From NCBI RefSeq assembly GCF_003334315.1, contig NZ_QOWR01000044.1: a DNA stretch of 41,657 bases; one strand, 5' to 3'. The DNA comes from Escherichia coli. GTDB taxonomy: Bacteria > Pseudomonadota > Gammaproteobacteria > Enterobacterales > Enterobacteriaceae. Shown piece after piece: positions 1 through 41,657 of this stretch; position 1 is the stretch's first letter; each line of letters starts with the position of its first letter. Below the pieces are notes generated by a model that saw nothing but the letters and a program-made list of their open reading frames with translations, did not search any database and was not told where the DNA came from. Made by a program: the position numbers and the translations under genes.

Positions 1-261
1 CTTGTCGCGTCTTATCATGCCTACAGGTTTGTGCCGAACCGTAGGCCGGATAAGGCGTTCACGCCGCATCCGGCAGTTGGCGCACAATGCCTGATGCGAC
101 GCTTGACGCGTCTTATCATGCCTACAAGTCTGTGCCGAACCGTAGGCCGGATAAGGCGTTCACGCCGCATCCGGCAGTCGGCGCATAATGCCTGATGCGA
201 CGCTTGTCGCGTCTTATCATGCCTACAAGTCTGTGCCGAACCGTAGGCCGTATCCGGCATG
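1..261. repeat. BIME/REP array of three tandem ~101-bp units (starting at 1, 102 and 203), each built from inverted REP palindromes
   Basis: CTTG(T/A)CGCGTCTTATCATGCCTACA...GTAGGCCGGATAAGGCGTTCACGCCGCATCCGGCA...GCCTGATGCGACG recurs with a 101-bp period. The third unit carries an internally shortened REP (GTAGGCCGTATCCGGCAT). This is the classic enterobacterial REP consensus. Confidence 0.9.
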
Positions 262-1125
262 TCACAAATAGAGCGCCGGAAATATCAACCGGCTCACCCC
301 GCGCACCTTTAACGCATCAGCCAACGGCTCAACGTCTTCCGGCGTGGCGCTCGCCCAGCTTTGCGCCTCGCCATACACGCCGTGGGCATGAAACGCGTTC
401 AGGCGTACCGGAACATCGCCAAGTCCCTTGATAAACACCGCCAGTTCTTCGATGTGTTGCAAATAATCCACCTGGCCAGGGATTACCAGCAAACGCAGTT
501 CCGCCAGCTTACCGCGCTCTGCCAGCAAACAGATGCTGCGCTTAATCTGCTGATTATCGCGTCCGGTTAATTGTTGATGACATTCGCTCCCCCACGCTTT
601 GAGATCGAGCATTGCGCCGTCACACACCGGGAGTAATTTTTCCCAGCCGGTTTCGCTCAACATACCGTTACTGTCCACCAGACAGGTGAGATGGCGCAGT
701 TGCGGATCGTTTTTGATAGCAGTAAACAGCGCCACTACAAACGGCAGTTGGGTCGTGGCTTCGCCGCCGCTTACCGTTATCCCTTCAATAAACAGCACCG
801 CTTTGCGGACATGGCTAAGCACTTCGTCCACGCTCATGGATTGCGCCATCGGCGTGGCATGTTGCGGACACCTCTTCAGGCAGGTATCACACTGCTCGCA
901 GACCGCAGCGTTCCACACCACTTTGCCGTCAACAATCTGCAACGCCTGATGCGGACACTGTGGCACGCACTCTCCGCAATGATTACAGCGCCCCATCGTC
1001 CACGGATTGTGACAGTTTTTGCAGCGCAGATTGCAGCCCTGCAAAAACAGAGCCAGACGACTGCCTGGCCCGTCAACGCAGGAGAAGGGGATAATCTTAC
1101 TGACTAAAGCGCATCTGCTGTTCAT
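262..1125 (-). CDS. yjjW: Glycyl-radical enzyme activating enzyme (radical SAM), YjjW family
   Basis: 287-aa ORF. It has the radical-SAM CX3CX2C motif ([12 protein letters not shown]) and two ferredoxin-like Cys clusters ([12 protein letters not shown] and [12 protein letters not shown]). It lies directly downstream of yjjI and overlaps it. I recognise it as E. coli YjjW. Confidence 0.95.
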
Positions 1126-2647
1126 GGCTTATCACGCGCGGCTGGCGTTCCAGAATACGAGTGTTGCGTGCGGCTTCTTCGCCCAGCCAGGTGGTGTTGG
1201 TGCGTGAACCTTCGGCGCGATATTTTTCTAAATCCGACAAACGCACCATATAACCGGTAACGCGAACCAGATCGTTACCGCTGACATTGGCGGTAAATTC
1301 ACGCATTCCGGCTTTAAAGGCACCGAGGCAAAGCTGTACCAGCGCCTGCGGATTACGTTTGATGGTTTCGTCGAGCGTCAGAATGTCGCTGATGCCGGAA
1401 TAATAATAAGCATGATGCGGGGCGACAGTTTGCAGATGGGTGATCGGATCTGGCTCATCGCCATAGGGTAAACGCGCGCCCGGCGTGGTGCCGATATCGG
1501 AACTGATCCCCGACTGTGCGTGTAACATGGCGCGTTTTTGCCAGCCATATTTCACGGGGGTATTGGCGACAAACTCCGCCAGTTGCGCGCTGATGCGATA
1601 ACCCACTTCATTTGCGGCGGCTTCTTTACCGTAGCGCGCGGCAATCCCTTCTTTCTCACACAGCAAGTTAACCGCTTCCGCCAGCCCATACATGCCAAAC
1701 ATTGGCACAAAACGTTCAGGGTTAATCAGCCCTTCTTTCACCAGGAAGCTATTCTCAAAGAAGTGTGATTGTTGATAGAGGAATTCACACCGCGCATCGA
1801 TGATGGCGATCTGCTGCTGGCAGTAGTGCGGTAGAGTGCGCGTAAAGAAGTCATCCAGCGATTCGCTGCGCTCGGCAATGGCTTTCAGGTTAAGGCGTAC
1901 CAGCGTGCTGCCACCACCCGCCAGCGGCAGTGAGTTGTAACAGCTCACAATCCCGTAGCCCCCTTTTGTGAAAATTTTATCATGCACCGGACCGTTGGCG
2001 ATGTGCGGTTTGCTACATTCACAGATGTTCTTCGCCACTTCCAGCAGCAGGTCATCAGGGGTGATTTCTGGATCGTAGATAAAGGTCAGGTTCGGTGAAA
2101 CCTGCTTCAACTCTGCATCTGCACGTAATATCGCACGGGTGATGGGCGAATCAGACGGGCCGATATTGGCGTGCATAAAGGCGTCTGGCAGGGTTCTGTC
2201 GAGGTAACGCCAGAAACGTTTTATTCGAATATCGATCTCGTCTTGTGTTAGAATTCTAACATACGGTTGCAACAACGCATCCAGTTGCCCCAGGTAGACC
2301 GGCATCGATGTGACCGACGGTACGTGGTGGTAAAGAATGGTCAGCAGAGAGAGTGCGTCATCAAGATCTTTCGCGCCTTCCAGCTCCAGCCATTCGGAAC
2401 CGTTCGCCAGAAAACGGGCGTAATCGGGTAAGACATAGCGCGGTTTGTACGGCGCATGACCTTCAAACATATCGCAGATTACACCCTCATCCAGCGCGCG
2501 GCGGGCCTCGGCAGGCAGCTGCGGATAAGGCAGATTGTTTTCTGCTTCCAGTGCCAGAAAATGGCGCTTCTGCTCCGGGCTAAGCACTGGGCTGGTGACA
2601 ATTTGCTGGCAACGTTGTTGCAGTGCATTTTCATGAGAAGTGGGCAT
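1097..2647 (-). CDS. yjjI: Short glycyl-radical-type enzyme of unknown substrate, YjjI family (DUF3029)
   Basis: 516-aa ORF with a C-terminal glycyl-radical fingerprint, [10 protein letters not shown] (RVxGY type). Its last 29 nt overlap the start of yjjW. I recognise it as E. coli YjjI. Confidence 0.95.
2246..2261 (+). promoter_or_regulatory. DeoR operator O1 at the deoP1 promoter
   Basis: Perfect 16-bp palindrome TGTTAGAATTCTAACA containing a TAGAAT -10 hexamer (2249-2254). It lies exactly 599 bp upstream of the O2 copy at 2845, which matches the published O1-O2 spacing. It sits inside the yjjI coding sequence on the opposite strand. Confidence 0.85.
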
Positions 2648-2755
2648 CTTCTTTTCCTTTTATGCCGAAGGTGATGCGCCATTGTAAGAAGTTTCGTGAT
2701 GTTCACTTTGATCCTGATGCGTTTGCCACCACTGACGCATTCATTTGAAAGTGAA

Positions 2756-2777
2756 TTATTTGAACCAGATCGCATTA
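2756..2777 (+). promoter_or_regulatory. deoP2 distal CRP site (CRP-2)
   Basis: TTATTTGAACCAGATCGCATTA (TTTGA-N6-TCGCA). Its centre is 93.5 bp upstream of the start site predicted from the TAGAAT -10, which matches the published -93.5 position. Confidence 0.7.
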
Positions 2778-2808
2778 CAGTGATGCAAACTTGTAAGTAG
2801 ATTTCCTT

Positions 2809-2830
2809 AATTGTGATGTATATCGAAGTG
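2809..2830 (+). promoter_or_regulatory. deoP2 proximal CRP site (CRP-1); the CytR-controlled region lies between CRP-1 and CRP-2
   Basis: TGTGA-N6-TCGAA, with TGTGA at 2812-2816. Its centre is 40.5 bp upstream of the predicted start near 2860. Confidence 0.7.
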
Positions 2831-2844
2831 TGTTGCGGAGTAGA

Positions 2845-2860
2845 TGTTAGAATACTAACA
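2845..2860 (+). promoter_or_regulatory. DeoR operator O2 overlapping the deoP2 -10
   Basis: TGTTAGAATACTAACA, a 15/16 palindrome related to O1. The TAGAAT -10 is at 2848-2853, about 45 bp upstream of the deoC ATG. Confidence 0.85.
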
Positions 2861-2904
2861 AACTCGCAAGGTGAATTTTATTGGCGACAAGCCAGGAGAA
2901 TGAA

Positions 2905-3684
2905 ATGACTGATCTGAAAGCAAGCAGCCTGCGTGCACTGAAATTAATGGACCTGACCACCCTGAATGACGACGACACCGACGAGAAAGTAATTGCTCTG
3001 TGTCATCAGGCCAAAACCCCGGTCGGCAATACCGCCGCTATCTGTATCTATCCTCGCTTTATCCCGATTGCTCGCAAAACGCTGAAAGAGCAGGGCACCC
3101 CGGAAATCCGAATCGCTACGGTAACCAACTTCCCACACGGTAACGATGACATCGAAATCGCGCTGGCAGAAACCCGTGCGGCAATCGCCTACGGTGCAGA
3201 TGAAGTTGACGTTGTGTTCCCGTACCGCGCGCTGATGGCGGGTAACGAGCAGGTTGGTTTTGACCTGGTGAAAGCCTGTAAAGAGGCTTGCGCGGCAGCG
3301 AATGTACTGCTGAAAGTGATCATCGAAACCGGCGAACTGAAAGACGAAGCGCTGATCCGTAAAGCGTCTGAAATCTCCATCAAAGCGGGTGCGGACTTCA
3401 TCAAAACCTCTACCGGTAAAGTGGCTGTGAACGCGACGCCGGAAAGCGCGCGCATCATGATGGAAGTGATCCGTGATATGGGCGTAGAAAAAACCGTTGG
3501 TTTCAAACCGGCGGGCGGCGTGCGTACTGCGGAAGATGCGCAGAAATATCTCGCCATCGCAGATGAACTGTTCGGTGCTGACTGGGCTGATGCGCGTCAC
3601 TACCGCTTTGGTGCTTCCAGCCTGCTGGCAAGCCTGCTGAAAGCGCTGGGCCACGGCGACGGTAAGAGCGCCAGCAGCTACTAA
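2905..3684 (+). CDS. deoC: Deoxyribose-phosphate aldolase
   Basis: 259 aa starting [29 protein letters not shown], with the Schiff-base region [15 protein letters not shown] lies 6 nt upstream of the ATG at 2905. The ORF-track start at 2881 (TTG) is an over-extension. Confidence 0.97.
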
Positions 3685-3698
3685 GTAAGATGCTTTAC

Positions 3699-3774
3699 GC
3701 CTGATGCGCTGCGCTTATCAGGCCTACGAGACGTATCTACCCGTAGGCCGGATAAGGCGTAGACGCATCCGGCA
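3699..3774. repeat. BIME (two inverted REP elements) between deoC and deoA
   Basis: GCCTGATGCGCTGCGCTTATCAGGCCTAC (3699-3727) and GTAGGCCGGATAAGGCGTAGACGCATCCGGCA (3743-3774). Confidence 0.9.
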
Positions 3775-3810
3775 AAAGCCGCCTCATACTCTTTTCCTCG
3801 GGAGGTTACC

Positions 3811-5133
3811 TTGTTTCTCGCACAAGAAATTATTCGTAAAAAACGTGATGGTCATGCGCTAAGCGATGAAGAAATTCGTTTCTTTATCAACGGTATTCGC
3901 GACAACACTATCTCCGAAGGGCAGATTGCCGCCCTCGCGATGACCATTTTCTTCCACGATATGACAATGCCTGAGCGTGTCTCGCTGACCATGGCGATGC
4001 GAGATTCAGGAACCGTTCTCGACTGGAAAAGCCTGCATCTGAATGGCCCGATTGTTGATAAACACTCCACCGGCGGCGTCGGCGATGTGACTTCGCTGAT
4101 GTTGGGGCCGATGGTCGCAGCCTGCGGCGGCTATATTCCGATGATCTCTGGTCGCGGCCTCGGTCATACTGGCGGTACGCTCGACAAACTGGAATCCATC
4201 CCTGGCTTCGACATTTTCCCGGATGACAACCGTTTCCGCGAAATTATTAAAGACGTCGGCGTGGCGATTATCGGCCAGACCAGCTCACTGGCTCCGGCAG
4301 ATAAACGTTTCTACGCGACCCGCGATATTACCGCAACCGTGGACTCCATCCCGCTGATCACTGCCTCGATCCTGGCGAAGAAACTGGCGGAAGGTCTGGA
4401 TGCGCTGGTGATGGACGTGAAAGTGGGTAGCGGCGCGTTTATGCCGACCTACGAACTCTCTGAAGCCCTTGCCGAAGCGATTGTTGGCGTGGCTAACGGC
4501 GCTGGCGTGCGCACCACCGCGCTGCTCACCGACATGAATCAGGTACTGGCCTCCAGTGCAGGTAACGCGGTTGAAGTTCGTGAAGCGGTGCAGTTCCTGA
4601 CGGGTGAATATCGTAACCCGCGTCTGTTTGATGTCACGATGGCGCTGTGCGTGGAGATGCTGATCTCCGGCAAACTGGCGAAAGATGACGCCGAAGCGCG
4701 CGCGAAATTGCAGGCGGTGCTGGACAACGGTAAAGCGGCAGAAGTCTTTGGTCGTATGGTAGCGGCACAAAAAGGCCCGACCGACTTCGTTGAGAACTAC
4801 GCGAAGTATCTGCCGACAGCGATGCTGACGAAAGCAGTCTATGCTGATACCGAAGGTTTTGTCAGTGAAATGGATACCCGCGCGCTGGGGATGGCAGTGG
4901 TTGCAATGGGCGGCGGTCGTCGTCAGGCATCTGACACCATTGATTACAGCGTCGGCTTTACTGATATGGCGCGTTTGGGCGACCAGGTAGACGGTCAGCG
5001 TCCGCTGGCGGTTATCCACGCGAAAGACGAAAACAGCTGGCAGGAAGCGGCGAAAGCGGTGAAAGCGGCAATTAAACTTGCCGATAAAGCACCGGAAAGC
5101 ACACCAACTGTCTATCGCCGTATCAGCGAATAA
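3811..5133 (+). CDS. deoA: Thymidine phosphorylase (TTG start)
   Basis: 440 aa starting [29 protein letters not shown] and containing [14 protein letters not shown] lies upstream of the TTG. Recognised as DeoA. Confidence 0.97.
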
Positions 5134-5163
5134 CGGTATACTGATCTGATCATTTAAATTTGA

Positions 5164-6408
<1,245 letters not shown>

Positions 6409-6464
6409 TGGATTTGGGCGGAGCGTTGACTCCGCCTTTGTTATGTCACAAAAAGGATAAAACA

Positions 6465-7184
6465 ATGGCTACCCCACACATTAATGCAGAAATGGGCGAT
6501 TTCGCTGACGTAGTTTTGATGCCAGGCGACCCGCTGCGTGCGAAGTATATTGCTGAAACTTTCCTTGAAGATGCCCGTGAAGTGAACAACGTTCGCGGTA
6601 TGCTGGGCTTCACCGGTACTTACAAAGGCCGCAAAATTTCCGTAATGGGTCACGGTATGGGTATCCCGTCCTGCTCCATCTACACCAAAGAACTGATCAC
6701 CGATTTCGGCGTGAAGAAAATTATCCGCGTGGGTTCCTGTGGCGCAGTTCTGCCGCACGTAAAACTACGCGACGTCGTTATCGGTATGGGTGCCTGCACC
6801 GATTCCAAAGTTAACCGCATCCGTTTTAAAGACCATGACTTTGCCGCTATCGCTGACTTTGACATGGTGCGTAACGCGGTAGACGCGGCTAAAGCACTGG
6901 GCGTTGATGCTCGCGTGGGTAACCTGTTCTCCGCTGACCTGTTCTACTCTCCGGACGGCGAAATGTTCGACGTGATGGAAAAATACGGCATCCTCGGCGT
7001 GGAAATGGAAGCGGCTGGTATCTACGGCGTCGCTGCAGAATTTGGCGCGAAAGCCCTGACCATCTGCACCGTGTCTGACCACATCCGCACTCACGAGCAG
7101 ACCACTGCCGCTGAGCGTCAGACCACCTTCAACGACATGATCAAAATCGCACTGGAATCCGTTCTGCTGGGCGATAAAGAGTAA
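6465..7184 (+). CDS. deoD: Purine nucleoside phosphorylase
   Basis: 239 aa starting [38 protein letters not shown] lies upstream of the ATG at 6465. The ORF-track start at 6408 overlaps the deoB stop and is an over-extension. Confidence 0.97.
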
Positions 7185-7216
7185 TTGTGTTTCGCTGAAA
7201 GGCGAACGTCGTGTTA

Positions 7217-7246
7217 AGCCGGAGCAGGAGACTGCTCCGGCTTTTT
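7217..7246 (+). terminator. Intrinsic terminator of the deo operon
   Basis: Stem AGCCGGAGCAG (7217-7227), loop GAGA, stem CTGCTCCGGCT (7232-7242), followed by TTTT. Confidence 0.85.
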
Positions 7247-7344
7247 AGTATCTATTCATCAATAGCAACTGATTTATAGATTTACTATTATTTTTCATAT
7301 GGATAGAAAATAAAATCCATTCAAGTATCTATTCACGAATCTAT

Positions 7345-7608
7345 TCATTTATGTTCAGCCGTCATCCAGGAAGGGCATATCAGCAACTCTGGTGGACAAC
7401 CATAAATTTCTGCCATTTTGCTTTTGATGTTTGAGCTAAGCCGTTCCGTCTTTTCGATCTGTTTTAGAGAATTAATCGAGATACCTAACATTTTACTTAC
7501 TTCAGCAAGCGATAATTTATGCCTGATACGCACGGCGGCTAGCCAGGATATACCCTGGCTTAACATTAAATTGATAATCTCCCGCTCCTGGTTTTCCAGA
7601 TCGATCAT
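7345..7608 (-). CDS. Small XRE/Cro-C1-family helix-turn-helix protein (87 aa); orphan regulator or antitoxin-like protein
   Basis: Central HTH signature LSLAEVSKMLGISINSLKQIEK, followed by MAEIYGCPPELL. A strong SD (AAGGAAGGG) lies 3 nt upstream of the ATG. The start is 31 bp downstream of the lplA stop on the same strand. The CDS is about 41% G+C by hand count, lower than its neighbours. Confidence 0.75.
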   Translation of the reverse strand: MIDLENQEREIINLMLSQGISWLAAVRIRHKLSLAEVSKMLGISINSLKQIEKTERLSSNIKSKMAEIYGCPPELLICPSWMTAEHK

Positions 7609-7639
7609 ATTCCCTTCCTTTGGTATTTTAATCAGCGAG

Positions 7640-8656
7640 TTACCTTACCGCCCCCGCTATCCACGTCGACAACTCCCGTAGCTCTTTTTCCTGGTCCGGG
7701 AAGTCAACCAACAGCGCTTCGCACTCTTGTTGCAGCATATCCGCGCGGTACAGGCAGCCTTGCAGTCGCCCGGCGAGGGCTTCCAGCGGCGCGGGGTTGA
7801 GGCTGTCGGTAAACACCTGGGCGCGGGTGATATGGCCTTTTTCAACGTCGAAATGCAGTTCCACGCCGCCCCAGCTAAAGCGTTCATCCAGCAGATGCGA
7901 GAATGCCGGAGCCTGACCGAAGTTCCATTCCCAGCTACTCTGACGGGCAAAGGTTTCGGCGAAGTTTGGCAAGTCTGGCGTTTTGTCCGGGGAGATGATT
8001 TCCGCTTCTACACGCTCGCCATAATGGGCGAAAAAGGCCTTGGTTATGGCCTCGCAAACCTGCTCATGGGTGATCCCCGGCAACAGCTCGGTGAGGTTGG
8101 TCACGCGGGAACGTACCGACGTAATGCCTTTCGCCGCCAGTTTCTTTTTATCCGGATTGAGATAGTTTGCCAGGCGGCTAAGGTCGGCATTGAGCAGCAA
8201 GGTGCCGTGGTGGAAGCCACGATCTTTGGTTTCGCGATAGGCCGATCCTGAGACTTTGCGGTCGCCTTCGACTGTTTTCACCACCAGATCGTTACGCCCG
8301 GACGCTTCGGCGCTGACGCCGAGCGCGTTCAGCGCATTGAGCACAATCGACGTAGAGATGGTTTTATCGTACTCCGGCTTGCCAGCCATAAAGGTAAAGC
8401 AGGTATTGCCGAGATCGTGGAACACCGCGCCGCCACCGCTACTGCGCCGCGCCAGGCGGACGTTATCTTCTTCCATCCGCCGGGTATTACACTCTTTCCA
8501 CGGGTTCTGCGCGCGACCAATCACTACCGTGTCGGCATTGCGCCAGAGAAACAGAACGCGCTGCGTGGCGGGCATTTGGCGAAAAATACACTCTTCCACC
8601 GCCAGGTTAAACCACGGGTCGTAAGAGTCAGAGATGAGCAGGCGTAATATGGACAT
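7640..8656 (-). CDS. lplA: Lipoate-protein ligase A
   Basis: 338 aa starting [25 protein letters not shown], containing [15 protein letters not shown] and RKVSGSAYR. Recognised as LplA. Confidence 0.97.
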
Positions 8657-8683
8657 AACGATTTCCTTTCTTGTAGTAATGGG

Positions 8684-9328
8684 TCACTCTTTTTTCTCGC
8701 TTTCTTCCTCTTCCGGCACCGGTTTGCTGGCGGTTAACAGGAAGGGCGATTGCTGCCAGCGGGTGCGTTTACCCTGTAGCAGCGTGCGGGTCAGCACTAC
8801 GCCGATTGCCAGTGAGAGCAGCAACATCAGGCGTAAAATGTTAGTGGTGTTATCCACCTGTTGGGCTTCGGTGGCGAGCGTATGGGTGTCGAGTGTCAGG
8901 CGCAGATAGCCGAGCGGTCCGTTTTTACCCGCAATTGGCTCGACAATCTGCTGGTTAAAATAGCCGCCTGCTTTTTTACCGTCGAGCGCCAGCCGGTCGC
9001 GCACTTCGACGCTTTCGCCTGAACGGGCGATAAGATCGCCTTGTTCGTCATACACACCCGCGTCGAGGATGCGGCTTTCATCCGTTAACTGATCGAGGAT
9101 CGCCTGAATGCGTTTTTCATCTGGTGAGTCGGTACGCATCAGCGGTGCAACGTTCAGCGTTACCTGACGCGCCAGGGTGCGGGCCAGTTCTTCCAGCTGT
9201 GGATTACGTTGTCGCTGGTGGTTTTGACTAAACCATGACGCTCCCTGCATCAGCGCCACTAACAAGGCAAGACAGAACAGGACAATCACTGCCCGATGCA
9301 GCCGGAATTTCAGTTTTGTGCGAGCCAT
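8684..9328 (-). CDS. ytjB: SMP-family inner-membrane protein
   Basis: 214 aa starting MARTKLKFRLHRAVIVLFCLALLVALMQ, with N- and C-terminal hydrophobic segments. It is divergent from serB. Recognised as YtjB (Smp). Confidence 0.93.
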   Translation of the reverse strand: MARTKLKFRLHRAVIVLFCLALLVALMQGASWFSQNHQRQRNPQLEELARTLARQVTLNVAPLMRTDSPDEKRIQAILDQLTDESRILDAGVYDEQGDLIARSGESVEVRDRLALDGKKAGGYFNQQIVEPIAGKNGPLGYLRLTLDTHTLATEAQQVDNTTNILRLMLLLSLAIGVVLTRTLLQGKRTRWQQSPFLLTASKPVPEEEESEKKE

Positions 9329-9433
9329 CTTCCACCCTTTGAAAATTTGAGACTTAATGTTGCCAGAAGCAATGGATACAAGGTAGCCTCATGCGTTATT
9401 TTCCCTGCTTCGAACGATTTTACAGGAGCCTTA

Positions 9434-10402
9434 ATGCCTAACATTACCTGGTGCGACCTGCCTGAAGATGTCTCTTTATGGCCGGGTCTGCCTCTTTCAT
9501 TAAGTGGTGATGAAGTGATGCCACTGGATTACCACGCAGGTCGTAGCGGCTGGCTGCTGTATGGTCGTGGGCTGGATAAACAACGCCTGACCCAATACCA
9601 GAGCAAACTGGGCGCGGCGATGGTGATTGTTGCCGCCTGGTGCGTGGAAGATTATCAGGTGATTCGTCTGGCAGGTTCACTCACCGCGCGCGCTACGCGC
9701 CTGGCCCATGAAGCGCAACTGGATGTCGCGCCGCTGGGGAAAATCCCGCACCTGCGCACGCCGGGTTTGCTGGTGATGGACATGGATTCCACCGCCATCC
9801 AGATTGAATGTATTGATGAAATTGCCAAACTGGCCGGAACGGGCGAGATGGTGGCGGAGGTAACCGAACGGGCGATGCGCGGCGAACTCGATTTTACCGC
9901 CAGCCTGCGCAGCCGCGTGGCGACGCTGAAAGGCGCTGATGCCAATATTCTGCAACAGGTGCGTGAAAATCTGCCGCTGATGCCAGGCTTAACGCAGCTG
10001 GTGCTCAAGCTGGAAACGCTGGGCTGGAAAGTGGCGATTGCCTCCGGCGGCTTTACTTTCTTTGCTGAATACCTGCGCGACAAGCTGCGCCTGACCGCCG
10101 TGGTAGCCAATGAACTGGAGATCATGGACGGTAAATTTACCGGCAATGTGATCGGCGACATCGTTGACGCGCAGTACAAAGCGAAAACTCTGACCCGCCT
10201 CGCGCAGGAGTATGAAATCCCGCTGGCGCAGACCGTGGCGATTGGCGATGGAGCCAATGACCTGCCGATGATCAAAGCGGCAGGGCTGGGGATTGCCTAC
10301 CATGCCAAGCCAAAAGTGAATGAAAAGACGGAAGTCACCATCCGTCACGCTGACCTGATGGGGGTATTCTGCATCCTCTCTGGCAGCCTGAATCAGAAGT
10401 AA
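9434..10402 (+). CDS. serB: Phosphoserine phosphatase
   Basis: 322 aa starting MPNITWCDLPEDVSLWPGLPLSL, with the HAD motif MDMDST and GDGANDL. AGGAG lies upstream of the ATG at 9434. The ORF-track start at 9296 is an over-extension. Confidence 0.96.
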   Translation: MPNITWCDLPEDVSLWPGLPLSLSGDEVMPLDYHAGRSGWLLYGRGLDKQRLTQYQSKLGAAMVIVAAWCVEDYQVIRLAGSLTARATRLAHEAQLDVAPLGKIPHLRTPGLLVMDMDSTAIQIECIDEIAKLAGTGEMVAEVTERAMRGELDFTASLRSRVATLKGADANILQQVRENLPLMPGLTQLVLKLETLGWKVAIASGGFTFFAEYLRDKLRLTAVVANELEIMDGKFTGNVIGDIVDAQYKAKTLTRLAQEYEIPLAQTVAIGDGANDLPMIKAAGLGIAYHAKPKVNEKTEVTIRHADLMGVFCILSGSLNQK

Positions 10403-10450
10403 TTGCCTGCCCGTCATCCTGCGGGCGGCACAGCATTAACGAGGTACACC

Positions 10451-11833
10451 GTGGCAAAAGCTCCAAAACGCGCCTTTGTTTGTAATGAATGCGGGGCCGA
10501 TTATCCGCGCTGGCAGGGGCAGTGCAGTGCCTGTCATGCCTGGAACACCATCACCGAGGTGCGTCTTGCTGCGTCGCCAACGGTGGCGCGTAACGAGCGT
10601 CTCAGTGGCTATGCCGGTAGCGCCGGGGTGGCAAAAGTCCAGAAACTCTCCGACATCAGCCTTGAAGAGCTGCCGCGTTTTTCCACCGGATTTAAAGAGT
10701 TCGACCGCGTATTAGGCGGCGGCGTGGTACCGGGAAGTGCCATTCTGATTGGCGGTAACCCAGGCGCGGGGAAATCCACGCTGTTGCTGCAAACGCTGTG
10801 CAAACTGGCCCAGCAGATGAAAACGCTGTATGTCACCGGCGAAGAGTCGCTGCAACAGGTGGCAATGCGCGCTCATCGCCTTGGCCTGCCGACTGACAAT
10901 CTCAATATGTTGTCGGAAACCAGCATCGAGCAGATCTGCCTGATTGCTGAAGAAGAGCAACCGAAGCTGATGGTAATTGACTCCATCCAGGTGATGCATA
11001 TGGCGGATGTACAGTCATCGCCTGGTAGCGTGGCGCAGGTGCGTGAAACGGCGGCTTATTTGACACGCTTCGCCAAAACGCGCGGTGTGGCGATTGTCAT
11101 GGTTGGACACGTAACCAAAGATGGCTCGCTGGCGGGCCCTAAAGTGCTGGAACACTGTATCGACTGTTCGGTGCTTTTGGATGGCGATGCCGACTCCCGT
11201 TTTCGCACCTTGCGCAGCCATAAAAACCGCTTCGGCGCGGTGAATGAGCTGGGCGTCTTCGCGATGACCGAACAGGGGCTGCGTGAAGTCAGCAACCCTT
11301 CGGCAATTTTCTTAAGTCGCGGAGATGAAGTGACCTCCGGCAGCTCCGTGATGGTGGTGTGGGAAGGAACGCGTCCGTTGCTGGTGGAGATTCAGGCGCT
11401 GGTCGATCACTCGATGATGGCGAATCCGCGCCGCGTGGCGGTAGGTCTGGAGCAAAACCGTCTGGCAATCCTGCTGGCTGTCTTGCACCGTCACGGTGGT
11501 CTGCAAATGGCCGATCAGGATGTATTTGTGAACGTGGTCGGTGGTGTGAAGGTAACCGAAACCAGTGCCGACTTAGCGTTACTGCTGGCGATGGTTTCCA
11601 GCCTGCGTGACAGACCGCTACCGCAGGATCTGGTGGTGTTTGGTGAAGTCGGGCTGGCAGGGGAGATCCGCCCGGTGCCCAGCGGTCAGGAGCGAATCTC
11701 TGAAGCGGCGAAACACGGTTTTCGCCGGGCGATTGTTCCGGCGGCTAACGTGCCGAAAAAAGCGCCGGAAGGGATGCAGATTTTTGGCGTTAAAAAACTC
11801 TCCGACGCGCTTAGCGTGTTCGACGACTTATAA
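10451..11833 (+). CDS. radA: DNA repair protein RadA/Sms (GTG start)
   Basis: 460 aa starting (V/M)AKAPKRAFVCNECGADYPRWQGQCSACHAWN (zinc finger). It has Walker A GNPGAGKST, the KNRFG motif and a Lon-like C-terminal domain. GAGG lies upstream of the GTG at 10451. Confidence 0.95.
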   Translation: MAKAPKRAFVCNECGADYPRWQGQCSACHAWNTITEVRLAASPTVARNERLSGYAGSAGVAKVQKLSDISLEELPRFSTGFKEFDRVLGGGVVPGSAILIGGNPGAGKSTLLLQTLCKLAQQMKTLYVTGEESLQQVAMRAHRLGLPTDNLNMLSETSIEQICLIAEEEQPKLMVIDSIQVMHMADVQSSPGSVAQVRETAAYLTRFAKTRGVAIVMVGHVTKDGSLAGPKVLEHCIDCSVLLDGDADSRFRTLRSHKNRFGAVNELGVFAMTEQGLREVSNPSAIFLSRGDEVTSGSSVMVVWEGTRPLLVEIQALVDHSMMANPRRVAVGLEQNRLAILLAVLHRHGGLQMADQDVFVNVVGGVKVTETSADLALLLAMVSSLRDRPLPQDLVVFGEVGLAGEIRPVPSGQERISEAAKHGFRRAIVPAANVPKKAPEGMQIFGVKKLSDALSVFDDL

Positions 11834-11853
11834 TGAGAGATACGGAGGGAGAT

Positions 11854-13086
11854 ATGTCGTCATTTGATTACCTGAAAACTGCCATCAAGCAACAGGGCTG
11901 CACGTTACAGCAGGTAGCTGATGCCAGCGGTATGACCAAAGGGTATTTAAGCCAGTTACTGAATGCCAAAATTAAAAGCCCCAGCGCGCAAAAGCTGGAG
12001 GCGTTGCACCGTTTTTTGGGGCTTGAATTTCCCCGGCAGAAGAAAACCATTGGTGTCGTATTCGGTAAGTTCTACCCGCTGCATACCGGACATATCTACC
12101 TTATCCAGCGCGCCTGTAGCCAGGTTGACGAGCTGCATATCATTATGGGTTTTGACGATACCCGCGACCGCGCGTTGTTTGAAGACAGCGCCATGTCGCA
12201 GCAGCCCACGGTGCCGGATCGTCTGCGCTGGTTATTGCAAACTTTTAAATATCAGAAAAATATTCGCATTCATGCTTTCAACGAAGAGGGCATGGAGCCG
12301 TATCCGCATGGCTGGGATGTGTGGAGCAACGGCATCAAAAAGTTTATGGCTGAAAAGGGGATCCAGCCGGACCTGATCTACACCTCGGAAGAAGCCGATG
12401 CGCCACAGTATATGGAACATCTGGGGATCGAGACGGTACTGGTCGATCCGAAACGTACCTTTATGAGTATCAGCGGTGCGCAGATCCGCGAAAACCCGTT
12501 CCGCTACTGGGAATATATTCCTACGGAAGTGAAGCCGTTCTTTGTGCGTACCGTGGCGATCCTTGGCGGCGAGTCGAGCGGTAAATCCACCCTGGTAAAC
12601 AAACTTGCCAATATCTTCAATACCACCAGTGCGTGGGAATATGGTCGCGATTATGTCTTTTCACACCTCGGCGGTGATGAGATCGCATTGCAGTATTCCG
12701 ACTACGATAAAATCGCGCTGGGCCACGCACAATACATTGATTTTGCAGTGAAATACGCCAATAAAGTGGCGTTTATTGACACTGATTTTGTCACTACCCA
12801 GGCGTTCTGCAAAAAGTACGAAGGGCGTGAGCATCCGTTCGTGCAGGCGTTGATTGATGAATACCGTTTCGATCTGGTGATCCTGCTGGAGAACAACACG
12901 CCGTGGGTGGCGGATGGTTTACGCAGCCTCGGCAGTTCGGTGGATCGCAAAGAGTTCCAGAACTTGCTGGTGGAGATGCTGGAAGAGAACAATATCGAAT
13001 TCGTGCGGGTTGAAGAGGACGATTATGACAGCCGTTTCCTGCGCTGCGTGGAGCTGGTGCGGGAGATGATGGGGGAGCAGAGATAA
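11854..13086 (+). CDS. nadR: Trifunctional NadR: HTH repressor, NMN adenylyltransferase and ribosylnicotinamide kinase
   Basis: 410 aa starting MSSFDYLKTAIKQQGCTLQQVADASGMTKGYLSQLLN (HTH). It has GKFYPLHTGH (HxGH) and Walker A GGESSGKST. GGAGGGAG lies upstream of the ATG at 11854. Confidence 0.96.
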   Translation: MSSFDYLKTAIKQQGCTLQQVADASGMTKGYLSQLLNAKIKSPSAQKLEALHRFLGLEFPRQKKTIGVVFGKFYPLHTGHIYLIQRACSQVDELHIIMGFDDTRDRALFEDSAMSQQPTVPDRLRWLLQTFKYQKNIRIHAFNEEGMEPYPHGWDVWSNGIKKFMAEKGIQPDLIYTSEEADAPQYMEHLGIETVLVDPKRTFMSISGAQIRENPFRYWEYIPTEVKPFFVRTVAILGGESSGKSTLVNKLANIFNTTSAWEYGRDYVFSHLGGDEIALQYSDYDKIALGHAQYIDFAVKYANKVAFIDTDFVTTQAFCKKYEGREHPFVQALIDEYRFDLVILLENNTPWVADGLRSLGSSVDRKEFQNLLVEMLEENNIEFVRVEEDDYDSRFLRCVELVREMMGEQR

Positions 13087-13091
13087 CCGCG

Positions 13092-13232
13092 ATGAAACGG
13101 CTCAAAGGCGAGGTATAAAATAAGTTTTTTGATGAGTTGAAAACCTTTCTGGAAGAGGCTGTCGAGATTAAACAAGGTTTGAAAAAACCTGCACGGGTGA
13201 CCCGCTACGAAATTGCGGATACTAAGGCTGTT
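13092..13232 (+). pseudogene. Possible relic of the N-terminus of an XRE/HigA2-type antitoxin gene, interrupted by a stop and truncated by a REP
   Basis: ATG AAA CGG CTC AAA GGC GAG GTA TAA is followed, in another frame from 13119, by NKFFDELKTFLEEAVEIKQGLKKPARVTRYEIADTKAV. That frame runs straight into the REP at 13233. The pattern FDEL..L.EA....G......R...(I/V)...D.KA(V/I) is typical of the pre-HTH N-terminal segment of such antitoxins. No HTH domain follows. Confidence 0.3.
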
Positions 13233-13383
13233 GTAGGCCGGAAAAGGCGTTCACGCCGTATCCGGCATTCGGTGCTCAATGCCTGATGCGACGCTTACCG
13301 CGTCTTATCAGGCCTGGAGATTCACAACGTATTGAAATTTCTTGGTTTGTAGGCCGGATAAGGCGTTCACGCCGCATCCGGCA
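13233..13383. repeat. BIME cluster (three REP elements) between nadR and ettA
   Basis: REP palindromes at 13233-13267, 13281-13314 and 13349-13383 (GTAGGCCGGA(A/T)AAGGCGTTCACGCCG(T/C)ATCCGGCA and GCCTGATGCGACGCTTACCGCGTCTTATCAGGCC). Confidence 0.9.
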
Positions 13384-13392
13384 TTTTACGCA

Positions 13393-15060
13393 TTACTTCG
13401 CAATACGCTTGTACTTGATACGCTTCGGCTCCAGTGCGTCTGCGCCCAGCGTGCGTTTCTTGTACTCTTCGTACTCAGTAAAGTTACCTTCGAAGAACTC
13501 AACTTTACCTTCATCCTGGTAGTCCAGGATGTGCGTGGCGATACGGTCGAGGAACCAACGGTCGTGCGAGATAACCATCGCACAGCCCGGGAACTCCAGC
13601 AGGGCGTTTTCCAGCGCGCGCAGGGTTTCGATATCCAGGTCGTTGGTTGGTTCGTCGAGCAGCAGCATGTTGCCGCCAACCTGCAGCAGCTTCGCCAGAT
13701 GCAGACGACCGCGCTCACCACCGGAAAGTTCACCAACGCGTTTACCCTGATCAACCCCTTTAAAGTTAAAGCGGCCAACGTAGGCGCGGCTTGGCATCTC
13801 GGTGTTGCCGATCTTCATAATATCCAGCCCGCCGGAAACTTCTTCCCAAACGGTTTTGCTGTTATCCATTGAGTCACGGAACTGATCAACCGATGCCAGT
13901 TTCACCGTTTCACCTAAAGTGATGGTGCCGCTGTCCGGCTGTTCCTGACCAGAGATCATACGGAACAGGGTCGATTTACCCGCGCCGTTCGGACCGATGA
14001 TCCCGACGATTGCCCCTTTCGGGATCGAGAAGCTCAGGTCATCAATCAGCAGGCGATCACCGTAGGATTTACGCAGGTTGCTGACTTCCAGCACTTTATC
14101 GCCCAGACGCGGTCCAGGTGGAATAAACAGTTCGTTGGTTTCGTTACGTTTCTGATATTCGGTGCTGTTCAGCTCTTCAAAGCGTGCCAGACGTGCTTTA
14201 CCTTTCGACTGGCGGCCTTTAGTTCCCTGACGTACCCACTCCAGCTCTTTCTCGATCGACTTACGACGCGCCGCTTCTTGTGAAGCTTCCTGCGCCAGGC
14301 GCTGATCTTTCTGCTCCAGCCAGGAGGAGTAGTTGCCTTCCCACGGAATACCTTCACCGCGGTCAAGTTCGAGGATCCAGCCTGCAACGTTATCGAGGAA
14401 GTAACGGTCGTGGGTAATCGCCACCACGGTGCCCTCGAAGTCGTGCAGGAAGCGTTCCAGCCAGGCCACGGATTCGGCATCCAGGTGGTTGGTCGGTTCG
14501 TCGAGCAGCAGCATGTCTGGTTTTTCCAGCAGCAGGCGGCACAACGCTACGCGACGACGCTCACCACCGGAGAGGTTAGCGATTTTCGCGTCCCAGTCCG
14601 GCAGACGTAGCGCATCCGCCGCACGCTCCAGCTGTACGTTCAGGTTATGACCGTCGTGAGCCTGAATGATCTCTTCCAGACGGCCTTGTTCAGCGGCCAG
14701 CTTGTCAAAATCGGCATCCGGATCGGCGTACAGCGCATACACTTCATCCAGGCGTTTCAGGGCGTTAACCACTTCAGAAACCGCTTCTTCAATGGACTCA
14801 CGCACGGTGTGTTCCGGGTTCAGCTGCGGTTCCTGCGGCAGGTAACCAATCTTGATGTCTGGCTGCGGACGCGCTTCACCTTCGATGTCTTTATCAATGC
14901 CCGCCATAATGCGCAGCAGGGTAGACTTACCCGCGCCGTTCAGACCCAGGACACCAATTTTTGCCCCAGGGAAGAAACTCAGAGAGATGTTTTTCAAAAT
15001 ATGACGTTTCGGCGGAACAACTTTGCCGACACGATGCATGGTATAAACGAATTGAGCCAC
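13393..15060 (-). CDS. ettA: ABC-F translation factor EttA (energy-dependent translational throttle)
   Basis: 555 aa starting MAQFVYTMHRVGKVVPPKRHILKNISLSFFPGAKIGVLGLNGAGKST, with a second Walker A GPNGAGKST and two LSGGER signatures. Recognised as YjjK/EttA. Confidence 0.97.
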   Translation of the reverse strand: MAQFVYTMHRVGKVVPPKRHILKNISLSFFPGAKIGVLGLNGAGKSTLLRIMAGIDKDIEGEARPQPDIKIGYLPQEPQLNPEHTVRESIEEAVSEVVNALKRLDEVYALYADPDADFDKLAAEQGRLEEIIQAHDGHNLNVQLERAADALRLPDWDAKIANLSGGERRRVALCRLLLEKPDMLLLDEPTNHLDAESVAWLERFLHDFEGTVVAITHDRYFLDNVAGWILELDRGEGIPWEGNYSSWLEQKDQRLAQEASQEAARRKSIEKELEWVRQGTKGRQSKGKARLARFEELNSTEYQKRNETNELFIPPGPRLGDKVLEVSNLRKSYGDRLLIDDLSFSIPKGAIVGIIGPNGAGKSTLFRMISGQEQPDSGTITLGETVKLASVDQFRDSMDNSKTVWEEVSGGLDIMKIGNTEMPSRAYVGRFNFKGVDQGKRVGELSGGERGRLHLAKLLQVGGNMLLLDEPTNDLDIETLRALENALLEFPGCAMVISHDRWFLDRIATHILDYQDEGKVEFFEGNFTEYEEYKKRTLGADALEPKRIKYKRIAK

Positions 15061-15270
15061 GTTGGACTTCGCCTCTATGTTTATCGTGATGATGAGTTTT
15101 CAAAGGCGAAGTGTAGCCTTTTTCCCCGCCTAATCCCAGTTGGTCGATCACCTTCGCAGTAAAAGTAAAAAAGTGTCCGTAACGTGGCGTAAACGGCAAT
15201 GACTGGTTAGCATAAATCTATTACGCGGCATGACGCTGCATTGATGTATTTACACTTAGAGGATGCGCTT

Positions 15271-17208
15271 GTGGAAAAAGCCAAACAAGTTACCTGGCGG
15301 CTGTTGGCTGCCGGTGTCTGTCTGCTGACGGTCAGCAGCGTGGCGCGAGCCGACTCACTGGATGAGCAGCGTAGCCGTTACGCGCAAATCAAGCAGGCCT
15401 GGGATAATCGACAAATGGATGTGGTCGAACAAATGATGCCTGGACTGAAGGATTATCCGCTTTATCCCTACCTGGAATACCGCCAGATCACCGATGATCT
15501 GATGAATCAACCGGCGGTGACGGTCACTAACTTTGTTCGCGCTAACCCCACGCTTCCTCCCGCTCGCACGCTGCAATCTCGTTTCGTCAATGAACTGGCG
15601 CGGCGTGAAGACTGGCGTGGCTTGTTAGCCTTTAGCCCGGAAAAGCCCGGAACTACCGAAGCGCAATGTAATTACTACTATGCGAAATGGAACACCGGGC
15701 AGAGTGAAGAAGCCTGGCAAGGGGCGAAAGAGCTGTGGCTAACCGGCAAGAGCCAGCCTAACGCCTGTGACAAGTTATTTAGCGTCTGGCGTGCGTCAGG
15801 TAAACAAGATCCGCTGGCTTATTTAGAGCGTATCCGTCTGGCGATGAAAGCGGGTAACACTGGCCTGGTAACAGTGCTGGCAGGGCAGATGCCTGCCGAT
15901 TACCAGACTATCGCCTCGGCAATCATTTCACTGGCGAACAACCCTAATACGGTACTGACCTTCGCGCGTACAACCGGAGCGACCGATTTTACCCGTCAAA
16001 TGGCGGCGGTGGCGTTTGCCAGTGTGGCGCGGCAGGATGCTGAAAATGCACGGCTGATGATCCCGTCGCTTGCCCAGGCGCAGCAGCTTAATGAAGATCA
16101 GATTCAGGAGCTGCGCGATATCGTCGCCTGGCGTTTGATGGGCAACGATGTCACCGACGAGCAGGCGAAATGGCGCGATGACGCCATTATGCGCTCGCAA
16201 TCCACGTCGTTGATTGAACGCCGTGTGCGAATGGCACTTGGCACCGGCGATCGTCGCGGCCTGAATACCTGGCTGGCGCGTCTGCCGATGGAAGCAAAAG
16301 AGAAAGATGAATGGCGTTACTGGCAGGCGGATTTATTGCTGGAACGCGGACGTGAAGCTGAAGCGAAAGAGATTTTGCATCAACTCATGCAACAGCGTGG
16401 TTTCTACCCGATGGTTGCAGCACAACGCATCGGAGAAGAGTATGAGCTGAAGATTGATAAAGCGCCGCAGAATGTTGACAGCGCCCTGACTCAGGGGCCG
16501 GAGATGGCGCGCGTGCGCGAGTTGATGTACTGGAATCTCGATAACACCGCGCGTAGCGAGTGGGCCAATCTGGTGAAGAGCAAGTCAAAAACAGAGCAGG
16601 CTCAACTGGCTCGGTATGCTTTCAATAACCAATGGTGGGATCTTAGCGTTCAGGCAACGATCGCCGGGAAGCTTTGGGATCATCTGGAAGAGCGATTCCC
16701 GCTGGCTTACAACGATCTTTTCAAACGTTACACCAGTGGGAAAGAGATCCCGCAAAGCTATGCGATGGCGATTGCCCGTCAGGAGAGCGCCTGGAATCCG
16801 AAAGTGAAATCACCGGTAGGGGCCAGCGGCCTGATGCAGATTATGCCTGGTACAGCGACCCATACGGTGAAGATGTTCTCTATTCCTGGTTATAGCAGCC
16901 CTGGGCAATTGCTGGATCCGGAAACGAATATCAACATTGGCACCAGTTACCTGCAATATGTTTATCAGCAGTTTGGCAATAACCGTATTTTCTCCTCAGC
17001 AGCTTATAACGCCGGACCTGGACGGGTGCGAACCTGGCTTGGCAACAGCGCCGGGCGTATCGACGCTGTGGCATTTGTCGAGAGTATTCCGTTCTCCGAG
17101 ACGCGCGGTTATGTGAAGAACGTGCTGGCTTATGACGCTTACTACCGCTATTTCATGGGGGATAAACCGACGTTGATGAGCGCCACGGAATGGGGACGTC
17201 GTTACTGA
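15271..17208 (+). CDS. slt: Soluble lytic murein transglycosylase Slt70 (GTG start)
   Basis: 645 aa starting (V/M)EKAKQVTWRLLAAGVCLLTVSSVARA (signal peptide), with catalytic region AIARQESAWNP. The ORF-track start at 15241 is an over-extension. Confidence 0.95.
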   Translation: MEKAKQVTWRLLAAGVCLLTVSSVARADSLDEQRSRYAQIKQAWDNRQMDVVEQMMPGLKDYPLYPYLEYRQITDDLMNQPAVTVTNFVRANPTLPPARTLQSRFVNELARREDWRGLLAFSPEKPGTTEAQCNYYYAKWNTGQSEEAWQGAKELWLTGKSQPNACDKLFSVWRASGKQDPLAYLERIRLAMKAGNTGLVTVLAGQMPADYQTIASAIISLANNPNTVLTFARTTGATDFTRQMAAVAFASVARQDAENARLMIPSLAQAQQLNEDQIQELRDIVAWRLMGNDVTDEQAKWRDDAIMRSQSTSLIERRVRMALGTGDRRGLNTWLARLPMEAKEKDEWRYWQADLLLERGREAEAKEILHQLMQQRGFYPMVAAQRIGEEYELKIDKAPQNVDSALTQGPEMARVRELMYWNLDNTARSEWANLVKSKSKTEQAQLARYAFNNQWWDLSVQATIAGKLWDHLEERFPLAYNDLFKRYTSGKEIPQSYAMAIARQESAWNPKVKSPVGASGLMQIMPGTATHTVKMFSIPGYSSPGQLLDPETNINIGTSYLQYVYQQFGNNRIFSSAAYNAGPGRVRTWLGNSAGRIDAVAFVESIPFSETRGYVKNVLAYDAYYRYFMGDKPTLMSATEWGRRY

Positions 17209-17232
17209 TCCGCACGTTTATGATATGCTATC

Positions 17233-17250
17233 GTACTCTTTAGCGAGTAC
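17233..17250 (+). promoter_or_regulatory. TrpR operator in the trpR promoter (autoregulation)
   Basis: GTACTCTTTAGCGAGTAC, i.e. the palindromic arms GTACTC and GAGTAC, about 50 bp upstream of the trpR ATG. It matches the known trpR operator. Confidence 0.85.
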
Positions 17251-17282
17251 AACCGGGGGAGGCATTTTGCTTCCCCCGCTAA

Positions 17283-17624
<342 letters not shown>

Positions 17625-17628
17625 TTTT

Positions 17629-17774
17629 GTAGGCCTGATAAGACGCGGCAGCGTCGCATCAGGCATCGTGCACCGAATGCCGGATGCGGCGTGAACGCCT
17701 TATCCGTCCTACAAATACCCGTAATTTCAATATGTTTGGTAGGCATGATAAGACGCGGCAGCGTCGCATCAGGC
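17629..17774. repeat. BIME cluster (three REP elements) between trpR and yjjX
   Basis: REPs at 17629-17664, 17678-17712 and 17739-17774. The first and third are near-identical (GTAGGC(C/A)TGATAAGACGCGGCAGCGTCGCATCAGGC). Confidence 0.9.
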
Positions 17775-17776
17775 GC

Positions 17777-18301
<525 letters not shown>

Positions 18302-18340
18302 TCAGAAAATTAACGTTACAGCAGTATACGGAAAAAAAGC

Positions 18341-18988
18341 ATGTTACAGGTATACCTAGTCCGCCACGGTGAAACGCAGTGGAACGCCGAGCGACGTATT
18401 CAGGGCCAGTCTGACAGCCCGCTGACCGCCAAAGGTGAGCAACAGGCGATGCAGGTGGCAACCCGTGCCAAAGAGCTTGGCATTACGCATATTATCAGTA
18501 GCGATTTAGGACGCACCCGGCGTACGGCGGAAATCATCGCCCAGGCCTGCGGCTGTGACATCATCTTTGATTCTCGCCTGCGTGAATTAAACATGGGTGT
18601 GCTGGAAAAAAGACATATCGATTCTCTGACCGAAGAAGAAGAGAACTGGCGTCGGCAGCTGGTCAATGGCACCGTTGACGGGCGTATTCCTGAAGGCGAG
18701 TCAATGCAGGAGCTCAGCGATCGCGTCAATGCGGCACTGGAATCTTGCCGGGACTTACCGCAGGGAAGCCGACCGCTGCTGGTGAGCCATGGTATTGCAC
18801 TGGGATGTCTGGTGAGTACGATTCTCGGATTACCAGCATGGGCAGAGCGCCGCTTACGTCTGCGTAACTGTTCTATTTCGCGCGTGGATTATCAGGAAAG
18901 CCTGTGGCTGGCGTCTGGCTGGGTCGTTGAAACCGCAGGGGACATCTCGCATCTGGACGCCCCTGCATTAGATGAGCTGCAGCGTTAA
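18341..18988 (+). CDS. gpmB: Histidine-phosphatase superfamily protein (probable phosphoglycerate mutase GpmB)
   Basis: 215 aa starting MLQVYLVRHGETQWNAERRIQGQSDSPLT (RHG motif). Recognised as YtjC/GpmB. Confidence 0.95.
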   Translation: MLQVYLVRHGETQWNAERRIQGQSDSPLTAKGEQQAMQVATRAKELGITHIISSDLGRTRRTAEIIAQACGCDIIFDSRLRELNMGVLEKRHIDSLTEEEENWRRQLVNGTVDGRIPEGESMQELSDRVNAALESCRDLPQGSRPLLVSHGIALGCLVSTILGLPAWAERRLRLRNCSISRVDYQESLWLASGWVVETAGDISHLDAPALDELQR

Positions 18989-19854
18989 CGGCGGATAGGA
19001 ATCAGCAGTTCACAGCGCAGATTAATTGGGCGATCTCCCGCTTTGGCGTCTTCTGCCGGGTAGTATCGCTCAATATCCTGACCTTTACGGCGCGTCAGAT
19101 TGAGCATTGGCATGCACGTTCCGTATACCGTCAGGATAAACTCCTGCACGCCGGTTCCCAGACCTTCATAGGTAAACATCACATATTCGCCGCCCTGCAG
19201 CATCACCGGATGCCCCGTCAGTACATAGCCATCTGCCTGATCCTGGGCTAACGCGGTGGTATAGAATACCTCTTGTTCGTCGTCTTTATCCTGACTCGGA
19301 CGCGTTTCATTCAGGCCGTAGAGCACTGGCGGAATGGTCGGCGCGTTGCCGAGAAAATCGTGCCAGAACTGATAACGCATTTCATGGCGGAAATCAGAGA
19401 TTTGCTCCAGCGAACAGGAGTAGCTCTGGGTAACACCAATCAGCGGCGTATCTTCCAGGGTGACAAATTTATGCTCTGGCATAGTGAATTCACCCAGACG
19501 CAGCGGCGGGCGAATACCAAAGGCGCTCCATTCAGGAGAACGGCGGTAAAGTGCAGGAGTCTGGGCAAACTGCTTCTTGAATGCGCGGGTAAATGTCTGT
19601 TGAGAGTCGAAGCGGTATTGCAGCGCGATGTCCAGAATCGGACGCGCAGTCAGGCGTAGTGCGACCGCCGATTTCGACAAACGACGAGCACGAATATACG
19701 CGCCAATAGCATGGCCAGTGACATCTTTAAACATTCTCTGTAAGTGCCACTTGGAATAACCTGCTTTCGCCGCTACATTGTCGAGCGACAGGGGCTGATC
19801 CAGATGACCTTCCAGCCAGATTAAAAGGTCGCGAATAATGCCGGCCTGATCCAT
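18985..19854 (-). CDS. rob: AraC/XylS-family transcriptional activator Rob (right origin-binding protein)
   Basis: 289 aa starting MDQAGIIRDLLIWLEGHLDQPLSLDNVAAKAGYSKWHLQRMFKDVTGH, with two N-terminal HTH motifs and a GyrI-like C-terminal domain. Confidence 0.97.
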   Translation of the reverse strand: MDQAGIIRDLLIWLEGHLDQPLSLDNVAAKAGYSKWHLQRMFKDVTGHAIGAYIRARRLSKSAVALRLTARPILDIALQYRFDSQQTFTRAFKKQFAQTPALYRRSPEWSAFGIRPPLRLGEFTMPEHKFVTLEDTPLIGVTQSYSCSLEQISDFRHEMRYQFWHDFLGNAPTIPPVLYGLNETRPSQDKDDEQEVFYTTALAQDQADGYVLTGHPVMLQGGEYVMFTYEGLGTGVQEFILTVYGTCMPMLNLTRRKGQDIERYYPAEDAKAGDRPINLRCELLIPIRR

Positions 19855-20064
19855 AAAATATCCTCATCCTTTCAACAACGAGCACCTGACATCAGGTAAT
19901 TGGATAATAGCATTTTTTGCTGTTTTAGCATTCAGTGTTTTTTTCTTAGTAGAGTATGTTTTAGGTCTTGACGGAAATAAAAGTATTGAGATTTTGTTCT
20001 TAATCAATATGTTATTTACCGTGACGAACTAATTGCTCGTGTAATAGATAAAAATGGTAACAAT

Positions 20065-20538
20065 ATGAAATACAAGCATTTGATCCTGTCTTTAAGCCTG
20101 ATAATGCTGGGGCCATTGGCTCATGCAGAAGAGATTGGTTCGGTCGACACCGTATTTAAAATGATCGGCCCGGATCACAAAATTGTTGTGGAAGCCTTTG
20201 ACGATCCCGATGTGAAAAATGTCACCTGTTATGTGAGCCGGGCGAAAACAGGTGGTATTAAAGGGGGATTGGGTCTGGCGGAAGATACCTCCGATGCGGC
20301 TATTTCTTGTCAGCAAGTCGGGCCGATTGAACTGTCGGATCGTATTAAAAACGGCAAAGCTCAGGGCGAGGTAGTATTCAAAAAACGCACGTCCCTGGTC
20401 TTTAAGTCGTTACAGGTCGTGCGCTTTTATGACGCCAAACGCAACGCGCTCGCTTATCTGGCTTACTCCGACAAAGTTGTAGAAGGTTCGCCGAAAAACG
20501 CGATTAGCGCGGTTCCTGTCATGCCGTGGCGGCAATAA
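20065..20538 (+). CDS. creA: CreA, exported protein of unknown function
   Basis: 157 aa with signal peptide [21 protein letters not shown]. It lies immediately upstream of creBC. Recognised as CreA. Confidence 0.93.
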
Positions 20539-20550
20539 CAGAGGCGATTT

Positions 20551-21240
20551 ATGCAACGGGAAACGGTCTGGTTAGTGGAAGATGAGCAAGGGATAGCCGA
20601 CACGCTGGTCTACATGTTGCAGCAGGAAGGTTTTGCCGTCGAGGTCTTTGAGCGAGGCTTGCCGGTGCTGGATAAAGCTCGCCAGCAGGTTCCCGACGTC
20701 ATGATTCTCGATGTTGGTTTGCCTGATATCAGCGGCTTTGAATTGTGCCGCCAGTTACTGGCGCTCCATCCGGCGTTACCTGTACTGTTCCTGACGGCCC
20801 GAAGTGAAGAGGTCGATCGCCTGCTTGGGCTGGAAATTGGCGCTGACGACTATGTGGCTAAACCGTTTTCACCCCGCGAAGTGTGCGCCAGGGTGCGCAC
20901 CTTACTGCGTCGGGTGAAGAAGTTCTCGACGCCGTCTCCCGTCATCCGTATTGGTCATTTTGAATTGAATGAACCCGCGGCGCAGATCAGCTGGTTTGAC
21001 ACGCCATTAACGCTGACGCGGTATGAGTTTTTATTGCTGAAGACGTTACTCAAGTCGCCAGGCCGCGTCTGGTCCCGCCAGCAACTGATGGATAGCGTGT
21101 GGGAAGATGCGCAGGACACCTACGATCGCACCGTCGATACCCACATTAAAACGTTGCGTGCCAAGCTGCGCGCCATCAACCCCGATCTTTCACCGATTAA
21201 TACTCATCGCGGCATGGGATATAGCCTGAGGGGCCTGTAA
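20551..21240 (+). CDS. creB: OmpR-family response regulator CreB
   Basis: 229 aa with the receiver region MILDVGLPDISG and a winged-helix C-terminus ending THRGMGYSL. Its stop overlaps the creC start (TAATG). Confidence 0.96.
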   Translation: MQRETVWLVEDEQGIADTLVYMLQQEGFAVEVFERGLPVLDKARQQVPDVMILDVGLPDISGFELCRQLLALHPALPVLFLTARSEEVDRLLGLEIGADDYVAKPFSPREVCARVRTLLRRVKKFSTPSPVIRIGHFELNEPAAQISWFDTPLTLTRYEFLLLKTLLKSPGRVWSRQQLMDSVWEDAQDTYDRTVDTHIKTLRAKLRAINPDLSPINTHRGMGYSLRGL

Positions 21241-22664
21241 TGCGTATCGGCATGCGGTTGCTGCTGGGCTATTTTTTACTGGTGGCGGTGGCGGCCTGGT
21301 TCGTACTGGCTATTTTTGTCAAAGAAGTTAAACCGGGCGTGCGAAGAGCAACGGAGGGGACGTTAATCGATACCGCAACGTTGCTGGCGGAGCTGGCGCG
21401 TCCCGATTTGCTCTCTGGGGACCCAACGCATGGGCAACTGGCGCAGGCGTTTAATCAGCTACAACATCGCCCGTTTCGCGCCAATATCGGTGGCATTAAC
21501 AAAGTGCGCAATGAATATCATGTCTATATGACCGATTCGCAGGGTAAAGTATTGTTCGATTCGGCAAATAAAGCCGTTGGGCAGGATTATTCGCGCTGGA
21601 ATGACGTCTGGCTAACGTTGCGTGGTCAGTATGGTGCGCGCAGCACGTTGCAAAATCCTGCCGATCCCGAAAGTTCGGTGATGTATGTTGCCGCGCCGAT
21701 TATGGACGGCTCGCGGCTTATTGGCGTTTTGAGCGTAGGCAAACCGAACGCGGCGATGGCTCCGGTCATTAAGCGTAGCGAGCGGCGAATTTTATGGGCC
21801 AGCGCCATTTTGCTGGGGATTGCACTGGTGATTGGCGCAGGCATGGTTTGGTGGATCAACCGCTCCATTGCCCGGCTCACTCGCTATGCCGATTCCGTCA
21901 CTGACAATAAGCCCGTTCCTCTTCCTGAACTCGGCAGTAGCGAGTTGCGTAAGCTTGCGCAGGCGCTGGAAAGTATGCGCGTGAAGCTGGAAGGGAAAAA
22001 CTATATTGAGCAGTATGTTTATGCGTTAACCCATGAGCTAAAAAGCCCACTGGCGGCGATTCGTGGCGCGGCGGAAATTTTACGCGAAGGTCCGCCACCG
22101 GAAGTGGTGGCTCGTTTTACCGACAACATTCTGACGCAAAATGCGCGTATGCAGGCATTGGTAGAAACGTTACTACGCCAGGCAAGACTGGAGAATCGTC
22201 AGGAAGTCGTTCTGACTGTTGTTGATGTGGCGGCATTATTTCGCCGCGTCAGCGAAGCGCGCACCGTGCAGTTGGCAGAAAAAAACATCACTCTACATGT
22301 TATGCCCACTGAGGTTAATGTTGCTGCTGAACCGGCGTTACTGGAGCAGGCGCTGGGGAATTTACTGGATAACGCCATCGATTTTACCCCCGAGAGCGGT
22401 CGCATAACGCTAAGCGCCGAAGTGGATCAGGAACACGTCGCCCTTAAGGTGCTGGATACCGGTAGTGGTATTCCTGACTACGCGCTGTCACGTATTTTTG
22501 AACGCTTTTACTCTTTGCCGCGTGCAAATGGGCAAAAAAGCAGCGGTCTGGGGTTGGCGTTCGTCAGTGAGGTCGCCCGTTTGTTTAACGGCGAAGTCAC
22601 GCTGCGCAACGTGCAGGAAGGTGGCGTGCTGGCCTCGCTTCGACTTCACCGTCACTTCACATAG
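21240..22664 (+). CDS. creC: Sensor histidine kinase CreC (PhoM)
   Basis: 474 aa with two transmembrane segments, the H-box LTHELKSPL, and N/G boxes LLDNAIDF and DTGSGIP. Confidence 0.96.
   Translation: MRIGMRLLLGYFLLVAVAAWFVLAIFVKEVKPGVRRATEGTLIDTATLLAELARPDLLSGDPTHGQLAQAFNQLQHRPFRANIGGINKVRNEYHVYMTDSQGKVLFDSANKAVGQDYSRWNDVWLTLRGQYGARSTLQNPADPESSVMYVAAPIMDGSRLIGVLSVGKPNAAMAPVIKRSERRILWASAILLGIALVIGAGMVWWINRSIARLTRYADSVTDNKPVPLPELGSSELRKLAQALESMRVKLEGKNYIEQYVYALTHELKSPLAAIRGAAEILREGPPPEVVARFTDNILTQNARMQALVETLLRQARLENRQEVVLTVVDVAALFRRVSEARTVQLAEKNITLHVMPTEVNVAAEPALLEQALGNLLDNAIDFTPESGRITLSAEVDQEHVALKVLDTGSGIPDYALSRIFERFYSLPRANGQKSSGLGLAFVSEVARLFNGEVTLRNVQEGGVLASLRLHRHFT
22645..22660 (+). promoter_or_regulatory. 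cre-tag (CreB binding motif TTCAC-N6-TTCAC) upstream of creD
   Basis: TTCACCGTCACTTCAC is an exact match to the published direct-repeat consensus. It lies in the last codons of creC, 62 bp upstream of the creD ATG. Confidence 0.75.
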
Positions 22665-22721
22665 CTTCAAATTCTTCCCACATAGCCTTCGTATCCTGCT
22701 GCCATTGCAAAGGAGAAGACT

Positions 22722-24074
22722 ATGTTGAAATCCCCCCTGTTCTGGAAAATGACCACCTTGTTTGGTGCAGTATTGCTGTTGTTGATTCCGATAATGCTGA
22801 TTCGGCAAGTGATTGTCGAACGTGCCGATTACCGTAGCGATGTGGAAGATGCGATTCGCCAAAGTACCAGCGGGCCGCAAAAACTCGTTGGGCCGCTTAT
22901 CGCTATTCCTGTGACCGAGCTTTATACGGTGCAGGAAGAGGATAAAACCGTGGAGCGGAAACGAAGTTTTATCCATTTTTGGTTACCTGAGTCATTGATG
23001 GTTGATGGCAATCAGAACGTGGAAGAACGCAAGATAGGGATTTATACCGGTCAGGTCTGGCACAGTGATTTAACGCTAAAAGCCGATTTCGATGTTTCGC
23101 GTCTTAGCGAGCTCAACGCGCCAAATATCATCTTAGGCAAGCCCTTTATTGTGATTAGCGTCGGGGATGCGCGTGGTATTGGTGTGGTGAAAGCGCCTGA
23201 AGTTAACGGAACGGCGCTGACCATTGAACCCGGCACCGGGTTAGAGCAAGGCGGGCAGGGCGTGCATATCCCTTTACCCGAAGGGGACTGGCGGAAGCAG
23301 AACCTGAAGCTGAATATGGCCCTGAATTTAAGCGGTACCGGCGATCTTTCTGTGGTGCCTGCCGGGCGTAATAGCGAAATGACCTTAACCAGCAACTGGC
23401 CGCATCCCAGTTTTTTAGGTGATTTTTTGCCAGCCAAACGGGAAGTTAGCGAGTCAGGTTTTCAGGCGCAATGGCAAAGCAGCTGGTTTGCTAATAATCT
23501 CGGTGAGCGTTTTGCTTCAGGCAATGATACCGGCTGGGAAAACTTCCCCGCGTTTAGCGTCGCAGTGACGACGCCAGCCGATCAATACCAATTAACTGAC
23601 CGGGCGACTAAGTACGCTATTCTGCTGATTGCGCTGACTTTTATGGCGTTCTTTGTTTTTGAAACGCTCACCGCGCAACGTTTACACCCAATGCAATATT
23701 TACTGGTGGGGCTTTCATTAGTGATGTTTTATTTGCTCTTGCTGGCGCTTTCTGAACATACCGGTTTTACCGGGGCATGGATAATCGCCAGTCTGATTGG
23801 GGCGTTAATGAACGGTATTTATTTGCAGGCGGTATTGAAAGGCTGGCGCAACAGCATGTTGTTTACCCTCGCGCTGTTGTTGCTGGATGGTGTGATGTGG
23901 GGACTACTCAACTCTGCCGATAGCGCGCTGTTGTTGGGAACCAGTGTGCTGGTGGTGGCGCTGGCCGGAATGATGTTTGTGACCCGTAATATCGACTGGT
24001 ATGCGTTTTCACTGCCGAAAATGAAAGCCAATAAAGAAGTTACAACGGACGATGAATTACGTATCTGGAAATAA
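22722..24074 (+). CDS. creD: Inner-membrane protein CreD
   Basis: 450 aa starting MLKSPLFWKMTTLFGAVLLLLIPIMLI, with a large periplasmic part followed by several C-terminal transmembrane helices. AAGGAGAAG lies upstream of the start. Confidence 0.95.
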   Translation: MLKSPLFWKMTTLFGAVLLLLIPIMLIRQVIVERADYRSDVEDAIRQSTSGPQKLVGPLIAIPVTELYTVQEEDKTVERKRSFIHFWLPESLMVDGNQNVEERKIGIYTGQVWHSDLTLKADFDVSRLSELNAPNIILGKPFIVISVGDARGIGVVKAPEVNGTALTIEPGTGLEQGGQGVHIPLPEGDWRKQNLKLNMALNLSGTGDLSVVPAGRNSEMTLTSNWPHPSFLGDFLPAKREVSESGFQAQWQSSWFANNLGERFASGNDTGWENFPAFSVAVTTPADQYQLTDRATKYAILLIALTFMAFFVFETLTAQRLHPMQYLLVGLSLVMFYLLLLALSEHTGFTGAWIIASLIGALMNGIYLQAVLKGWRNSMLFTLALLLLDGVMWGLLNSADSALLLGTSVLVVALAGMMFVTRNIDWYAFSLPKMKANKEVTTDDELRIWK

Positions 24075-24080
24075 GGTTGA

Positions 24081-24114
24081 AAAAAAAACGGCGCTAAAAA
24101 GCGCCATTTTTTTT
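24081..24114. terminator. Bidirectional intrinsic terminator between the convergent genes creD and arcA
   Basis: An A8 run, the stem GGCGCT (24090-24095) pairing with AGCGCC (24100-24105) across an AAAA loop, then a T8 run. Confidence 0.8.
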
Positions 24115-24131
24115 GACGGTGGTAACGCCGA

Positions 24132-24848
24132 TTAATCTTCCAGATCACCGCAGAAGCGATAACCTTCACCGTGAATGGTGGCGATGATTTCCGGCGTATC
24201 CGGCGTAGATTCGAAATGTTTACGAATACGGCGGATCGTCACGTCTACAGTACGGTCGTGCGGTTTCAGCTCACGGCCGGTCATTTTCTTCAGCAGTTCA
24301 GCACGAGACTGAATTTTGCCTGGGTTTTCACAGAAGTGAAGCATGGCGCGGAACTCGCTGCGCGGCAGCTTGTACTGCTCGCCATCAGGGCCGATCAACG
24401 AACGGCTGTTGATGTCCAGTTCCCAACCATTGAACTTGTAGCTTTCAACGCTACGACGTTCTTCGCTGACAGTACCCAGATTCATGGTACGGGACAGCAG
24501 GTTGCGTGCACGAATCGTCAGTTCACGCGGGTTGAACGGTTTGGTGATGTAGTCATCTGCACCGATTTCGAGGCCGAGAATTTTATCGACTTCGTTGTCA
24601 CGGCCAGTCAGGAACATCAACGCAACATTCGCCTGCTCGCGCAGTTCACGCGCTAACAGAAGACCGTTCTTACCCGGCAGATTGATATCCATGATCACCA
24701 GGTTGATGTCATATTCAGAGAGGATCTGATGCATTTCCGCGCCATCTGTCGCTTCGAAAACATCATAGCCTTCCGCTTCGAAAATACTTTTCAACGTGTT
24801 GCGTGTTACCAACTCGTCTTCAACGATAAGAATGTGCGGGGTCTGCAT
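24132..24848 (-). CDS. arcA: Aerobic respiration control response regulator ArcA
   Basis: 238 aa starting [43 protein letters not shown], containing [11 protein letters not shown]. Recognised as ArcA. Confidence 0.98.
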
Positions 24849-24943
24849 GTTTGCTACCTAAATTGCCAACTAAATCGAAACAGGAAGTACAAAAGTCCCT
24901 GACCTGCCTGATGCATGCTGCAAATTAACATGATCGGCGTAAC

Positions 24944-25084
24944 ATGACTAAAGTACGTAATTGCGTTCTTGATGCACTTTCCATCAACGTCAACAACATC
25001 ATTAGCTTGGTCGTGGGTACTTTCCCTCAGGACCCGACAGTGTCAAAAACGGCTGTCATCCTAACCATTTTAACAGCAACATAA
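24944..25084 (+). CDS. yjjY: Small hypothetical protein YjjY (46 aa)
   Basis: The ORF MTKVRNCVLDALSINVNNIISLVVGTFPQDPTVSKTAVILTILTAT matches the K-12 annotated yjjY. It has no convincing SD and lies antisense to the arcA upstream/leader region, so its coding status is uncertain. Confidence 0.4.
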   Translation: MTKVRNCVLDALSINVNNIISLVVGTFPQDPTVSKTAVILTILTAT

Positions 25085-25483
25085 CAGGCTAAGAGGGGCC
25101 GGACACCCAATAAAACTACGCTTCGTTGACATATATCAAGTTCAATTGTAGCACGTTAACAGTTTGATGAAATCATCGTATCTAAATGCTAGCTTTCGTC
25201 ACATTATTTTAATAATCCAACTAGTTGCATCATACAACTAATAAACGTGGTGAATCCAATTGTCGAGATTTATTTTTTATAAAATTATCCTAAGTAAACA
25301 GAAGGATATGTAGCATTTTTTAACAATTCAACCGTTAGTACAGTCAGGAAATAGTTTAGCCTTTTTTAAGCTAAGTAAAGGGCTTTTTCTGCGACTTACG
25401 TTAAGGATTTGTAAATTCGCACCGCGTAATAAGTTGACAGTGATCACCCTGTTCGCGGTCATTTGGTCAAGAAGAGTGGCAAT

Positions 25484-26170
25484 ATGCGTATAACGATTAT
25501 TCTGGTCGCACCCGCCAGAGCAGAAAATATTGGGGCAGCGGCGCGGGCAATGAAAACGATGGGGTTTAGCGAACTGCGGATTGTCGATAGTCAGGCACAT
25601 CTGGAGCCAGCCACTCGCTGGGTCGCACATGGATCTGGTGATATTATTGATAATATTAAAGTTTTCCCGACACTGGTTGAATCGTTACACGATGTCGATT
25701 TCACTGTCGCCACCACTGCGCGCAGTCGGGCGAAATATCATTACTACGCAACGCCAGTAGAACTGGTGCCGCTGTTAGAGGAAAAATCTTCATGGATGAG
25801 CCATGCCGCGCTGGTGTTTGGTCGCGAAGATTCCGGGCTGACTAACGAAGAGTTAGCGTTGGCTGACGTTCTTACTGGTGTGCCGATGGTGGCGGATTAT
25901 CCTTCGCTCAATCTGGGGCAGGCAGTGATGGTCTATTGCTATCAATTAGCAACATTAATACAACAACCGACGAAAAGTGACACAACGGCAGACCAACATC
26001 AACTGCAAGCTTTACGCGAACGAGTCATGGCATTGCTGACGACTCTGGCAGTGGCAGATGACATAAAACTGGTCGACTGGTTACAGCAACGCCTGGGGCT
26101 TTTAGAGCAACGAGACACGGCAATGTTGCACCGTTTGCTGCATGATATTGAAAAAAATATCACCAAATAA
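25484..26170 (+). CDS. lasT: SpoU/TrmH-family RNA methyltransferase LasT (YjtD)
   Basis: 228 aa starting MRITIILVAPARAENIGAAARAMKTMGF, containing FGREDSGLTNEEL. The ORF-track start at 25463 (MVKKSGN) is an over-extension. Confidence 0.92.
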   Translation: MRITIILVAPARAENIGAAARAMKTMGFSELRIVDSQAHLEPATRWVAHGSGDIIDNIKVFPTLVESLHDVDFTVATTARSRAKYHYYATPVELVPLLEEKSSWMSHAALVFGREDSGLTNEELALADVLTGVPMVADYPSLNLGQAVMVYCYQLATLIQQPTKSDTTADQHQLQALRERVMALLTTLAVADDIKLVDWLQQRLGLLEQRDTAMLHRLLHDIEKNITK

Positions 26171-26380
26171 AAAACGCCTTAGTAAGTATTTTTCAGCTTT
26201 TCATTCTGACTGCAACGGGCAATATGTCTCTGTGTGGATTAAAAAAAGAGTGTCTGATAGCAGCTTCTGAACTGGTTACCTGCCGTGAGTAAATTAAAAT
26301 TTTATTGACTTAGGTCACTAAATACTTTAACCAATATAGGCATAGCGCACAGACAGATAAAAATTACAGAGTACACAACA

Positions 26381-26449
<69 letters not shown>

Positions 26450-26473
26450 CGCGTACAGGAAACACAGAAAAAA

Positions 26474-26503
26474 GCCCGCACCTGACAGTGCGGGCTTTTT
26501 TTT
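26474..26503 (+). terminator. thr attenuator (leader terminator)
   Basis: Stem GCCCGCAC (26474-26481), loop CTGACA, stem GTGCGGGC (26488-26495), then a T8 run. It lies 27 bp upstream of thrA. Confidence 0.95.
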
Positions 26504-26529
26504 CGACCAAAGGTAACGAGGTAACAACC

Positions 26530-28992
26530 ATGCGAGTGTTGAAGTTCGGCGGTACATCAGTGGCAAATGCAGAACGTTTTCTGCGGGTTGCCGATATTCT
26601 GGAAAGCAATGCCAGGCAGGGGCAGGTGGCCACCGTCCTCTCTGCCCCCGCCAAAATCACCAACCACCTGGTGGCGATGATTGAAAAAACCATTAGCGGC
26701 CAGGATGCTTTACCCAATATCAGCGATGCTGAACGTATTTTTGCCGAACTTCTGACGGGACTCGCCGCCGCCCAGCCGGGATTCCCGCTGGCGCAATTGA
26801 AAACTTTCGTCGACCAGGAATTTGCTCAAATAAAACATGTCCTGCATGGCATTAGTTTGTTAGGGCAGTGCCCGGATAGCATCAACGCTGCGCTGATTTG
26901 CCGTGGCGAGAAAATGTCGATCGCCATTATGGCCGGCGTGTTAGAAGCGCGTGGTCACAACGTTACCGTTATCGATCCGGTCGAAAAACTACTGGCAGTG
27001 GGGCATTACCTCGAATCTACCGTCGATATTGCTGAGTCCACCCGCCGTATTGCGGCAAGTCGTATTCCGGCTGATCACATGGTGCTGATGGCAGGTTTCA
27101 CCGCCGGTAATGAAAAAGGCGAACTGGTGGTGCTTGGACGTAACGGTTCCGACTACTCCGCTGCGGTGCTGGCTGCCTGTTTACGCGCCGATTGTTGCGA
27201 GATTTGGACGGACGTTGACGGGGTTTATACCTGCGACCCGCGTCAGGTGCCCGATGCGAGGTTGTTGAAGTCGATGTCCTACCAGGAAGCGATGGAGCTT
27301 TCCTACTTCGGCGCTAAAGTTCTTCACCCCCGCACCATTACCCCCATCGCCCAGTTCCAGATCCCTTGCCTGATTAAAAATACCGGAAATCCTCAAGCAC
27401 CAGGTACGCTCATTGGTGCCAGCCGTGATGAAGACGAATTACCGGTCAAGGGCATTTCCAATCTGAATAACATGGCAATGTTCAGCGTTTCCGGCCCGGG
27501 GATGAAAGGAATGGTCGGCATGGCGGCGCGCGTCTTTGCTGCAATGTCACGCGCCCGTATTTCCGTGGTGCTGATTACGCAATCATCTTCCGAATACAGT
27601 ATCAGTTTCTGCGTTCCGCAAAGCGACTGTGTGCGAGCTGAACGGGCAATGCAGGAAGAGTTCTACCTGGAACTGAAAGAAGGCTTACTGGAGCCGCTGG
27701 CGGTGACGGAACGGCTGGCCATTATCTCGGTGGTAGGTGATGGTATGCGCACCTTGCGTGGGATCTCGGCGAAATTCTTTGCCGCGCTGGCCCGCGCCAA
27801 TATCAACATTGTCGCCATTGCTCAGGGATCTTCTGAACGCTCAATCTCTGTCGTGGTAAATAACGATGATGCGACCACTGGCGTGCGCGTTACTCATCAG
27901 ATGCTGTTCAATACCGATCAGGTTATCGAAGTGTTTGTGATTGGCGTCGGTGGCGTTGGCGGTGCGCTGCTGGAGCAACTGAAGCGTCAACAAAGCTGGC
28001 TGAAGAATAAACATATCGACTTACGTGTCTGCGGCGTTGCCAACTCGAAGGCTCTGCTTACCAATGTGCATGGCCTAAACCTGGAAAACTGGCAGGAAGA
28101 ACTGGCGCAAGCCAAAGAGCCGTTTAATCTCGGGCGCTTAATTCGCCTCGTGAAAGAATATCATCTGCTAAACCCGGTCATTGTTGACTGCACCTCCAGC
28201 CAGGCAGTGGCGGATCAATATGCCGACTTCTTGCGCGAAGGTTTCCACGTTGTCACGCCGAACAAAAAGGCCAACACCTCGTCGATGGATTACTACCATC
28301 TGTTGCGTCATGCGGCGGAAAAATCGCGGCGTAAATTCCTCTATGACACCAACGTTGGGGCTGGATTACCGGTTATTGAGAACCTGCAAAATCTGCTCAA
28401 TGCTGGTGATGAATTGATGAAGTTCTCCGGCATTCTTTCAGGTTCGCTTTCTTATATCTTCGGCAAGTTAGACGAAGGCATGAGTTTCTCCGAGGCGACT
28501 ACTCTGGCGCGGGAAATGGGTTATACCGAACCGGATCCGCGAGATGATCTTTCTGGTATGGATGTAGCGCGTAAGCTATTGATTCTCGCTCGTGAAACGG
28601 GACGTGAACTGGAGCTGGTGGATATTGAAATTGAACCTGTGCTGCCCGCAGAGTTTAACGCTGAGGGTGATGTTGCCGCTTTTATGGCGAATCTGTCACA
28701 GCTCGACGATCTCTTTGCCGCGCGCGTGGCGAAGGCCCGTGATGAAGGAAAAGTTTTGCGCTATGTTGGCAATATTGATGAAGATGGTGCCTGCCGCGTG
28801 AAGATTGCCGAAGTGGATGGTAATGATCCGCTGTTCAAAGTGAAAAATGGCGAAAACGCCCTGGCCTTTTATAGCCACTATTATCAGCCGCTGCCGTTGG
28901 TCCTGCGCGGATACGGTGCGGGTAATGACGTTACAGCTGCCGGTGTCTTTGCCGATCTGCTACGCACCCTCTCATGGAAGTTAGGAGTCTAA
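26530..28992 (+). CDS. thrA: Bifunctional aspartokinase I / homoserine dehydrogenase I
   Basis: 820 aa starting [32 protein letters not shown]. The ORF-track start at 26488 lies inside the attenuator and is an over-extension. Confidence 0.98.
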
Positions 28993-28993
28993 A

Positions 28994-29926
28994 ATGGTTA
29001 AGGTTTATGCCCCGGCTTCCAGTGCCAATATGAGCGTCGGGTTTGATGTGCTCGGGGCGGCGGTGACACCCGTTGATGGTGCATTGCTCGGAGATGTAGT
29101 CACGGTTGAGGCGGCAGAGACATTCAGTCTCAACAACCTCGGACGCTTTGCCGATAAGCTGCCGTCAGAACCACGGGAAAATATCGTTTATCAGTGCTGG
29201 GAGCGTTTTTGCCAGGAGCTGGGCAAGCAAATTCCAGTGGCGATGACTCTGGAAAAGAATATGCCGATCGGCTCGGGCTTAGGCTCCAGCGCCTGTTCGG
29301 TGGTCGCGGCGCTGATGGCGATGAATGAACACTGCGGCAAGCCACTTAATGACACCCGTTTGCTGGCTTTGATGGGCGAGCTGGAAGGGCGTATCTCCGG
29401 CAGCATTCATTACGACAACGTGGCGCCGTGTTTTCTTGGTGGTATGCAGTTGATGATCGAAGAAAACGACATCATCAGCCAGCAAGTGCCAGGGTTTGAT
29501 GAGTGGCTGTGGGTGCTGGCGTATCCGGGGATTAAAGTCTCGACGGCAGAAGCCAGGGCTATTTTACCGGCGCAGTATCGCCGCCAGGATTGCATTGCGC
29601 ACGGGCGACATCTGGCTGGCTTCATTCACGCCTGCTATTCCCGTCAGCCTGAGCTTGCCGCGAAGCTGATGAAAGATGTTATCGCTGAACCCTACCGTGA
29701 ACGGTTACTGCCTGGCTTCCGGCAGGCGCGGCAGGCGGTTGCGGAAATCGGCGCGGTAGCGAGCGGTATCTCCGGCTCCGGCCCGACCTTGTTCGCTCTG
29801 TGTGACAAGCCGGATACCGCCCAGCGCGTTGCCGACTGGTTGGGTAAGAACTACCTGCAAAATCAGGAAGGTTTTGTTCATATTTGCCGGCTGGATACGG
29901 CGGGCGCACGAGTACTGGAAAACTAA
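28994..29926 (+). CDS. thrB: Homoserine kinase
   Basis: 310 aa starting [21 protein letters not shown], with the GHMP motif [11 protein letters not shown]. Confidence 0.98.
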
Positions 29927-31213
29927 ATGAAACTCTACAATCTGAAAGATCACAATGAGCAGGTCAGCTTTGCGCAAGCCGTAACCCAGGGGTTGGGCAA
30001 AAATCAGGGGCTGTTTTTTCCGCACGACCTGCCGGAATTCAGCCTGACTGAAATTGATGAGATGCTGAAGCTGGATTTTGTCACCCGCAGTGCGAAGATC
30101 CTCTCGGCGTTTATTGGTGATGAAATCCCGCAGGAAATCCTGGAAGAGCGCGTGCGCGCGGCGTTTGCCTTCCCGGCTCCGGTCGCCAATGTTGAAAGCG
30201 ATGTCGGTTGTCTGGAATTGTTCCACGGGCCAACGCTGGCATTTAAAGATTTCGGCGGTCGCTTTATGGCACAAATGCTGACCCATATTGCGGGCGATAA
30301 GCCAGTGACCATTCTGACCGCGACCTCCGGTGATACCGGAGCGGCAGTGGCTCATGCTTTCTACGGTTTACCGAATGTGAAAGTGGTTATCCTCTATCCA
30401 CGAGGCAAAATCAGTCCACTGCAAGAAAAACTGTTCTGTACATTGGGCGGCAATATCGAAACTGTTGCCATCGACGGCGATTTCGATGCCTGTCAGGCGC
30501 TGGTGAAGCAGGCGTTTGATGATGAAGAGCTGAAAGTGGCGCTGGGGTTAAACTCAGCTAACTCGATTAACATCAGCCGTTTGCTGGCGCAGATTTGCTA
30601 CTACTTTGAAGCAGTTGCGCAGCTGCCGCAGGAAGCGCGCAACCAGCTGGTTGTCTCGGTGCCAAGCGGAAACTTCGGCGATTTGACGGCGGGTCTGCTG
30701 GCGAAGTCACTCGGTCTGCCGGTGAAACGTTTTATTGCTGCGACCAACGTGAACGATACCGTGCCACGTTTCCTGCACGACGGTCAGTGGTCACCCAAAG
30801 CGACTCAGGCGACGTTATCCAACGCGATGGACGTGAGTCAGCCGAACAACTGGCCGCGTGTGGAAGAGTTGTTCCGCCGCAAAATCTGGCAACTGAAAGA
30901 GCTGGGTTATGCAGCCGTGGATGATGAAACCACGCAACAGACAATGCGTGAGTTAAAAGAACTGGGCTACACCTCGGAGCCGCACGCTGCCGTAGCGTAT
31001 CGTGCGCTGCGTGACCAGTTGAATCCAGGCGAATATGGCTTGTTCCTCGGCACCGCGCATCCGGCGAAATTTAAAGAGAGCGTGGAAGCGATTCTCGGTG
31101 AAACGTTGGATCTGCCAAAAGAGCTGGCAGAACGTGCTGATTTACCCTTGCTTTCACATAATCTGCCCGCCGATTTTGCTGCGTTGCGTAAATTGATGAT
31201 GAATCATCAGTAA
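29927..31213 (+). CDS. thrC: Threonine synthase
   Basis: 428 aa starting MKLYNLKDHNEQVSFAQAVTQGLGKNQGLFFP, with the PLP-lysine region PTLAFKDFG. It starts immediately after the thrB stop. Confidence 0.98.
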   Translation: MKLYNLKDHNEQVSFAQAVTQGLGKNQGLFFPHDLPEFSLTEIDEMLKLDFVTRSAKILSAFIGDEIPQEILEERVRAAFAFPAPVANVESDVGCLELFHGPTLAFKDFGGRFMAQMLTHIAGDKPVTILTATSGDTGAAVAHAFYGLPNVKVVILYPRGKISPLQEKLFCTLGGNIETVAIDGDFDACQALVKQAFDDEELKVALGLNSANSINISRLLAQICYYFEAVAQLPQEARNQLVVSVPSGNFGDLTAGLLAKSLGLPVKRFIAATNVNDTVPRFLHDGQWSPKATQATLSNAMDVSQPNNWPRVEELFRRKIWQLKELGYAAVDDETTQQTMRELKELGYTSEPHAAVAYRALRDQLNPGEYGLFLGTAHPAKFKESVEAILGETLDLPKELAERADLPLLSHNLPADFAALRKLMMNHQ

Positions 31214-31236
31214 AATCTATTCATTATCTCAATCAG

Positions 31237-31269
31237 GCCGGGTTTGCTTTTATGCAGCCCGGCTTTTTT
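31237..31269 (+). terminator. thr operon terminator
   Basis: Stem GCCGGGTT (31237-31244) pairs with AGCCCGGC (31256-31263), followed by a T6 run. Confidence 0.85.
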
Positions 31270-31426
31270 GTGAAGAAAATATGGAGAGAAACGACAGGGA
31301 AAAAGGAGAAATTCTCAATAAATGCGGTAACTTAGAGATTAGGATTGCGGAGAATAACAACCGCCGTTCTCATCGCGTAATCTCCGGATATCGACCCATA
31401 ACGGGCAATGATAAAAGGAGTAACCT

Positions 31427-31723
31427 GTGAAAAAGATGCAATCTATCGTACTCGCACTTTCCCTGGTTCTGGTCGCTCCCATGGCAGCACAGGCTGCGGA
31501 AATTACGTTAGTCCCGTCAGTAAAATTACAGATAGGCGATCGTGATAATCGTGGCTATTACTGGGATGGAGGTCACTGGCGCGACCACGGCTGGTGGAAA
31601 CAACATTATGAATGGCGAGGCAATCGCTGGCACCCACACGGACCGCCGCCACCGCCGCGCCACCATAAGAAAGCTCCTCATGATCATCACGGCGGTCATG
31701 GTCCAGGCAAACATCACCGCTAA
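31427..31723 (+). CDS. yaaX: Exported His/Trp/Pro-rich small protein YaaX (DUF2502), GTG start
   Basis: 98 aa with signal peptide [23 protein letters not shown] and a mature part rich in H, W, G, R and P, including [34 protein letters not shown] lies 6 nt upstream of the GTG. Confidence 0.85.
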
Positions 31724-31757
31724 ATGACAAATGCCGGGTAACAATCCGGCATTCAGC

Positions 31758-31863
31758 GCCTGATGCGACGCTGGCGCGTCTTATCAGGCCTACGTGAATT
31801 CTGCAATATATTGAATCTGCATGCTTTTGTAGGCCGGATAAGGCGTTCACGCCGCATCCGGCA
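31758..31863. repeat. BIME (two inverted REPs) between yaaX and yaaA
   Basis: GCCTGATGCGACGCTGGCGCGTCTTATCAGGCCTAC (31758-31793) and GTAGGCCGGATAAGGCGTTCACGCCGCATCCGGCA (31829-31863). Confidence 0.9.
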
Positions 31864-31875
31864 TTGACTGCAAAC

Positions 31876-32652
31876 TTAACGCTGCTCGTAGCGTTTAAAC
31901 ACCAGTTCGCCATTGCTGGAGGAAGCTTCATCAAAGAAGTAACCTTCGCTATTAAAACCAGTCAGTTGCTCTGGTTTGGTCAGCCGATTTTCAATAATAA
32001 AACGACTCATCAGACCGCGTGCTTTCTTAGCGTAGAAGCTGATTATCTTAAATTTGCCGTTCTTCTCATCGAGGAACACCGGCTTGATAATCTCGGCATT
32101 CAATTTCTTCGGCTTCACCGATTTAAAATACTCATCTGACGCCAGATTAATCACCACATTATCGCCTTGTGCTGCGAGCGCCTCGTTCAGCTTGTTGGTG
32201 ATGATATCTCCCCAGAATTGATACAGATCTTTCCCTCGGGCATTCTCAAGACGGATCCCCATTTCCAGACGATAAGGCTGCATTAAATCGAGCGGGCGCA
32301 GTACGCCATACAAGCCGGAAAGCATTCGCAAATGCTGTTGGGCAAAATCGAAATCGTCTTCGCTGAAGGTTTCGGCCTGCAAGCCGGTGTAGACATCACC
32401 TTTAAACGCCAGAATCGCCTGGCGGGCATTCTCCGGCGTGAAATCTGGCTGCCAGTCATGAAAGCGAGCGGCGTTGATACCCGCCAGTTTGTCGCTGATG
32501 CGCATCAGCGTGCTAATCTGCGGAGGCGTCAGTTTCCGCGCTTCATGGATCAACTGCTGGGAATTGTCTAACAGCTCCGGCAGCGTATAGCGCGTGGTGG
32601 TCAACGGGCTTTGGTAATCAAGCGTTTTCGCAGGTGAAATAAGAATCAGCAT
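31876..32652 (-). CDS. yaaA: Peroxide stress resistance protein YaaA (DUF328)
   Basis: 258 aa starting [28 protein letters not shown]. Recognised as YaaA. Confidence 0.95.
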
Positions 32653-32721
32653 ATCCAGTCCTTGCAGGAAATTTATGCCGACTTTAGCAAAAAAAGAGAA
32701 TGAGTTGATCGATAGTTGTGA

Positions 32722-34152
32722 TTACTCCTGCGAAACATCATCCCACGCGTCCGGAGAAAGCTGGCGACCGATATCCGGATAACGCAACGGATCAAACACC
32801 GGGCGCACGCCGAGTTTACGCTGGCGTAGATAATCACTGGCAATGGTATGAACCACAGGCGAGAGCAGTAAAATGGCGGTCAAATTGGTAATAGCCATGC
32901 AGGCCATTATGATATCTGCCAGTTGCCACATCAGCGGAAGACTTAGCAAGGTGCCGCCGATGACCGTTGCGAAGGTGCAGATCCGCAAACACCAGATCGC
33001 TTTAGGGTTGTTCAGGCGTAAAAAGAAGAGATTGTTTTCGGCGTAAATGTAGTTGGCAACGATGGAGCTGAAGGCAAACAGAATAACCACGAGGGTAACA
33101 AACTCAGCACCCCAGGAACCCATTAGCACCCGCATCGCCTTCTGGATAAGCTGAATACCTTCCAGCGGCATGTAGGTTGTGCCGTTACCCGCCAGTAATA
33201 TCAGCATGGCGCTTGCCGTACAGATGACCAGGGTGTCGATAAAAATGCCAATCATCTGGACAATCCCTTGCGCTGCCGGATGCGGAGGCCAGGACGCCGC
33301 TGCCGCTGCCGCGTTTGGCGTCGACCCCATTCCCGCCTCATTGGAAAACATACTGCGCTGAAAACCGTTAGTAATCGCCTGGCTTAAGGTATATCCCGCC
33401 GCGCCGCCTGCCGCTTCCTGCCAGCCAAAAGCACTCTCAAAAATAGACCAAATGACGTGGGGAAGTTGCCCGATATTCATTACGCAAATCACCAGGCTGG
33501 TCAGTACCCAGATTATCGCCATCAACGGGACAAACCCCTGCATGAGCCGGGCGACGCCATGAAGACCGCGAGTGATCGCCAGCAGAGCAAAGACAGCGAG
33601 AATAATACCTGTCACCAGCGGGGGAAAATCAAAAGAAAAACTCAGGGCTCGCGCAACGGCGTTCGCCTGAATTCCGCTGAAAATTATGCCGTAGGCGATG
33701 AGCAAAAAGACGGCGAACAGAACGCCCATCCAGCGCATCCCCAGCCCGCGCGCCATATACCATGCCGGTCCGCCACGAAACTGCCCATTGGCATCACGTT
33801 CTTTATAAAGCTGTGCGAGGGAACATTCGGCAAACGAGGTCGCCATGCCGATAAACGCGGCAACCCACATCCAGAAGACGGCTCCAGGTCCACCGGCGGT
33901 AATTGCCAGCGCAACGCCGGCCAGGTTGCCGCTACCCACGCGCGCCGCAAGACTGGTACACAATGACTGAAATGAGGTTAAACCGCCTGGCTGTGGATGA
34001 ATGCTATTTTTAAGACTTTTGCCAAACTGGCGGATGTAGCGAAACTGCACAAATCCGGTGCGAAAAGTGAACCAACAACCTGCGCCGAAGAGCAGGTAAA
34101 TCATTACCGATCCCCAAAGGACGCTGTTAATAAAGGAGAAAAAATCTGGCAT
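32722..34152 (-). CDS. yaaJ: Alanine/glycine:cation symporter (AGCS) family transporter
   Basis: 476-aa polytopic membrane protein starting MPDFFSFINSVLWGSVMIYLLFGAGCWFTFRTGFVQFRY. Recognised as YaaJ. Confidence 0.95.
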   Translation of the reverse strand: MPDFFSFINSVLWGSVMIYLLFGAGCWFTFRTGFVQFRYIRQFGKSLKNSIHPQPGGLTSFQSLCTSLAARVGSGNLAGVALAITAGGPGAVFWMWVAAFIGMATSFAECSLAQLYKERDANGQFRGGPAWYMARGLGMRWMGVLFAVFLLIAYGIIFSGIQANAVARALSFSFDFPPLVTGIILAVFALLAITRGLHGVARLMQGFVPLMAIIWVLTSLVICVMNIGQLPHVIWSIFESAFGWQEAAGGAAGYTLSQAITNGFQRSMFSNEAGMGSTPNAAAAAASWPPHPAAQGIVQMIGIFIDTLVICTASAMLILLAGNGTTYMPLEGIQLIQKAMRVLMGSWGAEFVTLVVILFAFSSIVANYIYAENNLFFLRLNNPKAIWCLRICTFATVIGGTLLSLPLMWQLADIIMACMAITNLTAILLLSPVVHTIASDYLRQRKLGVRPVFDPLRYPDIGRQLSPDAWDDVSQE

Positions 34153-34430
34153 GCATATCCCTCTTATTGCCGGTCGCGATGACTTTCTTGTGTAAACGTT
34201 ACCAATTGTTTAAGAAGTAAATACGCTACGAGGTACTTGATAACTTCTGCGTAGCATACATGAGGTTTTGTATAAAAATGGCGGGCGATATCAACGCAGT
34301 GTCAGAAATCCGAAACAGTCTCGCCTGGCGATAACCGTCTTGTCGGCGGTTGCGCTGACGTTGCGTCGTGATATCATCAGGGCAGACCGGTTACATCCCC
34401 CTAACAAGCTGTTTAAAGAGAAATACTATC

Positions 34431-35384
34431 ATGACGGACAAATTGACCTCCCTTCGTCAGTACACCACCGTAGTGGCCGACACTGGGGACATCGCGGCAA
34501 TGAAGCTGTATCAACCGCAGGATGCCACAACCAACCCTTCTCTCATTCTTAACGCAGCGCAGATTCCGGAATACCGTAAGTTGATTGATGATGCTGTCGC
34601 CTGGGCGAAACAGCAGAGCAACGATCGCGCGCAGCAGATCGTGGACGCGACCGACAAACTGGCAGTAAATATTGGTCTGGAAATCCTGAAACTGGTTCCG
34701 GGCCGTATCTCAACTGAAGTTGATGCGCGTCTTTCCTATGACACCGAAGCGTCAATTGCGAAAGCAAAACGCCTGATCAAACTCTACAACGATGCTGGTA
34801 TTAGCAACGATCGTATTCTGATCAAACTGGCTTCTACCTGGCAGGGTATCCGTGCTGCAGAACAGCTGGAAAAAGAAGGCATCAACTGTAACCTGACCCT
34901 GCTGTTCTCCTTCGCTCAGGCTCGTGCTTGTGCGGAAGCGGGCGTGTTCCTGATCTCGCCGTTTGTTGGCCGTATTCTTGACTGGTACAAAGCGAATACC
35001 GATAAGAAAGAGTACGCTCCGGCAGAAGATCCGGGCGTGGTTTCTGTATCTGAAATCTACCAGTACTACAAAGAGCACGGTTATGAAACCGTGGTTATGG
35101 GCGCAAGCTTCCGTAACATCGGCGAAATTCTGGAACTGGCAGGCTGCGACCGTCTTACCATCGCACCTACACTGCTGAAAGAGCTGGCTGAGAGCGAAGG
35201 GGCTATCGAACGTAAACTGTCTTACACCGGCGAAGTGAAAGCGCGTCCGGCGCGTATCACTGAGTCCGAGTTCCTGTGGCAGCACAACCAGGATCCAATG
35301 GCAGTAGATAAACTGGCGGAAGGTATCCGTAAGTTTGCTATTGACCAGGAAAAACTGGAAAAAATGATCGGCGATCTGCTGTAA
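34431..35384 (+). CDS. talB: Transaldolase B
   Basis: 317 aa starting [40 protein letters not shown], with the Schiff-base lysine region RILIKLAST. The ORF-track start at 34368 is an over-extension. Confidence 0.98.
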
Positions 35385-35392
35385 TCATTCTT

Positions 35393-35418
35393 AGCGTGAC
35401 CGGGAAGTCGGTCACGCT
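35393..35418 (+). terminator. Stem-loop downstream of talB (possible terminator or RNA-stabilising hairpin)
   Basis: Perfect 10-bp inverted repeat AGCGTGACCG (35393-35402) and CGGTCACGCT (35409-35418). No U-tract follows, so terminator function is uncertain. Confidence 0.35.
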
Positions 35419-35498
35419 ACCTCTTCTGAAGCCTGTCTGTCACTCCCTTCGCAGTGTATCATTCTGTTTAACGAGACTGTTTAAACGGAAAAATCTTG

Positions 35499-36086
35499 AT
35501 GAATACTTTACGTATTGGCTTAGTTTCCATCTCTGATCGCGCATCCAGCGGCGTTTATCAGGATAAAGGCATCCCTGCGCTGGAAGAATGGCTGACATCG
35601 GCGCTAACCACGCCGTTTGAACTGGAAACCCGCTTAATCCCCGATGAGCAGGCGATCATCGAGCAAACGTTGTGTGAGCTAGTGGATGAAATGAGTTGCC
35701 ATCTGGTGCTCACCACGGGCGGAACTGGCCCGGCGCGTCGTGACGTAACGCCCGATGCGACGCTGGCAGTAGCGGACCGCGAGATGCCTGGCTTTGGTGA
35801 ACAGATGCGCCAGATAAGCCTGCATTTTGTACCAACTGCGATCCTTTCGCGTCAGGTTGGTGTGATTCGCAAACAGGCGCTGATCCTTAACTTACCCGGT
35901 CAGCCGAAGTCTATTAAAGAGACGCTGGAAGGTGTGAAGGACGCTGCGGGTAACGTTGTGGTACACGGTATTTTTGCCAGCGTACCGTACTGCATTCAGT
36001 TGCTGGAAGGGCCATACGTTGAAACGGCACCAGAAGTGGTTGCTGCATTCAGACCGAAGAGTGCAAGACGCGACGTTAGCGAATAA
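35499..36086 (+). CDS. mog: Molybdopterin adenylyltransferase Mog
   Basis: 195 aa starting MNTLRIGLVSISDRASSGVYQDKGIPALEEWL, containing LVLTTGGTGPARRD. Confidence 0.96.
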   Translation: MNTLRIGLVSISDRASSGVYQDKGIPALEEWLTSALTTPFELETRLIPDEQAIIEQTLCELVDEMSCHLVLTTGGTGPARRDVTPDATLAVADREMPGFGEQMRQISLHFVPTAILSRQVGVIRKQALILNLPGQPKSIKETLEGVKDAAGNVVVHGIFASVPYCIQLLEGPYVETAPEVVAAFRPKSARRDVSE

Positions 36087-36090
36087 AAAA

Positions 36091-36110
36091 ATCCCCCCGA
36101 GCGGGGGGAT
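36091..36110 (-). terminator. Intrinsic terminator for satP in the mog-satP convergent gap
   Basis: GC-rich hairpin ATCCCCCCGAGCGGGGGGAT. On the minus strand it is followed by a T run (the A7 at 36084-36090). On the plus strand no T run follows. Confidence 0.75.
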
Positions 36111-36120
36111 CTCAAAACAA

Positions 36121-36687
36121 TTAGTGGGATTCACCAATCGGCAGAACGGTGCGACCAAACTGCTCGTTCAGTACTTCACCCATCGCCAGATAGATTGCAC
36201 TGGCACCACAGATCAGACCAATCCAGCCGGCAAAGTGGATGATTGCGGCGTTACCGGCAATGTTACCGATCGCCAGCAGGGCAAACAGCACAGTCAGGCT
36301 AAAGAAAACGAATTGCAGAACGCGTGCGCCTTTCAGCGTGCCGAAGAACATAAACAGCGTAAATACGCCCCACAGACCCAGGTAGACACCAAGGAACTGT
36401 GCATTTGGCGCATCGGTCAGACCCAGTTTCGGCATCAGCAGAATCGCAACCAACGTCAGCCAGAAAGAACCGTAAGAGGTGAATGCGGTTAAACCGAAAG
36501 TGTTGCCTTTTTTGTACTCCAGCAGACCGGCAAAAATTTGCGCGATGCCGCCGTAGAAAATGCCCATGGCAAGAATAATACCGTCCAGAGCGAAATAACC
36601 CACGTTGTGCAGGTTAAGCAGAATGGTGGTCATGCCGAAGCCCATCAGGCCCAGCGGTGCCGGATTAGCCAACTTAGTGTTGCCCAT
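36121..36687 (-). CDS. satP: Succinate-acetate/proton symporter SatP (GPR1/FUN34/YaaH family)
   Basis: 188 aa starting MGNTKLANPAPLGLMGFGMTTILLNLHN, with six predicted transmembrane segments. Confidence 0.96.
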   Translation of the reverse strand: MGNTKLANPAPLGLMGFGMTTILLNLHNVGYFALDGIILAMGIFYGGIAQIFAGLLEYKKGNTFGLTAFTSYGSFWLTLVAILLMPKLGLTDAPNAQFLGVYLGLWGVFTLFMFFGTLKGARVLQFVFFSLTVLFALLAIGNIAGNAAIIHFAGWIGLICGASAIYLAMGEVLNEQFGRTVLPIGESH

Positions 36688-36835
36688 AATTCCTCAAAAA
36701 TCATCATCGAATGAATGGTGAAATAATTTCCCTGAATAACAGTAGTGTTTTCAGGGCGCGGCATAATAATCAGCCAGTGGGGCAGTGTCTACGATCTTTT
36801 GAGGGGAAAATGAAAATTTTCCCCGGTTTACGGTG

Positions 36836-37549
36836 TCAGACCTGAGTGGCGCTAACCATCCGGCGCAGGCAGGCGATTTGCAGTACGGCTGGAATTGTCA
36901 CGCGATAGGCACTGCCGCTGACCGCTTTAACCCCATTTAATGCTGCGCCCACAGGGCCTCCCAGACCCGCGCCGCGCAGCAAACCATGCCCAAGCACGCT
37001 CATTGCTGCGTGGGTGCGTAAAATGCGGGTCAATTGGCTGGAAAGCAAATGCGACACGCCTTTTGCCAATAATTTGTCTTTCATCAGCAGCGGCAGCAGC
37101 TCTTCCAGCTCATTCACCCTGGCATCGATCGCGTGCAGAAACTCCTGCTTATGTTCCTCGTCCATATTCTTCCAGGTGTTACGTAGAAATTGTTCCAGTA
37201 ACTGTTGCTCAATCTCAAACGTAGACATCTCTTTGTCGGCTTTCAGCTTCAATCGTTTTGAAACATCGAGCAAAATGGCCCGATACAATTTACCGTGTCC
37301 GCGCAGTTTGTTGGCGATACTATCGCCACCAAAATGCTGTAATTCTCCAGCAATCAGCTGCCAGTTGCGGCGATGTTGCTCGGGATGCCCTTCCATCGAT
37401 TTAAACAGTTCGTTGCGCATCAGTACGCTGGAGAGGCGAGTTTTGCCTTTTTCATTATGGGTGAGCAATCGGGCGAAATTTGCCAACTGTTCCTCACTGC
37501 AATGCTGGAGAAAATCCAGATCTGAATCATTCAGGTAATTAACATTCAT
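36836..37549 (-). CDS. yaaW: UPF0174 family protein YaaW (unknown function)
   Basis: 237 aa starting MNVNYLNDSDLDFLQHCSEEQLANFARLLTHNEKGKTRLSSVL. Recognised as YaaW. Confidence 0.92.
   Translation of the reverse strand: MNVNYLNDSDLDFLQHCSEEQLANFARLLTHNEKGKTRLSSVLMRNELFKSMEGHPEQHRRNWQLIAGELQHFGGDSIANKLRGHGKLYRAILLDVSKRLKLKADKEMSTFEIEQQLLEQFLRNTWKNMDEEHKQEFLHAIDARVNELEELLPLLMKDKLLAKGVSHLLSSQLTRILRTHAAMSVLGHGLLRGAGLGGPVGAALNGVKAVSGSAYRVTIPAVLQIACLRRMVSATQV
37014..37538 (+). CDS. mbiA: Candidate overprinted antisense gene mbiA (htgA), lying entirely within yaaW
   Basis: 174-codon Ser/Cys-rich ORF antisense to yaaW and offset from the yaaW codon grid (37014-36836 = 178, not a multiple of 3). From memory, the K-12 annotation starts at the second ATG (37023 here). 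Its coding status is debated in the literature. Confidence 0.3.
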   Translation: MRKMRVNWLESKCDTPFANNLSFISSGSSSSSSFTLASIACRNSCLCSSSIFFQVLRRNCSSNCCSISNVDISLSAFSFNRFETSSKMARYNLPCPRSLLAILSPPKCCNSPAISCQLRRCCSGCPSIDLNSSLRISTLERRVLPFSLWVSNRAKFANCSSLQCWRKSRSESFR

Positions 37550-37574
37550 TTTTTGTGGCTTCTATATTCTGGCG

Positions 37575-37979
37575 TTAGTCGTCGCCGATAATTTTCAGCG
37601 TGGCCATATCCGATGAGTTCACCGTATGACCGGAAAAGGTGATTTTTGAGACGCAGCGTTTATTGTCGTTATCGCTGTTAATGTTGATCCAGTCAGTGGT
37701 TTGCCCTTCTTTTATTTCTGAAGGAATATTCAGGCTCTGACTGGCGCTACGGGCGGCTTTGAAATAAACCGATGCACCGCTTAACTGTAAATCGCCATGG
37801 TCGGCAGAGAGTTGTATGCGTTTAACAATTCGGCAAACAGGAAGTTTCAACGCCAGATCGTTGGTTTCGTTACGCGGCATTGCAATGACGCCGAGGATTT
37901 TATGGTCGTTTGCCTGCGCCGTGCAGCACAGCATCAGACTAATCGCCAGGCTGGCGGAAATCGTAAAAACGGATTTCAT
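37575..37979 (-). CDS. yaaI: Exported protein YaaI (DUF2541, unknown function)
   Basis: 134 aa with signal peptide [23 protein letters not shown]. Recognised as YaaI. Confidence 0.92.
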
Positions 37980-38203
37980 AAGGATTCTCTTAGTGGGGAG
38001 AGGTAGGGGGATGGATACCCACTAGTTTACTGCTGATAAAGAGAAGATTCAGGTGCGTAATGTTTTCTTTTTATTACAATTTTTTGATGAATGTCTTGGC
38101 TGCGATTCATTCTTTATATGAATAAAATTGCTGTCAGTTTCACGTCTTGTCCTGCTATATCGCGAAATTTCTGCGCAAAAGCACAAAAAATTTTTGCATC
38201 TCC

Positions 38204-38234
38204 CCCTTGATGACGTGGGTTACGACCCCATTTA
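38204..38234 (+). promoter_or_regulatory. dnaK P1 heat-shock (sigma32) promoter
   Basis: CCCTTGATG (-35, with CTTGA at 38206) and CCCCATTTA (-10, 38226-38234) separated by a 13-nt spacer. This fits the sigma32 consensus CTTGAAA / CCCCATnT. Confidence 0.85.
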
Positions 38235-38281
38235 GTAGTCAACCGCAGTGAGTGAGTCTGCAAAAAAATGAAATTGGGCAG

Positions 38282-38307
38282 TTGAAACCAGACGTTTCGC
38301 CCCTATT
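38282..38307 (+). promoter_or_regulatory. dnaK P2 heat-shock (sigma32) promoter
   Basis: TTGAAA (38282-38287) and CCCCTATT (38300-38307). Confidence 0.75.
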
Positions 38308-38355
38308 ACAGACTCACAACCACATGATGACCGAATATATAGTGGAGACGTTTAG

Positions 38356-40272
38356 ATGGGTAAAATAATTGGTATCGACCTGGGTACTACCAACTCTTGT
38401 GTAGCGATTATGGATGGCACCACTCCTCGCGTGCTGGAGAACGCCGAAGGCGATCGCACCACGCCTTCTATCATTGCCTATACCCAGGATGGTGAAACTC
38501 TGGTTGGTCAGCCGGCTAAACGTCAGGCAGTGACGAACCCGCAAAACACCCTGTTTGCGATTAAACGCCTGATTGGCCGCCGCTTCCAGGACGAAGAAGT
38601 ACAGCGTGATGTTTCCATCATGCCGTTCAAAATTATTGCTGCTGATAACGGCGACGCATGGGTCGAAGTTAAAGGCCAGAAAATGGCACCGCCGCAGATC
38701 TCTGCTGAAGTGCTGAAAAAAATGAAGAAAACCGCTGAAGATTACTTGGGTGAACCGGTAACTGAAGCTGTTATCACCGTACCGGCATACTTTAACGATG
38801 CTCAGCGTCAGGCAACCAAAGACGCAGGCCGTATCGCTGGTCTGGAAGTAAAACGTATCATCAACGAACCGACCGCAGCTGCGCTGGCTTACGGTCTGGA
38901 CAAAGGTACTGGCAACCGTACTATCGCGGTTTATGACCTGGGTGGTGGTACTTTCGATATTTCTATTATCGAAATCGACGAAGTTGACGGCGAAAAAACC
39001 TTCGAAGTTCTGGCTACCAACGGTGATACCCACCTGGGTGGTGAAGACTTCGACAGCCGTCTGATCAACTACCTGGTTGAAGAATTCAAGAAAGATCAGG
39101 GCATTGACCTGCGCAACGATCCGCTGGCAATGCAGCGCCTGAAAGAAGCGGCAGAAAAAGCGAAAATCGAACTGTCTTCCGCTCAGCAGACCGACGTTAA
39201 CCTGCCGTACATCACTGCAGATGCGACCGGTCCGAAACACATGAACATCAAAGTGACTCGTGCGAAACTGGAAAGCCTGGTTGAAGATCTGGTAAACCGT
39301 TCCATTGAGCCGCTGAAAGTTGCACTGCAGGACGCTGGCCTGTCCGTATCTGATATCGACGACGTTATCCTCGTTGGTGGTCAGACTCGTATGCCAATGG
39401 TTCAGAAGAAAGTTGCTGAGTTCTTTGGTAAAGAGCCGCGTAAAGACGTTAACCCGGACGAAGCTGTAGCAATCGGTGCTGCTGTTCAGGGTGGTGTTCT
39501 GACTGGTGACGTGAAAGACGTACTGCTGCTGGACGTTACCCCGCTGTCTCTGGGTATCGAAACCATGGGCGGTGTGATGACGACGCTGATCGCGAAAAAC
39601 ACCACTATCCCGACCAAGCACAGCCAGGTGTTCTCTACCGCTGAAGACAACCAGTCTGCGGTAACCATCCATGTGCTGCAGGGTGAACGTAAACGTGCGG
39701 CTGATAACAAATCTCTGGGTCAGTTCAACCTGGATGGTATCAACCCGGCACCGCGCGGCATGCCGCAGATCGAAGTTACCTTCGATATCGATGCTGACGG
39801 TATCCTGCACGTTTCCGCGAAAGATAAAAACAGCGGTAAAGAGCAGAAGATCACCATCAAGGCTTCTTCTGGTCTGAACGAAGATGAAATCCAGAAAATG
39901 GTACGCGACGCAGAAGCTAACGCCGAAGCTGACCGTAAGTTTGAAGAGCTGGTACAGACTCGCAACCAGGGCGACCATCTGCTGCACAGCACCCGTAAGC
40001 AGGTTGAAGAAGCAGGCGACAAACTGCCGGCTGACGACAAAACTGCTATCGAGTCTGCACTGACTGCACTGGAAACTGCTCTGAAAGGTGAAGACAAAGC
40101 CGCTATCGAAGCGAAAATGCAGGAGCTGGCACAGGTTTCCCAGAAACTGATGGAAATCGCCCAGCAGCAACATGCCCAGCAGCAGACTGCCGGTGCTGAT
40201 GCTTCTGCAAACAACGCGAAAGATGACGATGTTGTCGACGCTGAATTTGAAGAAGTCAAAGACAAAAAATAA
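38356..40272 (+). CDS. dnaK: Hsp70 chaperone DnaK
   Basis: 638 aa starting [21 protein letters not shown], containing DLGGGTFD and ending EEVKDKK. GGAGA lies upstream of the start. Confidence 0.99.
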
Positions 40273-40300
40273 TCGCCCTATAAACGGGTAATTATACTGA

Positions 40301-40333
40301 CACGGGCGAAGGGGAATTTCCTCTCCGCCCGTG
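40301..40333 (+). other. dnaK-dnaJ intergenic stem-loop (region where K-12 annotation places the small RNA tpke11, from memory)
   Basis: CACGGGCG (40301-40308) pairs with CGCCCGTG (40326-40333), with further partial pairing inside. It probably attenuates or stabilises the dnaKJ transcript. Confidence 0.5.
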
Positions 40334-40360
40334 CATTCATCTAGGGGCAATTTAAAAAAG

Positions 40361-41491
40361 ATGGCTAAGCAAGATTATTACGAGATTTTAGGCGTTTCCA
40401 AAACAGCGGAAGAGCATGAAATCAAAAAGGCCTACAAACGCCTGGCCATGAAATACCACCCGGACCGTAACCAGGGTGACAAAGAGGCCGAGGCGAAATT
40501 TAAAGAGATCAAGGAAGCTTATGAAGTTCTGACCGACTCGCAAAAACGTGCGGCATACGATCAGTATGGTCATGCTGCGTTTGAGCAAGGTGGTATGGGC
40601 GGCGGCGGTTTTGGCGGCGGCGCAGACTTCAGCGATATTTTTGGTGACGTTTTCGGCGATATTTTTGGCGGCGGACGTGGTCGTCAACGTGCGGCGCGCG
40701 GTGCTGATTTACGCTATAACATGGAGCTCACCCTCGAAGAAGCTGTACGTGGCGTGACCAAAGAGATCCGCATTCCGACTCTGGAAGAGTGTGACGTTTG
40801 CCACGGTAGCGGTGCAAAACCAGGTACACAGCCGCAGACCTGTCCGACCTGTCATGGTTCTGGTCAGGTGCAGATGCGTCAGGGATTCTTTGCCGTGCAG
40901 CAGACCTGTCCACACTGTCAGGGCCGCGGTACGCTGATCAAAGATCCGTGCAACAAATGTCATGGTCATGGTCGTGTTGAGCGCAGCAAAACGCTGTCCG
41001 TTAAAATCCCGGCAGGGGTGGACACTGGAGACCGCATCCGTCTTGCGGGCGAAGGTGAAGCGGGCGAGCATGGCGCACCGGCAGGCGATCTGTACGTTCA
41101 GGTTCAGGTTAAACAGCACCCGATTTTCGAGCGTGAAGGCAACAACCTGTATTGCGAAGTCCCGATCAACTTCGCTATGGCGGCGCTGGGTGGCGAAATC
41201 GAAGTACCGACCCTTGATGGTCGCGTCAAACTGAAAGTGCCTGGCGAAACCCAGACCGGTAAGCTATTCCGTATGCGCGGTAAAGGCGTCAAGTCTGTCC
41301 GCGGTGGCGCACAAGGTGATTTGCTGTGCCGCGTTGTCGTCGAAACACCGGTAGGCCTGAACGAGAAGCAGAAACAGCTGCTGCAAGAGCTGCAAGAAAG
41401 CTTCGGTGGCCCAACCGGCGAGCACAACAGCCCGCGCTCAAAGAGCTTCTTTGATGGTGTGAAGAAGTTTTTTGACGACCTGACCCGCTAA
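40361..41491 (+). CDS. dnaJ: Hsp40 co-chaperone DnaJ
   Basis: 376 aa starting [18 protein letters not shown], with the HPD motif (KYHPDRNQ), a G/F-rich region and four CxxCxGxG zinc motifs. The ORF-track start at 40331 is an over-extension. Confidence 0.98.
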
Positions 41492-41502
41492 CCTCCGCAA
41501 AA

Positions 41503-41520
41503 GCCTGCCCGTGGGCAGGC
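41503..41520 (+). terminator. Stem-loop after dnaJ (probable dnaKJ terminator hairpin)
   Basis: GCCTGCCC GTG GGCAGGC, starting 12 bp after the dnaJ stop. A second hairpin, CCTGGGTAAAACCAGG, follows. There is no clear U-tract. Confidence 0.5.
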
Positions 41521-41582
41521 CTGGGTAAAACCAGGGTGCGTTGAAGATATGCGAGCACCTGAAAAGTGGCGGGGATCACTCC

Positions 41583-41657
41583 CATAAGCGCTAACTTAAG
41601 GGTTGTGGTATTACGCCTGATATGATTTAACGTGCCGATGAATTACTCTCACGATAA
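41583..41657 (+). mobile_element. insL: IS186 left end: terminal inverted repeat plus the first 6 codons of transposase insL, truncated by the window edge
   Basis: CATAAGCGCTAACTTAAGGGTTG (41583-41605) is the IS186 terminal inverted repeat. ATGAATTACTCTCACGATAA at 41638 encodes MNYSHD, the InsL N-terminus. The element is preceded by a G-run/C-run target, GGGGATCACTCCC. Confidence 0.85.

Follow-up and report, generated by a model that had tools for sequence, protein, structure and literature searches.

YjjI and YjjW of Escherichia coli: a minimal glycyl-radical-type enzyme and its dedicated activase, with a possible role in ribonucleoside breakdown

The described systems closest to the YjjI and YjjW proteins of Escherichia coli are the class III ribonucleotide reductase (RNR) NrdD, with its partner NrdG, and the PFL system PflB/PflA. 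Two further groups are made up of proteins of 760 to 850 residues assigned to InterPro family IPR004184: the E. coli glycyl-radical isomerases PflD and YbiW, whose substrates are 1,5-anhydrohexitol-6-phosphates, and the 1,2-eliminases, here represented by glycerol/propanediol dehydratase, CutC, HypD, and IslA. The 1,2-eliminases carry a general-base Glu two residues past the catalytic Cys (G-C-x-E). GrcA (YfiD) is a spare glycyl-radical domain of 127 residues that is short and has a PFL-type glycine loop. A review of the glycyl-radical superfamily dated June 2026 restricts its census to two InterPro families, the RNR-like and the PFL-like, and does not mention any Yjj protein, so that YjjI falls outside it. 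The preliminary description of the locus stated that the chemistry of YjjI is unassigned; in agreement with this, 8 million freely searchable full texts yielded no biochemical paper on YjjI or YjjW chemistry and none joining a glycyl radical to a nucleoside, deoxyribose, or ribose.

The window, that is, the whole stretch of 41,657 nucleotides that was analyzed (contig NZ_QOWR01000044.1), carries on its minus strand yjjI (positions 1097 to 2647; 516 residues), which encodes a minimal YjjI-family glycyl-radical enzyme, and yjjW (positions 262 to 1125; an open reading frame of 287 residues), which encodes its dedicated radical-SAM activase. Several E. coli chromosomes match this region with 100% identity and label its genes yjjI, yjjW, and deoC. 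Since deoC starts at position 2905 on the plus strand, the deoC and yjjI units are divergent and separated by 257 bp. RefSeq already names the two products "YjjI family glycine radical enzyme" and "YjjW family activase"; the feature itself is therefore not new, and the pair is routinely found in databases with its family already assigned. The coordinates in the open reading frame list agree with the 29-nt overlap reported earlier between the 3' end of yjjI and the 5' end of yjjW (positions 1097 to 1125, minus strand). The ATG at position 1125 is the first possible yjjW start past the in-frame stops TGA TAA, and no purine-rich Shine-Dalgarno run was found 5' of it. The overlap makes translational coupling of the two genes probable. 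Its length is 26 to 35 nt in 54 of 78 yjjI-yjjW loci and 8 to 20 nt in the gene calls of Clostridia.

YjjI of the window is the E. coli namesake of its family, with scores of 788.2 bits against TIGR04040 (cut-off, 498.3; residues 11 to 504 covered) and 732.6 bits against PF11230 (E = 2e-220). The family is small and of uniform length, about 500 residues, with PF11230 members in more than 600 species. The description of the pair as a complete, conserved two-gene system was upheld, since both genes are present and intact in 5,423 of 5,426 complete E. coli genomes, and in all 79 species loci surveyed yjjW follows yjjI directly in the same orientation, mostly overlapping it. Decay of the pair into a noncatalytic relic was considered because no strong phenotype was found in the searchable literature and because a few E. 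coli gene calls (P0011, P0077, and P0111) are cut short. This explanation has almost nothing to recommend it in view of the number of intact genomes and of the invariance of about 30 YjjI residues, the catalytic Gly and Cys among them, from Proteobacteria through Clostridia and Atribacteria; regulation of yjjI by FNR (PMC3688515) also speaks against it.

The glycine loop of YjjI, V461-R-V-T-G465-Y-M-V-R-L470, is encoded by positions 1238 to 1267 of the minus strand (G465 codon, 1253 to 1255). The protein had been said to end with a glycyl-radical fingerprint: the motif is indeed C-terminal, at residues 461 to 470, although "ends" is slightly loose, because G465 lies 51 residues before the C terminus. 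R462-V-T-G465-Y466 corresponds to the superfamily motif RVxG[FWY]; among YjjI members of 33 to 90% identity, R462 and G465 never vary and Y466 hardly does. Two flanking residues, L460 and T464, depart from the strict PROSITE glycyl-radical pattern. The cysteine loop, Y231-G-I-V-S-C236-Y-N238, is encoded by positions 1934 to 1957 of the same strand (C236 codon, 1940 to 1942). C236 is the only invariant cysteine in the alignment of diverse family members and is proposed as the putative thiyl-radical site. The neighboring S235 and N238 are invariant in that alignment, as are R70, R251, and R392 in members of 33 to 90% identity.

A structure prediction had been suggested as a check on the glycyl-radical assignment. 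The final model, built from 57 diverse sequences (pLDDT, 90.8), replaced an earlier one from 35 close homologues that was weak exactly at the cysteine and glycine loops (pLDDT, 71.5). It is a bare 10-stranded α/β barrel of the glycyl-radical/RNR type with two hairpins inside, one with G465 at the turn between strands 460 to 462 and 467 to 469 and the other with C236 at the turn between strands 231 to 233 and 239 to 241. Fold, glycine loop, and cysteine loop concur with the view of YjjI as a glycyl-radical-type enzyme. In a Foldseek search with the model, the best 19 matches were all class III RNRs, and hhalign gave a probability of 81% for E. coli NrdD versus 46% for PflB, with C236/C419, S235/C418, R251/R435, and G465/G734 as paired residues of YjjI and PflB. 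A single-sequence search of PDB sequences gave no meaningful match, and the family profile matched PFL, YbiW, HPAD, and NrdD in PDB with E values of only 0.003 to 0.03. Judged from the model, the closest structures are marginally those of class III RNRs, PFL-type enzymes appearing narrowly behind.

Sequence identity to NrdD is only 13 to 17%, and no NCBIfam NrdD model matched YjjI, whose relatives gave only weak matches to PF13597. YjjI has no ATP cone and is about 120 to 200 residues shorter than NrdD, too short to accommodate such a cone or a specificity site. It also lacks the second active-site cysteine of NrdD (C175), the region of which aligns with the cysteine-free stretch P-R70-Y-V-L-P-D-Y, and the C-terminal Cys4 zinc site, which is impossible in the absence of any cysteine past residue 440. 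Without these elements, an RNR-type reduction by YjjI would need a different reductant route. The glycine motif of YjjI, RVTGY, is that of PFL, whereas NrdD has RVCGY. An alternative ribonucleotide reductase, or another enzyme forming deoxyribonucleotides, is very improbable on these grounds; moreover, E. coli has NrdD and NrdG elsewhere, and loss of nrdD is not known to be rescued anaerobically.

PFL in turn matches the YjjI profile with an E value of only about 2e-4, and its residues 1 to 117 and several insertions are missing from YjjI. The PFL nucleophile C418 is replaced in YjjI by the invariant S235, which excludes an acyl-enzyme and PFL-type acyl transfer. A PFL isozyme is unlikely, the Cys-Cys pair (C418-C419) being absent and S235-C236 standing in its place. 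A 1,2-eliminase or dehydratase is likewise unlikely, since the sequence S-C236-Y-N238 has an invariant Asn at the position of the eliminase Glu. GrcA, which consists of the radical domain only and has neither barrel nor catalytic cysteine, differs from YjjI, which has the full barrel and its own cysteine loop. To judge by these residues, the chemistry of YjjI is not that of PFL, the 1,2-eliminases, or the canonical class III ribonucleotide reductase.

YjjW scored 397.9 bits against TIGR04041 (cut-off, 250.2), and all remaining glycyl-radical activase models stayed under their cut-offs (134.8 versus 174 for the generic PFLE_PFLC). The radical-SAM [4Fe-4S] motif C31-X3-C35-X2-C38 is encoded by positions 1012 to 1035 (minus strand), in a region matching PF04055 and PF13353. 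It is preceded by D-G-P-G-S-R (residues 18 to 23), an instance of the G-x-G-x-R motif typical of glycyl-radical activases. A ferredoxin-like insert (positions 868 to 987, minus strand; Fer4-family Pfam matches at residues 42 to 90) holds two CX2CX2CX3C motifs for auxiliary Fe-S clusters, C47/C50/C53/C57 and C76/C79/C82/C86, as in the two-cluster insert of non-PFL activases. All of the cysteine motifs mentioned in the preliminary description were thus located. YjjW belongs with the ferredoxin-insert activases of the PFL-like branch and is not NrdG-like. The constant linkage of the two genes bears out the claim that YjjI has its own activase, and we consider it very probable that YjjI is a glycyl-radical enzyme activated by YjjW.

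In the activation that we envisage, the reduced [4Fe-4S] cluster on C31/C35/C38 of YjjW, fed by the two auxiliary clusters, would cleave S-adenosylmethionine, and the 5'-deoxyadenosyl radical so formed would convert G465 of YjjI into a stable glycyl radical by removing a hydrogen. At each turnover the radical would pass from G465 to C236 on the opposing hairpin at the center of the 10-stranded barrel, and the C236 thiyl radical would abstract a hydrogen atom from the substrate, a small molecule that is probably anionic and bound by the invariant R70, R251, and R392. Both radical formation and the relay are inferred from the superfamily.

Published data place yjjI among the genes directly activated by FNR, with a ChIP-seq peak that maps onto the window about 93 bp upstream of the yjjI ATG (PMC3688515). 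A candidate FNR site, cGCAT-N4-ATCAA, was read from the sequence of the yjjI promoter at positions 2708 to 2721 (minus strand), on the basis of footprint alignment and of these published ChIP data. Its ATCAA half-site (GGATCAAAG) is invariant in 12 Enterobacteriaceae amid otherwise variable DNA, and the left half is poor and not conserved. The site has three mismatches to the consensus, all within one half, and a consensus scan allowing up to two mismatches gave no site in the yjjI promoter. A candidate -10 hexamer, TACAAT, lies 21 nt downstream of the half-site (positions 2681 to 2686, minus strand); TACAnT is invariant and its spacing to ATCAA is conserved in 12 genera, which would put the center of the FNR site near -41 relative to a start deduced from this hexamer. 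A Shine-Dalgarno-like AAGGA (positions 2655 to 2659, minus strand) is found 7 nt 5' of the yjjI ATG. A generic promoter and terminator scan detected nothing beyond the expectation from shuffled sequences. In Yersinia intermedia, 4.3-fold and 2.1-fold inductions were reported under anaerobic conditions (PMC3792023). In E. coli transcriptome clusters, yjjI groups with nitrate-respiration genes, not with nucleoside genes, and it is coexpressed with the respiration genes nar, nir, and frd (PMC3228777, PMC6643234).

The survey of gene neighborhoods, another check suggested at the outset, revealed ribonucleoside or ribose catabolic genes beside the pair in several lineages, with at least six independent arrangements (a tally rather than an enrichment statistic) that include YjjI homologues of only 36 to 40% identity. 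In Enterobacteriaceae and Edwardsiella, deoCABD lies beside the pair, with or without nupC. In Gilliamella, a single strand carries deoB-deoD-nupG-add-5'-nucleotidase-cdd-deoA-yjjI-yjjW. Locus L070 has genes for a RihA-like hydrolase, a ribokinase-like kinase, and nupC. In L091 (38% YjjI identity in the best tblastn segment), the genes encode a RihC-like hydrolase, an ARH-family protein, a PfkB kinase, DeoD, YjjI, YjjW, and a BMP-type ABC transporter. L094 has adenosine deaminase and a PfkB kinase, and L095 and L096 have a Rih-like hydrolase, an ARH-family protein, and ABC permeases. These clusters contain enzymes specific for purines as well as enzymes specific for pyrimidines, so that the pentose is the product they share. 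In enterobacteria, adjacency to deo is weak evidence by itself, since the deo operators O1 and OE lie within the yjjI coding sequence, and these embedded DeoR operators can also explain why the adjacency is locked in place. The yjjI promoter itself lies inside the DeoR O1-O2 loop. The suggestion that the deo neighborhood hints at a substrate class gains genuine support by comparison with the other lineages. A link of yjjI-yjjW to nucleoside or pentose catabolism has, in our estimate, slightly less than an even chance of being correct.

The competing view that deserves most attention regards YjjI as an anaerobic enzyme that works on its own, with a common central metabolite as its substrate, for example, a 2-oxoacid or another carboxylate held by PFL-like arginines, and the nucleoside neighbors as incidental. 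The pair stands alone amid unrelated genes in most lineages (Vibrio, Shewanella, Proteus, Providencia, and alphaproteobacteria) and in five of five loci from Clostridia and Atribacteria, and yjjW is the sole partner always linked to yjjI, a pattern like that of PFL and NrdD and unlike that of specialized catabolic enzymes. The coexpression with nar, nir, and frd is in line with this view, and the embedded operators can account for the enteric deo linkage. Of the PFL carboxylate arginines, R435 in R435-A-N-L aligns with R251 in R251-x-N-L, and R176 is within one residue of R70, albeit in a low-confidence stretch of the alignment. The recurrence of independent nucleoside and ribose arrangements down to distant homologues and the loss of the PFL nucleophile tell against a central metabolite, which we regard as the less likely reading.

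A service in anaerobic quinone metabolism was also weighed, since YjjI is encoded directly 3' of ubiT/ubiU/ubiV-like genes in Rhodobacterales. In three loci (L076, L079, and L081), UbiD is encoded on the opposite strand and two peptidase U32 proteins, YjjI, and YjjW are encoded on one strand; an SCP2 protein gene precedes the peptidase U32 genes only in L076 and L081. E. coli yhbUV and yjjI are, furthermore, both directly activated by FNR (PMC3688515). The arrangement is nonetheless limited to one lineage and three related genomes, is absent from the other groups surveyed, and has a cytochrome P450 gene just downstream. Both modules being anaerobic, their colocation may reflect shared regulation only, and a quinone role appears highly improbable.

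We therefore favor, with a probability of about 0.55, the reading of yjjI-yjjW as an anaerobically induced operon of two genes, for a minimal glycyl-radical enzyme and its private activase, with a role in ribonucleoside breakdown. Our best guess for this role is the anaerobic breakdown of ribonucleosides, in which the likeliest substrate would be the released pentose or pentose phosphate, for example, ribose-5-P or ribose-1-P, attacked by an RNR-like hydrogen abstraction beside one of its hydroxyl groups. Any such specific pentose-phosphate chemistry is doubtful. Similarly speculative is the broader proposal that YjjI is a third deep glycyl-radical branch, outside both InterPro families of the seven-class scheme, with an as yet undescribed radical chemistry directed at the pentose, free or phosphorylated, that ribonucleosides release. 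As an example, the 2-hydroxyl could be removed from free ribose phosphate in an RNR-like manner, and the product would feed deoxyribose-phosphate aldolase.

The present analysis adds to the known family assignment a concrete candidate substrate class, drawn from comparative neighborhoods. YjjI is the smallest complete glycyl-radical barrel encountered here and, being intermediate between class III RNR and PFL, is informative for how these two branches diverged. It is among the last radical enzymes of E. coli K-12 without a reaction; assignment of its chemistry would enlarge by one class a superfamily prized for difficult transformations under anaerobic conditions and could bring to light an unrecognized anaerobic step by which gut and marine bacteria metabolize nucleosides or pentoses. 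If the speculative third-branch reading is true, E. coli and many other bacteria would possess an anaerobic catabolic route for nucleoside sugars.

The first 3,000 nucleotides of the window were identical (100%) to several complete E. coli genomes, in which this segment is annotated with yjjW, yjjI, and deoC, and at least 80% of it was present in 5423 of 5426 complete E. coli genomes. The ORF list located yjjW (262 to 1125, 287 aa) and yjjI (1097 to 2647, 516 aa) on the minus strand with a 29-nt overlap (1097 to 1125), exactly as given in the preliminary description. The features reported there were likewise recovered: a glycyl-radical fingerprint near the end of YjjI (V461-R-V-T-G465-Y-M-V-R-L, 51 residues from the C terminus) and, in YjjW, the radical-SAM motif (C31-X3-C35-X2-C38) and two ferredoxin-like clusters (CX2CX2CX3C at C47 to C57 and C76 to C86). 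Family identity was also upheld, since YjjI scored 788 bits on TIGR04040 (curated cut-off, 498) and YjjW 398 bits on TIGR04041 (curated cut-off, 250), the remaining activase models tested on YjjW all falling below their own cut-offs. The yjjW ATG is the earliest start available after two in-frame stops, and sequence inspection found no Shine-Dalgarno-like run before it; together with the overlap, this makes translational coupling of the two genes a reasonable inference. Tandem 101-nt REP/BIME-type repeats (1 to 303; Rfam naRNA4 at 44 to 122 and 145 to 223) lie directly downstream of the yjjW stop codon. Because no intrinsic terminator was evident downstream of yjjW, these repeats may end or stabilize the yjjIW transcript. 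Further repeats of this type, also matching naRNA4, are located at 13236 to 13314 and 17632 to 17709. Matches to the RNA families of the threonine operon leader, ES036, and tpke11 (26385 to 26504, 31786 to 31828, and 40283 to 40360) indicate that the window extends from the deo region to beyond thrL, where the standard E. coli map starts.

The short length of YjjI, described as unusual, is a trait of the whole family and not a peculiarity of E. coli, since full-length representatives uniformly comprise 490 to 532 residues, with about 497 residues in Clostridia, Halanaerobiales, and Atribacteria. Matches at E ≤1e-3 amounted to 541 cluster representatives of 1.84 billion, mostly fragments. One homologue with 33% identity (locus L090, 3.9-kb contig JAANSV010476379.1) is flanked by genes for an ABC permease and a peptidyl-tRNA hydrolase, with no activase gene beside it on that contig; the table 11 translation of the called gene disagrees with the stored protein, and a different genetic code may be used. 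A single NCBI protein (P0004, 574 aa, 2.9-kb contig) combines PF11230 (YjjI) with PF01791 (DeoC-type aldolase); since yjjI and deoC are divergent in E. coli, this fusion probably reflects an error of assembly or gene calling.

A first structure model of YjjI relied on close homologues; it described the key loops poorly and was discarded. The second, for which the input was 57 sequences of 38 to 90% identity, was confident (pLDDT, 90.8; pTM, 0.90). This model placed C236 at the turn of one beta-hairpin (231-233/239-241) and G465 at the turn of another (460-462/467-469). Fold comparison gave scores of 14.6 to 21.9 for class I and II ribonucleotide reductases (RNRs) versus 7.8 for the first unrelated fold, and the top ranks in Foldseek were 19 class III RNR chains. 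About 30 positions were invariant in an alignment of members of 33 to 74% identity, including R462, G465, R70, R251, R392, H159, H376, E62, D150, E305, and D384. C236, within S-C-Y-N, was the only invariant cysteine and is the sole candidate thiyl site.

The YjjI family profile matched PFL, YbiW, HPAD, NrdD, and BSS weakly among PDB sequences (E, 0.003 to 0.03). Alignment by hhalign to E. coli NrdD covered the N-terminal two thirds of YjjI (81% probability), and alignment to PflB covered residues 92 to 487 (46% probability), pairing S235 with C418, C236 with C419, G465 with G734, and R251-x-N-L with R435-A-N-L. The fold matches to RNRs and the alignments to both NrdD and PflB thus position YjjI between the two recognized branches of the superfamily, and the model confidently predicts a minimal barrel between NrdD and PFL. 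YjjI fails the signature of each characterized class tested: it lacks the Cys-Cys pair of PFL, the Glu that follows the catalytic Cys in the 1,2-eliminases, and the second cysteine and zinc site of NrdD. Judged by these motifs, the known reaction classes are excluded.

We surveyed the neighbourhood of yjjI at 79 species-level loci. yjjW followed yjjI on the same strand in 79/79, in keeping with the claim that the enzyme has its own activase, and no second universal neighbour was found among these loci. The junction overlap was 26 to 35 nt in 54 of 78 loci and 8 to 20 nt in Clostridia gene calls. deoCABD is divergent from yjjI in Enterobacteriaceae and Edwardsiella, and nupC comes next after yjjW in several of these genera. 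Gilliamella carries deoB, deoD, nupG, genes for adenosine deaminase, 5'-nucleotidase, and cytidine deaminase, deoA, yjjI, and yjjW on a single strand. Genes for a RihA-like hydrolase and a ribokinase-like kinase, and nupC, are divergent from yjjI at L070. At L091, where YjjI has 38% identity over the best tblastn segment, genes for a RihC-like hydrolase, an ARH-family protein, a PfkB kinase, DeoD (scoring over its cut-off), and a sulfatase-like enzyme precede yjjI and yjjW co-directionally, and MFS and BMP-type ABC transporter genes follow in the same direction. An adenosine deaminase fragment and a PfkB kinase accompany YjjW and YjjI at L094; a Rih-like hydrolase, an ARH-family protein, and BMP-type ABC permeases are encoded at L095 and L096. 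Weaker nucleoside or ribose neighbourhoods occur at L042, L045, L077, L090, and L097, and neighbours are unrelated in Proteus, Providencia, Vibrio, Shewanella, Psychromonas, alphaproteobacteria, L089, L093, and five Clostridia or Atribacteria loci. Nucleoside or ribose genes were clearly present in ~6 of ~19 arrangement types. This recurrence looks above chance, since by our own estimate well under 10% of random loci would lie within a few genes of nucleoside genes. Because both purine and pyrimidine enzymes occur in these clusters, the pentose is their common product.

The synteny with deo needs to be read with caution. A perfect DeoR palindrome, TGTTAGAATTCTAACA (O1, 2246 to 2261), lies inside yjjI (codons 129 to 134), 599 bp from a second operator (O2, 2845 to 2860), and an OE-like match (12/16, 1967 to 1982) occupies codons 222 to 227, exactly 279 bp beyond O1. 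Both spacings agree with the distances published for O1-O2 and OE-O1 of deo. All enterobacterial genera with deo next to yjjI retain the intragenic operator, and it is missing wherever deo lies elsewhere, indicating that yjjI and deo are physically entangled; this alone could preserve synteny. As for the proposal that deo hints at the substrate class, nucleoside and ribose genes in other lineages favour it, whereas the operators could by themselves account for the enterobacterial arrangement. Tempered by this entanglement, the cross-phylum context points to ribonucleoside or pentose catabolism for YjjI.

The yjjI promoter is located within the O1-O2 loop, beside the deoP2 CRP sites, from which position DeoR, CytR, and CRP may also act on yjjI. 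Three CRP-like sites, two intergenic ones corresponding to the deoP2 sites (2759 to 2774 and 2812 to 2827) and one intragenic (2309 to 2324), may affect yjjI too; those at 2812 to 2827 and 2309 to 2324 match motifs under CRP ChIP-seq peaks in ETEC (PMC4287617). According to published ChIP-seq data, FNR directly activates the yjjI operon, and its peak maps onto the genome ~93 bp upstream of the yjjI ATG (PMC3688515). On the minus strand, we found a candidate FNR site (cGCAT-N4-ATCAA, 2708 to 2721) and a candidate -10 element (TACAAT, 2681 to 2686). In a 12-genus enterobacterial alignment, the sole invariant islands of the promoter were GGATCAAAG and TACAnT, at a fixed spacing. Despite a poor left FNR half-site, this geometry fits an activator-dependent promoter. 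Anaerobic induction was reported in Yersinia intermedia (yjjI, 4.3-fold; yjjW, 2.1-fold; PMC3792023), and transcriptome clustering in both E. coli and Salmonella grouped yjjI with genes of nitrate respiration (PMC3228777; PMC6643234).

Other neighbours recur in particular lineages. A LysR-family regulator gene repeatedly adjoins yjjI-yjjW in Vibrionaceae, Shewanella, Psychromonas, and relatives (L042 to L069 and L089), in most cases immediately downstream of yjjW and on the opposite strand, and Hyphomicrobiales carry a divergent AraC-family regulator in its place. Both may be regulators dedicated to the pair, and their ligands could point to the YjjI substrate. In Rhodobacterales (L076, L079, and L081), yjjI-yjjW is directly preceded by ubiD, on the opposite strand, and by two peptidase U32 genes and, at L076 and L081 only, an SCP2 gene, all of which share the strand of yjjI. 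These genes resemble ubiT, ubiU, and ubiV, of oxygen-independent ubiquinone hydroxylation.

Searches of freely accessible full texts returned no biochemical study of YjjI or YjjW. The June 2026 review of Imrich et al., which defines the superfamily by IPR012833 and IPR004184 and recognizes seven classes, mentions neither Yjj* nor nucleosides anywhere, in line with the statement that no chemistry had been assigned. Together, these results confirm the observation made in the preliminary description and support its interpretation. The gene pair is already catalogued and not novel as a finding, since RefSeq product names state the same, and its function is a recognized gap. To this, our analysis adds the structural placement of YjjI, the assignment of C236 as sole candidate thiyl site, the motif-based exclusion of reaction classes, and evidence from cross-phylum context.

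Follow-up and report, generated by a model that had tools for sequence, protein, structure and literature searches.

A solitary helix-turn-helix gene of apparent antitoxin ancestry in the hipH slot between deoD and lplA of Escherichia coli

Structure of the deoD-lplA gap

Within a window of 41,657 nucleotides of Escherichia coli DNA (the whole stretch that was analysed, from NZ_QOWR01000044.1), we examined the 455-bp gap at positions 7185-7639 that separates deoD from lplA. The deoD coding sequence (6465..7184, plus strand) forms the backbone flank on the left and ends with a stop codon at 7182-7184, and lplA (7640..8656, minus strand) borders the gap on the right, the reverse complement of its stop codon lying at 7640-7642; both genes were identified from the list of open reading frames (ORFs) and from the RefSeq annotation of an identical locus. 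Only one ORF of at least 30 aa lies wholly within the gap. It runs from 7345 to 7608 on the minus strand, starts with ATG, encodes 87 amino acids, and is labelled ‘helix-turn-helix domain-containing protein’ (WP_000566152.1) at the identical locus in RefSeq. The G+C content is 0.391 over 7185-7639, 0.417 in the ORF, and 0.240 at 7247-7346, compared with 0.524 for the whole window and 0.53-0.58 for deoD and lplA. A first-pass annotation, made from the sequence alone, had described these gap coordinates, the AT-richness, and a single minus-strand ORF of 87 aa with a helix-turn-helix (HTH), all of which were borne out by our recount, the base composition, and a Pfam HTH_3 match.

The same gap in K-12 MG1655 holds hipH (yjjJ), a plus-strand gene of 443 aa that abuts the lplA stop and is absent from the window, as the first pass had stated. 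K-12 does not carry the same 455 bp, in keeping with the initial view of this DNA, though the first 169 nt (7185-7353) match hipH-bearing genomes at ~80% identity by BLAST. The portions in common with K-12 are 7185-7249, which contains the deoD terminator, and a block at 7313-7353; written out, the two blocks conserved with the hipH haplotype extend from the deoD terminator through ...TTTTTAGTATCTATTCAT and over AAATCYATTCAAGTATCTATTCACGAATCTATTCATTWATG, the second ending exactly at the hipH ATG. Only 7354-7639 (286 bp) and a 56-nt spacer at 7259-7314 are specific to the allele found in the window. Homology to the hipH haplotype is lost at 7354 and, on the right side, is regained only at the lplA stop codon, which is TAA in the window and TAG in K-12. 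The last 50 nt of lplA differ between the window and K-12 at 6 positions, compared with 0-2 differences per 50 nt elsewhere, and these differences are linked to the haplotype.

The leftmost feature of the gap is the intrinsic terminator of deoD (7216..7249, plus strand), a G+C-rich hairpin of 12 bp with a T run downstream. It was recovered by the terminator scan, contains a perfect inverted repeat, and aligns with its counterparts in the hipH haplotypes of K-12 and E. albertii. It is followed by copies of a short repeat, ATCTATTCA, which we refer to as boxes. The distal copy (box 1, 7250..7258, plus strand) is exact and opens the relic hipH regulatory region. Next comes the haplotype-specific spacer (7259..7314, 56 nt, G+C 0.20), which the alignment places at the position of the hipH promoter and in which no good -35 element was found. 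Three proximal boxes stand in tandem with a 12-bp period (7315..7347, plus strand), namely ATCCATTCA at 7315-7323 and ATCTATTCA at 7327-7335 and 7339-7347. The repeat reported in the first pass is real: three exact copies and one with a single mismatch occur within 98 bp (starts 7250, 7315, 7327, and 7339), and there is only one further exact copy in the 41.6-kb window. The relic hipH start codon occupies 7351..7353 (plus strand), where both BLAST and the alignments place the end of homology to the hipH haplotype. The Xre/Cro-C1-type HTH gene enters this region from the opposite direction, with its stop codon (7345-7347) inside the last box (box 4) and the CAT codon of His86 formed by the reverse complement of the hipH ATG.

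On its 5′ side the HTH gene is preceded by AAGGAAGGGAAT, and it starts 31 nt past the stop codon of lplA, which lies upstream on the same strand; the intervening spacer (7609..7639, minus strand) contains the Shine-Dalgarno sequence AAGGAAGGG. No minus-strand terminator-like site was predicted in 6900-8900, a range that includes this spacer, and the sole minus-strand promoter-like match in that range has its -10 element over the HTH start codon. The spacer and its Shine-Dalgarno sequence are conserved across Escherichia alleles, and partly conserved in the distant L019 lineage described below. The conserved 31-nt distance, the lack of a predicted minus-strand terminator, and the overlap of the one promoter-like match with the start codon make the co-transcription proposed in the first pass plausible, and the HTH gene is probably transcribed together with lplA, which would act as its transcriptional driver. 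A search for RNA families in 6900-7900 returned only a sub-threshold match to CyaR (21 bits against a gathering threshold of 47, E=0.49).

Distribution and ancestry of the two haplotypes

We searched 5426 complete E. coli genomes with the 455-bp gap using megablast and a coverage threshold of at least 80%, the RefSeq complete genomes being a biased sample of the species. The HTH allele was present in 4058 genomes, including O157:H7, B7A, and the Nissle-derived SYNB1934, and hipH was found in 1348, including K-12, ST131, and UTI89. Because the two counts add up to 5406 of the 5426 genomes, we regard the two states as mutually exclusive, with no sign of a genome carrying both. Some 99.6% of the genomes are in one of just two states, and ~20 genomes are left for any others; in the two rare third states that were sampled, hipH had an internal deletion (strain WB61) or the HTH gene was interrupted by IS1. 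Given its presence in most genomes, the HTH allele is the majority state and K-12 represents the minority. E. ruysiae and a genome from an Escherichia cryptic clade have the lplA-HTH-deoD synteny too, and a 94%-identical protein is on record under the name E. marmotae.

This comparison, which the first-pass annotation had proposed as a check, alters two of its claims. The gap had been called the only clearly accessory DNA in the window, and the other annotated genes do all bear K-12 gene names, except for an IS fragment at the far end of the window; ‘accessory’ is nevertheless a misleading word for an allele held by the majority of E. coli genomes and by other Escherichia species as well. The locus had also been viewed as a hotspot where regulatory or toxin-antitoxin-like cargo turns over, and this view is contradicted by the near-complete partition of genomes into two states and by the stability of hipH from Erwinia to Escherichia. 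In the literature searched, we found no paper on the 87-aa gene or on the hipH/HTH polymorphism. The ‘yjjJ’ signal in DFI-seq of UTI89 is irrelevant to the HTH gene because UTI89 carries hipH. Among the matches at 95-97% identity, those labelled as plasmids belong to records of 0.4-4.9 Mb that resemble chromosomal DNA entered under a plasmid label.

Homologues of HipH occur widely in Enterobacterales, and we compared the K-12 locus with five others. Relative to K-12, hipH is 95.7% identical in E. albertii at the nucleotide level, and at the protein level the identities are 70% for a lineage designated L028, 62% for Citrobacter freundii, 58% for Salmonella enterica, and 49% for Erwinia tasmaniensis. 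In all five loci hipH lies immediately downstream of deoD, and in four of them it is convergent on lplA; in Erwinia it sits between deoD and an smp-family (SMP_2) gene, on which it converges. The presence of hipH at this site all the way from Erwinia to E. albertii identifies it as the original occupant, which the HTH gene has replaced.

The boxes share this history. Upstream of hipH, each of the loci has one distal ATCTATTCA box and two to three tandem boxes with a 12-bp period; the tandem set is ~65 nt away from the distal box and stops 2-3 nt before the hipH ATG. The whole element, distal box through ATG, is 104 nt long in K-12, E. albertii, Salmonella, and Erwinia but one nucleotide shorter (103 nt) in Citrobacter and L028. 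The window keeps the four boxes, the 104-nt geometry, and the ATG (at 7351) in a locus without hipH, and its block at 7313-7353 is nearly identical to the K-12 block upstream of hipH and is conserved in Salmonella, Citrobacter, L028, and Erwinia. Judging from these alignments, the box set is a deeply conserved cis-element of hipH, and it would most economically be read as an operator for the N-terminal HTH of HipH itself. [quoted passage not shown] Since the boxes are conserved upstream of hipH across genera, the repeats in the window represent a relic hipH control region and are not evidently the operator of the HTH gene.

The 56-nt spacer between the distal and tandem boxes has diverged much further than the boxes that enclose it. 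In the window and K-12 it is of equal length with 43% identity in an ungapped comparison, and between genera its identity is 29-46%; a shuffled control gives 31±6%, so these values amount to saturation. K-12 and E. albertii share one spacer type, with nearly identical sequences. Because the window spacer is as far from the K-12/E. albertii spacer as the spacers of other genera are, the HTH haplotype must be deeply diverged. Rather than having arisen recently by deletion from the resident hipH haplotype, it was either imported by homologous recombination or long maintained.

When 1.84 billion representative proteins were scanned exhaustively with HMMER for distant orthologues, only one true example was recovered, P0080, which is also 87 aa long and is 44% identical to the window protein; it rests on one 1371-bp contig (L019) and is a singleton, with no relatives found among ~15 billion proteins. 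The P0080 gene lies 64 nt downstream of lplA, and the 3′ end of deoD comes next. The LplA encoded beside it is 89% identical to that of E. coli and about equally distant from the LplA proteins of Citrobacter and L028. In the L019 lineage the boxes are degraded or have given way to REP-like DNA. At the P0080 stop codon a degenerate remnant of the last boxes and of the ATG persists (TTCAAGGTGTCTGTTCATTcagTATG, compared with TTCACGAATCTATTCATT---TATG in the window), which points to a single replacement event common to both lineages. On these sequence comparisons, the replacement of hipH by the HTH gene is old.

The HTH gene resembles hipH in that it occupies the same deoD-lplA slot, adjoins the same upstream box region, and encodes an HTH, but it lies on the opposite strand and has no kinase domain. 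We considered whether the ORF might be a remnant of hipH or have originated from the N-terminal HTH of HipH, and rejected both: BLASTP against HipH found nothing significant, and hhalign gave only a generic HTH match of 27 columns at 36% probability. The first-pass annotation had likewise concluded that the ORF is not a hipH remnant.

Fold, family, and selection

The protein matches the Pfam family PF01381 (HTH_3) with 29.7 bits against a gathering threshold of 23, over residues 23-76 and profile positions 1-55 of 55. AlphaFold predicts a compact helical Xre fold, in agreement with the class hallmark of a helix-turn-helix in helices 2-3. The model (pLDDT 90, pTM 0.80) has seven helices, among them an additional one at the N-terminus (residues 4-18) and a short one at the C-terminus. 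A PDB sequence search with the protein found nothing significant; the best Foldseek matches to the predicted structure were all Xre-type repressors, of which C.BclI, CylR2, and P22 c2 were the nearest. The solved small repressors of this type (the restriction-modification controller proteins C.BclI and C.AhdI, CylR2, and the N-terminal domains of P22 c2 and CapH) have the core five-helix Cro/C1 fold in common with the model, with TM scores of 0.54-0.58 and an rmsd of 1.5-2.1 Å over 53-60 residues as best local fits, but the model differs by its added N-terminal and short C-terminal helices; their identity to the window protein is 16-30% with E ~1e-2, a likeness that implies no functional link. 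HipB is also a small (88 aa) Xre-family HTH protein, and the NCBIfam HipB model (NF007271) weakly matches longer relatives of the window protein; the window protein itself has no match to this model at E ≤ 0.1, and its gene has no hipA-like neighbour. HipB acts as antitoxin to HipA and has been reported to rescue cells from HipH overexpression (PMC9948734).

Sequence families link the protein to antitoxins of mobile elements. Its match to PHROG 7241 (E=8.6e-11) is confined to profile positions 54-121 of 122, whereas phage and plasmid members of this family match positions 1-121 and 8-121. Its nearest relatives outside its own orthologues are PHROG 7241-type Xre antitoxins of 118-133 aa with a HigBA-like, toxin-first gene order (e.g., Pmp14 gp0033 and Leclercia pZ96-1_2 WP_225988006.1), and the window protein aligns to their C-terminal ~70 residues as a homologous HTH at 31-41% identity, with the motifs (V/I)S(W/L)LAA(W/V)R...LGI...L.QIEK...(L/M)AEIY.C.P..L in common. 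It differs from them in lacking the N-terminal ~50 residues (a Phd-like strand and acidic linker), in having a 10-aa tail of its own, and in being encoded without a toxin gene at a fixed chromosomal position after lplA. In the predicted recognition helix, the relatives' consensus GISQSALSQ is replaced by GISINSLKQ.

We also inspected the genomic surroundings of these relatives, as the initial annotation had recommended. In 5 of the 8 contexts (4 of the 5 from plasmids or phages, together with the Atlantibacter contig L020), a RelE/ParE toxin gene immediately precedes the relative; the toxin-linked cases come from a Leclercia plasmid, a Serratia plasmid, the Pasteurella phage Pmp14, an enterobacterial phage, and Atlantibacter, where the toxin gene is of the ParE_toxin type. 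No toxin ORF lies beside the HTH gene in the window, the neighbours of which are lplA and deoD with no other ORF of at least 30 aa in the gap, which agrees with the first reading of the locus. A toxin neighbour is likewise absent in E. ruysiae and L019, and all orthologues are solitary. The likeness to an antitoxin suggested in the first pass thus stands as far as the nearest relatives are concerned and fails on completeness: the protein appears from its sequence to be derived from an antitoxin but is not a complete one, having neither a toxin partner nor the N-terminal half of its relatives. By analogy to other antitoxins, the missing region would be the toxin-binding part.

A protein of this ancestry might still serve as an orphan antitoxin or anti-addiction factor that neutralises, or transcriptionally silences, incoming RelE/ParE-type modules of phages and plasmids, and both the PHROG 7241 match and the position of the closest relatives directly after toxin genes would fit such a role. 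We consider it unlikely, as the N-terminal ~50 residues that are missing here are present in all toxin-linked relatives and the predicted recognition-helix residues depart from the relatives' consensus; the lack of an adjacent toxin ORF and the solitary state of every orthologue also argue against it.

Lastly, we evaluated selection on the HTH gene. Pairwise dN/dS among ten unique intact Escherichia alleles ranges from 0.16 to 0.55, compared with 0.03-0.12 for lplA and 0-0.04 for deoD in the same genomes. The first-pass annotation had named homologues that are always solitary and evolve neutrally as grounds against its own interpretation; the orthologues are indeed always solitary, yet dN/dS is mostly ~0.25 rather than 1. 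The ten alleles contain 24 synonymous and 28 nonsynonymous variant states, where neutrality predicts 79% to be nonsynonymous (binomial p=3.8e-5). Against P0080, dS is ~2.4 (saturated) and dN is 0.50, and both ORFs have exactly 87 codons and a Shine-Dalgarno sequence. The 87-aa gene is a real gene under purifying selection, and this selection is clearly weaker than that on the neighbouring genes. Disrupted copies also occur, with frameshifts in both Shigella flexneri loci and in strain Yu5 and an IS1 insertion in one strain, which shows that the gene is dispensable; many truncated protein clusters are on record as well.

Proposed origin and role of the HTH gene

The interpretation we favour, and consider moderately probable, is that the gene is translated from the lplA transcript and that its product is a solitary Xre-type repressor. 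In this reading a small gene displaced hipH, the ancestral resident of the slot in Enterobacterales, in one old event. The gap consists of the deoD terminator, a decapitated hipH 5′ control region in which the four ATCTATTCA boxes at their ancestral spacing and the hipH ATG have been retained, and a 286-bp replacement of the hipH coding sequence that carries the predicted 87-aa Xre-family DNA-binding gene on the strand opposite to hipH. The swap fused the last two codons and the stop codon of the HTH gene to the hipH leader, and the resulting HTH haplotype is now predominant in E. coli and present in other Escherichia species. The protein itself appears to descend from the C-terminal HTH half of a PHROG 7241-type antitoxin, having lost its toxin partner as well as the N-terminal portion of that antitoxin. 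Its translation off the lplA transcript would depend on the gene's own Shine-Dalgarno sequence, and the product, probably dimeric, would act as an HTH repressor and no longer as a working antitoxin; we infer repressor activity here at the level of the class to which the protein belongs. The nearest candidate target is the adjacent AT-rich relic promoter region.

The retained boxes raise a further question about targets. The 87-aa protein, or another host factor, might bind them directly, in which case they would be functional without hipH and could silence the relic hipH promoter, from which transcription would run antisense into the HTH gene and lplA. Several observations are compatible with such a takeover: the Escherichia HTH haplotype retains the four boxes at their original distances despite a spacer that is saturated relative to every hipH haplotype, whereas in L019 they are not retained, and the HTH stop codon is embedded in box 4. 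In K-12, yjjJ-lplA is a listed convergent excludon (PMC12288877), and the binding of RNA polymerase and H-NS to the deoD-yjjJ spacer (PMC3946193) would also be in keeping with it. We nonetheless judge a takeover of the boxes to be quite unlikely. The boxes accompany hipH in one genus after another and are far older than the HTH gene, their copy number is unstable among Escherichia alleles, including those of the HTH haplotype (an indel of 12 bp and, between boxes, a deletion of 77 bp), and short-patch gene conversion from hipH haplotypes could equally preserve them. In addition, direct repeats with a 12-bp period are atypical for the operator of an Xre dimer, which is typically an inverted repeat. 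Among HTH-haplotype alleles, constraint on the boxes does not obviously exceed that on the spacer, as variant counts did not separate the two in an alignment that is unreliable at its ragged 3′ end. The boxes may have stayed intact because they still function, because hipH haplotypes have supplied copies by gene conversion, or by chance.

A broader version of this idea would treat hipH and the HTH gene as an ancient trans-species polymorphism, in which a toxin-kinase allele and an antitoxin-derived-repressor allele exclude each other on the same conserved operator, and the boxes remain functional in the toxin-less allele through the 87-aa protein or a shared host factor. A possible role for the boxes under such a polymorphism is the control of antisense transcription into lplA. 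If this were true, the small gene would be a functional substitute for HipH in its DNA-binding and autoregulatory role and not a passenger, but we regard such a polymorphism as distinctly improbable.

It is very unlikely, finally, that the ORF is a functionless, hitch-hiking remnant of a degraded toxin-antitoxin module that is drifting to loss: the narrow taxonomic range, a dN/dS several-fold above that of lplA or deoD, and the frameshifted, IS-disrupted, and truncated copies would suit such a fate, but they are set against a significant excess of synonymous changes, the retention of 87 codons and a Shine-Dalgarno sequence in P0080 despite saturated synonymous sites, a confident fold prediction, and the fact that two of the four disrupted copies are from Shigella, a group known for genome decay.

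At this conserved slot two old haplotypes exclude each other, and the locus in the window has the commoner one. The 87-aa gene it carries is an uncharacterised solitary HTH gene that appears to be antitoxin-derived, and under our preferred reading of a solitary repressor it would be an ordinary case of an antitoxin HTH domain surviving as a lone regulator. The more useful by-products of the analysis are the conserved hipH box element and the finding that most E. coli are without hipH. Nearly all work on HipH as an E. coli toxin has used K-12, and because about three-quarters of complete E. coli genomes, including O157:H7 and the Nissle-derived strain, do not carry hipH, results on K-12 HipH do not transfer to most strains. 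The four-box element provides a directly testable candidate operator for HipH autoregulation.

A 13-nt inverted repeat with 12 of 13 positions matching (7368-7380 and 7607-7619) brackets most of the HTH gene. Inversion of the gene through this repeat was considered and set aside, and we treat the repeat as a product of chance, with ~0.1 such repeat expected by chance in the region. Its left arm differs among alleles, reading AGGAAGG, AGTAAGG, or ATGAAGG.

hipH loci in other lineages

Between E. albertii and K-12, hipH shares 95.7% nucleotide identity, a higher value than that of either flanking gene (91.5% for lplA and 94.3% for deoD). Because hipH is closer between these two species than the genes on either side of it, the comparison hints that the hipH haplotype, the form of the locus that carries hipH, may have been exchanged between species. 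In a lineage with a 70%-identical HipH (locus L028, positions 2356-3323), the deoD-hipH gap contains approximately four REP/BIME-like repeats of ~100 bp together with a 163-aa ORF, which we take to resemble the REP-associated tyrosine transposase of E. coli (RAYT/YafM); the hipH boxes lie intact downstream of these elements.

Variation in the boxes and spacer

The number of copies of the 12-bp box unit varies among loci (window 7324-7335; compared loci L006, L008, L009, and L012). Three proximal boxes are present in K-12 and in most E. coli alleles, and two are present in E. ruysiae, in a cryptic-clade genome, and in L009 and L012. A 77-bp deletion matching window 7259-7335 was also observed in some genomes of the HTH haplotype, the form that carries the 87-aa HTH gene (L003-L005 and L018). 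Its ends fall in the direct repeats AGTATCTATTCA, which correspond to boxes 1 and 3, and the spacer and box 2 are lost through it; L003 lacks a further 8 bp in the region of the deoD terminator.

Elsewhere in the window, ATCTATTCA has a single additional exact copy, at 31215-31223 on the plus strand, and one exact 9-mer per 41.6 kb is within chance expectation. The HTH haplotype has an imperfect palindrome, ATCTATTCATCAATAGCAACTGATTTATAGAT (7250-7281), that spans the distal box and the neighbouring part of the spacer; in minus-strand RNA it folds beside the reversed hairpin of the deoD terminator. The fold z-score for 7190-7350 is -6.0, with the terminator as the main contributor.

Disrupted loci and doubtful records

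A third state of the locus was found in E. coli WB61 (L026, 3001-3192), where an internal deletion reaching as far as lplA has cut hipH to its first ~140 nt, and what remains carries the annotation of a 'transcriptional regulator', marked partial. In E. coli 2017-01-4CC (L027, 2492-3532), the 87-aa HTH gene is interrupted by an inserted IS1A element, which leaves two fragments annotated as pseudogenes.

Two records filed under the name Enterobacter hormaechei (CP170191.1, locus L003, and CP169086.1, locus L005) contain this locus in its Escherichia form, and the HTH protein they encode is 98% identical; they are probably mislabelled E. coli genomes. Among the protein relatives, P0035 has 71% identity to the HTH protein of the window; since many of its replacements are to F, L, W, C, Y, or V, it looks, from its sequence, like the product of a read assembly that is damaged or rich in errors. 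P0259, a partial protein of 100 aa, derives from a 329-bp contig labelled Pseudomonas aeruginosa and is likely contamination.

Other reading frames and the window end

Two ORFs, neither of them supported as a gene, lie on the plus strand opposite the HTH gene: a short one at 7351-7434, read from the relic hipH ATG and running antisense to the HTH gene's 3' end, and a mechanical 87-aa ORF with a TTG start at 7418-7681, antisense to the HTH gene and the end of lplA. Beyond dnaJ, the last ~21 nt of the window (41637-41657) belong to a frameshifted IS421 (IS4-like) transposase pseudogene, according to a genome with an identical locus. Apart from this pseudogene, the annotated genes of the window all bear K-12 gene names, from yjjW through thrLABC to dnaKJ.
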